From Amoebophrya sp. A120 (Eukaryota > Protista > Dinoflagellata), in assembly GCA_905178155.1 (NCBI GenBank), contig CAJINV010000001.1, forward strand, positions 9,569,865 through 9,633,864: a stretch of DNA of 64,000 bases, written 5' to 3'. This document shows positions 1 to 64,000 of this stretch, one piece after another (positions within the stretch are counted from its first letter, which is position 1; each line of letters begins with the position of its first letter). The notes under the pieces were generated by a model. That model did no database searches, was not told the origin of the DNA, and saw nothing but the letters and a program-made list of their open reading frames with translations. The position numbers were made by a program, and so were the translations under genes.

Positions 1-2687
1 AACCCGGTGGAGCAACCCGGATGCTGCAAAATTCCCGCTTTGACGAACTCCACCAGACTGGACCGGTAGGGTGCGGTCTCAAACCGCTTGGCCGACGACA
101 CCAGGCGGCACAGAATCGCGGCTTTCTGCGGACCATCCAGAGCTGCCCACCCGGGGTAAATCGCTTCCAGGGTGCTGCTCAGCGGGTTCTGTTGCTGCTG
201 CGCATTCATCAAGCGGCTGGGCTGCTCCGGATCTGTTGAAGGTTCTACTTGTTGAGAAGCAAACGTGGTAAAAGCGCCTGGCGATGAAGCAGCACTGCAG
301 TTCTCAATCACACCCTCCTCCCCGTTGTCCACGCCTCGTGCCAAAATTTCCTCCCCCTCAGTGATGCTCTGCACCCAAGCAGCGATCGGCGCCTTCCACT
401 TCTTTCGCAGATACTTGTTTCTGATCATGAAAACGTCCATAGCTTCAATCAAACACGGATTCGCAGGGTGGGAGGTCTGGCTCTCATCGGTTTGACGTCC
501 CCCTCCAGAAGAAGGCACGATTTTGTTCGTCACGCGAATGTCAGAGACATTCGTCACGTCGTAGTAGCCCAGCCAACGCATGATTTCCGCGATGTAGAGT
601 GCACTCTTTGTCGGTAACACGTGCCGCGCTAGCACGGCGTCACGAAACGTCGCAGTGAAGATTTCAAACGGACGCTCCACGTGCAGCGGAAATGTGTCTT
701 CCGCGCCACTGTAGACGCGCTGACGCAACCAGGGCCGGATCTTTTCGGACAGCGAGGCTCCGGCACTGGGTGATGCTGAAATTCCATCGCAAATTTGTGT
801 TTGCGGCGCCACCCGGTCACAGCCACTGCTTTTTTTCGATATGAAAGCACCAGTTTTTTCGGTTTGTACCAGGTCGCGAATTTTGTCGAAGCACAAATTC
901 ACCATGCCCTCGACATCCAGCTTTTCTCGTTCCGCTCCTTTCTTTGGCGTTAAGTTGACGTGCCCACCCGGCGACGTTCCTGTAAAGACACTTTTCTCGA
1001 GCAGATTCCTCCACGTGTAAATTCCACAATTCTCCAAAAACGTGGCCATGGCGGTCGGTGTCAGCGGCACTTCGGTTTCCGCCCGGTGCGAACGCTGCAA
1101 GTATCCGAAGCGAACCAAAACCGTCCCAACCGCAGCTGCTCTCGCATCCAAGGTTGCGAGCGCTGGCTCCTGCAAGAACGGCTGAGTCCAGGATGAATCA
1201 TCGGATTTTACTGCACGACCCTGGTATAATTCCTGCCCACGACGATCTCTGCTAGTACGGGCGGAATCCTCCGTGCTAGCTGTGCCGGTAGAGCGACCAC
1301 AGCTTGCTGTAGTGGTAGACTCGTCCGATCTTGGCTGAGCGGCTACGTGGCCGACTACCCGGTTTTTGGTGTTCTTCGATGCGGGTGGAATAAACCCTTT
1401 GTTGTCCGCAGCGAGCGACGTAGCCGTGTCCCCGCCGATCGCCCCGGGCTGATCTCGTGTCTCTTCAACGACAGGACCGCTTTGCAAATCGTCGGCACAC
1501 TCGATGAGAAAATTGCGGTTCTCTGGTCGAGCGGCAGCGCGGTTGAACGTGAATAGTTCCGTGCAGCACTTGCGCAGGTCTTCCGAGCGCCGCGTGCCAA
1601 GCCGTGCGGAATCAACCAACACGTAGCAAAGCGAGTCTTTCGCTTGCAGCCTGTTGTACAGCGGGATAAAGTCCAGGTCCCCGGAAACGACGACAAACCC
1701 GTCCGGGACTGTGGATTGCTTGTCGTTTTCGTGTTTCTCCGAAATCTTGTTCCCGGCAACAAGCACATCTTGCTGATGTTGCTTTCTCTGCCCATGATAG
1801 CCAATCGCCGCCTCCAGAGTGTCCATTGCCAGTGCGAGGTCTCCGGGGTCACGCAGACCGCCGGTGATGTTCTGCGGCACTTGCACCCGAACAGGTACCG
1901 GAAACGGACCGCACTCGTTCACTTTCGCTTGCCAGTGCTTGTATTCGCCGCCCTGTCGATAGTACGTCGCGCACTGAACGCGAATGCCTTTGCCTTGGAG
2001 CAACTCGAACACTTGGGGAATGCACCTGTCGTTGGGTGATGTCATGGGAATGGATTTATTCGTCCGTCGCGCGAAGAGCAACTTGTTTTTCTTGTAGATA
2101 GAGAAACAAAAAACCTAAACCCTAAAGTAGAAGTCCGGAAAAATAAAGAGCTTCAATTTCTGCTTTGATGATCTGGCACTTTTTTTATCTCCTTCTTACC
2201 TCGGTGAAATCTGGTCACCGTCGATGCGCACATCGACTAGCTTGCCCTGCGTTGGTGGTGCTGCCGAACTTCTGACATCAACTGCTACAGAAACAGCAGC
2301 GTTTTCTCCTGATGCGGCTCTACTATCACCAGCATCAACAGCACGCCGTGGACTTCTTTGGAGTTCTTCCTTCACTGCGGCGGTGACATCCTCGTGGACA
2401 CGACCGTCGTTGGTCGACATGTGCAGTTGCGAAACCGGGTCGATTTTCCCACTGAGAAAAGACGACTGCAGCTTCGCTGCGTTTGCCAGTGCACGCGGAG
2501 TGGTCGGCTGCGGCAAATGGGTCTGATAGTGAAGACTCGCTGCATCCTGAAACGACACAGACGTCGCACTTGCCGCCCTTGGTGTCGTCGGTTGCGCCAC
2601 ATCGGACTGCTGTCGGACAGTGGACGCGGCACCACGTCTGGACGTGAGGTAATACCTCCAATTCCGACGCAGAGTAGCGGACATCAT
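1..2687 (-). CDS. NYN (PIN-like, LabA/DUF88/MARF1-type) domain putative ribonuclease; 3' end runs off the window
   Basis: Exon 1 (ORF 2196..2687) ends VDVRIDGDQISPR at an AG|GTAAG donor. Joining across a GT-AG intron at 2026-2199 gives CIPQVFELLQGKG...DLALAMD...FVVVSGDLDFIPLYNRLQAK...SEDLRKCC, matching the NYN acidic motifs (IDxxN/Q, D-x-x-L-x-x-D, SGDxDF). The frame appears to stay open towards position 1. Confidence 0.75.
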
Positions 2688-4265
2688 CTTTTCAAAGCTT
2701 GGGCTTGGCGACGAGTCGAGTCTTAGTACCTACTCCTCTAGCAATAGCCCTCTGATAACATCATCATGAACTTTCGGGCCTAGACTACATCTTCTAAACC
2801 AAAGAAACCATGGGATCTTTGGCTTGATGAGATACCCATAGGCATAGTACCACAAGCACAACGTTCAAGCTGATGCACACTAACTTGCATCACGGTGGCA
2901 CTGCTCCATCAATTTTTAGAAAAAAAAATTGCTCCTGCAGAACATGTTTATTGCAAATGCAATCACATCGGAAAGCCAAAATAGAAATACCAGCTGCTCA
3001 GAACCTGGATCGCCTTCGTTCTAAAATTGCAAGCTAGCAAAGCTTAAGCTATAAATAGTCATCGTCATGGTGCTAGAGGGATGAAAATGATAAAAAATGC
3101 CACTGCAAAAGCAATTCTTCATATCAGGACCATGACCGTATAAAGGTACAGAAGCAAGATCGTTGCGAAAGAAGGGATGAAAATGAGGATCGCTTCAAAA
3201 GACAAACTGCGGTCGACTTCGACTTCGACACAAAAAGCAACCTTCATCGACTAGCATGAGGAAAGTATCTGTGACGAACAAAGACAACAAAAGCAGAATC
3301 AGGTAGGTCGCGGGCAGCAAAAAAAAATTTGTTGCGGAAAATTTAGCTTTACCTTCAGAACACTGCATAGGGATAAATGCATTTCTTACGCCCGCAGGGC
3401 CCCGCTTGTTGGTGTCACGCCATGTAGCTGTTTCGAAATACTAGAAATATGAAACCTTTTTATTGTGCGCACTCTAACCTAAATCTTTTCAGCGAACTTT
3501 CGCTGGCATTTCTTCTTTGTATTAATTTACAAAAAGCATATCGTACAATACCGCCAGCGCCAGGGCCAGCGAATCAACTATCCCTATCTAAACTTATAAG
3601 ATTAAAGGAGGTTGAGGTTCCCTCCTGTGCGGTTTCTCTAGTATCAAACGCTACATACTGGAGCCTTTTTTTGCAGTCGCAGAGCCTGAACACTTCTCAG
3701 AGAACGACGTGGTGAAGATTGCAGAGAGTCCAACTTTCTTCGGATGAAAGTAAAACATTGATTTTCCCATTGATTCATAGATGATAAAAATGTTGATGAT
3801 GGTAAACTAAACCATACAAAATGAAAGCCACCAAATCTTCTCTGGGCTTTTCACATTCGAAACACAAATCTTCATTAACATATCTTCTATCAAGCCCGAT
3901 CATGTATCAAGACGGGCAACATTATATCATTATTCATTGTCATTCTGACGGACTTTCAGAATAAAACTTCCACACCGAGAGGTAAAACTGTGATGCAGCT
4001 ACCCGTGATCATAATTCCTGCGGCCATTTTTGTCACCCTCGATGTTCAGCAGGCACTTTAGGCAGCATCCATGATCATAGAGAGGCTGCCTGTGCGTCTC
4101 GAACTCGAAGTCAATCGGTGCAGAGGCAAATTCAAATATAAAGTAAACACCGGTCATAAAGCGTCGGCTGCTCCTCGTGCTCCTCAACCCGATTCTACAT
4201 TTCCTTATTGCTAGCAACTATCTCAAGATTATGCCCCCGCGTCCATTTCTTCAGGATAGTACTAC

Positions 4266-4513
4266 TTTCGACAGGTTCCGGCGCAGTGGTACCAGCCAAA
4301 TCTTTTCCATCGGCACCTGGAACAAAAATCATGTTCTGCGGATTTGCCTTCCCACTTGTGTGCATTCTTCCACCATTCGCTGCAAGCCGCCTCGGGATTG
4401 TACCCCCAACTGACGTCCCATTCATCGATCTCAAACATAAAGGGTTTGAAATCGCGTCTCTTCAGCGCGGGTTGCAGCGATCCGGCTAGCCAAGAGCGAT
4501 CATCTTTGTCTTT
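4266..4513 (-). CDS. Probable second exon of the PhyH-like gene (Trp/Cys-rich: KDKDDRSW...CSEWW...CSRCRWKRFGWYHCAGTCRK)
   Basis: TTTTACAG acceptor at 4514, in phase with the 4782 donor; open frame to a GT at 4265. More small exons may follow at about 4000-4160 and 3350-3700. Confidence 0.4.
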
Positions 4514-4767
4514 CTGTAAAATTTCAATAAACTTGTTGAATAGGGTTGTTCATGATGAGGATTATGTCCGATTGGCACCACGATTGCAATACTCAAAAGG
4601 CTTCCACTGAATGAATCAGAAGAACTCGCGGCAAACTTGTTCGTTTTGTGCGTTATTTTTGTTCCTACTTGTTTTGATTTTGGCGAAACAAGATAGCTGC
4701 ACTACCATCAGAGCGACCACGAAAAGTTCGTCCGGATCAGCCGTGCGTAGTGTTTTCAAAGAAGCAA

Positions 4768-6300
4768 TTATGGTACTCGTACCTCTTTCTTGACCCCAAG
4801 CGCATTCAAATTCCAGTAGGTTTCGAAGCGTGAGGCGAAGCGCGTTTTACTGGAAAAGTTCTGCGTGGTCGTGTGAACCAAATTGGGGTGCATCACCACC
4901 AGGTCCCCGGCCTTGACGCCCCATGTGTTGCGGCGCCTCGTGTACCAGGAAAACTCGCTCCAGTGGGACGTGCCATTTTTCGACCTTCCAGCTTGGAAGT
5001 ATTTCAAGGCTGCTCCCGCAGCCGGGCATGACACCTTGATGTTATCCCTGCCGATAGCCTCCTTAAAAAATCTCCACCACCTGCTACCCTGGTTTGACTT
5101 CATTCCGGCCGCACTCTTGTCCGGGTCCGTCTCTTTCCACCACTTCACGCGGCCTGGGTAATCATCCCACCGGTTGGCCACACGGTTCCGCAGATCCGCG
5201 ATGAGGTACCAAAGCAGCTTGTGAGACTTGTCGACGATCCCCGTGCCGCCACCGACCGGAGTCTCGATATCGCGGTAGATTGGCAATGTCACCAGTGATA
5301 GCGAGTGCATATCCGACCAACCATTCAATTTGGGGAACTGCTGCCAGTTCCAACCGTTCTCACCTGTCTCGTCCGGTTCCAGTGTCTGCTGGTCAATGTG
5401 CCAGTGTTCACCTTCCTGAGTTTCGCGCATTGCCGCCTCACTCCACGGATCGTGTCGACGGGCATTTTTATCAACGGGATAGCGCAGCGTCCACCTCTTT
5501 TGCACGCCGTTGCTTGGGGTAAACGCAAGACTTTGGTCGGGCACTGCCTCCCCGTTGTCGTCTGTTTCCTGCGTGATTGCTTGTTCGGACTGGAGCACCC
5601 AATAAGACACCTCGTTCGCATCTTTTGCCTCTCTACCGTCCATCCGCAACGGCAGCCGTCCGTTTCTCTGTCCGTGCACACGGTCGAAAAACTTTTGCAC
5701 GATCGGAGAGAGCGCCAGTTCTTTTTCGGTCCAGATGATCTTTTTGCTTTTCGCCTCGTGCTCTCTTTCGGACAGGAGCTTCCACCCGCGGATGGCCGGA
5801 TGCTTCTTCGCTACCTTTTCGCGAATTTCCTTCTCCACCTTCGGCATCAAACGCTCCATTTTTTCCGCAAAGTTCTTCGTTTCCGTTTCGAAAGTGTCGC
5901 GTGTCTCCCACTCGGGAACGCGAACATGCTGCCATGTATCGGCGTACGGCCGCGGCTCGTCATTCATTGCCTCCCTATTCGAGGGAATGACGACTTTTTC
6001 GACGTACTCCTTCACCGCGTCTTCGGGACGTTTCGTGCTGCCTTTCTTAAACTGCGGGTGGTTTTCCGGCAGGCGACTGCCGCCGAACGCACGCGGAATC
6101 CGCACCCAGCCTCGCTCTGCAAACGTTTTAGCGAGTTTCTCCACTTCCTCGTCGAGATGCGCCAGGTAAGTCTGCGCGTCATCAGACAGGTGCCCCTGCT
6201 TGCTCGCCACGGTCAGAGCGGCTGACGGGGTTACGGATGTTGACATCAAGATACCAAACGCCGTCCAATAGACAATAAACACAGCGACTTTAACCTTCAT
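4768..6300 (-). CDS. Phytanoyl-CoA dioxygenase (PhyH)-like 2OG-Fe(II) oxygenase with hydrophobic N-terminal signal peptide (main exon)
   Basis: Motifs FAERGWVRIPRAF, HWHID (HxD), GGGT and GDLVVMHPNLVHTTTQNFSSKTR (distal His, Arg) are typical of PhyH-family enzymes. ATG at 6300. A probable donor GAG|GTACGA at 4782 suggests further exons downstream. Confidence 0.7.
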   Translation of the reverse strand: MKVKVAVFIVYWTAFGILMSTSVTPSAALTVASKQGHLSDDAQTYLAHLDEEVEKLAKTFAERGWVRIPRAFGGSRLPENHPQFKKGSTKRPEDAVKEYVEKVVIPSNREAMNDEPRPYADTWQHVRVPEWETRDTFETETKNFAEKMERLMPKVEKEIREKVAKKHPAIRGWKLLSEREHEAKSKKIIWTEKELALSPIVQKFFDRVHGQRNGRLPLRMDGREAKDANEVSYWVLQSEQAITQETDDNGEAVPDQSLAFTPSNGVQKRWTLRYPVDKNARRHDPWSEAAMRETQEGEHWHIDQQTLEPDETGENGWNWQQFPKLNGWSDMHSLSLVTLPIYRDIETPVGGGTGIVDKSHKLLWYLIADLRNRVANRWDDYPGRVKWWKETDPDKSAAGMKSNQGSRWWRFFKEAIGRDNIKVSCPAAGAALKYFQAGRSKNGTSHWSEFSWYTRRRNTWGVKAGDLVVMHPNLVHTTTQNFSSKTRFASRFETYWNLNALGVKKEVRVP

Positions 6301-7428
6301 CTTCAAGAAAAGATCTTTGAAGCAAATACCGTGAGAGAAAAAGCTTTTATGTATGCCGAGGGTCCAAATTTGTTCAAAATAATTGGAAACGCGTCAGCCA
6401 GTTGAGCGAACTAGGTGTGGCGTTTCCCAGATGTTTGGCGAGCAGCAATCCAGCGCTTGCGATCCACACTTGTCCTCAACAAAGTAAAGTATTTCTATTT
6501 ATTGCGCGCATGCTGGCATGACAAGAAAAACCTGCGATACCATCAAGATGTGAACCTCGTCCATCAGCTCTCTTTTGTTTTATAGCTCAAGACTCTTCAT
6601 TTATGATTAAGCATGATACACATCACGCATGCAGATCTCATCGGTCTGGATCGTCTACAGTAGTTCAGCAGCTGCTTCTTTCTCTTTGCTCAAGTTCAAG
6701 ATCCTCGCATCGCATAAATAGGAAAGAGATCTACGACGTCTGTCTGAAAACATCATAATGAAGTTCAAACTAAACATCTCGAAAAATATAGCATTGCATC
6801 ACCGACCTGTCTGCCGATAATATTTCGAATGCGCAAAATTACTTTGTTCCACCGTGCTGCGCGTAATCCAGGGCCCAGCTTCTCGGCGCTGACGCTGAGT
6901 GCGCCACACTGAGCGACATATAAAGCCTGACCGTTTTCATCAATGTTAGCGCTTTCGTTCTTCCCGTCGATCTATGACTTATGGATCTAAGTACTTTAAC
7001 TTTTGCTGCTGGAACATTACTACGCAGTGTTGCCACGGATATGTTGCATCAATCCCGCATCTTTACATTTTCAGATGTACGAACGGAACTGAAGTCGTGC
7101 ACTGTGTCTTTTTCCCTTGAATTATGATTATGACGCTTCTACTTCTATTTTCTTCTTACATTCCTCTATCGTATTCCCACACCTCTTTACTGCTTTCAGC
7201 TCAAAAAGGAAACGAAACTAAACAAGCTTAGACCACTTACACATCACATGCATATGCACATAACACACCTGAATTTCTGCTGATAAAACAGCTCATCAAA
7301 TCAGGCCTGTCGGCTGAAGATGTAGATGTAAGTAACTTAAGATAAAGAACTATTGAATTTCGACGAGCTCCCACGCTCTTCGACTTTTCAAAGCGACATA
7401 AGCTGCGCAGCAATAAAAACTTTTACTT

Positions 7429-7773
7429 TCATACTGCACTCTTGGTGTTCGCGTTAGCAGCAGGGCCCTCCGAAGTAGTTTGGTCTTCCTCTGCTTCCTT
7501 CACCCGGTTTCCACTGGTGTCGAAGGGATTTGACGGGTCAAACAAATGCTGCGCCATCCCGTGCTGGGTTTGCATCCGGATATACAACACGCAGTACACC
7601 AGAAGGCAGACAGCTCCGATAGTCACTGCACCCTGAGTAACGAAATAGATGCCCGCGATCATCAACAACGCTTGGATTCCGACGTCGCGGAGGCATCCGG
7701 GCGTGGCGTCTTCCAACGGGTTCACGAAAACACGGGTCCGGGGAAGCAACGGCTCCTCGAGGGATGTCGCCAT
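7429..7773 (-). CDS. Small hypothetical membrane protein (114 aa, two hydrophobic helices)
   Basis: ATG-started ORF in the common gene orientation; hydrophobic stretches IQALLMIAGIYFV and AVTIGAVCLLVYCVLYI. Confidence 0.55.
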   Translation of the reverse strand: MATSLEEPLLPRTRVFVNPLEDATPGCLRDVGIQALLMIAGIYFVTQGAVTIGAVCLLVYCVLYIRMQTQHGMAQHLFDPSNPFDTSGNRVKEAEEDQTTSEGPAANANTKSAV

Positions 7774-8267
7774 GATTACAGATTGTGCAATTTATTTTCT
7801 TCAAAGATAATATCTGTAAAAAATCTTCTTCGTCTTCTTGAAGCTCTAGCTCTTTTTACCGCTCTACTAACATCCGAGAACAAAGAGAAACAGAAACAAG
7901 CCCGCAAACTGAAGACAGCAAGAGCCAACCTGCTCTACACCTCTCTCTACACTTCGAAACTGGTTGGCACTTGTGCGCACCTAGGGGCTAAACGAACAGA
8001 CACCTCCTATGGTGGTGATGCCGTATCGAAAACGAAATGGTCTTCAGATACAGCTGAAGATTAGCCGCGTTCGCAAAAAGACGCGCCAAATGGAGACGGC
8101 TTCAATTCCCTCTCCTGTTGTGCTCACCAGAAAAACTGTCTCAAAATTTTGTGTTTGTAGAATCATCGTGCTCATATTGAGATTCAAATTTGCGACGAGT
8201 TTCAATTGCGGCGAGGGCTCGTTCCCCTTTCCTTTTCGCCTTGCTCTCGGCGCAGCGTATCTATCAA

Positions 8268-11200
8268 TTACGAATGAGCGCGCACTCCTTCCAGGGTGGC
8301 TTCTACGAGATCGATGTCTTCTTCTGAAAGCTTGTACCTTTTGATCCACAGTTCCCACAGCCAATCAAGGTCGGAGGGTTTGCCTTTCTTATGGTGCGAG
8401 CGGAACTCCTGCACGAGCTCGAGAGTGTCGCCCAGCGACTCGAGACAAGCCCGGTCCCTTCGTAAGGGTAATGGAAAAACGAGTGCTGATGCTGAAGGTG
8501 AACTCCGAGTAGAAGAAGTCGCCGTGGTCGACTCCGTGCTGTAATCAGAATCGCTCGTGCAGTCGGAATTGTCATCGTCGCTCTCTACTCCTCCACTCGA
8601 GACGCTAGACGAGTCGTCGGACTGCTCGTGTTCCACGTCGCACTCGTCCTCACCTTGAGCACCAAGTACGACTTCTGAAGCAAGCAACTCGCTCGCTTGT
8701 GCCGCGAAGTAGGAAGAGGTCTCCGCATCTGCAAAACGATGAGTCCATTTCCACAAGATCGCGGAGGATTTGCGTTTGCCTTGTGATTCTAAATGCTTGC
8801 CCCAGACCTCCTGTCGTTCTTGTGACTTCGCGAGCTCCAGGAAGGTTTGCAGCTTCTTCCGCTCCTTTTTTTTGACCTTGTTTTTCGACTTCGTCTTTTC
8901 ATCCGCAAGAGCTTGGAACTTTGCGGACTCCTCGTCCGTCAAGCTATCGAACTCACGGAGCAGGGCGAAAATGCGGACCTCATACTTCGGGAAGAACTCG
9001 TCCAGGTCTCCGGAGAACAGACCTTTGCGGTACGCGTGGACTTCACGCACTTGGTGTGGCAAGGTTGCCCCCTCGTCGAAGCCGTGGAAGTCGAATTTCT
9101 CGAACCAAGTGGTGATTTGGTTTCGCATCTTTTTCCAATCTGCGAATATCGCCGAAGGAGTCAAATCCCTGCGGTTCGGGTTGCACACCTCACGCTCCGG
9201 TTTCCCGTCCCCCATATCAACGGTGGTGCAGTACGGCTCCGAGGAAGCGTCGTCGACAAAATTGCTTTCCAACCAGTCCTCCATACAAACCCCATTGATT
9301 CGAATCGTTTGAATCGCCACGAGAAGCTCATGGCACCACAACCGCAGTACTTCGCGACAAACCGAAGTGACTGCGAAACACCCAAGGCACATTGTTGCTC
9401 GGCCCGTCATGTTGCATTTTTCTGGCACAATGTCCGCGTCCTTATGCGTCTGGCACATGCGGTAAAACAAAATCACGGGGGCGAAAAACATGAAGGCGAG
9501 ATGCGTGGCTTCGTGGTAGTATTGCTTCGACTCGCAGTCTGTGCTGGGGGTTCTCTTGACATTCCATTTCCCGGTTCTGAATGGTTGGTTGATTCTGGTT
9601 GCGTAATGTAAGGCACGGAGCAGCAGGAATGATGATTCGCTTGTAAGGACCGCTGTATCTATCGCGGAGTCGACTAGGTTGTATCGGTCCATACAGCTGC
9701 ACAAGCGCGTGCCCCCTGCGTGGCCGGATACACGGAAGGCATCGTACAGAGAGAGAATCACAGATTCCCATCCAGTGTTTGTGATCAAGAGCTGTTCGTT
9801 CCACAAATTCTTTAACGGCTGTTGAGGCATGGAGTTGCCATAGCCGGGAAAAAAGTTTTTAAGGTTTTTCGCTCCAACGTCCGCGATCTGGAAGAATGGG
9901 TCCGCCAATGTCGCCACGAGAAAACCCGCGTTAGCATTCTGTTTGTCCTGCGTCAGAGCTTGCCTCGCAAAAGAAGACCGCTCAATGATTGTGCTGCGTT
10001 GGTGGTTCCAAAGATATTCGACCATTGCAGAGGTGCCCAAGACCGCCTTGCATTTGCTCTGGATCTGCGACATGAAAACCAAAACACTGCGTAAAAAGCT
10101 AAGCGACTCACGTTGGGCGAGATATTTTCTCTGCATCTTCTCCACATCGTAACAATCTGGACACTGACAGTCGTTCAGTTGGCGAACTTGCGTCATCGTG
10201 TCCTCCGCTGTGTCGAATGCCGCTGCGTAAACAGAGGCGTCTTCGAAAATTTTGATAATGTTGTCCACGTAAGTCGAAGTTGTCGCTGCCGTCATTTCTG
10301 GTAATTTGCCCACACCAGCTGTGGCACGCTTGCGCGTCGTTTTTCGCTCCTTGGAAGCGATTTCGGAGCCGAATGCTTCGTAAACATGATACGCGAGCGC
10401 TTCACTGGGAGGCCATCGCATGGAACTAAGACTCAACACAAAGTGCGGCTGCAACATTTCCACAAAGTCGGATACGGAAATTAACCGCCACACGGTAACA
10501 AGTTCTTCAAAAAGGAAAGCCACTTGCAGCACAACACGCCGTTCTAGTTCCTCCAAGGTGATGTTATCCAGTTGCTGACCCTGGGCTGCTGCGTTGACGT
10601 GTCTGACTCGAAGTCTCCCCGCCGTCTCAATCTGCTTCTTGTGATCCCTCACCAACGCGGCCACGAAGTCCTTGCACGTGCTGCCGATCCTGCAAGAGTC
10701 GCGCTCGCGCCACCAAACGCTCCTCATCTTATCGAGGTACGCGAACACTTTTTTAATGCACTGCTCTTGGTCATTTGCTCCAAACTCGTAGTGCGTCAGC
10801 GCAAGCTCCTGTAGCGCATTGACATAATAAAACTCGAGGTCCTGCAGACACGGCAGCGCTTCGTCAAATCGCGGGCGTTGCTTTCTGTAGCTCTTGAGTA
10901 TCGTGGACTCCAGAAGCGAAACTGCACTGGCGTACTCACCTTTACCGAAGAAGACCAAAACTTTCTCTTCCAGGTCAGAAAAAGTTTTTTGCTCCGCTGT
11001 CAAAGCTGTCTCTCGCCTGGCAGCTGCGGCGACGTAGAAGGCTTCAACGTCCTCAGCTCGTTCGGAGTAAGTCAATGCAGTGACGGAGCGGTCAATCCAC
11101 GGCTGAGGAGCGACGGCTGCGATGTGTGAAGATGTATCCAGTTTTCCCGTTCGCTCTCGCCGACTCCTCGTGGCCATCCGCCCATCCTGCAGCGGCTCGT

Positions 11201-11444
11201 CTGGGTGTCGCGCATCAGTTTGTCCGTCTTGTTGATACCGCGTCACCACTTCCACCCCTTCTTCCGCATGCTCTATACTTTGCAGCACATGCCGCAAAAC
11301 ATCAATTCGTACTTTATGATCGTGCACGGGCACTGGAATCCGGCCATGTCCTTCTCGGTGCAACATGTGATGGGACCCGCGAATCGTTTTCACCGACCAC
11401 CCTTTTGCGTTGCAGAGCCGGAAAACCCTGTCGGAACGGATCAT
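8268..11444 (-). CDS. 1058-aa intronless protein with N-terminal HicA (YcfA)-family mRNA-interferase-like domain followed by a large helical region
   Basis: Residues 1-58 MIRSDRVFRLCNAKGWSVKTIRGSHHMLHREGHGRIPVPVHDHKVRIDVLRHVLQSIE show the HicA pattern GW-x5-RGSH ... (V/I)PxH ... C-terminal helix. The remainder is helical, with a TPR-like segment (GKGEYASAVSLLE), a CQCPDC motif and an acidic/Ser-rich stretch near the C-terminus. Confidence 0.75.
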   Translation of the reverse strand: MIRSDRVFRLCNAKGWSVKTIRGSHHMLHREGHGRIPVPVHDHKVRIDVLRHVLQSIEHAEEGVEVVTRYQQDGQTDARHPDEPLQDGRMATRSRRERTGKLDTSSHIAAVAPQPWIDRSVTALTYSERAEDVEAFYVAAAARRETALTAEQKTFSDLEEKVLVFFGKGEYASAVSLLESTILKSYRKQRPRFDEALPCLQDLEFYYVNALQELALTHYEFGANDQEQCIKKVFAYLDKMRSVWWRERDSCRIGSTCKDFVAALVRDHKKQIETAGRLRVRHVNAAAQGQQLDNITLEELERRVVLQVAFLFEELVTVWRLISVSDFVEMLQPHFVLSLSSMRWPPSEALAYHVYEAFGSEIASKERKTTRKRATAGVGKLPEMTAATTSTYVDNIIKIFEDASVYAAAFDTAEDTMTQVRQLNDCQCPDCYDVEKMQRKYLAQRESLSFLRSVLVFMSQIQSKCKAVLGTSAMVEYLWNHQRSTIIERSSFARQALTQDKQNANAGFLVATLADPFFQIADVGAKNLKNFFPGYGNSMPQQPLKNLWNEQLLITNTGWESVILSLYDAFRVSGHAGGTRLCSCMDRYNLVDSAIDTAVLTSESSFLLLRALHYATRINQPFRTGKWNVKRTPSTDCESKQYYHEATHLAFMFFAPVILFYRMCQTHKDADIVPEKCNMTGRATMCLGCFAVTSVCREVLRLWCHELLVAIQTIRINGVCMEDWLESNFVDDASSEPYCTTVDMGDGKPEREVCNPNRRDLTPSAIFADWKKMRNQITTWFEKFDFHGFDEGATLPHQVREVHAYRKGLFSGDLDEFFPKYEVRIFALLREFDSLTDEESAKFQALADEKTKSKNKVKKKERKKLQTFLELAKSQERQEVWGKHLESQGKRKSSAILWKWTHRFADAETSSYFAAQASELLASEVVLGAQGEDECDVEHEQSDDSSSVSSGGVESDDDNSDCTSDSDYSTESTTATSSTRSSPSASALVFPLPLRRDRACLESLGDTLELVQEFRSHHKKGKPSDLDWLWELWIKRYKLSEEDIDLVEATLEGVRAHS

Positions 11445-12237
11445 CTTTTTTCTTTTGGGAGTGCTTGAGAGTCCGTCCGTCTCTATCTACGAAATCTAAA
11501 TCGCTTGTTGATCGAGACTATTCCTATAATTAGATTTTCAAATGTTCTTCACTGCCCCAGCGCTACCAACAACACGACAAGGTAAAAACGGCCAAACATG
11601 AATGGGTACTACAGAAGCCATGGGCATCTCGAAACACCACGAAAATGTGGTCATCGTCCTCTACTACACGTACTTATTGTGGCGGACTGCAAGTCGTGCA
11701 ATACATTCCTTGACACAAAACCCAAATACTTGCGATTATGAACATTGCGCTGGCCTTGTTAATGACCTATCCATTTCATCATTTCTTTTTCAGTTCTATT
11801 TCTATGAAATTCACACCAATTCTTTGTCTTTTTGGTTTACTTTTTTTTCCTTTGTGATTTCAACCTGAATGAGGAGAGTCTGAGAAGGAGAAGCAACAAC
11901 AATAGCATTGATCCAAATATCACAAACAGAAACACGACAACGTAAACTCGTACACTGTTTTACATACATTTGTTCGATCTTTGCGAAAAAGCTGCACACT
12001 GCATCATCTTCTCTTAAGAATAAGAAGGTTTGGAGGGGTTTGAAATACTTGATCGCCTCATCGCTGCGAAAAATCGCCTTAGTTGTATCTTGGATTGATT
12101 ATTTCTATCGCTATGAAGCTTTCGATAATTCATGTTGATGGGCGGCTTCCCAGATCCCGAAACAAGCGATGATTTTTCCTGAAGCTCCTTCCTTGATAAA
12201 TTCTGGGCGGAATATCACATACCTGTATCTTCTACAA

Positions 12238-15200
12238 TTATTTTTTCAAGAAGAACTGACCGAGAAAGTCCTCATTCCGCTTGTGGATCGGGTCGTCTTC
12301 CGCCAGTTTGTGCCGCGCCTGAACCTCCGTCACCACGTCTGCCAGGGCTCGAATTCGTTTCTTCGTCGGTGAGGCGGAGTTGCTGGTTCCCGGCGAATGC
12401 GACGGCAGCATGAGGTCCTTCATCAGGTCTCCGCTGTCTCCCATCTGCAGAAACCCAGGCTTCTTCCGCGGCGGCGACGCTGACGCGGAGTACTGCTCGG
12501 GTTGCGGACTGCTCTTGTCCGCCCGGAGCTGAGCGAGCTGGCTGGCGAAGGCGGAGTACAAGGGTGAGTTTAGCGATCGATTCAACGCGAAAGCTGCTTC
12601 CCGGGGGCGATTCCGGCTGAGTGGAATCGCCGAAGAACTGTACGGCGAGCTGGCAGAGTCGTTTGCGGTTACTTCTGCAGTTGTAGCTTGTGCTGCGGCA
12701 AACGCTCTCGTAGTCCCCCGGGATTGCAAATCTTGGCGAGCCGCATCCGCATCAGACCGTAAGTGTTTGTCATCGTCGGTCGCAAAAATAGAGGACTTGC
12801 GCGCACGTGGGCCTCCACGCGACAGATTACCCGTACGGGAGGAAGTGCCGCTTGTTCCACCCGGTGTACTAGAGCCAGTGGCCAAATCTAACGGAGAGTG
12901 TGGGCTCTGCGCGTGCGACCCAATCCACCGCGAAGGTTGGTCCGCTTTTCTTGCCTCCAAAATGGAATTGAGCACCTGGGTCGTTGACTCTGTTTCTTGC
13001 CCCGCGGCGTAGCCAAAATTTTGTCGTTGCTCCATTTCTTCTCCGACGGCTGCGTGCGAATTTGCCACTGTCAGTTTTGCGCCCTTGTCGTCTGAACCAT
13101 CAGCATGAGCAGCTCCTTTTCTATCATGCCCAGACTTGACAGCAGAACTTTTACGATTATCCGGTTCCGTCGCGTGACTCGCCTCTGTTGGCGTTCTTCT
13201 CGATGGCAAAGGTAGCGTCATTGAACTTGAGCCGCTCGCACTGGATGCGGAGGATGATGGCACGTCCGTATCAGTGGTAGACGCGTTTTCCGCTGCCGAA
13301 CTGCTGGCGCTGCTGCTGCCACCTCCAGCACTCCCTCGGCCGTGGTACACCTTCTTCATCAGTGAGTTAGAGTTCGCGCCGTCGATTACAAGTACTGAAC
13401 GGCTGCTGGTACCTCCATTGTTCTGGTTTTCACCTCCACTCCATTCTGCAGCATCAGGAACGGAATCCACGTCATCCTGGTTTTTCTTTCTTGCAGCGGT
13501 GGAAACTGCAGAAGAAGAACTACCGTCGACCTTATCTAGTCCCCCCGAGTGGGTCGTGGATGAAGACAGTGGGTTGAAGTAAACAGATGGAAGCGCGGAG
13601 GAAGAGGAGGCACCAGCACCAGGCACGTGCTGATGGTCGTGAGCAGAAACGGAAAGGTGCACGGGCGATTGTGGGGGGGCGCCCGGCACGGCTGAAGAAT
13701 CATTTTCGGCAAGATTTTTTGCAGCGTCGAAGGGAAACGCTGTTGAGCTCCCGCTTGCAGGAGCGTCTGCAGACTTTTCTTCCCGGACGCTCCCGTCCGC
13801 TGCGACGCTGAGCATTGAGACCTGTGGAAGTTTGTGTACTCGTTGCGCGCTATCTTCTCCTTCGGCAACCACCTCATACCCGAGTAGGTTGTTTTTGCTG
13901 GTTCTACTTGAGGACCTACCCGACGGCGAGGAGGAGCTCTTTTGGTCATTTTTCCCCTTTGCTCCGTGCTTGCCCGACGCGCTGGGACTCCCGTCTGCGG
14001 CAGAAGATTTGCCCGGCGACGAGGAATTTCCCCCGTTTGCTGACGTGGAAAGAACGCTGTTGCTCTTCTGAGTCAAAAACCCCTGAATGGTGTCCCGCAT
14101 GCGGGACTCGTAAGCGCGAAAGTCCAACGGAGACAAAGCTGCACCCTTTTGCCAGTTCACGTTAGACACCAGAAAATTCATGTCGTGCAGATGAAACTGC
14201 AGCGTGGTCCCGAGGTAGAAGGGCTTTCCGCACAACGCATCACCAGCGAAGCAGACCACCGTGTTTTGCTGAGGCTCGTTGTCCGTAGTCTGGTTCTCCT
14301 TCGCGTCCTCTTCCGATTCGCCGCCGGAGGAGCTTGGTTTTTCTGCGCGCGGTAGCGTCAGAACAATATCCGGCAACACACCTTGAAACTTGTTGCTCGG
14401 CGAGGATGCATCGCCGCGCTTCGGCGACTGGGAGCCGTTTCTTTTTGGGGAAGAGCTACTGTTTCCATGATCTCCACCAGCGCGTTTCGGTGACGGTGAG
14501 GTGCCTCGTCCGGGGGAAGGGCCAGAAGTCGCAACATGGGCGTTGTTCTGTCGCGGTGCGAGCCGCAGCCCCCAGTGGTTCGCCTCGGTAACATTGACGG
14601 TGATTCCGAACGCCTTCTCATAGTCGATGCTGCTTTCCATCGCGAGAAACAAGGGGTCGCCCGTGTCCGTGTCCACAAAACCCGACGAAGCCATCTCGGC
14701 GAAGCTCTGGAAGTGCTTTCTCTGTGGCTGCGACTCGTCGCCTTCACCGAGCGCCGCAGCGACCTCGTCTAACTCCTCCCCGTCACCGTTTCCATCTGCG
14801 CCGCCCGTTGCCCCTGCACTAGTATCGCCAATCTCTTGTTGCTGCTCTCGGCTGCTCCCATCTGCATGATCGTCCGCCGCCGCTGCTGACATCTTTCTCA
14901 GGGACTTCTTTCCCGCCGCGCTTGTCTTCGCCTGATGATTTTTGCTGGTAACCGCGTGGGACGGACTGCTTGAACCTGCGGCTCCAGTACCACCTTTTGC
15001 GTTTGGACTACCACTCACGTCTTTTGTGCGTTTGAAGATTTGCTTTTCGTACCGCAGCAGCCACACCCAGCCGTACGTGCCGAGCTCGCGGATGATGATG
15101 TTCTCGTTGCGCAACAAAGAATTGTTGTATTTCCGATCCTGGATGGAACGGAACTCCGTGAGATCCTGCTCCACCGGTACCACAGCTCCCGTCGTTGTCC

Positions 15201-17135
15201 CTTTCGACGGAGATGCCGTTGCACTGCTCCCCGTGCCGGTTGCAAATATCGAAGATGCGGAGGAACTACTCCCGTTAGTACTAGTACCCGCCGCGGCCTC
15301 CGCGCTAGCCTGCTTCGCGACGACAGCTAGACTTTTTGGAACTACTGCCCCTCGCTTTCTGTAGCTCAAAATCGTTGCTTTAGTGAGGTTCATCTTCTTA
15401 TGCAAGTGAGACACTGCGCTCTTCCCCGAGCAAACAAAAGCCGCGTCAAACGTGGTGCCGTTGATGTGAAACCCAGGCGGATTAGACGGCTCGATGGAAG
15501 ATCCCGCGCGTTGGTTTTTTCGACGAATCGCGTCCAAGGCGCGACTGCCTGTTGATGTATGTTCATTTTCCTCGTCCTCGTTGTTTCCTGCGAACTTCTG
15601 TTCTTGGTTGTTTTCAAAGAACGAGTCTTCCCACCGGCTCTTCACGACGTCGAAGATCTTCATGTCCAGATCCACGGGGGTATGCCAGTGGAACTTCACG
15701 ATCGGCCACCAGAACTTCTCCAATTCCTGCCGAAGCGTTTTTTCCAACTCCGCCAGCGGCGCACAGGGCGACCATCCGCGCGTCGATTTACTCAAGTGGC
15801 GAAGCAGCAAACCCTCGGTCTGCGTCGACAGCGCCAGTAAAATGCTCCGCGTCCCGTGCTGCTTGTAGGGCCGCTTTTCGTAAATGTGGATACGGAGGAG
15901 GTGATTCTGGTCCGCGCCGAAATTCAGCTTACTGTTGGTAAGGGACATGCTGCGCGCCCGGCGGGGATTAATCGACCGGCCGCGCGGAAAGAGGCCATCG
16001 GCCACCGTGGCGGCGCCAATCGGGCTGTCTGCTACTTTTGATGGAGAGGAGGTACTCCCGCTCTCGGATGGTTCTGGTGTTTTGTTGTTCTCTTCCTTGT
16101 TTCTTCTCGCTCCGCGCGCCGGCGTCGTGACTCGTTGCGTGCTCCGGCTTTGGGGACGCGATTGCGAAATCACGAGTGGTGGCTGTATCGCATTTTGCTG
16201 CAAATCGCCGGTGGTGCGAAGGGGACTGCTAATGGCGTTCGAGTGTGCTCCTGGCGTGTCTGTCCGTTGGTGTTCGATTTGCGCCACAGTACTGCGAAAG
16301 AGCTTCTCCAGCTCATCGCGCATCCGTGCGTGTTCCGGACTACTGTCTCGCCCACTGTCGAGATCCAGTGCATTCTCAGACTTCTTTTCCTCCTTCCCCT
16401 TCTTGTCCTTGTTCCCTGCTCCCCCTTCCGATTTTCCTCGTTTTTTCGAGCGGAAAAAGCCAGCAGCGATTTGACTTGCGAGTAGGTGCTCCTTTCCCTT
16501 CGGATAGTAGTGTCGGCACAGGAGGAGTGCGAGCCAAAGCCCCACGGGGCCTGCGCCCACGATTGCTATTCTCGTGCAGGCCTTCTTGTTGACCCCGCGT
16601 TGAACTTCCGCAATGCGCTCCGCTGCCTGCGCACGCGCTGTCGCCGCTTCTGCAACAGAGACCAAATCCACTGCAGGTGATGGTCGCTGCTTCGCGGGCG
16701 AGGTCGACTGCCGATAGTTAGGAGAAGTTTGGAGGTTTCATCTATGTGGTTTGCGCTCCGCATGTGTATCGTTAGAACATGTGTGTGGCTCCTGTAAAGT
16801 CGAAAAACAAAGGGAAGTCGTCGACAACAGAGAGTTATATATACCTTCTGCTTCGCATTCTTCCCCTTGCTCGCCTTGTCCTTGACGCGTTGTACGGCTT
16901 TCAACACACCCGGGCTCAAACCATCCAACGCACCGGTGGTGCGTGCCAGCATTGGCACTTGCACTTGGTCAACTTCCGGACTTACGCTAAGCTGGTCAAA
17001 ACTGAACACGCTCGACTTCACTGGAGAGTGTCCCGTCAAAGTGAGCGCTGCGTGGTCGGGATCCCCAACGCCCACTTGCGGAGACGCTGCACGCGCGGCG
17101 CTGGGGCTAGATACTGTTTTGGTTCCGGTGAACAT
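12238..17135 (-). CDS. FAD-dependent monooxygenase (PHBH fold, MICAL-like motifs) with very large low-complexity insertions, ~1586 aa, 2 exons
   Basis: Exon 1 16845-17135, GT-AG intron 16708-16844 (CTAAC branch site), exon 2 12238-16707. Motifs: RIAIVGAGPVGLWLALLL (GxGxxG), IHIYEKR, FDAAFVCSGK, FAGDALCGKPFYLGTT. Confidence 0.7.
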
Positions 17136-18060
17136 GATGAATGGCAAGCACTAAACCAAAACCGTCACACTTTAAAGTCAAACACAAAGAGGCCTAAGCC
17201 TAACAAGCCTGCTTCGTGCTCTACAATAAATTAAATCTGCTAAGCAGGTAGAAAGATATATATTCCACCACAGTATGAACGATGCAACAACATCGAACAG
17301 AATGTGAATGAGACCAGCACGAGATGGCGACTTCGATATTGTATTTTCAGAGAACGAGTACGATGTGGCAGCAAAGGATTGCTACATTTTCTACTTCCTA
17401 CATGAGGCTAGCTACAACGAATATATGCATGCGTTGGCACCACTCTGCTTATCTATGTAGTGGGTCTCTACTTCGCAGACACGACGACGAGCAAAACGAA
17501 TACGACTTAGACGATCGTCGATTTGGATTTGACGATGACGATTCGAAGGGGATACAAACATAAAAACAAGGCCAGGCTCCCGTGGTGATTGGTCCCAGGA
17601 AGACCGTGGCGGACGGTTAGGCATATGTTTGATAGCAGCATCAACGTGAATCTACAAGATCGAAGTTTTTACCGTCACCGTCAGTCCTCTTGGTGATCAT
17701 CTCGCAAAGGTAAATCTACAAGCTCCTCTGTGCATTTCCAGTTCTGACACTGACAGTGTTTTTCAAACCAGTCCGTAGTGCAGCTGCTGCTAGTAACTGC
17801 TGGTTGTACTACTTTTCGTGTCGTGAAACTACATTGATTAGGCTTAGTACCTGTTCTGTTCTTTCGCAGAAAGCGAAACAAGATACAGAAACATACGTGG
17901 CTAAGAAATTGATAAAAGTCTATTCTTGAGTTCTCAATACGTGCGGAACTGAAACTCAAGCATCCCACCTCCTCGATAGTCGAGAAAACTGGTTTATTCA
18001 TTTTTCCTTCTACTTCAGAACTTTGTACATTTTTTCACCTCGTATTTCAGTACCCGACCG

Positions 18061-20995
18061 CTACTTCGCTCCCATCAGGTACGCGATGCTGATCCGTGGC
18101 CCGCAATCTTGGTCCATTTTGGGGATGCCGTGGTTGTGGTTTGCGTTCCACTCCGCGTTGAAGTACATGGAACTGCCACTGTGCAGCCACACGCGCTCCG
18201 TCCTCCCCTCGCAACTGTCCCCACAGGGAAGCAAGTGCGAAAATTCGTCCGTCAACGTCTCCATGGTGCAAACCCGACTGCTACCCAGCGAAAAGCACAC
18301 CGTGCCGACACACTCGCGGAAAGAGCACGTGCAGTTCGGGCCGGCGCGCTGTTTGCCACTGTAAATGTCGCGGTGCTGGTCGTGATAGGAGTTTGGGGAG
18401 GGATGAAAGTTGCACTGCACCGCGGTCACGTACCCGGGCGCGTACTTCTTTTCGCAGTACGCGCACAGTTTCAGCATCATGTCCGCGCACTTCCGGCGCC
18501 CAGCCCGCTCCAGCTGCCGCTGCAGCGCCACCATGCTCTGGTTACGGTCGAAGGCGGAAAAGATCAGTTTCCCACCCGCCTTCCAGACGGAACCCTCCTC
18601 CACCGCCAGGGCGGACTCGACCAGCTCCCGGAACAGAATCTCGTCTGCGTTCTTGCCGTACCACTTCCCGAGACAATCTTGGATCGCATCTGGTGGATGT
18701 CATAATCATGATGTACTTAGATCCGATGTTAAGTCAAAGTCGATTTTGGTATTCAAGACTCTTTATCAGTACTGTACTAGTCGATCAATGTTGAAATCAG
18801 AAAAAGAGTTCAAGACAGATCCATTAGAGTGCTATCGCGCCCCAGTGGAGCAAGCGCAGGTAGGCACGTCATGACTTAACCCTCTTCAGCATGAAGAACC
18901 TACGGAAGCAAATTATCCTGTACTTGGAATGAATTCCAAAACTTCGCCTGGATTCTCGTGTACGTTGCAGGCACAGTTCGCACTTGCAGTGCAAGGTGTG
19001 TTGTCGCGCAAGATAGTGTTGTAGTAGTCCGGCGGATGGTTCGCCCCCTCGACACTGCCGGGCTTCAGCTTCTTCAGCGTAAAGGAGCACGCGGCTGCTT
19101 CCGCCTCGTCCGCCGGCGCCTCTGTTGCTGCAGCAGTTACGGACTCGGATGATTCGACCACAGCGCTGGAGGTTCCCGGTGGCTCTACTTCTTCCCCCTC
19201 GGCAAGAACGGAACCAGTAGTCGCACAACTCTCGTCCGCGACACTGGCAGTGCACGAGGCGGAGGCCGCGTCTGTGGTAGAAGCCGCGGCGATGCTAGGC
19301 GTTTTCGCGACAAAAACCATGTTAGCCGAGTTATCCGGCAAGTGGTCGACCTCTTCCTTTACCAGACTCGCCGGCTTCGTCGACGTCACCTTGTCCCACT
19401 GCATCATCTCCCGCAACGCCTCGTGGCTGCAGCCCTCGTTCACGTGCTTCCCCTCACTTTTCAACTTTTTCACCACCATCTATGCATTGCAAAAGTATCG
19501 TACTAGTATAAATTGCATCACAAATTTTTTCAAGAAGAAAAATGGAATTTGTAATGCTGATTTACCCAAAAAGGGATATTTGTCATGCATGATAGCAATT
19601 ACTACGAGTACGATACTTTTGCACAGGATACCATCTCGGCCTTGTCGATGTCGGCGAGCAGGCAACCCGCCACGTATGGATTGCAAAAATGTCTGGGTCT
19701 GGAACGTTGGACCTTGTAATGCTGGTCTTGCATTCCTGTGAAATCTGTATTGCATGACCAAGAACAGTGGTAGCCTCTTATGTCATACAAAAACGCAGCT
19801 TCTCATGCGGAGTTCGTATGAAAAGGCGCGCTGCAACCTTGTCATGCTTTCCTGCATAAGGAAGTGACTTCCTCTTGCACATTTTAGCATCACAAATTTC
19901 CAGACCCAGACATTTTTGCATTTGATACCACGCGCGCCTTCGCAATTTGCGCGACTAAGCTGTCGTAATTGCCCTCGTCGCAGGCCTCGCGCATGGCCTG
20001 CAGCTGCAGCCGTCGCTTCAGCTCCGTTGCAGACGCTTTCCGGATTTTCACCAGAAGCAAGCGCTGGGGGGGACTCGTAGCGGCGTCGGCAATGTCGGCG
20101 AAATCGCCACGCCAGCAGGGGAAGATTTCGAGTTCCGCAGCGTGCCCCTCTTCGGGTTTCTCGGAAAACGCATCTCGCCAATCCCAGGATGGTGCGCCGA
20201 GCGCGGTGAACTTCGTACGGCCGGGCTCACCGACGAAAGCCGTTTGGTTACCGGACCGCGTGCGCGAAAACATGCCACCTGACGTAGTTTTTTTAGAAAC
20301 AAGTTTATGCCTTGCTGTCGCAGCTTCTACTTTTGCGGAAGCATACTCACGGCCCATCATTGCCTTTGGTACTGTGCAACTATCCGAGACTGAAGAGAAC
20401 AAGAATGGCACATTAAATGTAAATCAAAACTATCAGTACCTGAAACCGCCCCGGACCCTGCGGAAAATTCAATCGGATCAAAACCAGGAATGTGCAGACA
20501 TCCACGCAGACCGTTGTAGGTTGCAGTATTTGTGTCCCGAATTCGGTGCGGCAGCGCCTTTCCACCGGTGGCGGAAACCTCCTTTGCCATGGAAGTGGAG
20601 GAAAAGACCTTGACATTCTCCACGTGTTCTAACGAGGAATCGGTCACCGTCACCCGGACCAGAAACTGCTCCTGTTGCACGGGCTGGAATTTCAGGACAT
20701 TTTTCGCAAAAGACGCGAGAGAGCTTGAGCGTCCTGGTTTCCTGCTTCCAGATGCGGCCCCCGTAAGTCCCGCTGCGCTTTTGCTTTTCTTCAAATTTTT
20801 TTTGCTCGTAGACTTTAATGCAGTTACAGGCTCCGTTGCTGCTGCGCTGGAAAAGGGCTGCTCCGCGGAAGAGCTGGAAGCCCCTGCGTCTTCCGCAGTA
20901 TCGCCTTTTTTTGATGCAGGCTCCTCTACGTCCGCGGCCGCAGCGGTGCGGCCGCGCCGAGTAAGGAAGGAACCAAATGACTTTGTGCGCTTCAT
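18061..20995 (-). CDS. AlkB-family (ALKBH2/3-like) 2OG-Fe(II) dioxygenase with long N-terminal extension, ~745 aa, 5 exons
   Basis: Exons 20440-20995, 19928-20389, 19631-19669, 18924-19475 and 18061-18689 total 2238 nt, in frame. Two introns are GT-AG and two are TIR elements. Motifs: VLEFIPNAI, CNFHP...HDQHRD (HxD), SLGSSR, LHSGSSMYF...NHGIPK, PRISI. Confidence 0.75.
19481..19630. mobile_element. TIR MITE/introner, family B copy 1 (150 bp), within the AlkB-like coding sequence
   Basis: Ends TATGCATTGCAAAAGTATCGTACTAGTA and (reverse complement) TATCCTGTGCAAAAGTATCGTACTCGTA; flanked by 5-bp direct repeat CCATC (19476-19480, 19631-19635). Confidence 0.9.
19675..19927. mobile_element. TIR MITE/introner, family A copy 1 (253 bp), within the AlkB-like coding sequence
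   Basis: Ends TATGGATTGCAAAAATGTCTGGGTCTGGAA and (reverse complement) TATCAAATGCAAAAATGTCTGGGTCTGGAA; 5-bp TSD CCACG (19670-19674, 19928-19932). Removal gives KARVAGCLLADIDKAEM. Confidence 0.92.
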
Positions 20996-22254
20996 GGATG
21001 GAGGTATTGGTGCGATTCTGCTTACCAACAAAAAACGCGTCGACTACAAACCACGACAAATGCCTGTCGGATAGAAATAAGAAGAGGCCTCAATGACACA
21101 TCATATCACCACGGAAGATCAACGACGATTGGCGGATCAACCAACGACAACGATTCATGGAGTTGGAGAATCATTAGTGAAGAGACAAAATAGTTGAACT
21201 CTTGTCAGTGTCAAGGAGCGAAAGCGAATGCGAATGCGAAGCAAGTATATCATACGAAAAGCACGACGATAAACAAGCCGACTACGATTTCGATTGGAGA
21301 AGGTGCGAGAAAGCGACAACGAAATACATGTCCATGAATGTTTCGGCAGCTGAGGACAGCCTTATGTATGATTTTGAACTCCATCAAAATTGCTCACTAC
21401 TGACCAGCGTGCTGCCAGGTGCGCCAGCGGAGGGCCAGAGCTTGTGTCCTTTGATTTTTTTGAAACTTGACTTCATGAGCTTAAATCTACTTCTTGTTTT
21501 GGTTGCGTTGCGAGCGTGCCGGTGACTGCGAAGAAAATCATATCATCAAGGTTCATATAACGAGAGCCGTCTCGCGGTATAGCTCCTTGTTCGCTGGTCG
21601 TTTGAAAGTCTTGCGAGTTGTACTTGTATGGAAGTGTAAAAGTAGCCTTGGTCGCAGTAGTTTGCGGATTTTTTTCCGAGCTTGCGAATCCAGCAGACTG
21701 TAAACAACGCCACCAGTGGTGTCCTGGATGGCATTGTTGACCCAGTCGCGATATACTTCAAAAACGATGGTCGTAGTTTTTCCTATCCGTTTTTACATAT
21801 TTCACAAAAAGATTCTTAGAAATTCAGCTGAGAAAAGCAGGTGGCATTCAGGTTCATTTTTCTGCGGAATACTCCTTTCGTTTGAAGTTGTCTCATATAT
21901 CGCACACCAGATCTAGACCTGCTGACGGAAACGTTTTTCATCCAAAGGTTTCGTGCCTTGATATCATCTAGAAAAAGAGACGAGAGACCAGGTGTCCTAG
22001 CATTTAGATAGAGAGATGAAGTGTAGCGAATTGCAGTAGTAGAAAATCGATTTTAAACAAATGAAGGGACTAAGAAGTTGCCTTTGTAAGCTTTTTTTTT
22101 CTCTTCGTACAGAGAACCAAAGCTCACTGCTTCAACTTCTTTCTTTCCTTTGAGAGCAGCGTTCTAACTGAAAATGAACTGACGGAGGTATCGTACTGCC
22201 TTGATGTAGAAATCTTACTTCTGTGTCGTGCTGCGGTACTACTGCAACTGCGTC

Positions 22255-24623
22255 TTACGCGGCGGCAGCGGGGGCTTCCTCGCCACCAGCCTTCTTCTTG
22301 TTGGCGCGCTTTTTCCTCGGGGCGACCGACTGGGTGAGCAATTTCTTAAGGCCTTCGTCCTCAACGGTGTACCCAGATTCCAACACATCCGACTGAGCAA
22401 ACGGGATGCCGGTGATCTTCTTGGTGCCGCCTGTCAAATGATGGTAAAAAGGTGGAATGAAAAAATGATCGGGCGTGACACACCATGCGGAGCAAAAATG
22501 GAGTGAAGTAAAGGAATAGCAAGGCGCTGCCAAAGATTATGTTCTTGTTCATCGATTTCAACAAGAAATCCAAAATTCCTTACCTGGCAGCAGCAAGACG
22601 GTGAATTTGAACTGGGCGATGTATTCTCCCGGGCGCTCCGCCAAGACTGGGTACTCGTGCAACAATTGGTGGCGCTTCGCCTCGGAAACACCCACCCGAG
22701 CGCACTGCTCGTCCTCAATATTGGCGAGGGAGAAGGGCAAAGACGGGAACCGCTTGCCGACCTCGGAAATAAACTGTCTGGCCTTTGTCGTCTTCAAAAT
22801 GTACTGGTTTTCCTGGGCGCGCTTGTAGACCTGTAGTTTCAGTCGATGCAGGAATTCCAAATTGCAAGAATGAATGTGGCGTAGTTATGCAAAACAAAGC
22901 TATCGCACCTTCGACGTGATGAGAAAACTACTTACTCGTCCATCGAGGTGGACTCCTGCTTAGCTTTTTTCTCATGCAAACAAGAAAGCATGCAATTGCA
23001 TCAAACACACGAAGCCGAAGCACATCTCGGAAATGCAACTGGATAATACGGTGTGTCGGCACTCCATTTCCTTGGTCTTTCCATCGCCGGAGGAGAGCAT
23101 AAGATCCAGGGTGTAGGCCTGGTTGACTTCGAATTCGAACTCGTCGACCTTGTCGGTGTCGGTTTCTTTTCCCAAAATCGTCTTCTCGTCGTCAATTACG
23201 TGACGCTTCAGCAAGTGAGAGAGGACGCCTGTTTTTTCCAAAAAAGAAAAGTTTTTTTCCACAACAAGTTTACACAGAGGCGACAACAAGAAGAAACAGA
23301 CTCTTCTCGCTTCTAGTGCAAACAAAATGAATGGCACAATGCAAGTTCGTCCAAAAAAATCGTACCTGCGACCGGTTGGCACTTGAATTCATCGGCGGAT
23401 TTCTGGATGACTTGGGTAACTTGGGTGTTTTTGTTGCCGACCTGGAGGTAATTATATTTCATTTTGATTTTTGTCGAACATCGTAAGGCGAAAAAAAATC
23501 ATTTCCAAAATCACTGGACTTGGTATTCCAAGAAGCACAATGTTGCGCGTCTCCGTGTCATATCACCACACCAGACGATAATTAAAACCCTCCAATTGCA
23601 CATCGTTTAAATATCACACCTGCATCATTCTGACAGCAGCTTCTGCGGCGGTGTAGGCGGCTTGGACGACATCCGCTCGGCGATCCGCGACCTTTCCGGC
23701 TTCGTTCAACTGTCCCTTTTGGCTTGGAGAGTCTCCCTCACCTGATTTTTTCGTTGTAATCTGTGGAGGGCCTGCTGCTGCTGCTAGCGCTATCACGAGA
23801 GATAATCCGGGGGCAGCAGAAAAGCAATACGTACATTTACATACAAAATCAGGTAACAGTAAGTACCAGGCGGGAGCAGAATGGTGTGCGCGACCTGAGC
23901 GATAAAGCCGTCGATCTGCACACCAAGGTCGACTTTGACGATGTCTCCGCTGCGGAGCGGCTTGGATTCGCCCTTCAGTGGACTCATGTGGCCCGCAATC
24001 TCGTTCACGCTCACGCACGTCGGGAACCCAATGCCTGTAAATTCGCATTCAATTTCAATTTCCGGTTTCCGGATCAACATCAACGCAACACCAGTCAGAC
24101 TCAGAGCTCAATGCTAGAATTGCAATTGACATGGAATACGAACATTATGCCTAGTTGTAATTACCTTTTTCCATCTTTTTTCCCGCATCCTGCTTTTTGT
24201 TCTTGGAGTCTTTCTCTTCAGCTTCCTCGGTTTTTTTCACCTTTTTGTTGTATACCTTCCCTGTTTCCTCCAGAATCGTGTCGTCGCCTGTTGTGGAGAC
24301 ATTTTCATGTAAGTTTTCCCGTGTTGAAAAGTATCTCTTGTTCATGCCCATACGAACAAGGAAACGTACTTGAAACAGGATCAGCAAGGAAAAAATCTTT
24401 TCGAGAAGGGCATCAAATGCGCCCACTCCTGCTACTTGAATCATCTCTTACCGAGTCTGCAGAGGTCGAAGACCTCCACTCCCTCCTTGCACGCGCCCAG
24501 GACGACCTGCAGTGCCTTGTTGGCGATGTCCGCCGCCGTTCTGTATTTTGTGCACACATCCGGGTTTTCCAGGGTAAACTGCTCCTGGTTTTCCTGGCCG
24601 TCGTCACTGCGATCGCTCGACAT
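22255..24623 (-). CDS. PA2G4: Proliferation-associated protein 2G4 / EBP1 (M24 peptidase-fold ribosome-associated protein), about 8 exons
   Basis: Exon peptides: NPDVCTKYRTAADIANKAL, GDDTILEETGKVYNKK, EKGIGFPTCVSVNE..GDIVKVDLGVQIDGFIAQVAHT, RADVVQAAYTAAEAAVR, GVLSHLLKRHVIDDEKTI, FEVNQAYTLD, RFPSLPFSL..GVSEAKRHQLLHEYPVL..AQFKFTVLLLP. All introns are GT-AG. Confidence 0.93.
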
Positions 24624-25796
24624 TTTCAAGTGTTTTCAATTCGAAAAAAACACCGGAGGGAGGAAAAGTAAAACTTTTTTTAAAAAACGGGAGGACGATG
24701 CAATTACCACGATTTGAGAACTTCACGAGGTGAAATATCTATCGGCGAAAATATCGATCTAGGTGTGGGCACTGGGGAAATATGCTGTGAGAAATGTTTC
24801 TAAACTTCCGAACTCCTTCTTCTCCTGGGCGTTTCAGGTTTATGGACTGTAGGATGGCAGTGATCAAGCAATTTTAACCTTGTTGCTAGTTGCGCAAATC
24901 GTCGGGGTAAGCTAAAAAGCGATAGTCACCGCGGCGCGATACCAAGACCGCGCTTGTCTTTGTTCGAACGCGAAAACCAATAGATCAAACAGATTCAAAT
25001 GCGATTTTCTGTATTGGGACCAAGTTGCAGAATATCCGTGCGTGTCGAAGAGCTTCGGGTAAAACATTTCAATCCAGGAACTGGTTGCATAAAGTAGAAC
25101 TTTTGTGTGGGCGCACCATATTTGAAGATCAAGATCCTAAAAAATGCACTTTTTGTAGGCTGCTCCTGCTGAATCTAATTCAGGTAAATTGAGATCTGGC
25201 GCGAAAAACTTTGCATGGACATTTATCCCCATACACGACTAGTGAAAGGAGAGCAACGCATTTTCATGCGACACGAGTTACTTCCATGAAAAATTCAAAT
25301 GGAAATTTGCACCGAGCTACGAAGTACATACTTTTCAATGTGCCCATACGTTGACGTTTTTTCATGTCTGCAACTGCATATTTTCGTAGCAGCCGGAAAT
25401 TACGTTTACGAATCGCAGTTCGGGGTCTTCATATCAAACTCGAATAAATACGATGTTGGTTTGGAACATCAGGACCCTTTGCAGTACGGCCGAGTTAATG
25501 AATCTTTTTGGAAACTCATTGACTTCTGTGTCTTTTGATTTTTGCTTCGCCTTTTTGTATATCGCATTCTATCCCTCAGTTTGCGAACAAGAAACAGAAA
25601 CCGACACGGATTTCTAAAGGACACACTCAGGAGAATGCACTATTTTTCCTGGCGCTAGTGGTAGTTCTGCAAGGCTTCAGCATCTTGGATGTGCTCTGGA
25701 GAAACGCACCCAATAAAATTCTTCTGTATTCTCGTGCTTCTACAGTTCGCAGTAGATTAGATATCTTCAATGAAGCATTTCTAATTTTCACCACTG

Positions 25797-28700
25797 CTAC
25801 TGCGGCTGGCTTTGCGGAACCGCACCAGCACCACCGCCCGCTCCTGGAGGTGCAGGTGCACTCGACGAGGCTGCAACACCACCACCAGCATCGTAGGTAG
25901 CTCCGTAGTTCGGATCGGCCAGCGCTTGCTGCTGCAGTAGTTGCGGCTGACTGTAGTTTACGGCCTGCTGCTGCATCTGCTGTGCGTTCACTACATTTTG
26001 CGACTGCTGGAGCCGAGAAGCCGGGGAATTATTGTTGTCCTGTGCCGCCCTATCGCGGCTGCGTCCATGACCCATCCGACCCCCGGGATCGGAGTCGGAA
26101 TCGTCGCGCCCTCTTCGTCTCCGCCCGCTCCCGCTGCGACCACCCCCACGGTCGGACTCGTCATCGCTGCGGTCTCGTCTTCTGCTGCTGCCGCCGAGGT
26201 GCGGGGCAATGTTCGCGTTGATGGTCTCGGCGTAGTTGGCGCAGAAGCAACACAGGAGAACGACGATGATGACGAAAAGCAAGAACTGCGCGCAACCGCC
26301 GGGTCCCCACGACGCCGAATTTTCCCCGGGACTGCCGAGAAATGGGTCCGTCAACCCGGTAACCGGGTCCGTGTACCCGCCGTAAGCGCCCCCGGTGACC
26401 GACGAGGATTGACCAGTTGACGAGTAGTAGTTTCCGCCCGGTGTACCCACAGGTGCAGCTGCGGGTTGGCCGCTGTAATACGGCTGCTGCTGTTGCATCG
26501 GTTGCTGCATCATGGGCGGCTGCTGTTGCTGCTGTACCGGCAGCCCGGTGTATGGATCGACCATCATTGGCTGTTGCATCATGGGCTGGGGCTGCTGAAC
26601 GGGCTGTCCCGTATATGGATCCACCATCATAGTGCCACCCATCGGCGGCGGTGGGTAGTAGTTCCTGCCACGAGCTGTTCGAGCCGCAGCGTTCTGGTTC
26701 TGGTTGGATGAAGTAGCCTCGCCCGTCGTAGCATAGCTCGTTCCACCACCGTTCGGCGCAGCACCGGTGCCCGACCAGGCGGCTGGCGGCGCAACCCACT
26801 TTTCGTTTTTGCGATTCGTCTTTTGGAGTGATGTAGTTTTCGTCAATGTCTGGTCTTGATTATGCAGTAAGCTCTGCTCCCGGCGTACGAGCTGCAGCGG
26901 TTGCGGTTGCTGCTGAAGCGTCTTCGGTATCCGTTCTAGAGTTGCACCTGTTCCTCGGTGCGAAGACGGGCGATCGGAGTGTGGTTCAGGTTCTTCCTTT
27001 CCTACAGACTTTTGCATTGAGGGGATTATTCTCGATACTGACGAAGCAGCCGTGTCTTTTGCCTTTTTTCTACTCGTAGGGCTACTATTTTTGCCCCCGC
27101 TCTGTAGTCCGTGGCTTACCGCAACAGCGTGCCCGCCACGAAGCAACGATTTTTTGTGATGTTGTGTATCGTTTGCTGTTACCTCCAATTTCGCATGACC
27201 ACCCGCTTCCGCTTCAATTTCCAAGAAGCTCAGCGCGCCATGGACAGAACTTCGAGCATGCTCCGCGGGTCGTGGTGCATCAGTTTCTGACTCGTCCAAT
27301 GGAATTTCATCTGTTTGCGCACCATCTGCGCCATCAATATTTCCATCTGCAGGTATTTGCGACTGGGCCTGCCAGGATGACTGTGTTTCATCACCACCTG
27401 CTCCACCGCCATCCGTACCGGAAGGACCTCCTGGCTCTCCTGTTTGTGGTTGACCTAGATCTACCCCCGGCGGGTAATCATCTTCTGGATAAGGAGCAAC
27501 TTCGTATGGATTCGGATACTGAAAAGCTTCGTAGTACGGATCGTAGGGCGCGTTCGGTAGCCCGCTCGGCATCTGCATCGGGGGCGGAGGAAAAACAGGG
27601 CCATAGTTTTCTACCGCTGCACCTTGACCGACTGGGGGTGATACAGGAGCCACCGCGCTACCCCCAGCAAAGCCAGTATTGTAGTAGTCACCGCCTCCTG
27701 CTCCGCCTCTGACGCTGGGGGCTACGAAGTAAGTCGGTTGCGGCATCTGTGCGAGACCGCCCGGTGGCAGACCAGTCAGAGCCCCCGCAACCCGGTCCAC
27801 GGGACTTTTGTTTTCAGTATCCAAGAAGCTCGTCGATACCTCTTGCTTCACGCCAGGATCGCCTGGTTGAGGCTGTGCTGTTTCTTGTGACGAAATCGAA
27901 TTTGCCCCGCCATCCGCGCCTCCGCCTGGAGCTGCAAGTACACCCCCCTCTCCTCGTGCAGGTTGCGCAGCCAGTTCTGATGGAGCAGACCGTGGCGTGC
28001 CAAACTCGCCCGGTAGTGGGCCCAAACTGATGTCCTCGTCGTCATTCGAAAGTAGACCATTCGCTGCGCCACCCTGGTTGTAAGGATTCGACTTTGGATC
28101 AAGGAAGGACTGCGCTTTGCTGCCTTCAGCTGTTTTTCCACCTCCGTCGCGCTGCTGTACCACACTGGACAACCGATGGAGGCAGTCGTCCGTCATTGCC
28201 ACGAGAGCTTCGGCATCCAGGTTGAGCTTCATCAGATGCGGCGAAACCGCATTCTCATCTTCAGGAGATTGCTGTGCATCTTCTTCATCTGGTGATGATT
28301 TTTCCGACGACGAACCATTTGTGCTGACATAATTGTCGGTTTTCTGATTGTCGTCGCTAGACGAATGACCTTCATCTGGTGCATCCTCAACACGTCGCCC
28401 GTCTCGATCGTAATCATTGCCCTCAAAGTCCTGCGTCGCCGTCGAGTCGTGGCTACTGGCTCCGACCTTCAAACTCCGAACGACTTTTCGTGCCGGCTTG
28501 TGTGATCTTTGGTGCGAATGCAGCTGTGCGGCGGAGTAACGGTCGTCGGCGTCAGGTCCACTACGACTTGCCCGGAATCTCTGGGCAGCACCTCCCACAG
28601 CAGAAACGTGCCCTGGTTCAGCATCACCGTCGCCATCATCATGATCCTCTTCACCTCTCGAATGCATTCCGCCCGCCGCGGTCTCCTCTGTCTCCGGTGT

Positions 28701-31700
28701 TGAGTCGGAGCGCCGCGCTGTAGTCGGGTCCCCGTCGTTGTTCTCAGTCGCAGTCATGAGCGACCACATTGCCGGGTCCGCGTCACGACCCTCGTGCGGT
28801 AAAGGAATGTACTCGTAAGCCTCCTCGTGTCCGTGCGGATTTCTCATCCAGTGCTCATGCCAACCGCCGTTCGGCACATTCCGAAAATGTCGCTGCCGCG
28901 TATTGTCATGGCGGAGCCGTTCAGGTTCTTCACTACCGTCGTTTTCTGGAATTAATGATGGCGAATCAAAGTCTGCCGCTCTGGACTCGTGCATTGATAG
29001 CCCTTGAGAACCGGTCGCGTCATTGGTTTCGAAAAAACCGGCAGTCCCAGCAGCCAGCGTCCTATCGGCTGCCGCTGTACCTTGCACATTTTCTTGACCG
29101 CCGGCGCCGAAATCTGTTTCCTCGGAAAAATCTGATGGAAAAACAGGCCCACGCTCCAATAAAGAAAACTTTGCAACAGCGTGCTCTCGCTGCACCACGT
29201 GAGTTGTACGGTCATCAGGCGGCGGCAGCGGCAGGGGCGCATCGGTGTGGGGCGGTAATTGGTAGTCCGGTTGGGGAAGTGGCGCGTCCGTATGCGGAGG
29301 CAAGTCCCGATACGAAAGATCACCCGGCTCCGGAAGCGGTGCGTCCGTATGGGGTGGCAAATCCAAGTCGTCCAACAGGGAGCTGCTTGTAGAGTTCTCG
29401 TTCTTCGAAGCCACATTGCTGTTATCGTTCTGGCTGGCGATGGTGACAAGGTCATTCGCCGGGCTCGTGGTCGTTGTCCTCGTTGAATTTGCGACCATGT
29501 TGGGAGCGACTTGGCTTCCCGCAACGCTCAACACATCGTTCGGTGGGCCCGTGGTGGTGTCGTGTAAAACCTCGACCGTTCCGGAGTCCTTGTTCTCTTG
29601 GCTCAGCAGATCATCGTCGTCACTGCTCGAGGAGGAGGACGAGGCGTCATCTACTTGACTTTTTCGACTTGCGTCTTCAATCTCCGCCTTCGCACGATCC
29701 AAAGATCGCAACACTTCCGCGAGACTCGCTTCCTCACCGCTGCTCAGCAAGCCCGCGGTAGCGTCTTCCGTTGTGGTGGTTGAAGTTGTTGAGCTTGTTG
29801 TCGAGGTCGTGGTCGACGTGCTGATAGAGGTAGTTGTCGAAGTTGAGGTGCTTGTTGTGGTTTCGGTTCCAGAGGAGGCTGTTATCCCTGCGACCGTGGT
29901 TGTCGCTTGTAAGCTGCTTGTGATGTTCACGTCTTCCGCGGCCTGCAGTGCGTCGTTCACGTCTTTAATCGGGTCAACAAGGAAAGAACTCGCGGAACGC
30001 TGTGAACCACGAAGATCTTTGCCCTTATCATTCTCGTCATCGCGTTTATTCCGGTTGTCGTGCGTCGTCGCCCGAGACGCTTTCTTCTTCAATTTCTGCA
30101 GCGCTTTCGAGACGTATCGCAGCGCGTCCGCACTAGTTTTTGCTGGAACTCGAAAACGCAGCTGGAACTCTTTTTGTTTTTCATCGTCACCGGAAGATTC
30201 GCCACGACCTCATAATTGTTGGGTAAAATAAACAGAATCTTCATCGGAATTCAGATTCAGATAGTGTTCTGGAATGCCGCTGCAATTTAAACCGATCGTC
30301 GACGAAGAGAAAGAGCACACACAGTGAGACCGAGACTGATGATGTGCGACATGATAGGTCATCAGCGGCAAAACGGTGAGGTTACACTGAAAGCCTTTCA
30401 GTCTGAAAGGAAAGTCACTTGCTATTGCTAAAAACCAAAAGTGCGCACGTTTTAAAAAAAACACGAACCTGATGCATCATCTCCCAGATGTCGTGTCCCC
30501 GCGGATGCCTCCAGAAAGCTGCTGACCAGTGCGGCGAAAGCGGCAGAAGAATTTGAGGAATTTCCGCTCGACGAGTTTGAAGATGAATTTGAAGAGTTGC
30601 CTGTCGCGTTTCCTCCACTCGTAGAAGATGCGTTGCTAGAGTTTGTTTCGTTACTCGTTGTATTGGCTGTAGTTGCATTCGCGGTGGAATTCGAGTTCGC
30701 CGTCTTGTTCGCGTCGACCGCCGTGCACACTACGTTATCCAGGATGACGCTCGCGCCCGACCCTAAAGAACCCTTTAGCAGGTCGAGGATGGATTCGCAC
30801 GTGGCGTTGCCGGGCACGCTCACAGTCGTGTTCACGTCTTTCCAGGAACTGTTGTAGCTGTCGTGCCAGACCGAATCGTCGACCCACTCATTCCCATCCT
30901 GGTCAAAAAAGGGATCGCCAGTTAGTCCGTCGGCGTCCGAAGGAGATATGCTGTATCGGTCTAGCACTTGATCCGCACGCTTCGTGACCGCCTCGGCGAT
31001 ACGCTCAATACGCTCCATCGAAGCCAACAAATCCTCGTCGTCCGCCGCACCGGAAGACTGGGCGCGCGACGCGTCCAAGCTTTGAAGATACGCGGCGTCA
31101 TCCTGTTTTTTCCGATTGGATTTGCGTTTGCTTTTCACAAAATAATGAAATTCTTCTGCCTGAAAACAACGTAATGTTAGAAGCAGAAGCCGCACAGCTC
31201 CACAAATCTACAGTACCTTTGCCAGCTCTGTACCCTGCGCACGCAGGGTTTTGATATCTTCGGCTGTGCCAGGGTCTCCGGTTGTACTGTGATCTCGTCC
31301 GACAGTAGATGCTTTCGCTTCATTCCTCGCTTCCGACTCGATCGAAGCGACAGCGGAAAGCGGCGTCGCTTGGCGAGATAGAGATCCTCCTACATTCTGC
31401 ACTCCTTCGTTTTCTCCACCACCCCTGGCAAGACCATCAAGATGTTCACCTCGGCCTCCATGTTTTTGTAGTGGATCCACGTCGCTCGCAGCCGCTGCTA
31501 CCAGTTGTTTCGCGGCTTTTCGGTGATGATGTTTCCTCTTGTGCAAGTACTGGTGTGGGATTTCTTCGAGTTTGGTTGCGATCTCTCTTGCACCACCGCC
31601 AAATAGGTCTGCATCGCTGCCGCCTTGCCAATCGAACTCTTCACTGGTTGCGGCAACGAAGAAGGCCAATCCTGTGCAAAAGTATCGCACTCGTATAAAT

Positions 31701-31908
31701 GCAAGGCTTGCATTACAAATCTTGCTCCGAAGGCAAATCTGCATTACAAATTTTATTTCTCATGCTGAGGAAATTTGTATTGCAATTTATACTATAGTAC
31801 GATAAGTACTTTTGCAGTTCATAAGGCCTGCGCGCAAGCGACAACAGCGGCGAGCGGAAACGCAGTGGCGATGGAGCAGCAAGGTCGGTGGTCGCGGAGG
31901 ATAAACAT
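25797..31908 (-). CDS. Large (~1877 aa) secreted/type-I membrane, mucin-like low-complexity protein
   Basis: Exons 31824-31908, 31217-31662, 30469-31159 and 25797-30208 total 5634 nt, in frame. The N-terminal hydrophobic signal (IATAFPLAAVVACAQAFFVAA) forms only after removing TIR element B2. N/S/T-rich tracts, Pro/Gln-rich repeats, and a TM helix AQFLLFVIIVVLLCCFCA near the C-terminus. The last intron needs a GAG acceptor, so that junction is less certain. Confidence 0.65.
29229..29360 (-). repeat. Three coding repeats of LPPHTDAPLP
   Basis: Peptide repeated three times with synonymous codon differences in ORF 25797..30092. Confidence 0.8.
31668..31823. mobile_element. TIR MITE/introner, family B copy 2 (156 bp), within the signal-peptide coding region
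   Basis: Left end AATCCTGTGCAAAAGTATCGCACTCGTATAAAT; right end (reverse complement) TATGAACTGCAAAAGTACTTATCGTACTATAGTATAAAT; 5-bp TSD AGGCC (31663-31667, 31824-31828). Confidence 0.87.
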
Positions 31909-32416
31909 AGATTTTCAAACGTTTCGTTCGTACTGGTTGTCTGCTGTAAGCGCTATTTATGCTTTTGTGCAGCACGAAATGAGAAAGACAACTCTCGATC
32001 TTCTGGTAAATGGAACTCAACGAATTTTCACTCTGTGGTCACTCAAAATACTCACAACAACGGAATCGAAATCGTCACCTCCACGCATCGACGCATTGGC
32101 ACTCAAGCTCACGCGAACGAAGTTCCAGATGAACATCGTGTTGAGTCCAAACAACTGATGTGACAACAAGGTCTCAATATCGAGCATTGCTTAAGTGGAG
32201 GCAAGTCGCCAGATTAGGAACTCAGAACCGCGACTGTCGCGAAGACTCGGGCCGCCAACGAACAGACCTATTTTGCTTTCTAAGCGTTTTCTGTCCTGCA
32301 AATCTGACTCGCATATTTCAAGAATGACTAGGCTCCTCGTGCTGCAAGACGTGCTGCAAGCATTCCTGCGGAGGCCCCGCGGTCCGAATCGACCTCTCAA
32401 GCGGCGAGGACCACTA

Positions 32417-33449
32417 CTAGTCGTCGTCCGGTGGTTCGGATGCTTTGTATTTCCGTCGAATTTCTGCGATCGAGCTCTCCGCTATTCCTGCTATGTCGAC
32501 CTCGCCGAGCTGCGTGTCGGCCTTGTGTTCGGCATACTCATTCGCCACCTTCGCGGCGCGCGCTTCTATCGCTTCCTGTGTATGTTTTCTTTTGTCTGGC
32601 CATGGTGGCGCACCGGTTGCAGTTGAACTAGGACAGTGTCACATTTGCAAGACCGGGGGCATGATTGTTGCAATGCTGAAACTGACAGAACTACAAATAA
32701 AGCTTCACAGATCTACTTGCCGCAAATACCTTTTTGTCTGTTGCGTGCTTCTGTAGATGCGCAATCTGATCTTGCTTTCTTTTGTCGAGCTCAAGCTCGT
32801 CAGCGCGAAGCTTGGCGTCTACCTGATGAAGAGAAAGAGGACAAAAGAAATAGTTGCACATCATCAACAATTTACCCTAGTAGGATCGATCCCCCAGCTT
32901 GGTATGGTGTATGATCTTCGCACGACAAGTTTCGTGCTTTATTAAAGCCTCATGTCAGGTAAAGGGTGTTGGATGAAGTTATCGTCACCGCTGAGAGGGC
33001 CCTGAAGAGGGCCGCTCTCAATCGGACAGTACGAATACGATAATGAAGTTTCATCATGACGAGGTGTGATCGTTAGTACGTTCGTGTCAGGTAAAGGGTG
33101 TTGGATGAAGTTATCGTCACCGCTGAGAGGGCCCAGAAGAGGGCCGCTCTCAATCGGACAGTACGAATACGATAATGAAGTTCTCATCATTGCGAAGCGT
33201 AGTGACTGATACATTCGTTCTGCATAGCAGAACAACAACGAGACAACAGCACCAAAATACCTGAAGGGCGGCGTGTTTCTTATCCGTCTCATTCTGCCGC
33301 ATCAACCCCTCCTTTTTAGCCTTCGCACGTTCGTCTATCGCACGACACGCTTTTTGTCCCTCCTTGTCGAGCTTGCCGAGTGCTTCGTTCCGCATCGCTG
33401 TCAGGTCGTCGATATTGACGCGAGGCGCCGTAGAAGAACTTGAGGCCAT
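32417..33449 (-). CDS. Small coiled-coil protein, snoRNA host gene (3 exons)
   Basis: MASSSSTAPRVNIDDL...HAALQ | VDAKLRADELELDKRKQDQIAHLQKHATDKK | EAIEARAAKVANEY...PPDDD*. Introns are GT-AG; the first spans 32823-33260. Confidence 0.65.
32947..33065 (-). ncRNA. Intronic box C/D snoRNA, copy 1
   Basis: Box C ATGATGA (33057-33051), D' CCGA, internal hairpin TGAGAGCGGCCCT..AGGGCCCTCTCA, C' GTGACGA, box D CTGA (32958-32955), terminal stem CCTC-GTCA/TGAC-ATGAGG. Confidence 0.85.
33077..33199 (-). ncRNA. Intronic box C/D snoRNA, copy 2 (tandem paralog)
   Basis: Box C ATGATGA (33190-33184) and box D CTGA (33090-33087). The core is nearly identical to copy 1, but the terminal stem differs (TACG-C-TTCG/CGAA-CGTA). 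Confidence 0.85.
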
Positions 33450-33906
33450 TTTTCAGCTTCGAGAATCGATCAACGCGCACGAAAGAACCTCAACCGAAGT
33501 CTCTCTGTGCTCTCTCGTCGGAAATCAAAAAAAATATCCTCCTCAAGTGGTGCCCTTAGGGACGCTTTTGGCGGATGACCGCTATTGGAAACGACTTTGG
33601 ACGGCAGAAACATGTCAATGCAATCTCATTCAAACGACAGCTGTCCAAAGAATGAACCCGCCACAACAGCCTGCTGCAAAGATGGCATTTTAGGAGAACA
33701 CGCTGCTACATCTTGATTTTGGCTTGTTCACTTCTGAGCATTCTCAGGACAAGGCGGCCGCGCTTCTTTTTTTGGAGGAGGACGCAAGGTGTGTGTTCTG
33801 ACAGTCGGAGCATTTTCAAATCTGGCCTCTGTGTGGTCAGCTCATGGCCAATGTACTTGATTTTGTCTCACCCACAGATAAAGCTCCAACGTCTACCCGT
33901 ACGCGC

Positions 33907-34351
33907 TTACTTGGAGCGCTGACGCATCTTCCTTCTCTTCTTTTGCAAACGACGCGTGCGCTTCTTCTTCCACTGTAGTATCGTTTATTCGATCTTTTGA
34001 ATTGCCAAGAGAAAATTTGTCGCTACAGGAAAATCGAATTTCATGTTGCTGGTGGTCGTGCTATGATTAAAATACACTGTTCGAATAGCCTTTGACCGAG
34101 CAAGAGAATGTTCCTCCTCGCCCGATGGTTTCGCTTTCGACCTTTGCTTTCGCGCGTGTGGAATACCAGATCTCCCATTGTGGGGGAGGCTAGCTTGGTT
34201 TTGCGCAAGACAAGCATCAACGAAGTATTCCTCTTCGTCTTTTGCAGGCTCAAAATACATATCCGACAAAAAATCAAAACGGCAAAAAGATTTGTACCTT
34301 CCAGCGGAAGGCGGAACGCGCTTTCTTGTACGGGTTACTTTTGTGCCCCAT
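33907..34351 (-). CDS. RPL41: Ribosomal protein L41 (eL41/eS32), 39 aa, 2 exons; absent from the ORF track
   Basis: Exon 34298-34351 MGHKSNPYKKARSAFRWK plus exon 33907-33972 WKKKRTRRLQKKRRKMRQRSK*; GT-AG intron 33973-34297. Confidence 0.93.
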
Positions 34352-35146
34352 CCTGAGGCCACTCCCACTGCTCCTCCAAAACAGTAGGTCCCTGTGGATC
34401 CGGTCAAGCAAAGCCAATCACGATGCCATGGTGATGTTGAAGTTCAGTCAAGTTCAAGAAAAAAGTGTTTAAATCAAGTACGTGAGTGCAAATAGCGCGA
34501 GACGACCAGAGCCATGTTGTGTTTGGGTGAGAGGCAAGGAGACAATGAAAAAGTAAATCAGCAGAAGTTATGGACATGAGCTCATCTTCAGAACGCCAGA
34601 AACTACCACTCGATCAATTTGAAGATCTTACTGCCGTGTCGATCCACCCGGGCGTGAAGGATTTAAAGATCTTCTCGACTTTCGGAAAGAAAAAGAACCA
34701 TTACTCGAAGCATTACATTGATTTGGATCTGAAGCACGCTGCATTCGCATGGAATTTTTATTGCGGATCTTGATCTTCTCAGGCAGTGCCAGGGGCTGCA
34801 AGAATGCAACTCAATTTCCCATTTCTTCATGAACGATCTGATGGTGATGCAACTAATGTTATCGGTGCGTCTATCCAGCGCCGCGTAAGCCGAGACGTCG
34901 AAACACTTCCATCCCGCGTAAGATGGAGCAAGCTTCGCATTTCGCGCTGTTCCAAATTGAAGCACTTTCGCTTTGATTCATACTCAGACTGTGTGTGATA
35001 CATATACTTTGATCATGACTACGGTGCTGATGCTTTGACGTCGCTGGTGTTACTTTCGGGAGGAGTTGGGGACCATTACTTACGGTTAGCTACGCCACGA
35101 GGTCACCAGCGACATCTGACGATGGCTGGTGCCCCTTTTCTTCCTC

Positions 35147-36637
35147 TTATTTGTCGATCTCGCGAAGAAATTTTGACATTTCTTGTGCGACATCACTCTC
35201 CTCCTTCGTGGTGGTTGCTGCCGCAGAGACCTGGGTTTGCGCCTGGAGATACGCGGTGTCAGTTGTTTTTCCCTTGCGTGCCAACCGCTGCAAAAGCATG
35301 CTCCGTCCTGCGGCGGCGGAGGCTGCGCTGGCTTTGGGCTCCGAAGCGGACGTAGTGCCATCCGCGCCTTCTGCCGGTGGTTTCTCGCCGGGTCGCAAAA
35401 CTCCTTTCTCGAGGTCTCTCTCTGGTGGCTTGTCGTTCCAGACAAAAAGAACGGCCTCGTCTTTGCTTCTGCCCTTGGATTTTCCACCCGACGAACCTTT
35501 GCTACTTTTGCCGCCCTTCTTCCCCTTATCGTCGCCCTTGAAGAAATTCTTGCCCTTGTCGAAGCTACCCTTCGCGCCGTCTTTCCCCCAGTTCATCTTA
35601 CCGCCGTAGCCGGCGTACGTCGATGCTATCACGTTCTGCAGCAACGCCTCGCGCACGTTGCTGATGGCTTGTATGGTGTCACGAATCAGCTGGGAATCAT
35701 TGACGATCGGTTCTTTCTTCATGGTCGGGGCGTTGTAGAACGGGTAGGGGGTCTCCGGCATCGGGGGCGTGTAGCTGATGTGGTGATCCACATCCACCTC
35801 CGCTGGCGTTCCCTGTTCCACTTTCTCCTGCTTGTACTGGTCCTGCGCGTCCTTGCGAATCTTCGCCAGCATTCCGGCGCTAAACCCTGGTAGCTGCAGC
35901 GTCTCCGCCTTGCGTCGCTTCTTCGCGTTGTCCTCGCTATCGCTGTCGTCGTTCGCGAAAGGTGCCACGGCTTGCACGCTGCCGTCCGGGTGCCGGTACT
36001 GCTGCTTTTCCCCGGGCGGTGGTATGCCAAACGGATTGTCGGTTGGGTGGTAGAAGACAGAAAACTTCGCGGTTTTTCTTCTCTTCTCTAGTGCGCGTTC
36101 CCGCTTTTCTTCTTCGGTTTTTTCCTTCTTCTCTTTCTGTCGCTTCAGCAGCTCGGGCGCGTTGTTAGCGAGATACCTGCAATGCGTTTTTGTGCTACTT
36201 CAGAAACAATGAACTTTCGTCTCTCATCAAAAGCATCCAGAATCAATATCGAAAGGATTTGAAACACGACGCTACGACAAACTTTTTTCGTACTTTCTTT
36301 CAACAAAAAATGCAAATGTGCATGACTGCTGCGAAAGGTAGTCTAAACGCGGTCCATACCGTCGTGTTTTGCGATAATTTCTTCGAAAAAAAAAACGAAA
36401 CTCTTCTGATATATACTTTTCATAAGTCGCTAGCCTCCCCTGGTTCTTATGGCTAATCGCGCCTGATTCCTTCATTCCTTGCAGATCTTCCAACTGCTCT
36501 TGCGCGTCGTCGAATGTCATGTTTTTTGTTTTCTTGTCGAAGGCATCCTTGCGCAGGTTTTTGTTGAAGGCACGGACCTTGTCCTTGGCTTTCTTCCGCC
36601 ACGCCTCCATTTGGTTGTTACTGTCTTTCTTTCCCAT
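35147..36637 (-). CDS. WBP11: WW domain-binding protein 11 (Wbp11/SIPP1)-like splicing factor, ~416 aa, 2 exons
   Basis: N-terminal Wbp11 pattern NQMEAWRKKAKDKVRAFNKNLRK; SVFYHPTDNPFGIPPPG motif; C-terminal EMSKFLREI. GT-AG intron 36177-36416. Confidence 0.78.
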
Positions 36638-37691
36638 CTTGTCGGAGTGCGTCTTTTATATTTGTGATCGGTGTAATATCGTCCAATGTCACACGGGGAA
36701 GATGGCCGACCGAAACGCTACGGAATATTCTGTCTGCGTTCCTTCTCTTCTGAGGCTGTTCTCTTCGAAAATTTATTCAGTGCTGGGTGGTCTCAATCGT
36801 CTTTAACAGTCCCGGTTCATTTCCGGCGTATCTGCAGCTCCATCGCTGAAGTTGTGCCTGCGCCCATGTTTTTCTATACGGGAGAAACTGATTATAACGT
36901 CAAGAGTTGATTGCTTTTGCTTCTCGTTGTTTCTAAATTGTTTTCCCAAAATTCCTCTCCAAGTTGTGCTACACCAGCTAGGCTTATTGTTTTGGAGGTT
37001 GTTGATGTAGTTCTGGTTGTTGACGCTGAGATATTTTTGAGACAAGCGCAATCGTTGAGGCCCTACATGCTTAACGTGACAGAGGTGACGGGGATATTTT
37101 TCTCGGATGTTGCTGCATCGTATTTCGCAATTTGGAAACACTTCTTATGACCATGATCATCGAGAAAAGGATGCCACAATTTTCGGCGTTGAACTTCGCT
37201 CCATGTCCTGATCTGCCATGCAACGACGACGGAGCGATCCAATAGGTTGATAGGAGTTTTTCCATTATGAACTTTGTTAGTTTGGAGCTCGAGCGATAGA
37301 CCTAGAACAAGAAAGAAGTTTCCGTGCAATTGCGAAGCTGCTGTTCTACAAGAAAGCAGAACTACCAAAGTTTTTCCGTCTTGCGTTTGCGTTTCAGTTG
37401 CGCCGGTAGCATTTTGAATCGGCAAGGCTCAAGCAGCAGCACGTGTTCCAAATTGACACATTTACATTGATCCAACTTGTTTCAGTACAGCTTTATCAAA
37501 AAAATGGAATCATAGGACCATGATTAAACGACAGAAGAATGTGTATTAAGTAGTCTACATAAGGAATCTCAATCTACTTAAGGAGCTGGAGCGAGGGCAA
37601 AAAAATCAAAAAAATGCTGGACGCCGGGGACCGCGACGCCAGGTCTGGCACGCCTACAGGAAGGATCGTAAAGCTTCGATTTGCTATGTGC

Positions 37692-38930
37692 CTATGCTTG
37701 CTCTTCTGTGGTCACCGTTCCTCCGGCACTCGTCCTGCGGGCTTTGTGCGTGGTCGTCGTAGTCGTTGTCTTTTTGACTGCTTTCTTGACCGCTGATTTT
37801 TTCACTGAACTCGAGGTCCTAGTGTGCACATTCCCGTCCTCGTCCACCCAGGTCTCCACGTTATTTCCCTCTCCTGCTTCATTCGCCTCCTCTGCGACCT
37901 GTTCCACCGGAGCTGGCGGCGGTCCCTTCCGGGATGGAAGCGCGACGTCGTCCCGGTCTACTTCTGGTGCGGGGGGCTTGCTCATTGACGCAGATCGCGA
38001 CTGATCTAAAGTCGCTGCGCCGTCGCCGTTTTCCGCGAGAGGTAGAGCTGCGTCCTTTTTGCTTTTTTTCTTTTTCAGCACCCGGCTGCCGGCCCTGTCG
38101 GATACGCGAGCGCCTGCAACACCAGGACTTTCAGACACTTTCCGGCTCTTCTTCTTTTTCTTCTTGTCCGATTTGTCACTGGCGGTACGTCGACTACTAC
38201 TCCTGTCTGATGCGCTATTCTTATGCCCTCGAGCGGCATCCCTTACTGGAACCGGGCGGGCTGCATTCGCTGGCCGTGCGACCGCGCTCGCGATGTCCGC
38301 CACAGTTTCCTCGGCGGACTTCGGGGGCGGAATATTAGATCTTTTCCGTGCAGTCTGATCACTTCCAACGGTTAGCGCTTCAGGTTCTGCAGTTGGCGTT
38401 GCGCCCGTTTCCCCTTGTGTCTGTACCGCGTTTCCCGCGGCGACTAGGCCTTGTCCCGCTCGCCGCTTCATTTCGTCGATCTCCCCTCCTGCGTCAATTG
38501 CGAACCAGCTCGCGGCAACAATGATCCCCAGAAGCACGATTGCCCAGAAGCCTGCGCAGCAACAGCAGCAGGTGCAACATGGCGGATCCAGCACCTGCGG
38601 CTGGCCCGGCTGTCCTGGCGCTTCTCCTTGTGGTGGTTGCCCAGATTTATCACCGTGTCCCTGCATCGCCGTCGATTGAGATTCAGCTTGCGCCGTTTCG
38701 CCTGCCCCGACTGCTTCCTTGCTTCGCTTCAGAAGGAGGCGCTGACGCCGCTCCTTCTCCAATACGCGATGTCGCTGCAACAGGGACGTGCGTTTTGGAC
38801 TCGTCGCATCCTCCGTGTGACCGATAGAAACGCCTAGACCTTTCACCAAAAGCGCAGTGTCGGTCTTCAGTAAAACACACACACACAGCAGAAGCCGCCC
38901 GAGTAGAAGAAGTATACACGACTGAGCCAT
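37692..38930 (-). CDS. Hypothetical type-I membrane protein (signal peptide, SLLQ motif, poly-Cys before TM helix, low-complexity tail)
   Basis: MAQSCILLLLGRLLLCVCVLL signal; RTSLLQR; CCTCCCCCAGFWAIVLLGIIVAASWFAI. Confidence 0.7.
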   Translation of the reverse strand: MAQSCILLLLGRLLLCVCVLLKTDTALLVKGLGVSIGHTEDATSPKRTSLLQRHRVLEKERRQRLLLKRSKEAVGAGETAQAESQSTAMQGHGDKSGQPPQGEAPGQPGQPQVLDPPCCTCCCCCAGFWAIVLLGIIVAASWFAIDAGGEIDEMKRRAGQGLVAAGNAVQTQGETGATPTAEPEALTVGSDQTARKRSNIPPPKSAEETVADIASAVARPANAARPVPVRDAARGHKNSASDRSSSRRTASDKSDKKKKKKSRKVSESPGVAGARVSDRAGSRVLKKKKSKKDAALPLAENGDGAATLDQSRSASMSKPPAPEVDRDDVALPSRKGPPPAPVEQVAEEANEAGEGNNVETWVDEDGNVHTRTSSSVKKSAVKKAVKKTTTTTTTHKARRTSAGGTVTTEEQA

Positions 38931-39755
38931 TTTGCCGAATTGCGGTCGACGATCGAGGTTCAACTTCAATGTCAATCTTCCCGTAATAACCTTCGCAGTA
39001 CTAACTTTGGGTCACAAGTACAAGTGGCTCACCATCAACCTTAATACCACTATTTTCTGTGACTTTCCCGAAACCGAAAAAAGAAGGGTAGAAAGATATT
39101 GACTTCCCATTCTGAACCTGATGTAACGAAGATGTAACAAAGCGCGACTCGCATTTTTTCGTTTTGCTTTATTACATAGGTTTGGTGTTCGTAGGCTTGA
39201 TGTACGACGGTGACTTAGTGCTCGTGGCAGATGAACGATAGCAGAAGCTGCAGTCCGGGACGAAAGCTAGGTGCACGATTCAAGAGCGAAAACGACACAA
39301 GAACGAAGATTAACACTAGTAATCTGGGTGGACGACAGAAAAACGCGAGACAGGAAAACGTGAGAGGTTAATGTGCAAAAATGCAAAAGATACATGTTTT
39401 GATAAATATGCAAACGAAACGGCGGAGCTGAACAGGACGCGAACAACTGCAACCCCAGCGGTGGGCCGCCAGCGATTCGTTTCATTGCTCGCATCGTGGT
39501 CCTGAGTTATCGTGCGAATCTTGGTCGTCTTGGTGCGTTCGGAATAACATCAGTCTTCTTGATTCTTTGCCAGTTAGGCGTAGGTTGGAATGGGTTCATT
39601 GCAAAAATGCTTTGATTGGAAATGGAAACTACTTTTTGCTTCTTCAAATAAATGGTCCACTGAACGTAAAGGAGTGATGTGAAAGTGAGCAAAGTTCCAA
39701 CGTAAAAACCTTGGACGCACCCACAATCACAAGAGCCCTTTAGTGAACGCCTACT

Positions 39756-42700
39756 CTACAAAAGCTTTTTCCCTGTACCTCGGCGGGACTTTTTCGCCGT
39801 GGCTTTCTTCTCAACCGCCTTTTTCTCGACTGCTTTCTTCGTTTCCACTTTTCTGACCACCACTCTGGTCACGCTGCGCCACCTCTCACAGGTATTGCAC
39901 CGCTCCGCCGAGGGTGGCCGCTTGCTGCTCTTGAAGAAGTGCTCCGATAGCAAGCCCATGGCCCCTGAGGAAGGGCGTTCGTTTTGACACTCCTGCGTTT
40001 TCAGGTTGTAGTACAAGCGATGCCCTGTCTCGTCCTTGACCTTGCGCCACATGCTGGGCAGCTTCAGGAATTTCTTACTCTGTTTCCCGGGGATCACGAG
40101 CAGATCGATCGGCCCGGGCTTCGGGTATGGTTTGTGGTACAGTCGCTGTCCCGGCGGCTGGCGGTGATAAACTTCCAAATGCCCACAGTTCGCGCAAATG
40201 TACTTGAAGTCGTTCACGTGCCCGTGGCCCGCGTCGGTGCTATGGTAGTCATTCACTTTCATCGGTTCGTAGCAGTTGCACCGGCACCCGTTGATCCGGC
40301 ACCGCCGGATGTCCTCCTGCGAGCGGTGCAGCGGGTAGGTTTCCATGGTCCTCTTGAACGTGATCGCCTTCTGGTCGTCGTCTGTCATCGTCGCGGTCGT
40401 ATGCTCATACCTCCGCACTAGCGGGTCGTCCCGACCGGAACTCGTTTTGCTGTCCTGGGCGCGCTGCAGCCCCCGGCTGTTTTGCGCAGTCTCGAGCCAC
40501 TCGTGGGCCCGCTCCGCCGCGTTCTTCTCCACGTCCGCAGTGAGGAAGCGGCAGTTCTGCCGGCGCGCAATGGTGAAGCTCGCAATTCGCGCGTCGAACT
40601 CCTGGAAGGGGTCGTCGTCCATCTGCGCATCGGATTGTGACTGCCGCAACCAGGCTCGGGTCCGCCGCTCGTCCCGGTCCTTTTGCTCCAAGCCGAGCAC
40701 GATTTTGAGGAACGACTCCTGCGTGCTCAGACCAAAACCCATACTGGTCCAGGGCATCAACCGTCCGAAGAAAAAGTGGGAGAACGTTTTTCCGTGCGTC
40801 CACTTTTCCAACGCGACCGGGTCGCGCCGGGTGACCAGCTGGTGCAGCAAGTACGGCGCGTGGTGGGAGAAGTATCGAACCACGTGGTCGCGCATCATGC
40901 GCGTCTCCGGCGTGACGCCCAAATGGGAATCGAAGTAGTTTTTGTAGCACGCCTGTTGCAACAGAAAAGCGACGCTGAACGCGTCCTTGCGCGCTTTGCT
41001 TTCCTCCAAAAGCGCGTCCAAAACGAGAAGCGCTTCCCTCGTCCCGCCCTCGCGCCGGCGTTGGTCGACGACCATCGCATCGAGCTTGTGCGTTGTGATG
41101 AACAAATCTTCTTCGCGCTTCTTCGCTTTTGCGATCCACTCCCCAAACTGGTGGTTCTCCACGATCGCGGAGGCCAAAATCCGTTCACTCAAACGCGGAA
41201 TCCGAATGGTGTCCAAGGCCTGCGCGTAGTAGTAAAATTTAGCCGCCATGTTGGCCTGCACGTCGCCGATGAGCTCCACCGGTCCGTCTTTTTTGAGCGC
41301 CTCGGCGACCTTCTCCTCTTCCGTCTTCCCTTGCGTGAGCCGGTACCAGTGCCGATAGATCAAAACCTCCCAGAGAAACTTCGCGCGTAAGATCGTGCGG
41401 CGGCCGAGGCCCTTCACGTGGTAGATCCCCTGCCAATGCTCGGCGTCGATCTCCTTGATCTCGCGGTACACCACCTGCTTCACTTCGGTTTTGAACATCG
41501 CGATCGCGTCCAGGGTCCGCGCGGTCTTGGTGCGCGTCGCGAACGCGCCGCGTTCCCCGAACAGCGTTTCTTGGCCGAAGGGCATGCGATTCGTGTCACT
41601 CAGTCGGTCCTTCACCGCGTCCGCACGCTTCAGGTGGAGTGTCGTGTCGCCCTTCTTGCTCTCATCGAACAGAACCTCCAGCGTCTCCGCCAGCTGCGTG
41701 CGCCGCTCCAAATCCGCCTCCCACCGCTTGCTGGCGCCCAGAACCCTCGCCTCGCGGTCCGCACTCTCACACACGTACAGCGTGTCCGCCTCGATGTGGT
41801 GGGGCGCAAGGTTTTCCGAAGTGTACAGCGGGGTCGCGTCGATGGCTTGCGACATGCTCATGTCCTTGTCCCGCTGGTTGACCCGCGGCAGGGACTCTTT
41901 ACTGGTCGAGGATTCAATCGGGGGCGCGTCGGGGTCCTCCTCCTCGTTATTTTCGTTTTGCTTTTGCTGCGCCAACCTTTCCTTTTCCCGTTCCAGGGCT
42001 TCCTTCTGCTGCCGCAGCTCGGTGACGAGCTGGTCGGCGTTCTTGCGGATCTTGAATTCGGACGTGCCGAGGTTTACGTCGAAGCGGAGCGCGGCCTCCT
42101 CCGTGCCCAACACCACGTAGTGCGCCAAATCGCGCACGTCGAGCAGCATCACGCTGGGCAGCCGGATGTGGTGCCGCGTTTGCCGCCCGAGGGCTTGGTG
42201 CAAGTTCTCTTCCAGCTCTTGCGTCAGATCCAGGTCGCGCTGCGCCCGCCGACGGGAAAGAGACTGTTTATCCAAGACCAAAAGTTCGGCTTCGGTGAAC
42301 ACGCCCTGCTCCGCTTTCCGCAAGCGCTCCTCCTTCTCGCGCTCGCGCTCCTCCTGCTCTAGCCGCCGCTGCTTCTCCCGGGCTGGGTTGCGCAGCAAGC
42401 GCAGCTCGTCGCGGTCCTTTTCGCGATTCAGCACTAGCACACGTACCGCGAACACCACGATCATAATCATCCTGTAAATGAAGAGAAACAAGGATCGGAG
42501 CACATGTTTCAGCCTCCCGAGACAGTTCGTCGGGCGCTTTCTACCAGCAGTGCCACCACCCTCCGCGGATGACGGGTCAACCGGGCCGGCTTCGCCCCCG
42601 TCGTCGTCATCCCTCTCAAGGTCTTCCATCGTTTGCAAACCGATGTTCCAGCCCTTCTCCATCAGATTTTCCAAGGTGCTCTTTCGGCGTTGCAGTCGCT

Positions 42701-45700
42701 TGTTCGTGGGAGAACCACCACCGCTGCCTTCCGCACCTTCCGCGAGGTCATCCGCCGAAGAGCCGGCACTGCCACTGCTGCTACTTCGCATGATTCGTCT
42801 TCCGAAAAATCCACTCCCCCGGCGAGATTGCCCATCAGCGTCCTCGTCGTCGTCCTCTTCACTGTCGGAGTCATCGCTATCGCCCCCGCGCTTCGGTCGC
42901 CAAAACAGAAGCTTGTTGGCAATTTTGCGCACCCCGCGTCGAAAAACGCGCCTGATTCGCGTGCGCTTGTCTTCCTCCTCTCCGTCGTCCTCCTCGTCGC
43001 CGTCGTCATAGCCTCCACCCTTCTTCCGCCACAAGGGAACGAACAGCGTGGAAGCGCGCCGAATGAACCCGCGCATCAACGTGTCTGAAGTTTGCGAATC
43101 TTCCAGCGGATCCTCACTTGAGGCGGCCGGGCGTTCCGCATCGGGCTCGGAAGGAGGAATGATAGCATCGGTGCTGTCCTGCTGCCCGAAAGTGACCCGA
43201 CGCGCCTTCACGTCGTCCTCGGTGCTCCCGCTGGAATCAAGCGGCGCGCCGGTCGCTTGACCTCGTGCATGCGCAGTCGCCGGATCTTCAAGCTGCGCTG
43301 AACCTTCATCGACGCCCAAGCTCGCACTCAAGCCCAGTGGCGAGGCGCTACTCGTCCCGCTCGCATCCATGTTGCCATCCTCGTCCATCATGCGACTTTC
43401 GCTCTCCCGGGAACCGAGACTAACCTGCTCATCGGGGTCAAAGCCAACTCCTTCGAAATTCACCGACGTGCCCCGGGTCTGGCCGCCTTCCTCATCCTCG
43501 AGTTCAGGGTCGTCCTGGTCTTGCGGATCGCTTTTGTGTGCGCCGTCCTGCAATTTGTTCGTTTTTCTTCTGGAAAAATTGTCGACAGTTGGAGACGTTG
43601 CGCGATGATTACCAGTCTTTCTCGTTGTGCTTTCGTCGATTCGCGCATGCTGGCCTTCTGTAGTCGTGGCTATCTTGGCTGAGGTGGCGGAACTCGGCGA
43701 GGCTGACATTTTCTCCGATTTGGCAGAGACCGGCGACGCAGACGCGAGTATGTTTGCGTTTTCGTCAAGCGCGGGCTCCTCGTCTTCCTGTTCTTCTGGA
43801 GCGACGCCAGACTTCGCCTTTCCGTCGTCCAGCGCTTTGGTCTTGATCCCAAGCGATTTTTTCAGGAACACCACAAATTTGCTGTTCTGCATCTCGAGCC
43901 GGCGCTGCTCGTCCTCCTCGGTCTGTCGCTTCACTGCCGCCTCCATGCGCGCTTCCTCGCGCGCCTCGGCGTCCTCCTTTTTCTTCTGTTCCTTCGCCAA
44001 GGCTTCTTCGGCCAGCTCGCTGTAGAACATTTCCTTCCATTGCTGTTCCTTCTGCTGCAGCATCAGGTCCCGCATTTTCGTTTGCACGCCGTCCTCGTAG
44101 TGCGAATCCCAGCCGTCCATCTTCGCCTCCGGTTCCAGCAGGTCGGCCCAGGCCTGATCGGACACCTGTTGCTCCATTTCGACGATTTTCCCGTTGCGAA
44201 AGAAGAACACATTGCCCTTCATCCGGTCCACCAAAACCGTCAGCGTGTCTCCCTGTCGCAGCTGCCCGTTCTTCGTCTTGTAGTACTTCTTCGTGCGGTC
44301 CCCGATGCCCTCCTGCACGTGAATCAGCCCGTCCGAGCCGAACCCGAGCGAGATCGGAAAATGACCGGGCATCTTGTCCTCGGAGAAGTTGCGCAGGTGG
44401 GTCGCGATTTTGTTTTGAAACTTCGGCTCGATCGGCGTCTTGGTTTCCAGTTGCGGCGGGCTGCGGTGGTCGAGCGGTTTCGCCGCGATACCAATGACGA
44501 AGGGGGGCAGGTCGCAGTGCGGACAGACATCCTTTTTTGCCTGCCCGAGGTTATCGTCGGACATGCGCGCTGCGCCGGGCGCCTTCTTCTCTTCTTCTTC
44601 CTCTTTCGCCGGGCGTTTCAGCCCGAACAGCTTAGCGACCGCATCAGCACCTCTTGCGGGACCCTCGCCTTTCTTTTTCGCGCCAAAAGCGGCCAGCAGC
44701 TTTTTCTTCCCCCGTTCCGAACTGCCGCCGGAATCCCCTGATTTGTGCGATCGGGGAGTGTCGTTTCCGTCCGATTTTTTCTTGGCCCCGAATAACTTCC
44801 CGAGCTTGCTCTTCGCTGCGGCACTGGCTTTTGCTTTTGTGTCGCTTCCTGCAGCAGAGGGTGCTTTGGCCGAACCGCCCTCCTTGGAGCTGCTGCCCGA
44901 GCGGGCGGTGCCGCTGCCGCCAGCATCCTCTTTCGAACCGGTGCGAGACGCTGCGGAAGTTGACATGAAGTGCGAGCCCTCGACCAGAGTGTCTTGGTCC
45001 TCGTCGGTCTCCTCATCGATTGTGTGCAACTGCTCCCACGCTTGCCTGTAGTCGAGAACCTTGTTACCGTTGTTTTGACGAGTAGAAAAACTGCCGTCAT
45101 CATCACTGCTGTCCGTTTCCGATTCGAGGAATTTCCCGTTACTTTCGGAATCTTCGCGATCGGTGCTGTCATACTCCTCCAGGGCTTGAAGCCGGCTCTG
45201 CAAATCTTCGAACGCGCTCATTCGTCGGGTCTCGTTCTCCATGACGCCGGCGCCGTAGCTTCGCTCAAGCTCATCCAGCAGTGGCTGGAGATTGGTCACT
45301 TCGTTCACACCGTACTTCACACTGACCGGAGGAGAGGTCTGCATCGAGTCATCGTCCTCTAGAAGTGTAGTTTTTGCCGGCGGAGGTCGAAGTCCCGCGC
45401 GACCTCCTCGATGCTGCAGACACGAGCGATCGAGTGCTCCCCCGGGCCCGCAGCTGCAGGAGGGTTTTGTTCTGAAGTTTCTGTCCAAAACCGCTCTGCT
45501 TTCATCTTCTCCCCGGAAGACGCGAAGGTCGACAAAGTCGGCATTTGGGTCGTCTTGAAGATTCTCAGCGGGCGGTGCTTCCTCACACAGCAAATTGGTT
45601 TGTCCGAGTTCGATTGCGCCGGACATCAAGGTCGCTTCCCCGCTAGAACTTGACCAGGGACGTTCGTCTTTGTGCGCGCCCTCAAAGGCCCCCATCATGC

Positions 45701-47392
45701 CGCCGGACTTCCCTGCTTTCGGCTTCGCCTTCGCCTTGCCCTTGGCTTTCGCGATGCGATTTTGTATGGCGCTTTGCGCGAGCGGGTTCGTGTTTGCGGC
45801 CGCTGCATCCCGCTCGGCGATGTTTTTCCGCACCTTCGCGAGTTTGCCCTTCAGTCGCGCCGCGGTGAAAAAGGTCGCGATCTGCTCCCGGAGCCGTTTC
45901 TTGATGCCACGAATCAACACTTTGTTGTACTCGACCTGCTGAATCGTGACCTCAAAGGCGCAGAACACCTGCGGAGGCAGGGGGAGGTTTGAGAAGGTGA
46001 CCATCCGGCCCTTGCTAGTGCTGTCCGCCAGAACATCAATCACGTTGCGCGGACAAGCCGTCAGCGCAGCGGAAATTGACGTCTTCTTCGTCTCCATCGG
46101 AGGGGCCTGTTGTGAAGATGCGTCCAAATTTTGCTGTTGCAATAAAAAGACCTGAGTACTTCATGTCTGGTCATTTGCCAATATCATTATCAACCAGGGT
46201 GACGAGTATGATCTACTGATTCGCTCTACCCTCAGATCCCGCAAAAGTTGAAACAAGACTACATCACTGGCTTTGATATCCACAAAGAAAACGCCAAAAA
46301 ATAATAAATTACCGCCTCCTTCAGTTGCTCCACCGGCACGTCATTTCCCCAGAAGATGTCTGTCCGGTTGTGGTCCTTGGTCGGGTCCGTCAGTTGTTTC
46401 AACGCAACCCGCTGACTGAAGAGACCCTTCTGCATAGCCCCCGAGCCGGTCGTCAAATCGGCGTTCTGCGTGTTCTGCTTTCTGCCGGTTCGCGCGTTGA
46501 AGTTCTTTTCCTCGTTCAGATCGTCTTGCTTGCGCTTCCAGACCTGGAATTCCTCCAACGTTTGAAAGACGATCGCGTTGGGGTCGATAAAGCAGTAGTG
46601 CGTGGGTCGCTTGTCCAGCATCCACAGGTTGTTGTTCTTCTCCATGCCCTGAAGCAACACGATCGAGAGCCACTTTTTCGTGCTGTCGAAATTCCGCAAC
46701 CAGCGCTCCATGGTCATCTTGTTCGCCAGCGCGACGGCCTTCTGCTTCTCGTGGATCTGCGAGGGAGTCAACTTCGCGTTTGCGACGCCGATGCCGGAGT
46801 CGGTTTGCGTAGCGACGAACCTCGTCGTGCTGAACAGTTCCAGTCGGTGGAGCGTCGCACGGGCCCCGTCGCGGGTTTCTTTATCCTTCCCCTCCACCGC
46901 CATTTTCGTCAAATGCCGGCGGCTCTGTCGGTCGGTCGCTTCCGCGAGCACCGCGTTGCCGATCTCCATTTTCGCCATAAACAAATGATCCTGATACTCG
47001 TCAAAGACGGAGAGCCTCCGCAGCTGTTTCTCCGCGCCGCGCGATTCCAGGATCTCCAGGCGCCGTTCTTGCAGCACCTCCTCCCGCAGCTCGTGGGCCA
47101 TTTCGAACAGGTCGATGAGGTTCTTGTCCATCGGGAAAGACCCGTTTTTGTAGTAACAGTACCAGAAGGCCATCTGGCGCAGCCACAGCTTGTGCAGGCC
47201 GTTTTTCTCGTTTCTTCGCTTCGCCTCCTCCTCATTCTCGGGCGGTTCGCCTTTGCGCTCGTACGCCTCCTCGTCAAATTTCCACCACCACGCCGGGAAA
47301 GTGAGGTATTTGCGATCCTCAAGGGCGAAGACCGCGATGATGCTCAGGAAGACCGCAAGGATGAGGATCAGAATCACCAAAACCGGATTCAT
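39756..47392 (-). CDS. ~2490-aa membrane protein with a split SPRY-like domain, C-terminal Cys/His zinc-binding motif and WW-like domain, 2 exons
   Basis: Exon 1 46313-47392 (N-terminal TM MNPVLVILILILAVFLSIIAVFAL), GT-AG intron 46152-46312, exon 2 39756-46151. SPRY strands FEVTI / FVIGIA / SLGFGSDG..GDTLTVLVDRMKGNVFFFRNGK / FDVNLG. Also CRINGCRCNCY..CANCGHLEVYH and LPSMWRKVKDETGHRLYYNLKTQECQNERP. Confidence 0.7.
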
Positions 47393-48666
47393 TTTCACGG
47401 AGGTGTTGCTGACGCCGCGTTTTTCCGTAAGGGCGAACGACCTCGACCGAAGGCAACTGTAGTAAGGCAAGAGGTGTCAAATCTCAGGAAAATCAATGTC
47501 CTGTGCGGCTTACAACTGGAGGCATCTTCGCCGGTCACGGCAAGCAACGAGTGCAACGCGTTCACGAGAACGAGCAAGCTGAAGTTGGCAACATCATAGC
47601 AGGTAATTATGTACTCATGTGTTTGTAAGTGTGGAGGTGGAGGCGGGGAAAGAGAAACAAGTAATGTTGCGAATCGGGTTGCGGTTGATTTGAATCACAG
47701 TTCATGACGAAAGATAATGTAAGATGTACAGCTGTGAAGACATGGAATCACATCAACACATACACATGGGATTGTTGGGTAGAAGATGAGCATGAGGGGT
47801 ACATCACCGAAATGAGCATAGAGAACTTCTTGTTCAAAATGATTCGGCGAATCTTCAATGGGTAGAGGAATCAATGAGGACCTGCTCTCAGAACGTTCGA
47901 CGACTTTGTGGGTTTATGTTTCCTTTTACCACTAGCAGTAGGTAGGAGGATAAAAATGTAAACAAAACTGTACAGTCAGTCAGATGACGATTATCGATGC
48001 GTAGGTAGTAGCTCTGCGACACGATCTGCACGAATAGTTGTGTACGACTGAAACGGATCGTTGGCACGACTTGACGGTTGCGTTTGCACGATAATAGCCT
48101 TTGAAGTGTTGTCTGTGCACGATGAGGAAACCGAGTTCATTGGACTGATGCGAGAGTATGCTTAGCTTTGTTCGGGCGTTAGAATTGTACTAGCACAAAG
48201 GGCATACTGAAGAGCCAGAACCAGGCATTCTGGTCTCGGCCCTTCTGGAGCAGGGGCTCCAGAGGTTCTACAAGTTGCGACTGCGTCGAGGTGGGACCTT
48301 TTTTTGTGATTGTGATACAGAAAAGCACAGACGAGTGACATCAAAATTCTCCAAATCTTATTTCATTTCGACAGTCTCATCGGTGCATTCCAAACTCTAC
48401 AATAAAAGTATCCAAACATAACTTGCAGTTCTTGTCGAAAATCTGTGAATCAGCTTGATACCAAAAGTTCGTCTAACATGATAGTTCTACTTGCGATGCC
48501 ACTACTTCTGCTCGCAGCATACAGAATTGTAAAAAGGATAATATTACATACTTTACGGTGTATACTTGGAATTGCAATTGTGTTGAAGAATCGTGTAGTT
48601 CATTTTTACGTAGCTCGAAGACGCGAGGAGAATGAACGTGTTCCAGCACCTTGATATATTCTCCTC

Positions 48667-50116
48667 TTACGATGCTCCCATCCCGAACGAGCTGGCGTGG
48701 CCGAGCTGTTGCTCCAGGCGCGCGCCATTACAGTTCTTTCCCTTCTTCACGACGTCATCCCACTCGTACGTGCCTGGTGGTGGCGTGCCCCGCTTGGATA
48801 GCACATAACTTCCGGGGAAGCGTGCCTTGTCCAAGTCGCACTTCGTCTGCGTGTAGCACGGTGGCCTATCTAAAACCGCGTCCTGCTGGTTTGCATACCT
48901 GAGATGAACCGCCGACACACAGTTCAGAATTTCATCGCAGCAAATGGAGCCCGAGCCATCATCTGTCCAGACGTCTTGTCTTCATCTGCACGGGGGAATA
49001 TGTAAAACAATTCACAATGAAAACTTCAAAATTCCGAAACAATTCCGATACGTGCCCGGTCCTGGTCTCTGGGGATAGTTCTTCACTCTGGCCTCGGCTT
49101 TGGGTCGCAGCTTCAGATCCGCACACTTAACTGGTCGGGTTCCCAGGCCTTGCACCGCCCCCTGCACCAGAATTCCGCCTTCACCGCCGACCTGTGCACA
49201 GTCTACGTAGTCCTTCTTGACGTCATAGAAAACATCTGCGCCAAAGGTTTTCAATCGCGGAACCTGGTTTTTGTTTTGATGGTGATGCACGTCGCAGAAG
49301 TTTGCAACTGCTGACGCAGAGCGGCGTCGAATCCATTGCAGAGCAACGCAAATCAATGAATGATGCTCAAAATTTGTCACAAAAATACCGTGTGCCCTTT
49401 GCCTTTTGGCATCGACCACTTCGGTGCTCTGCTCGGCTGCTCCGGGTTGTAATTTCTGACATCCGTCTTCGATATTTTCGCTGTCGTAAATTTTTTGCAG
49501 CCTGCTCGCAACGAACTATCTACGTGTACGTTTCTCCGTGCTTGTCCGGCGTCAAAGATACGATCATCATGAACTAATTTTGCAAAGTACACGTTCTCCA
49601 GTAAGGTCAAAAAATCATCAAGTTGTGGTCTACTCACGGCTTATCCTGGTAATGGAAACTCACTGTACCTCCGGCCTCTTTGAATCGTGGTGGTGCTCGT
49701 GCCCAGTTAATTGTGCTTCTGATTTGTCCGATCACCGACCCAAGGACAGGATTGTACCTGCATCAGAAGCATTCAATGGAAAAATGCGAATGACGGCGTA
49801 GAAGTTGTTCTTACCATTACCCTGATTTCGATCACCATTAATTATCTACGGAGAAAATGAAAAAAGTAATGGAATGGGACGCACACCCACACACGACCTT
49901 GCTCTATAACGACGAGTGGCGAAAAATAAATGAGGAAAAACAGACTAAAAGTAAAAATATCAATTTATAACACCTGGTCGGCCCTGGCGTAAGCATTGGA
50001 GTGGTTTTTGGCTGGACTGCATCGCGACCGCTGGCCATAACAGAGCGCCCGCCTTTGACGCCTTCATGATACGTTTTTGGAAGCGGGTAGTCGAACCCGT
50101 CGCGGAGTCGCCCCAT
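48667..50116 (-). CDS. Multi-exon sperm-tail PG-rich (SHIPPO/ODF3-like) axonemal protein; boundaries approximate
   Basis: Exon fragments carry TPGPTR, RAPKWSM, RPGPGTY, PPCYT and TPPPGTYE motifs typical of PGP repeats. Confidence 0.5.
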
Positions 50117-51058
50117 TTTATCGTGTCGACGTTGCAACAAAGGACACCAGTCGTAGTGGTTTGGAAAAAACTATGAGACACGCTCCAGAGAAGTCCCAGC
50201 CAACCTCGATGCGTTATGCCAAGAACCAGAATCGTCAGGTTTGCTTAGGGTGCCTCTGCAACTCCTACTACACGACAGTGACAAATTGAGAAACTTCTAC
50301 TCCGTCTCCACGAAAACCCAACAGCTGGGCCTGTGCGAGCGATCGCGACGGTGTCTCTTTCCCTCTCCGACTGCGACTGCGACTCCGACTACGATCGGTT
50401 CGGGTACGAATACAATTACACTCAGCGACGATGAAAGAGAAAGGCGCACGAAGCGACGACGTGCGTAACAAAATTACGGTTCTGTGAGAACCAAATTTGG
50501 CGGTACTAGCTCTGGTCGCTTCATCATGCGACCGACGGCATCTACAGAATCAATTTCAATGAATTTGCGACGAAACAATCATCAATCTCTACATGAGGGA
50601 GCTCAATCCATCGCGCGGGGTCACTGTTAGGCATAATGTACAGCGGCACGCTCATTGACTTTTGTACAGTACTAAACCACAGGTGTAAGGTACATTTTTG
50701 GGTACTGCTAGGTAGTTCGTTCTTCTATCTGAATGTTGTTGTATACGAAAAACTGCTCTTTCGCTTTTGGTTCGTTGACTAAAAATGGGCATCAAGTGTG
50801 CGTCTACTTTATCCTACATTTTCAAGGTGCTTACAACTTTGATGCTAGCTATCATGACAGAATTGAAAATCCATGCTAAACCGGTGTTGGTCAAAACATT
50901 TGGTGTTTCCGTTAGGGACACAGAGTTCATTTGAAATCCAAAACACGCAGTTTGATATGGTTTCTAGCGTCTACTCAGCGAGAGCGATTGCACAACCTGC
51001 GGTGTTTTGGCTTACCTCGTTTCCTTTGTCGTCCTCGTCTGGCGACGTACTGCACTGA

Positions 51059-53705
51059 CTACAGAAACGACTGACTCGACTGGGTTAACTTTTTTCTCGT
51101 TCTCATTGCTCGTCGCTCCTCCAGCGTTGGTGGGAGCGGCCCGCGCAGCTCGTGCTTGTCCAGCATGGGACTTGGTGGCTGGTGCGATAAGCTCACGTGG
51201 TCGTCGCCGAGAACGTTCGGCCGCGGCAGCATCTCCCCGGATTTCTGCTTGCGGTGCATTTCCTTCATCAACGAGTCCGCCTGCGCGACCACGCCCATGC
51301 AGATCCGATCCAGCTTACTTATCTTCTCGCCGCTTTCCAAAACTTTGTCTTCTATCTGCACGAGCAGCCGCCCGAGCTTGTCTATTTGCGTCTCCGCGTC
51401 TAGCATATCTCGGGAGAGGCATGGACCTGAGAGTTTTTTGCGACTTTTTTTTTGTGGTAGGATGAGAAAATCTCTTTTCCAAATTCTGTCTGAATCTAGA
51501 ATTGCACCGCAGCACTTGGAACTCACAAGCACATAGTCATGTACATGTCCCATGATAAAAGTTCTTGCGACAAAAGCACGATGAACAAAGCAAGTATACC
51601 TTTTAGCCTGCTGCAGGCTATGATGAACTCGTCTGCTTCGACCTCCCCGGAATTGTCCGTGTCTACCATGGTGAAAAAGTCCTCGGGGCTATCCACCGGG
51701 AACCCGATGGAATCTAATCTCGCTCGCAACTCTGGGTGCTCCACGGCGTTCTTCAACTCGTCAAGCGACAGAGACCCGCTACCGTCCTCATCCAGCTTCG
51801 CAAAGGCGTCCTTGAGTAACTCGATGAGAATTTTCTTTGCCTTTGCGTCCTTCTTGTTTTGCACGGAACTGTTCTCTTCCTGAAGCTGGAGGATGGAGTT
51901 CACGATAATGCCGATGATCATCGACATGAAACCGTATGTCGTCACCATCATGAAGCAGGGCACGATGATCTGTTTTTTTGGTTCAGTAACAGTACTACGC
52001 TTGTCCTCGATTTAAATGACCCAAGCAGCCGTGTCATGTGTTTGGCTGAGAGTTAGATAGAGAGATTCAGATTGAATACCTCACAAGGATGTAGCAATCC
52101 CTTCAAAATCAAACACAAAGCAACGCGCGCAGCTACCACAGCTCAGCAACATGCAGGTCCAATCAAACAAAGGTGAAGGTCATCATCGTTGACAAAATCA
52201 AAACGAAAAAGAAAATGAAAAAGAAAACACATACAAATGCCCAGGGCTGCAGCTCTCCTATGTGTCGTGTGATTTGCTCCGACCATTTATCCCTCGTTAC
52301 CACTTGGAACATGGTGAAGCAGGCAAGCAGCACGTTGGCGAAGTATTCTTCGTGGTCCCAGCCGGTCTTCAGGTAGTAGTTATTGTACTCTTCGTCGTTC
52401 TGGCCGACTTGCAGCACCATGAGAATGCCCATCACGTACATCAGGAGAAAGACGACCACGAACATATCAAATGCAAAAATGTCTGGGTCTGGAAGATTGC
52501 GAGATTTGTCATGCTTGTCTGGCATGACCAAAAAGTTTGCGATGCGTATTCAAGAAGAGACTCTTTTGCCTGTCTCGAAAGTTTTGTCATGCGAAAAACG
52601 CAACACAAAGAAGCGCAGATATTTCTCATGCTTGGCTGTGCATTACAGAGCACTCATTATACCCAACGCAGCATTACAAGTTTCCAGACCCAGACATTTT
52701 TGCAATCCATAGAACACCCAAAGAAGCGTTTTCAGCGAATCGCCGATGCCGCGGGACATCAACACAAGCGACGTAAAAACGGTCGTCTTCCCCTGCTGCA
52801 GCATCCGCTTGTGGTACAAGATCACAAAATTTGTGCTGTTTTTTTTTATAATTCTAATTGATGTCACTCGACGAATGTGAAATCATATTCCTTTCAACTA
52901 CTACATCGAAATCCAGATGATCCAGCAGAAAACGAAGTAACAAAGATATACACATACTACATTTGAAAAGAGCATTCTCAAAAAAAGGTGATACGCTCGA
53001 ACCCATGGGCGCAACATCGGCAAAACGCCGAATACATGCCAAAAGCCGGCGGCGTTGATGTAAAGGCTCGTCGTGAGAAAGATGCACAGGTAGAAAAAGC
53101 TGCCCATTGTGATGAAAAATTCCAGCAAGTTTATCTCGTCCTTCAAGTGGTTCCAGAACCCCGCGCACCAGCTCCGCATCCCAATGTCTATGAGAAACAA
53201 GGCGAAAAACGTCACATGCACCCACCACCTGAAGAATTTGATGTTGACGTGTAGTTTGACTACATTAGTAGTTTAGGGACACCAACGCCAACCACATTCC
53301 ACATCGGTTTTCAACAAGGAAACGTCACATGCACATAGCGATAACAGCTGTACTCCTACTCGTCTTTAAGAAGGCCAAACAAAAAGGTAGCGAATTATCA
53401 AGTGAAAAGCCGGTGTACTTTGTCCTGTCGTGGTGGAAAGATGAGTAGGGCTCCCCAGGTTTTTTCGCAAACCGGTCCTCTGCCTCGGATCCTACGTAAC
53501 CCATGATGAACAAGCGCGCAATCATGCCACAGAACTCGTATAAAAGCCAGTAGTCGTGCTCCAGCACGCCACCGTGAAAAATGATGGGTTCGCTGACCAG
53601 CTTGTCACTGCTGGCCTGGCTCTGGGCCATCTTCTCGATTTCGGCATCCTCGGCCGCCTCCTCCTTCTTGCGCTGGGCGCTGGCATCGCTTTCGTTGTCC
53701 GCCAT
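51059..53705 (-). CDS. Single-domain 6TM voltage-gated-like cation channel with two C-terminal EF-hands, paralog 1 (degenerate S4, filter TRDKW)
   Basis: Spliced peptides: FFALFLIDIGMR..EINLLEFFIT (S2/S3), SLKTLLWVFVVVFLLMYVMGI (S5), WDHEEYFANVLLACFTMFQVVTRDKWSEQITRHI (pore), YGFMSMIIGIIVNSIL (S6), and EF-hands DEDGSGSLSLDE and DTDNSGEVEADE. Confidence 0.85.
52465..52711. mobile_element. TIR MITE/introner, family A copy 2 (247 bp), within the S5 coding region of channel paralog 1
   Basis: Ends TATCAAATGCAAAAATGTCTGGGTCTGGAA and (reverse complement) TATGGATTGCAAAAATGTCTGGGTCTGGAA; 5-bp TSD GAACA (52460-52464, 52712-52716). Its tips are in the opposite orientation to copy 1. Confidence 0.92.
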
Positions 53706-54413
53706 AGTAAATGGAGAGTGGAGATAATGTGCTCGTCAGCGAGAAATGTGGCTGCTGGCAAGGTGCGTGATCGATCGATCAAGCAAAGACGTGAAACAAA
53801 AAGAAAAGGTTCCTGGCGCGTCTATGTGCTGTGTATGTAAACAGTGGTGCGCACCCTCTCGCCGTCGTCGTTACGCGAATGTGCCACTCACCACCCTAGG
53901 ATCGGCGCATCATATCTCGACTTCGGCAGCCATCATTCAGGGAGCCAGTGACTTTCTAATGTGTGCCTAAACTATCTAAAATAAAACAATCGTAGTTCCA
54001 ACGCTTTTATTTCCTGCTCGCTTCGTTGATCCACATAGTACAGTATTCCGATGAAGTTCAAGTTGTCCGGAGCTGTTGCTGTATAGCACGCCAACGAAAA
54101 CGAAATCGAAAGACACCGCTCAGTACAAAGGAAACTTAATCTCTCCCGCTTACGATAGCGAAAAAAACCCACTCACACGAGAATCGCAGAAATGCCGCGC
54201 GAGCCGCTTGCAGTGAAATACAAAAAATACTCGCCCTCTTTCCTGGTCTCCAACGAGAGACGATTCTTGGGCAACACAGATCCGAACCGATCAAGATCAT
54301 GTTCAATCCAATGGATTGGGATTCACGTCGTACTTACTTTCAAACCTCATCGTCTCATTTTTACGCCATCCAGTTTGGCCACACCAGACGATCTTTCGGG
54401 AAGAGCCTTTCTT

Positions 54414-55385
54414 TCATTCTGGTGCGAGCAGAAAAGCTCGCAGAACTGCGCCACATTCTGCGTTCCTCATGTCAGGGACAGCATGCGTCCCATCGTGATA
54501 AAAAAACTCAGGCGTGGCGAAAAGCCGCGCCACCTCTTCCTGCTGTGTCGGCAGCACCCTGGTATCCCGCTTTCCGATAATGTGCAGCGAACGCAGCTGC
54601 AGACCGGATTCTGTGTTCTCGTTTTCAAGTGTATACTGCGCTCCCCGCCAGGGTGATGCGCCGATAAGGACAAAGTGTGGTGGACGTTGCCAAAGTATCT
54701 GAAATAGTGCTATTGCCGATTGAGATGCGTAGTCCATCAAGCCTTTTAAGTTTCGCTGGCCAAACAGAGTTGAAGCATGATTCTCGTCTCCTGTCCGTGA
54801 TGTGTTCGATTCTGCATAGAGACTCGAGAGCGCTCTCCGGGCAGCTTCATCGCGTACTTCTTCGGTGATTGCGACTAGCAATTCTGACTCGTGTTCAGAA
54901 TAACAAGTGCCTTTCCTGTCATCTGTGCAGTTGAAGTATTTCGCAAGCTCCTCCTTTACAACGCCGCGGACCCAAGATGCGGCTCTGTGGGTTATTTCAT
55001 CCGCTTCCGAGGACTTCTTCCCAATGTCAGCCATTAATGCGAGCATACCCGCAGCGCAACCCCCCTGAGAAAACCCCAAGATTGCATCGAAAGGCTCATG
55101 CTGCTGTTGTAAAAAGTCCACCAGCGCGGGCACTGTAACAGTCCACCAACAAAGATAGTCTTGGTCTGATTCAAAATTGTCCCAGCGATCCGATGGAAGG
55201 AACCAGCAGCGCGCGTCGACTCGATCTGAATCGCCACGTGGAGGCAACACCAGAGGCGCGGAGAAAAATTCAAATTTTGCATCGCCCTGAAAGGCATCGA
55301 CTATCTTCGCCATGCGCCGTTCAAAGACCTCTGCGTTCTGTGCCCAGCCGTGCAGACAGAGTACTCTCGGTACTGGAGGTGACAT
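54414..55385 (-). CDS. FSH1/OVCA2-family serine hydrolase
   Basis: RVLCLHGWAQN, FDAILGFSQGG (nucleophile Ser), LHIIGKRD (Asp), HDGTHAVP (His); an insert of over 100 aa follows the nucleophile helix. Confidence 0.88.
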   Translation of the reverse strand: MSPPVPRVLCLHGWAQNAEVFERRMAKIVDAFQGDAKFEFFSAPLVLPPRGDSDRVDARCWFLPSDRWDNFESDQDYLCWWTVTVPALVDFLQQQHEPFDAILGFSQGGCAAGMLALMADIGKKSSEADEITHRAASWVRGVVKEELAKYFNCTDDRKGTCYSEHESELLVAITEEVRDEAARRALSSLYAESNTSRTGDENHASTLFGQRNLKGLMDYASQSAIALFQILWQRPPHFVLIGASPWRGAQYTLENENTESGLQLRSLHIIGKRDTRVLPTQQEEVARLFATPEFFYHDGTHAVPDMRNAECGAVLRAFLLAPE

Positions 55386-56701
55386 GATGGTGCGCCAGAT
55401 TCTGATTTGCGATCACGTCCATGATACTTGTTCCATGGCTTTGCCTTTCATGTGTCGATCTCCTATCGATCTAGTTGCGAGAACGATCGACCTTCTTCCC
55501 GCGGCCCACCCAAGCGACTCCGATATAACACCCCAGGCTCCGGCTCCGGGTCGGTGTCTCTATTGATGAATTCCCTCTTACTACACTACCACTGGGAAAT
55601 CATGATAATTGGAACAGACTTGGTTGAAATTTCCGAAGATTCGGAAATGTTGTACACACTTACAAGCAAGAGTAAGTTGCGTGCCTAGTTCCGCCTCCGA
55701 AACCCGATCTGATTTATTTGGTCGCTGTGAGTTCGACTTCGTTAAATTCATCAATACAAAGGTTCATCTTCTTGAAAATCATTTGTTATCCACATCGAGT
55801 TCTGCTGCCCAGATACTCGGTATCACATACTTTGTGCATTTCGTTTGCAAGGCATTAACACAGTTAGTACAGTGTGACTATCATCAACTCTATCCATAAA
55901 TAGTAAATTGCACGGAGTGTGTGAGATCAGTAATTTCAGTTTGAAGGCCTGAACTAAAAATCCTACGCTGAAGTTCTGCTTTTGGCGGTCCACAAATGAC
56001 GGGAAGAACTCCCATCGGCATCACGGTTAAGCATTGACACAGAAACGAAAACCACAACGAGCTAGAAGTAAGGAAATGGCAAATCACTCACTAATATTTT
56101 TGCCGGGCTCCGGCGAGTTGTCACTAGATACATAGATATCGGTCACGAATATTGAGTTGATGGGTGGGAAGAAAAAATCAGTTCAGGCAGTACTTTCCGG
56201 TACTATACAAGTTGGGTGAAATTTAGAGAAAGAGGAAGAGCATAGAACGTACACTGTGCAGTGAAATTGAGTTTGCACTGGTTTTTTAAACTGGTGAACT
56301 GATGCTACATACTCTGGCACCGTTACCAGTCGCACTACACTCCCAGTAGCAGCAGAATCGGTTACTTTTCATGAGACGCTGCCGCCGTAGCACAACTAAC
56401 GGCAACGTCTTCGGCTGTACGCATCCCCGTGTGGCGCACAGGTCGGTACTGCAAGAATGAAAACCTACTTTGAATTCTTACTCTGTTGGCAACTCTTGCT
56501 GGTTGCACCGTACTACTTCGCATTTCACGCTTTGACACTGAATTAAAACTTTTCTAGGTTGTTTGTCTAGGTTGTTAGTTGAAAGAAAGAAAAAATCTCT
56601 GTAAGGGATTCGAAGCTCTTCGAGACTGTGTATTACAACAGTCATTCTTGTCATTCACTTTGATAGATGTTTGCACCGACGGTGCATCTCGTCAAGCTCA
56701 A

Positions 56702-59485
56702 CTAGTCGATGTCGATCTTCATACGCATCATGCGGTTGAAAACCTTGGGGTCCGCGAACATGTCGTCGGCCTGTCGCACCATGGTCTCGGTCTTCAGGTC
56801 CAGCTGTTGGGTGCGCTGCTGGATTTGCAGAATTCGGTCCTCCAGCCCCATCAAGTCGCGGCCGAGGGAGGAGGCTGCAATCAGCACTTCCAGGATGTCC
56901 TTTGACTGCGCTTGCCCGGAGAGTCGCATGCAACCCTTGATGAAGGCGTCAATCAGAAGCTCGCCCTCCCCGTCCACATCGATCAGATTGAAGACCTGAG
57001 ACGACACAAGGTCAAGGTGGGAAGTAGTAGATCTTCACACGATGCGGTCTTCGTATTTTTGACCATCGATCAACGACGAGGAGAACAGCCAACGCATCGC
57101 AACTCGGAAGTAGAACAATCATATTGGAAGATAGAAGAAAAAAAACATTCGATGCAATAGTACCCTCTCCGGATCGTCTAGTGGGAAGTCGATCATTTTC
57201 AATCGTGTTGCGACTTCTGGGTTTTTATCAAATGTAAAAGTGTCTGGGTCTGGAAGAATGCAACTTGTGATGCTGAATTTGGATTCCAAAAAAACCTGTA
57301 TTGCATGAGCGGCAACGGGAGTGTAATTGTTGCTACGCGGAGAGGGCATTTGTCATGCGGAATAGGCATCGCGAGGCCCTCAAAAAATCTGTGATGCTAA
57401 GGCATCCATTACAGACATCAGGAGTCATGCAAAACGTGCATGACAAACCTGGCAATCTTCCAGACCCAGACATTTTTACATTTGATAGTTTTCCATGGCG
57501 CGCTTCAGTTCTTCTATTGACAGCGATCCGGATCCGTCTTCGTCGATTTGCTCGAAGGCTGCTCTTATGTGCTGCAGCGCACGTTTTCTGTCTTCCTGCT
57601 TTTTCTTCAAAATGACGACGTTGTTGAACTTCGCCACGGCTAGCGTTGACTCCACGATCACTCCAACGACTAGGTTGAGAAGCCCATAGCTCGCGAACCT
57701 GTTTTACAGTAACAGTACTTGGCTGTGTCAGACTCAGATTTTTTGTCTTTATTTCCGACGTATCCACGATGCAGAATTCGACAAAACATTGCGTATAAAA
57801 TTTGGAGCACTTCTGCCACACTGATTCGGAAATCGAAATTGATAAATCAAAAAGCAAGAAGTGCAAAATCAAATTATACAGAACGAACGCCAGAAAGAAC
57901 CAGACCATGCTTGGCTGTACTTGAAGGATATGTCTTGCGACGTTTTCTGACCACCCGTCAAGGGTGCACACCTGATTTTTCATTCATCCTTTCAAAAAGT
58001 ACTTACATCTAGAAAAAAGTGAGTTGTGCAAGCCATCAGCATGAACATGTAAGCATTGCGCAGATACAAACTTGGGTTGTATTTTTGAAGCCTGTCTATA
58101 CCTGAAAGAGCGTAAACATGGACTTGAATATGTTTCCGAAATATTCTTCGTGGTCCCATCCCTTTTTCATGAAATAGGGGTTGAAATTGATGTCGTCGTG
58201 CCCTATTATCAACGTCATGTAGATGGCGCAGGTCTGTTTTGTGTTTTTTTGCATCGATCTTATTTGAACATAAAACAAATATGATTTTCTGTGTTGCAGG
58301 TTAGCGTTAGTCATTAACGGAGGCGGAAAAAAGCACAACATCCACATGATCATTCACATTCATCCAGAAAAACCAAAAGCAAATACGTAGAGCATGATGA
58401 AGAGCATCACGGCGACCCAGAAGAGCGTTCGCATCGCGTTTGACAGACCCGATACTAACAGGAAAAGCTGGTGGAAGACTTTCAGGATCTTGATGATTCG
58501 TACTAACCTGTTATTTGCGTTGATTTTTCGTGAAATTGTTCGCATGATTCCTATTTTGCTTCTAAAGACCAAGACGACCCGTCCCCTAATATTTTGCTTC
58601 TAAAGACGCGCTCACCTGCTCCGGGCCCTTGTATCAATCTCGCTACCGCTCCCACGGCCGGAGGTAGCAACTCGTTGTTCATTCAACCAACTACATTTTT
58701 CACATTCTCATTCTATAATTAATCGAGTTTGTAGTTTCGACCTTCGAAAAAATGAACGTCGCAGTACCTCAATATCCTGATCACACGGAAAACTGTCAAG
58801 GCTCGGAAACTGCCGCCGCCGGATGCTGGCTGCATGACCCAGGTGTCTACCACGTTGAGTACCACTAAAACGAAATCGATCCAATTCTGGAACGACGTGA
58901 AAAACATGAGTTTCTTGTAGGTGAGCCGCGCCAACAACTCAAAGAGGAAAATCACCAGAAACAGGTTCTCCACCACGTACCACTCCAGGCGGTCGCTGAT
59001 CTGGGTCTTCCCTTCCAGCGTATTTTGCTTCTGGTCGTCGGCTTCTATCCCGATTGTAATGCTGTTCGCGACGATGCACGCACCAATGAAGAGCGAAAAG
59101 TTCTGTCTCTCGACCTAAAATTTAAATTTTTCAACAAAATCATAAAAATTGCAATTGCTACATGAACATGTTCGCATCAGCACTACAACGGGAATGAAAT
59201 CTTTCAAATGTCAAGTGTGTAATCGAGATGAACGAGCGCGGCGAAACAATCATTGACTCGACGTCACACACAACATCAAAAAATTACCCATGGCTGCGAG
59301 TCAATTGACTCGTCTTCGTTATTTTCTTGTTCTTCTTCTCGGATCTGCCTCAAGGTCTCCAAGACCTCGTCTTCGTCGCCGGGCTTTTTCTTCGGCTGGC
59401 CATCTTCTGGCGTGCCCTCCGGATCGCCCTCCGCTGGAGCTGCCGCCCCTTCCGCTGGCGTCGGCGGCTTGCCGTTACTCGCCAT
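56702..59485 (-). CDS. Single-domain 6TM voltage-gated cation channel with two C-terminal EF-hand-like motifs, paralog 2 (intact S4, filter TLDGW)
   Basis: Spliced: FSLFIGACIVANSITIGIEAD (S1), VENLFLVIFLFELLAR (S2), NWIDFVLV (S3), FRALTVFRVIRILRLVRIIKILK (S4), FTLFQVCTLDGWSENVARHI (pore), YGLLNLVVGVIVESTL (S6), DEDGSGSLSIEE and DVDGEGELLIDA. Five or more GT-AG introns plus one TIR element. Confidence 0.9.
57226..57487. mobile_element. TIR MITE/introner, family A copy 3 (262 bp), between the EF-hands of channel paralog 2
   Basis: Ends TATCAAATGTAAAAGTGTCTGGGTCTGGAAG and (reverse complement) TATCAAATGTAAAAATGTCTGGGTCTGGAAG; 5-bp TSD GTTTT (57221-57225, 57488-57492). Removal gives KRAMENPEVATRLKMIDFP, collinear with paralog 1 KNAVEHPELRARLDSIGFP. 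Confidence 0.92.
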
Positions 59486-60028
59486 TTCTTTGCTGTTGCT
59501 AATGGTAATCCGTGCTTCTGGTGACGGTTGTCGCTTGTTTCAATCGTACTCCGTGAAAGAGGTTGCCGCTCTTCTTCAAATCAAAATACCGGCAGCACGT
59601 CGAGCAAACCGGTCCTCTGCCTTGTTCGTGGTAACAGCGAACTTGCGATACGATCTGAGTAGGACGGACCTCCGTGGCTTCTTCCCGCCGATTCAGCTAT
59701 TCTTGAGGCGTTGGTTGCACGTCGTCTCGACTGAAAAAATTCTTTGTCTGAAACCTACAGCGTTTTCGCCGTGATCACTCTTTGGTCGATGGTCGTGCAA
59801 GAAAGAATGAACTCTTTGTGAAACTGTAGCAGGTGAAGAGACCGGGTAGGAGGCTGCGCTACTGCTCGGCTTTCCGCGGAGAAAATCTTGCCTTTCTACG
59901 GTAAGCTGGAACGAAAAATCAAGAGCGACACCGTACGATTTCGCCGGACGTGCTTAAGCGAGACGCTTGTCTTCACCTTCAGCCTCCCGAACGTGCTGGC
60001 CTCCTGTCGCTCCTCCTGTGTGTCGATG

Positions 60029-60340
60029 CTAATGCTGCAAGAAGCGCAAATTAGCAAGCCGGAAAAAAAATCCGCAAACTGTTCCGTGCCGATCTTCCTG
60101 GGGGCAAGCTGTCGCGGTCGCCACGCCGCTAATAAAACAAAAACGCAAAGACGGCGACCCGTGAATTTCTTGTAGCCGCGATTCGGAAGCCACCCAGAGG
60201 ACGTAGTTGAAGATACAGCTATCACACTTCGTCTGACTTCTCAACCAGGCCGCGGCTGCATCTTCACAACTTGCGTGGTACCGCAAGTTCGCGCACTCTG
60301 GTACGAGCGCAATCGTGTCAGAGTCTTCATTGTGCTTCAC
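60029..60340 (-). CDS. Possible exon with a partial RING-variant-like motif
   Basis: ECANLRYHASC...WLRSQTKCDSCIFNY resembles the C-terminal half of a RINGv finger; the rest of the gene was not resolved. Confidence 0.25.
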   Translation of the reverse strand: MKHNEDSDTIALVPECANLRYHASCEDAAAAWLRSQTKCDSCIFNYVLWVASESRLQEIHGSPSLRFCFISGVATATACPQEDRHGTVCGFFFRLANLRFLQH

Positions 60341-62055
60341 GTCGCTTTGTATGATGAAAATTATAAATGGAGAATCAATGGTCTGCTTTGGTTACTTGCA
60401 ACTACCTTGTAGTCCTAAGTAAAATTGTCGCGATTGCGGAGTAGATCATCGTCAAACAGATTGAAAAATAGATGCATTGAATTAAATTGACAGTAGAAAC
60501 CAAATTCCAGAACTCGAAGAAGGAGCAATCATTTTCTTTTTCATTGCTGACGAGGGCGGCCTGCATTAAGTATTTTGAAGTTCGATCAACGGAGGCGAAA
60601 GTCTGCGGAGTTAGAGTTACTGCTGATTTCATGCGACGATGCACGACGATTATACTTGGCTTATGCAAAAACTTCCACCTAGAGCTACGTCCAAACTTTA
60701 CGGCTCTTTTTCAACACGATACTTCCTCCCGCGCTGCTCTCTCAGTCTGCTCTCACAAAAATGCGCTCTTGCTTCTACACGTCACTCTCTCTCTCGTACT
60801 ACAATTCTCTCTCTATCGTCCCTTCAATTCACTCTCTCCACGGACGGTCGTGACCACTCGTCGAGGGCTTTAAATTTAATGTTGAGTCGACTCATGTACA
60901 AATCTGCAGCTTCTTCCGCGACGTTTTGCATCGTGAAGAGACAGAAAAATATTCTTCGAGCTACTTGAGGTTGAGACGTTGATGAGCTTCAGACTTTTCT
61001 ATTTTTTCGAACTTCGGACTTCGGATGATCGCGTGGTGGGCGTCTATCTGCCCCCCAACTCGGACTCGAAACTGAAGCCACGCACTCGCAGGAGCGCCAG
61101 GATCGGCCATGAAATGAAAAGTGTTCGCGTTTTGTTCAAAATTTCTTCCTCTTTTCAGCAGACAACAGAACCGGAGGGAAACCTGGGGAGCCTTAGCTAC
61201 TTGAAGCAAGATAACTGAAATACCTCTTCGGCTTTTTTTTGATGACCTTACACCTACCAAACCTACCGAGAAAAAACCTTTCAGAAAAACTGGGGAGCCT
61301 TGGACCTCGAGCTTTAAAATATTAGTGAGCGACGTTTTGCCTTAACTTACCTGGAAGAGTTTGGATTTACCTTGACTTTCTACCTCGAAAAATGGATAAC
61401 AACGCGCCCAATGAGCAACAACGTGAACTGAACATACTACGGAGCAAATCTTCGTGCTGGGTATGTGTACTTACTGAAAATCTAGTATCTTCCCCTCATG
61501 TGTCTTCACCGATTTAAGTTTATGAGTTCATCCTTCTTTGGCTCACGGAGGAAAGGTGAGGTTGATGTGCTTGTGGTACTAGTGGTGCATGTGCCACATT
61601 ACAATCAAGTTTCTGCAGCAGTACATCGTCCCGACGCGGACCTGACTCTTCTAGATTATTGAGATTTACGAAAGGATTTTAAAGCATTGTGACTGTGTTC
61701 ACCTTCACCGCTGGGCATGCAGGAGCTACTTCTCTACATGATATCCTTTCAGATTCAGACTCATTCAAAAGAATAAGAGAAGCAAAACCAAAAATGTAGA
61801 GGACAGTTGTGTGTCATCCTTTTGGTTTTGGTTCATGTAGGATGTATATGTATGTACTTTTTTGCGACGGAAAACCGAGGCGTGAATTTCATCTACCAGG
61901 CAACATTTGATAGCGGAATAGGAAATTCTTGGCTATCAAAATTAATGAACCTCGCTAATGAAATCACGAAACGTTTTGCAGAAAAAAGTTCAAATCAAAA
62001 AAGCTTGCCCTTCATGTTTTTTGCAAAAAAAGAAGTGTACTACTTTACATGACTT

Positions 62056-64000
62056 TCACAACTTTCGTGTGTTTTCATCGGTCCTGGTTGTTTCTCTTCT
62101 TCTCCTTTCTTTGTGCACATTCTCTACTTTGTCCTTCCTCGGTAAGTCTTGTTCCTTTCCCTTTCTTGCGTCAGTCTTTCTACGAGAACGGTGACGCTGC
62201 GTCTGGCCCACCTTCTCCTCGGCGCCTTTCTCCTGCCGTCGGCTTCCCGATGCATTGTCTTGCTGCTGAGAAACGTCGAGGCCGGATTTCTTTGTGCCGG
62301 GCTCCTCGTCGAGCTTGATCTCATCGATAGACGCCAAGACTTCGTCCAATGCTTCCATTTTCTCATTCGGGTCCACCAGATCGGGCGAACACAAAGCAGA
62401 TCCAGAAACGGATGCTCCGCTGCCTCCCGGGTTTTGATCAAGCGTCGCTGTGGTATCCTTCGTGCGGAATTCTCCTCGTTCCTTATTCGCGGCAATGAAA
62501 CCGTCTTGCTGTCGGTCCTGTTTCTCGGACCCCACGGCTGCGTGATGTTTCTTCGCCTCCGGCACGGAGGCTTCTGCTTCCTTCTTGGATTTATTCTTGC
62601 CGTGGTCCCCCGTTTTGGCCTCAACTTCTACAACTGAGTCCCTCGCTGCGCCGCGCGTCTTCCGGCGATCTCGCTCACGATGGTCACCACCAGTGCGCTC
62701 TTCTTTCTTGTTCCGATGCCGGTCCCGGTCCTCATCCCGCTTATCATCTCGGTTCTTTATTTTGTTCCGGTCGCGACTCTTCTTGTGTTTCTGCTCACGA
62801 CTGTCGTTAACATCATCGTCTCGGTCGCGAGCATCAGTTTTTTTCATCTTCTTCTCTTTCTTCTCGGAGGCGTCAACGTCTTCCTTCCTGCCATTCGGGG
62901 ATCGCGGCCGCTTGTTATTCTTCTTCGTACCCTTTGCTTCATCCGATTTCGAGGTTTTTCGCTTGTCGCCGCGGTCCCGAGAAGGCTTCGGCTTCGTCTC
63001 TTTGTTTCTGTTATCCTCCTTGCGGTCCCGGTCGCGGTTTGTAGTTTTATCCGCCACAATTTCTACATCCTTGGCGCCAATGGTATCCCTCGATCTTTTA
63101 TTTCCGTGCTCGCGGCGTGTCTCGCGGCCCTGCGCGGTGCCATCGGAGCGATCGTCTTTGTTTCTCTTCGGCGGGTCTCTTTGCGCCGCTGTTGAGCGGC
63201 GGTTCTTTGGACGATGCTCATGCTTGGCCTCGTCGCGATCTTTTTTTTGTCCGCCACTATCATGGTCTTCTGATCGTCCACCTTTTTGCTTCTCCTTCGA
63301 CGCCTTTTCCTTCATCTGTGGTTCGTCCGCTTTTTGGTTCTTCTCTTTCGCGGCAAGCAACTCCTTCTGTCGCGCCTTTTCGGCCTCGGCCTGCTCCGCC
63401 CTCTTTTCGTATTCAAACCGCGGGTCAATTTTCGTCACAGGCGGCTGGGGTTCCGGTGGCGGCACCTTCTTGTCGCGATAGGAGCTGCCTTTTTCTTCCC
63501 CCGCTTCGGTCACATTCACGCCTTTGGTGTGACTTTTACTGCTGTTCTGCCTGCTCGACACGTTATTGTCGACGCCCTGCTGGGCAGTTGAAGAGGACGC
63601 TGCACAAGAGCTATTTTTTGATTTGTTCTCCACGATGCTTTGCGGCTTCTGATCCCATTTGCTCGAAAGCCTTTCGTTCCTCTCCGGCGCCGGTTGGCGA
63701 TCACCACGCTCGCGTTCTCTAGTACGTTCGCGTTCTCTACGGTCGCGTTCTTCACGTTGACGCTCACGCTCCCGGTCACCGCGGTAGCCATGATTGTAAT
63801 CGTTGCCCCGCTGCGGGTTCCTGCCACGATCGCCCCCCGCACCAGCCCCGCGTTGTTGGAAATCACGCTGATCCCCCGAGCGATAGCGATCCCGATCCCA
63901 ATGTCTGCAGTCCTGTCGCTCGCGATCCCTAGTCGTCGCGTCCCGCGCACCAGGGCGATCCTGGTTACGATCTCGATTCCGTGCCCTTCGGTCATCTCGG
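62056..64000 (-). CDS. RD/RE/K-rich mixed-charge low-complexity protein; 5' end outside the window
   Basis: The frame of ORF 62056..63633 stays open upstream to the window edge (RDRERERQREERDRRERERTRERERGDR...). No folded domain is visible. Confidence 0.7.
   Translation of the reverse strand, partial: RDDRRARNRDRNQDRPGARDATTRDRERQDCRHWDRDRYRSGDQRDFQQRGAGAGGDRGRNPQRGNDYNHGYRGDRERERQREERDRRERERTRERERGDRQPAPERNERLSSKWDQKPQSIVENKSKNSSCAASSSTAQQGVDNNVSSRQNSSKSHTKGVNVTEAGEEKGSSYRDKKVPPPEPQPPVTKIDPRFEYEKRAEQAEAEKARQKELLAAKEKNQKADEPQMKEKASKEKQKGGRSEDHDSGGQKKDRDEAKHEHRPKNRRSTAAQRDPPKRNKDDRSDGTAQGRETRREHGNKRSRDTIGAKDVEIVADKTTNRDRDRKEDNRNKETKPKPSRDRGDKRKTSKSDEAKGTKKNNKRPRSPNGRKEDVDASEKKEKKMKKTDARDRDDDVNDSREQKHKKSRDRNKIKNRDDKRDEDRDRHRNKKEERTGGDHRERDRRKTRGAARDSVVEVEAKTGDHGKNKSKKEAEASVPEAKKHHAAVGSEKQDRQQDGFIAANKERGEFRTKDTTATLDQNPGGSGASVSGSALCSPDLVDPNEKMEALDEVLASIDEIKLDEEPGTKKSGLDVSQQQDNASGSRRQEKGAEEKVGQTQRHRSRRKTDARKGKEQDLPRKDKVENVHKERRRRETTRTDENTRKL

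Follow-up and report, generated by a model that had tools for sequence, protein, structure and literature searches.

The ribonucleases of type II toxin-antitoxin systems are regarded as prokaryotic, and in the HicAB version of these systems a small stand-alone toxin of 50–100 residues, HicA, is accompanied by an adjacent HicB. Eukaryotes possess signal-activated ribonucleases that stem from conflict domains, such as RNase L and Ire1, in which a latent RNase is combined with a sensor or repeat region and shuts down translation on a trigger. Fused versions of HicA are described in the portion available to us of a survey of HicA contexts (Gerdes 2024, PMC10865869), which recognizes 14 contexts, all prokaryotic and without a eukaryotic class; its classes 11–14 comprise HicA-HicB and SMC-HicA fusions, some with large helical partners, and were proposed to be cis-regulated defence toxins. 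The same portion covers CapRel(SJ46) and EzeT, for which it has been proposed that an N- or C-terminal toxin is held by a cis antitoxin domain able to act as sensor as well (PMC10865869).

P0001, a protein of 1058 residues from Amoebophrya, can be set against each of these systems. Unlike type II HicA, it is the product of a eukaryotic gene with HicA at its N-terminus, and in place of a small toxin and its neighbour there is a single long ORF with no HicB in the window (the whole 64-kb stretch of DNA analysed). It shares the single-gene fusion with classes 11–14, but these, as described in the available portion of the survey, are prokaryotic, have HicB or SMC as partner and, in classes 12–14, carry HicA at the C-terminus, whereas the partner in P0001 is TPR-like, negative with a HicB HMM and C-terminal to HicA. 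HicB's partial RNase H domain found in classes 11–13 has no counterpart in P0001, the AlphaFold2 (AF2) model of which is entirely helical over aa 126–345. The logic that we propose below resembles that of CapRel(SJ46) and EzeT as presented there, although these have another toxin chemistry, bacterial hosts and, for CapRel, a known trigger, whereas inhibition in P0001 is a prediction. The likeness to RNase L and Ire1 is an analogy only, as the nuclease fold is unrelated and P0001 has no kinase domain. From the N-terminus, HicA is followed by a linker, a long helix, a TPR-like module, a divergent helical body and an acidic/Ser tail, and the features are:

8268..11444, minus strand: P0001 ORF, intronless, 1058 aa (sequence; spanned by a transcript contig)
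8108..11758, minus strand: stretch covered by the single transcript-derived contig, from run X5 (contigs do not give true ends or strand)
11265..11444, minus strand: HicA domain, aa 1–60, dsRBD-like alpha-beta-beta-beta-alpha (Pfam PF07927, PHROG 353, AF2, Foldseek 6g26_F)
11385..11387, minus strand: Thr20, a departure unique to the P0001 copy (Arg is present in 13 of the 14 fused-type HicAs and in 52 of the 57 prokaryotic ones)
11370..11378, minus strand: catalytic loop, Gly23-Ser24-His25 (intact in all 14 fused-type HicAs and all 57 prokaryotic ones)
11115..11246, minus strand: linker, aa ~67–110, disordered and poorly conserved (pLDDT <50)
10941..11108, minus strand: (V)LAT-x-E-like motif plus a long helix, aa 113–168, conserved (alignment, AF2, docking)
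10584..10940, minus strand: TPR-like helical module, aa 169–287 (structure match, leave-one-out HMM, docking)
8745..10583, minus strand: divergent helical body, aa 288–900 (no detectable homology, family members included)
10152..10169, minus strand: CxCxxC motif, aa 426–431 (5 relatives have a CxC at the corresponding position)
8490..8657, minus strand: acidic/Ser-rich low-complexity stretch, aa ~930–985 (sequence)

The original prediction had read a HicA pattern in residues 1–58, and its landmarks are indeed in place, with GW at 15–16, RGSH at 22–25 and VPVH at 38–41. The proposed profile check bears this out: Pfam HicA_toxin (PF07927) scores aa 1–100 at 29.3 bits (E 9.1e-7), above the cut-off of 27, and the full protein at 24.9 bits (E 2.3e-5), below it. 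An HMM built from 48 prokaryote and phage HicAs scores 51.9 bits on the domain and -0.5 on its reversed form, while the best of 5000 shuffles, of which 4953 were reported, reaches 14.2, a generous control since the 48 HicAs were chosen for their resemblance to the query. The structural check agrees, as AF2 with an alignment yields the alpha-beta-beta-beta-alpha fold at pLDDT 90–96, and Foldseek matches it to the solved HicA 6g26_F (probability 1.00, E 0.076, TM(target) 0.73 and, over 58 columns, an rmsd of 2.3 A). Hence, P0001 contains a genuine HicA domain of prokaryotic type, sharing with the HicA toxins of type II HicAB modules (PF07927; B. pseudomallei HicA, PDB 4c26 and 6g26, among them) the fold, the Gly-Ser-His loop, the second His and the basic charge. 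Its nearest prokaryotic HicA, from a member of the Gallionellaceae (L019), is 44% identical over aa 2–58, and at BLAST level it matches bacterial HicA weakly (E 4e-4 to 0.1). Searches of P0001 against NCBIfam and PADLOC gave no match, nor did Foldseek against viral structures at E 0.001; a Tox-REase-3 hit at aa 830–881 (Pfam E 0.096), absent from the relatives, was set aside as noise.

The gene is transcribed, as seen in 4 runs from one sample, and a 3651-nt RNA contig covers 8108–11758 with zero gaps, zero differences and no intron in the ORF, in a run that shows splicing elsewhere. Raw RNA runs X9–X11 had 0 reads on the stretch, which carries no weight either way, and none of the datasets containing the sequence is catalogued as RNA. 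The locus had been described as intronless among intron-rich neighbours; the first part holds, and the second was overstated, in that neighbouring uninterrupted ORFs measure 1361, 1233 and 2113 aa and only two spliced introns occur between 3000 and 22900 among the joints listed, a list that stops short of 179 further joints. The start codon was correctly assigned, being the first in-frame ATG downstream of an in-frame stop, and the starts of 7 relatives fall at most 1 residue from it.

A phmmer search of 1.84 billion proteins recovered 15 relatives of P0001, of which 13 possess HicA, in every case at the N-terminus; 12 of the 15 pass the PF07927 cut-off, 9 of the HicA-bearing ones are proteins of 430–1574 aa and 4 are named Amoebophrya. 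Word-index homolog searches had retrieved P0001 alone and missed this family. The ESM Atlas provided no more than leads, scoring at best 0.76 and 0.87, a metagenome scan with full P0001 gave no relative, and two matches from another search were rejected as due to chance. Three family-pattern scans of viral contigs returned 0, 5 and 0 loci and revealed no fused-type member; the three distinct loci inspected are ordinary HicAs of 66–82 aa, and the contigs of loci L152 and L153 had given the same HicA as that of L151 in other scans. All 14 fused-type HicA domains group on a single branch (100/99), to which none of 57 prokaryotic HicAs belongs, and they share a helix-2 signature of Arg46 (13 of 14) and Asp48 (12 of 14); the latter replaces, family-wide, the Gly conserved at the start of this helix, which is present in 52 of 57 prokaryotic HicAs. 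Overall identity among several paralogs is 20%, and their C-terminal parts are unrelated. Of the earlier alternatives of a domesticated or a horizontally acquired toxin, a domesticated prokaryotic-type HicA stands, and a lone recent transfer does not: the gene is one of a diversified family, its flanks have no repeats of note, and its codon use is host-like (for HicA, GC3 0.57 against 0.51–0.79, and CAI-like index 0.67 against 0.65–0.81, in eight neighbours). To the extent of the literature searched, outside the scope of which lay subscription papers and bioRxiv supplements, we found no paper on eukaryotic HicA fusions and none linking HicA with Amoebophrya; the supplements of PMC7789003 and PMC6176090 contain no HicA, PF07927 or YcfA.

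Within the domain, Gly23, Ser24, His25 and His41 are conserved in all 14 fused-type members, and the equivalent Gly and His, in the strand 1–2 turn, are essential in other HicAs (PMC11594946, PMC12297915). The retention of the fold and these four residues throughout, against a linker only 10–25% identical across the family, is a pattern indicative of selection acting on the active site. The linker is also variable in length, with 43–146 residues separating the end of HicA from the next motif in 12 members.

That HicB would be missing nearby was correctly anticipated: translation of the window in six frames gives 1522 peptides, of which none is a HicB (best E 1.4), whereas HicB is next door at 121 of 140 prokaryote and phage HicA loci. 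The HicB HMM, which gives 69–85 bits for positive controls, reaches at best 2.2 bits against the family proteins, with no match listed for P0001, and lends no support to the (V)LAT-x-E helix as a HicB remnant.

What follows HicA is a module conserved in its own right, with a leave-one-out HMM that scores 35–123 bits in 10 of 14 members (P0001, 74.5; reversed controls at most 6.7; four members weak, at 3.8–12.3). Structure comparison with VIA aligned aa 147–264 with the BamA-BamD fusion 5efr (Z 11.2; 106 residues aligned at an rmsd of 2.6 A); the matches are mostly TPR-type, though this Z lies below the ~13 that helical repeats reach through common arrangement, and Pfam found no TPR in P0001. 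Downstream, the CxCxxC motif could be a putative metal site and a Lys-rich stretch at aa ~850–865 a candidate nuclear signal. There is no reliable model for aa 471–1058, given a pLDDT of 38 in single-sequence AlphaFold of the full protein.

ESMFold2 docked aa 110–345 on aa 1–64 with a score of 0.70, the best control scoring 0.01; the mark used, reached by 51 of 78 solved pairs and 2 of 108 mismatched ones, was calibrated on separate chains, and the query consists of two parts of one protein. The runs share at least 68% of contacts, and partner pLDDT is at least 79, although the partner chain's own pLDDT is only 54–59, and recall is possible because HicA complexes have already been solved. The predicted contacts on the partner include residues 130–145 and 156–168 of the long helix and the conserved D202/F205/Y206 helix of the TPR-like module, and on HicA the confident interface takes in residues 22–25, 39 and 41. 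The helical module is therefore predicted to bind HicA in cis and touch His25, the equivalent of which is masked by HicB in solved HicAB complexes (PMC11594946). This favours, at the level of a model, the earlier notion of the helical body as a cis-inhibitor, but for aa ~113–290 only and not for the whole 1000-residue body.

The reading that we prefer, with roughly even confidence, is that P0001 is an autoinhibited single-chain HicA RNase with the module predicted to clamp on HicA and a likely role in defence or translation shut-off. The ribonuclease activity, inhibition, trigger and role that we infer would combine as follows: 1) the module of aa ~113–290 would substitute for HicB in clamping HicA. 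2) RNA would be cut only once a trigger frees HicA. 3) On its variable linker, HicA would be free to swing out upon a conformational change or cleavage. 4) The fast-diverging C-terminal 700 residues might act as a sensor or localiser differing between paralogs. 5) The outcome would likely be cell-autonomous translation shut-off under conflict or stress. A more specific proposal, which we advance tentatively as the less probable one, is a hitherto undescribed family in Amoebophrya and other marine protists, each member of which would be an immune switch combining toxin and antitoxin in one gene. In this scenario, a bacterial HicA RNase was acquired once, a new TPR-like cis-antitoxin replaced HicB, and expansion produced paralogs whose divergent C-termini sense different viral or host triggers, the cell being killed or arrested. 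Against the preferred reading, no virus, defence-island or PADLOC match was found to link P0001 to immunity.

The strongest predicted contacts lie away from His25, in strand 3 and in helix 2 (aa 33–37, 49–60), so that the packing might serve a structural purpose and not inhibition. The predicted interface of the body is not enriched in conservation relative to the rest of aa 120–250 (mean 0.46 against 0.76, permutation p 0.85), and changes between family and prokaryotic HicAs are not enriched at the interface either (p 0.43). These contacts and conservation values, together with transcription, host-like codons and the lack of any mobile or defence context found around the gene, would suit an enzyme domesticated for RNA processing, in housekeeping or in development, in which a constitutive HicA-module unit binds or cuts specific RNA and the TPR-like part provides specificity or recruitment; we consider this somewhat unlikely, as Gly23, Ser24, His25 and His41 fall within the confident interface and paralogs at 20% identity with unrelated C-termini would better suit conflict genes.

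It is also conceivable that the family is functional and the P0001 copy weakened or catalytically dead, an RNA-binding or decoy paralog. The Thr for Arg20, a Cys for Leu11 and a Pfam score close to the cut-off speak for such decay, which nonetheless seems improbable with the essential Gly23 and His25 intact, Lys19 and Arg22 flanking the active site, a domain net charge of +6 and an open, transcribed ORF; positions 20 and 48 are not reported as essential in the parts of the literature consulted.

Paralog expansion and rapid divergence, both seen here, are typical of effectors, and the original prediction had entertained a host-directed effector. Such a protein would be delivered into the cell or nucleus of the host, HicA being unmasked there and host RNA degraded. 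Four relatives do carry the name of Amoebophrya, a parasitoid of dinoflagellates (PMC6176090). This reading went unsupported and is a shade more improbable still: HicA starts at Met1, and the N-terminus is not hydrophobic in P0001 (maximum 19-residue hydropathy -0.19, in line with the absence of a signal peptide noted earlier) or in 7 of 8 long relatives. The tail of another member, P0013, is of a type that we take to be known from free-living algae, and was counted against the effector too. An artefact of bacterial contamination, mis-assembly or chance motif, for which the sub-threshold full-length Pfam score and weak bacterial matches might plead, is refuted almost beyond doubt by a 19.6-kb DNA contig bearing the gene with spliced neighbours, the RNA contig across the fusion, the recurrence of the architecture in 9 long relatives and the AF2 fold with its matches.

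The preferred reading, an autoinhibited HicA RNase, bears on the Syndiniales, which are abundant marine parasites and of whose immunity, to our knowledge, little is known. P0001 likely represents a HicA RNase switch taken over by a eukaryote from bacteria. If so, the toxin of a toxin-antitoxin system would have been domesticated by a eukaryote and its antitoxin evolved independently, a helical clamp standing in for HicB, and the family would provide a tangible clue to how the Syndiniales achieve cell-autonomous defence or a programmed shut-off.

The open reading frame at 8268-11444 on the minus strand encodes, under the standard code, a 1058-aa protein (P0001), whose start is the first in-frame ATG downstream of an in-frame stop. 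Its N-terminal domain is a member of the HicA_toxin family (PF07927), as a database tag already says. The Pfam model matches aa 7-56 when searched against aa 1-100 (29.3 bits, E 9.1e-7; cut-off 27) and scores 24.9 bits against the full-length protein. The solved sequences matching P0001 are HicA only (E ~0.05), and its best plasmid matches are annotated HicA toxins with 35-40% identity. An HMM built from 48 prokaryote and phage HicAs gave P0001 45.3 bits versus 7.9 for the runner-up among 1522 six-frame peptides of the window, and its domain 51.9 bits versus 14.2 for the top scorer among 5000 shuffles, a margin inflated by the selection of these 48 for likeness to P0001. AlphaFold2, with a 47-row alignment, modelled the domain as α-β-β-β-α (pLDDT 90-96), and Foldseek matched this model to the solved HicA structure 6g26_F (probability 1.00, rmsd 2.3 Å). 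Together these results bear out the HicA domain of the original prediction. G15, G23, S24, H25, V40 and H41 are conserved in all 14 family HicA domains, and the equivalents of Gly22 and His24 are described as essential in Burkholderia and Neisseria HicA (PMC11594946, PMC12297915). Helix 2 carries a family signature of Arg46 (13 of 14 domains) and Asp48 (12 of 14); prokaryotic HicAs have Gly (52 of 57).

The gene is present in genomic DNA and is transcribed. In the DNA run X1, a 19,604-nt contig spans 3000-19507 with zero differences, though it is not independent, as the assembly itself may have been made from X1. Runs X3-X6 come from one sample, and their presumed RNA nature is supported by splicing seen in X5 (intron at 22429-22583). 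X5 yielded a single 3651-nt contig across 8108-11758 with neither gap nor difference, leaving 12296-18935 uncovered; X3, X4 and X6 cover the frame piecewise. The gene had been described as intronless among intron-rich neighbours: the X5 contig confirms that the frame has no intron, but intronlessness is nothing exceptional here, neighbouring open frames reaching 1361, 1233 and 2113 aa. Its codon use is host-like, so any transfer would be old.

Several other features of the locus were observed. GT-AG introns at 4513-4783 and 22429-22583 (minus strand) are both spliced in RNA contigs. All ORFs above 310 aa in 1-64000 lie on the minus strand, forming a unidirectional gene cluster, an arrangement described for Amoebophrya (PMC7789003). 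Nine upstream ATGs with short ORFs of 6-38 aa lie at 11599-11782 (minus strand); they would belong to a leader if the transcript starts at about 11758-11782, and could then damp translation of a toxic gene, though contigs cannot show starts. The downstream neighbour (7429-7773, minus strand) has RNA contigs over it in X3 and X4 and none in X5 or X6; its 114-aa product, hydrophobic in the middle, is not HicB-like and has only a weak DUF5313 match (E 0.01). Two MITE-like elements lie side by side at 19481-19630 (150 bp) and 19674-19928 (255 bp), both bounded by 36-nt terminal inverted repeats, which are similar between the two. The summed contig depth of the elements in X1, up to 288,696 versus ~45 around, indicates very high copy number. 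They sit between ORF pieces 18913-19479 and 19890-20360, which may be one interrupted gene.

The search for paralogs placed P0001 in a family: phmmer against 1.84 billion representative proteins recovered 15 relatives at E <=0.001. Thirteen bear an N-terminal HicA (12 exceeding the Pfam cut-off), nine of them 430-1574 aa long and four, on short contigs, 93-263 aa; HicA is missing as called in the other two. Four of the 15 are Amoebophrya sp. by source label, which suggests at least 5 paralogs in this genome; the remaining 11 we assume to be eukaryotic from their architecture. In a HicA tree of 14 fused-type and 57 prokaryote or phage domains (71 rows left of 126 after a cut at 80% identity; 63 columns), the fused-type domains form one side of a branch with support 100/99; the set was picked by similarity to P0001, the tree is unrooted, and it identifies no donor. 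The four Amoebophrya domains form no clade (AU p 0.014), which makes the duplications old relative to the other members. Two of the Amoebophrya-labelled relatives, P0014 and P0002, are a tandem pair: their gene numbers follow one another on a single contig, and their alignment extends over ~770 aa; the P0014 model, without HicA, may be 5'-truncated or a stand-alone module. Another, P0013, ends in a short β-rich (SH3/KOW-like) tail (aa ~470-530) of a kind that occurs in dinoflagellate and haptophyte proteins, a hint that membership is not confined to Amoebophrya.

A profile for HicB, made from the genes next to prokaryotic and phage HicA (with HicB at 121 of 140 loci), recovered four annotated HicBs at 69-85 bits. 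It found no match in the window (best E 1.4), in agreement with the claim that no HicB lies nearby, and none within the 17 family proteins scanned (top score 2.2 bits). The gene is thus neither a type II HicAB module nor a HicA-HicB fusion. What follows the HicA domain is arranged as below.

Features of P0001 after the HicA domain
aa 67-110: disordered linker (AlphaFold2 model)
after the linker, before the long helix: (V)LAT-x-E-like motif
aa 126-168: long helix, 43 residues
after the long helix: TPR-like bundle (best Z 11.2, rmsd 2.6 Å, 106 aligned; no clear family match)

This module groups the family even without HicA (leave-one-out 35-123 bits in 10 of 14 members, 3.8-12.3 in the other four; reversed <=6.7). 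Detectable homology of P0001 stops at aa 271-298, beyond which a CxC motif aligns in five relatives; the last ~700 aa are divergent and apparently helical.

The helical body had been proposed as a cis-inhibitor, and docking lends this some support. ESMFold2 without alignments, given aa 110-345 and HicA aa 1-64 as a pair, scored 0.70 (runs 0.69-0.73) versus 0.01 for the best control. Among microbial pairs, 51 of 78 solved ones and 2 of 108 mismatched ones reach its mark; among eukaryotic pairs, 71 of 105 solved ones and 2 of 126 unrelated ones do. The runs share at least 68% of contacts, with partner pLDDT >=79. The predicted interface joins HicA 22-25, 27, 33-37, 39, 41 and 47-57, including D48, V49 and L50, to body 130-145, 156-169 and 198-213, where D202, F205 and V133 (Tyr in most members) are conserved. 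In HicAB complexes of solved structure, the catalytic His is covered by HicB (PMC11594946), which packs a helix on the HicA sheet (PMC10865869); the model resembles this logic with an unrelated partner. The clamp is nonetheless a prediction, since the tightest pairs lie on strand 3 and helix 2 rather than at His25, the body chain has pLDDT 54-59, the docking may be structural packing within a single chain, conservation at the 27 interface positions of the body does not exceed that at the remaining 103 (0.46 versus 0.76, p 0.85), and HicA changes specific to the family show no enrichment at the interface (p 0.43).

The leading reading of P0001, with roughly even chances, is a single-chain, autoinhibited HicA RNase, in which 1) the long helix and the TPR-like module would keep HicA in check, 2) the long variable linker would permit its release, 3) sensing or localisation would fall to the divergent C-terminal region, and 4) the same cell's RNA would be cleaved and its translation shut off. 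CapRel and EzeT are named as cis-regulated precedents in Gerdes 2024 (PMC10865869). A defence role is suggested by the known role of HicA and by paralog divergence; our scans gave no virus or trigger for P0001. Among the alternatives, a constitutive RNA-processing unit is unlikely, if the least so. A weakened copy is improbable; Arg20 is replaced by Thr in P0001 alone among family domains, and the six invariant residues are retained. A host-directed effector is slightly less probable still, and P0001 has no hydrophobic N-terminus, in keeping with the original remark that no signal peptide is visible. That this transcribed gene is an artefact is scarcely credible. The original observation is confirmed, and its interpretation is partly supported, with added weight from the family and from the docking model.

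The 14 HicA contexts given in Gerdes 2024 (PMC10865869), HicB and SMC fusions among them, appear to be all prokaryotic, and HicAB is treated as prokaryotic in PMC2701414. HicA terms are absent from the supplements searched for two Amoebophrya papers (PMC7789003, PMC6176090). A search of openly accessible papers found none on eukaryotic HicA fusions. Automatic annotation assigns HicA-like domains to other eukaryotes, such as fungi. If true, these assignments would make a eukaryotic HicA less surprising, though not the architecture of P0001.
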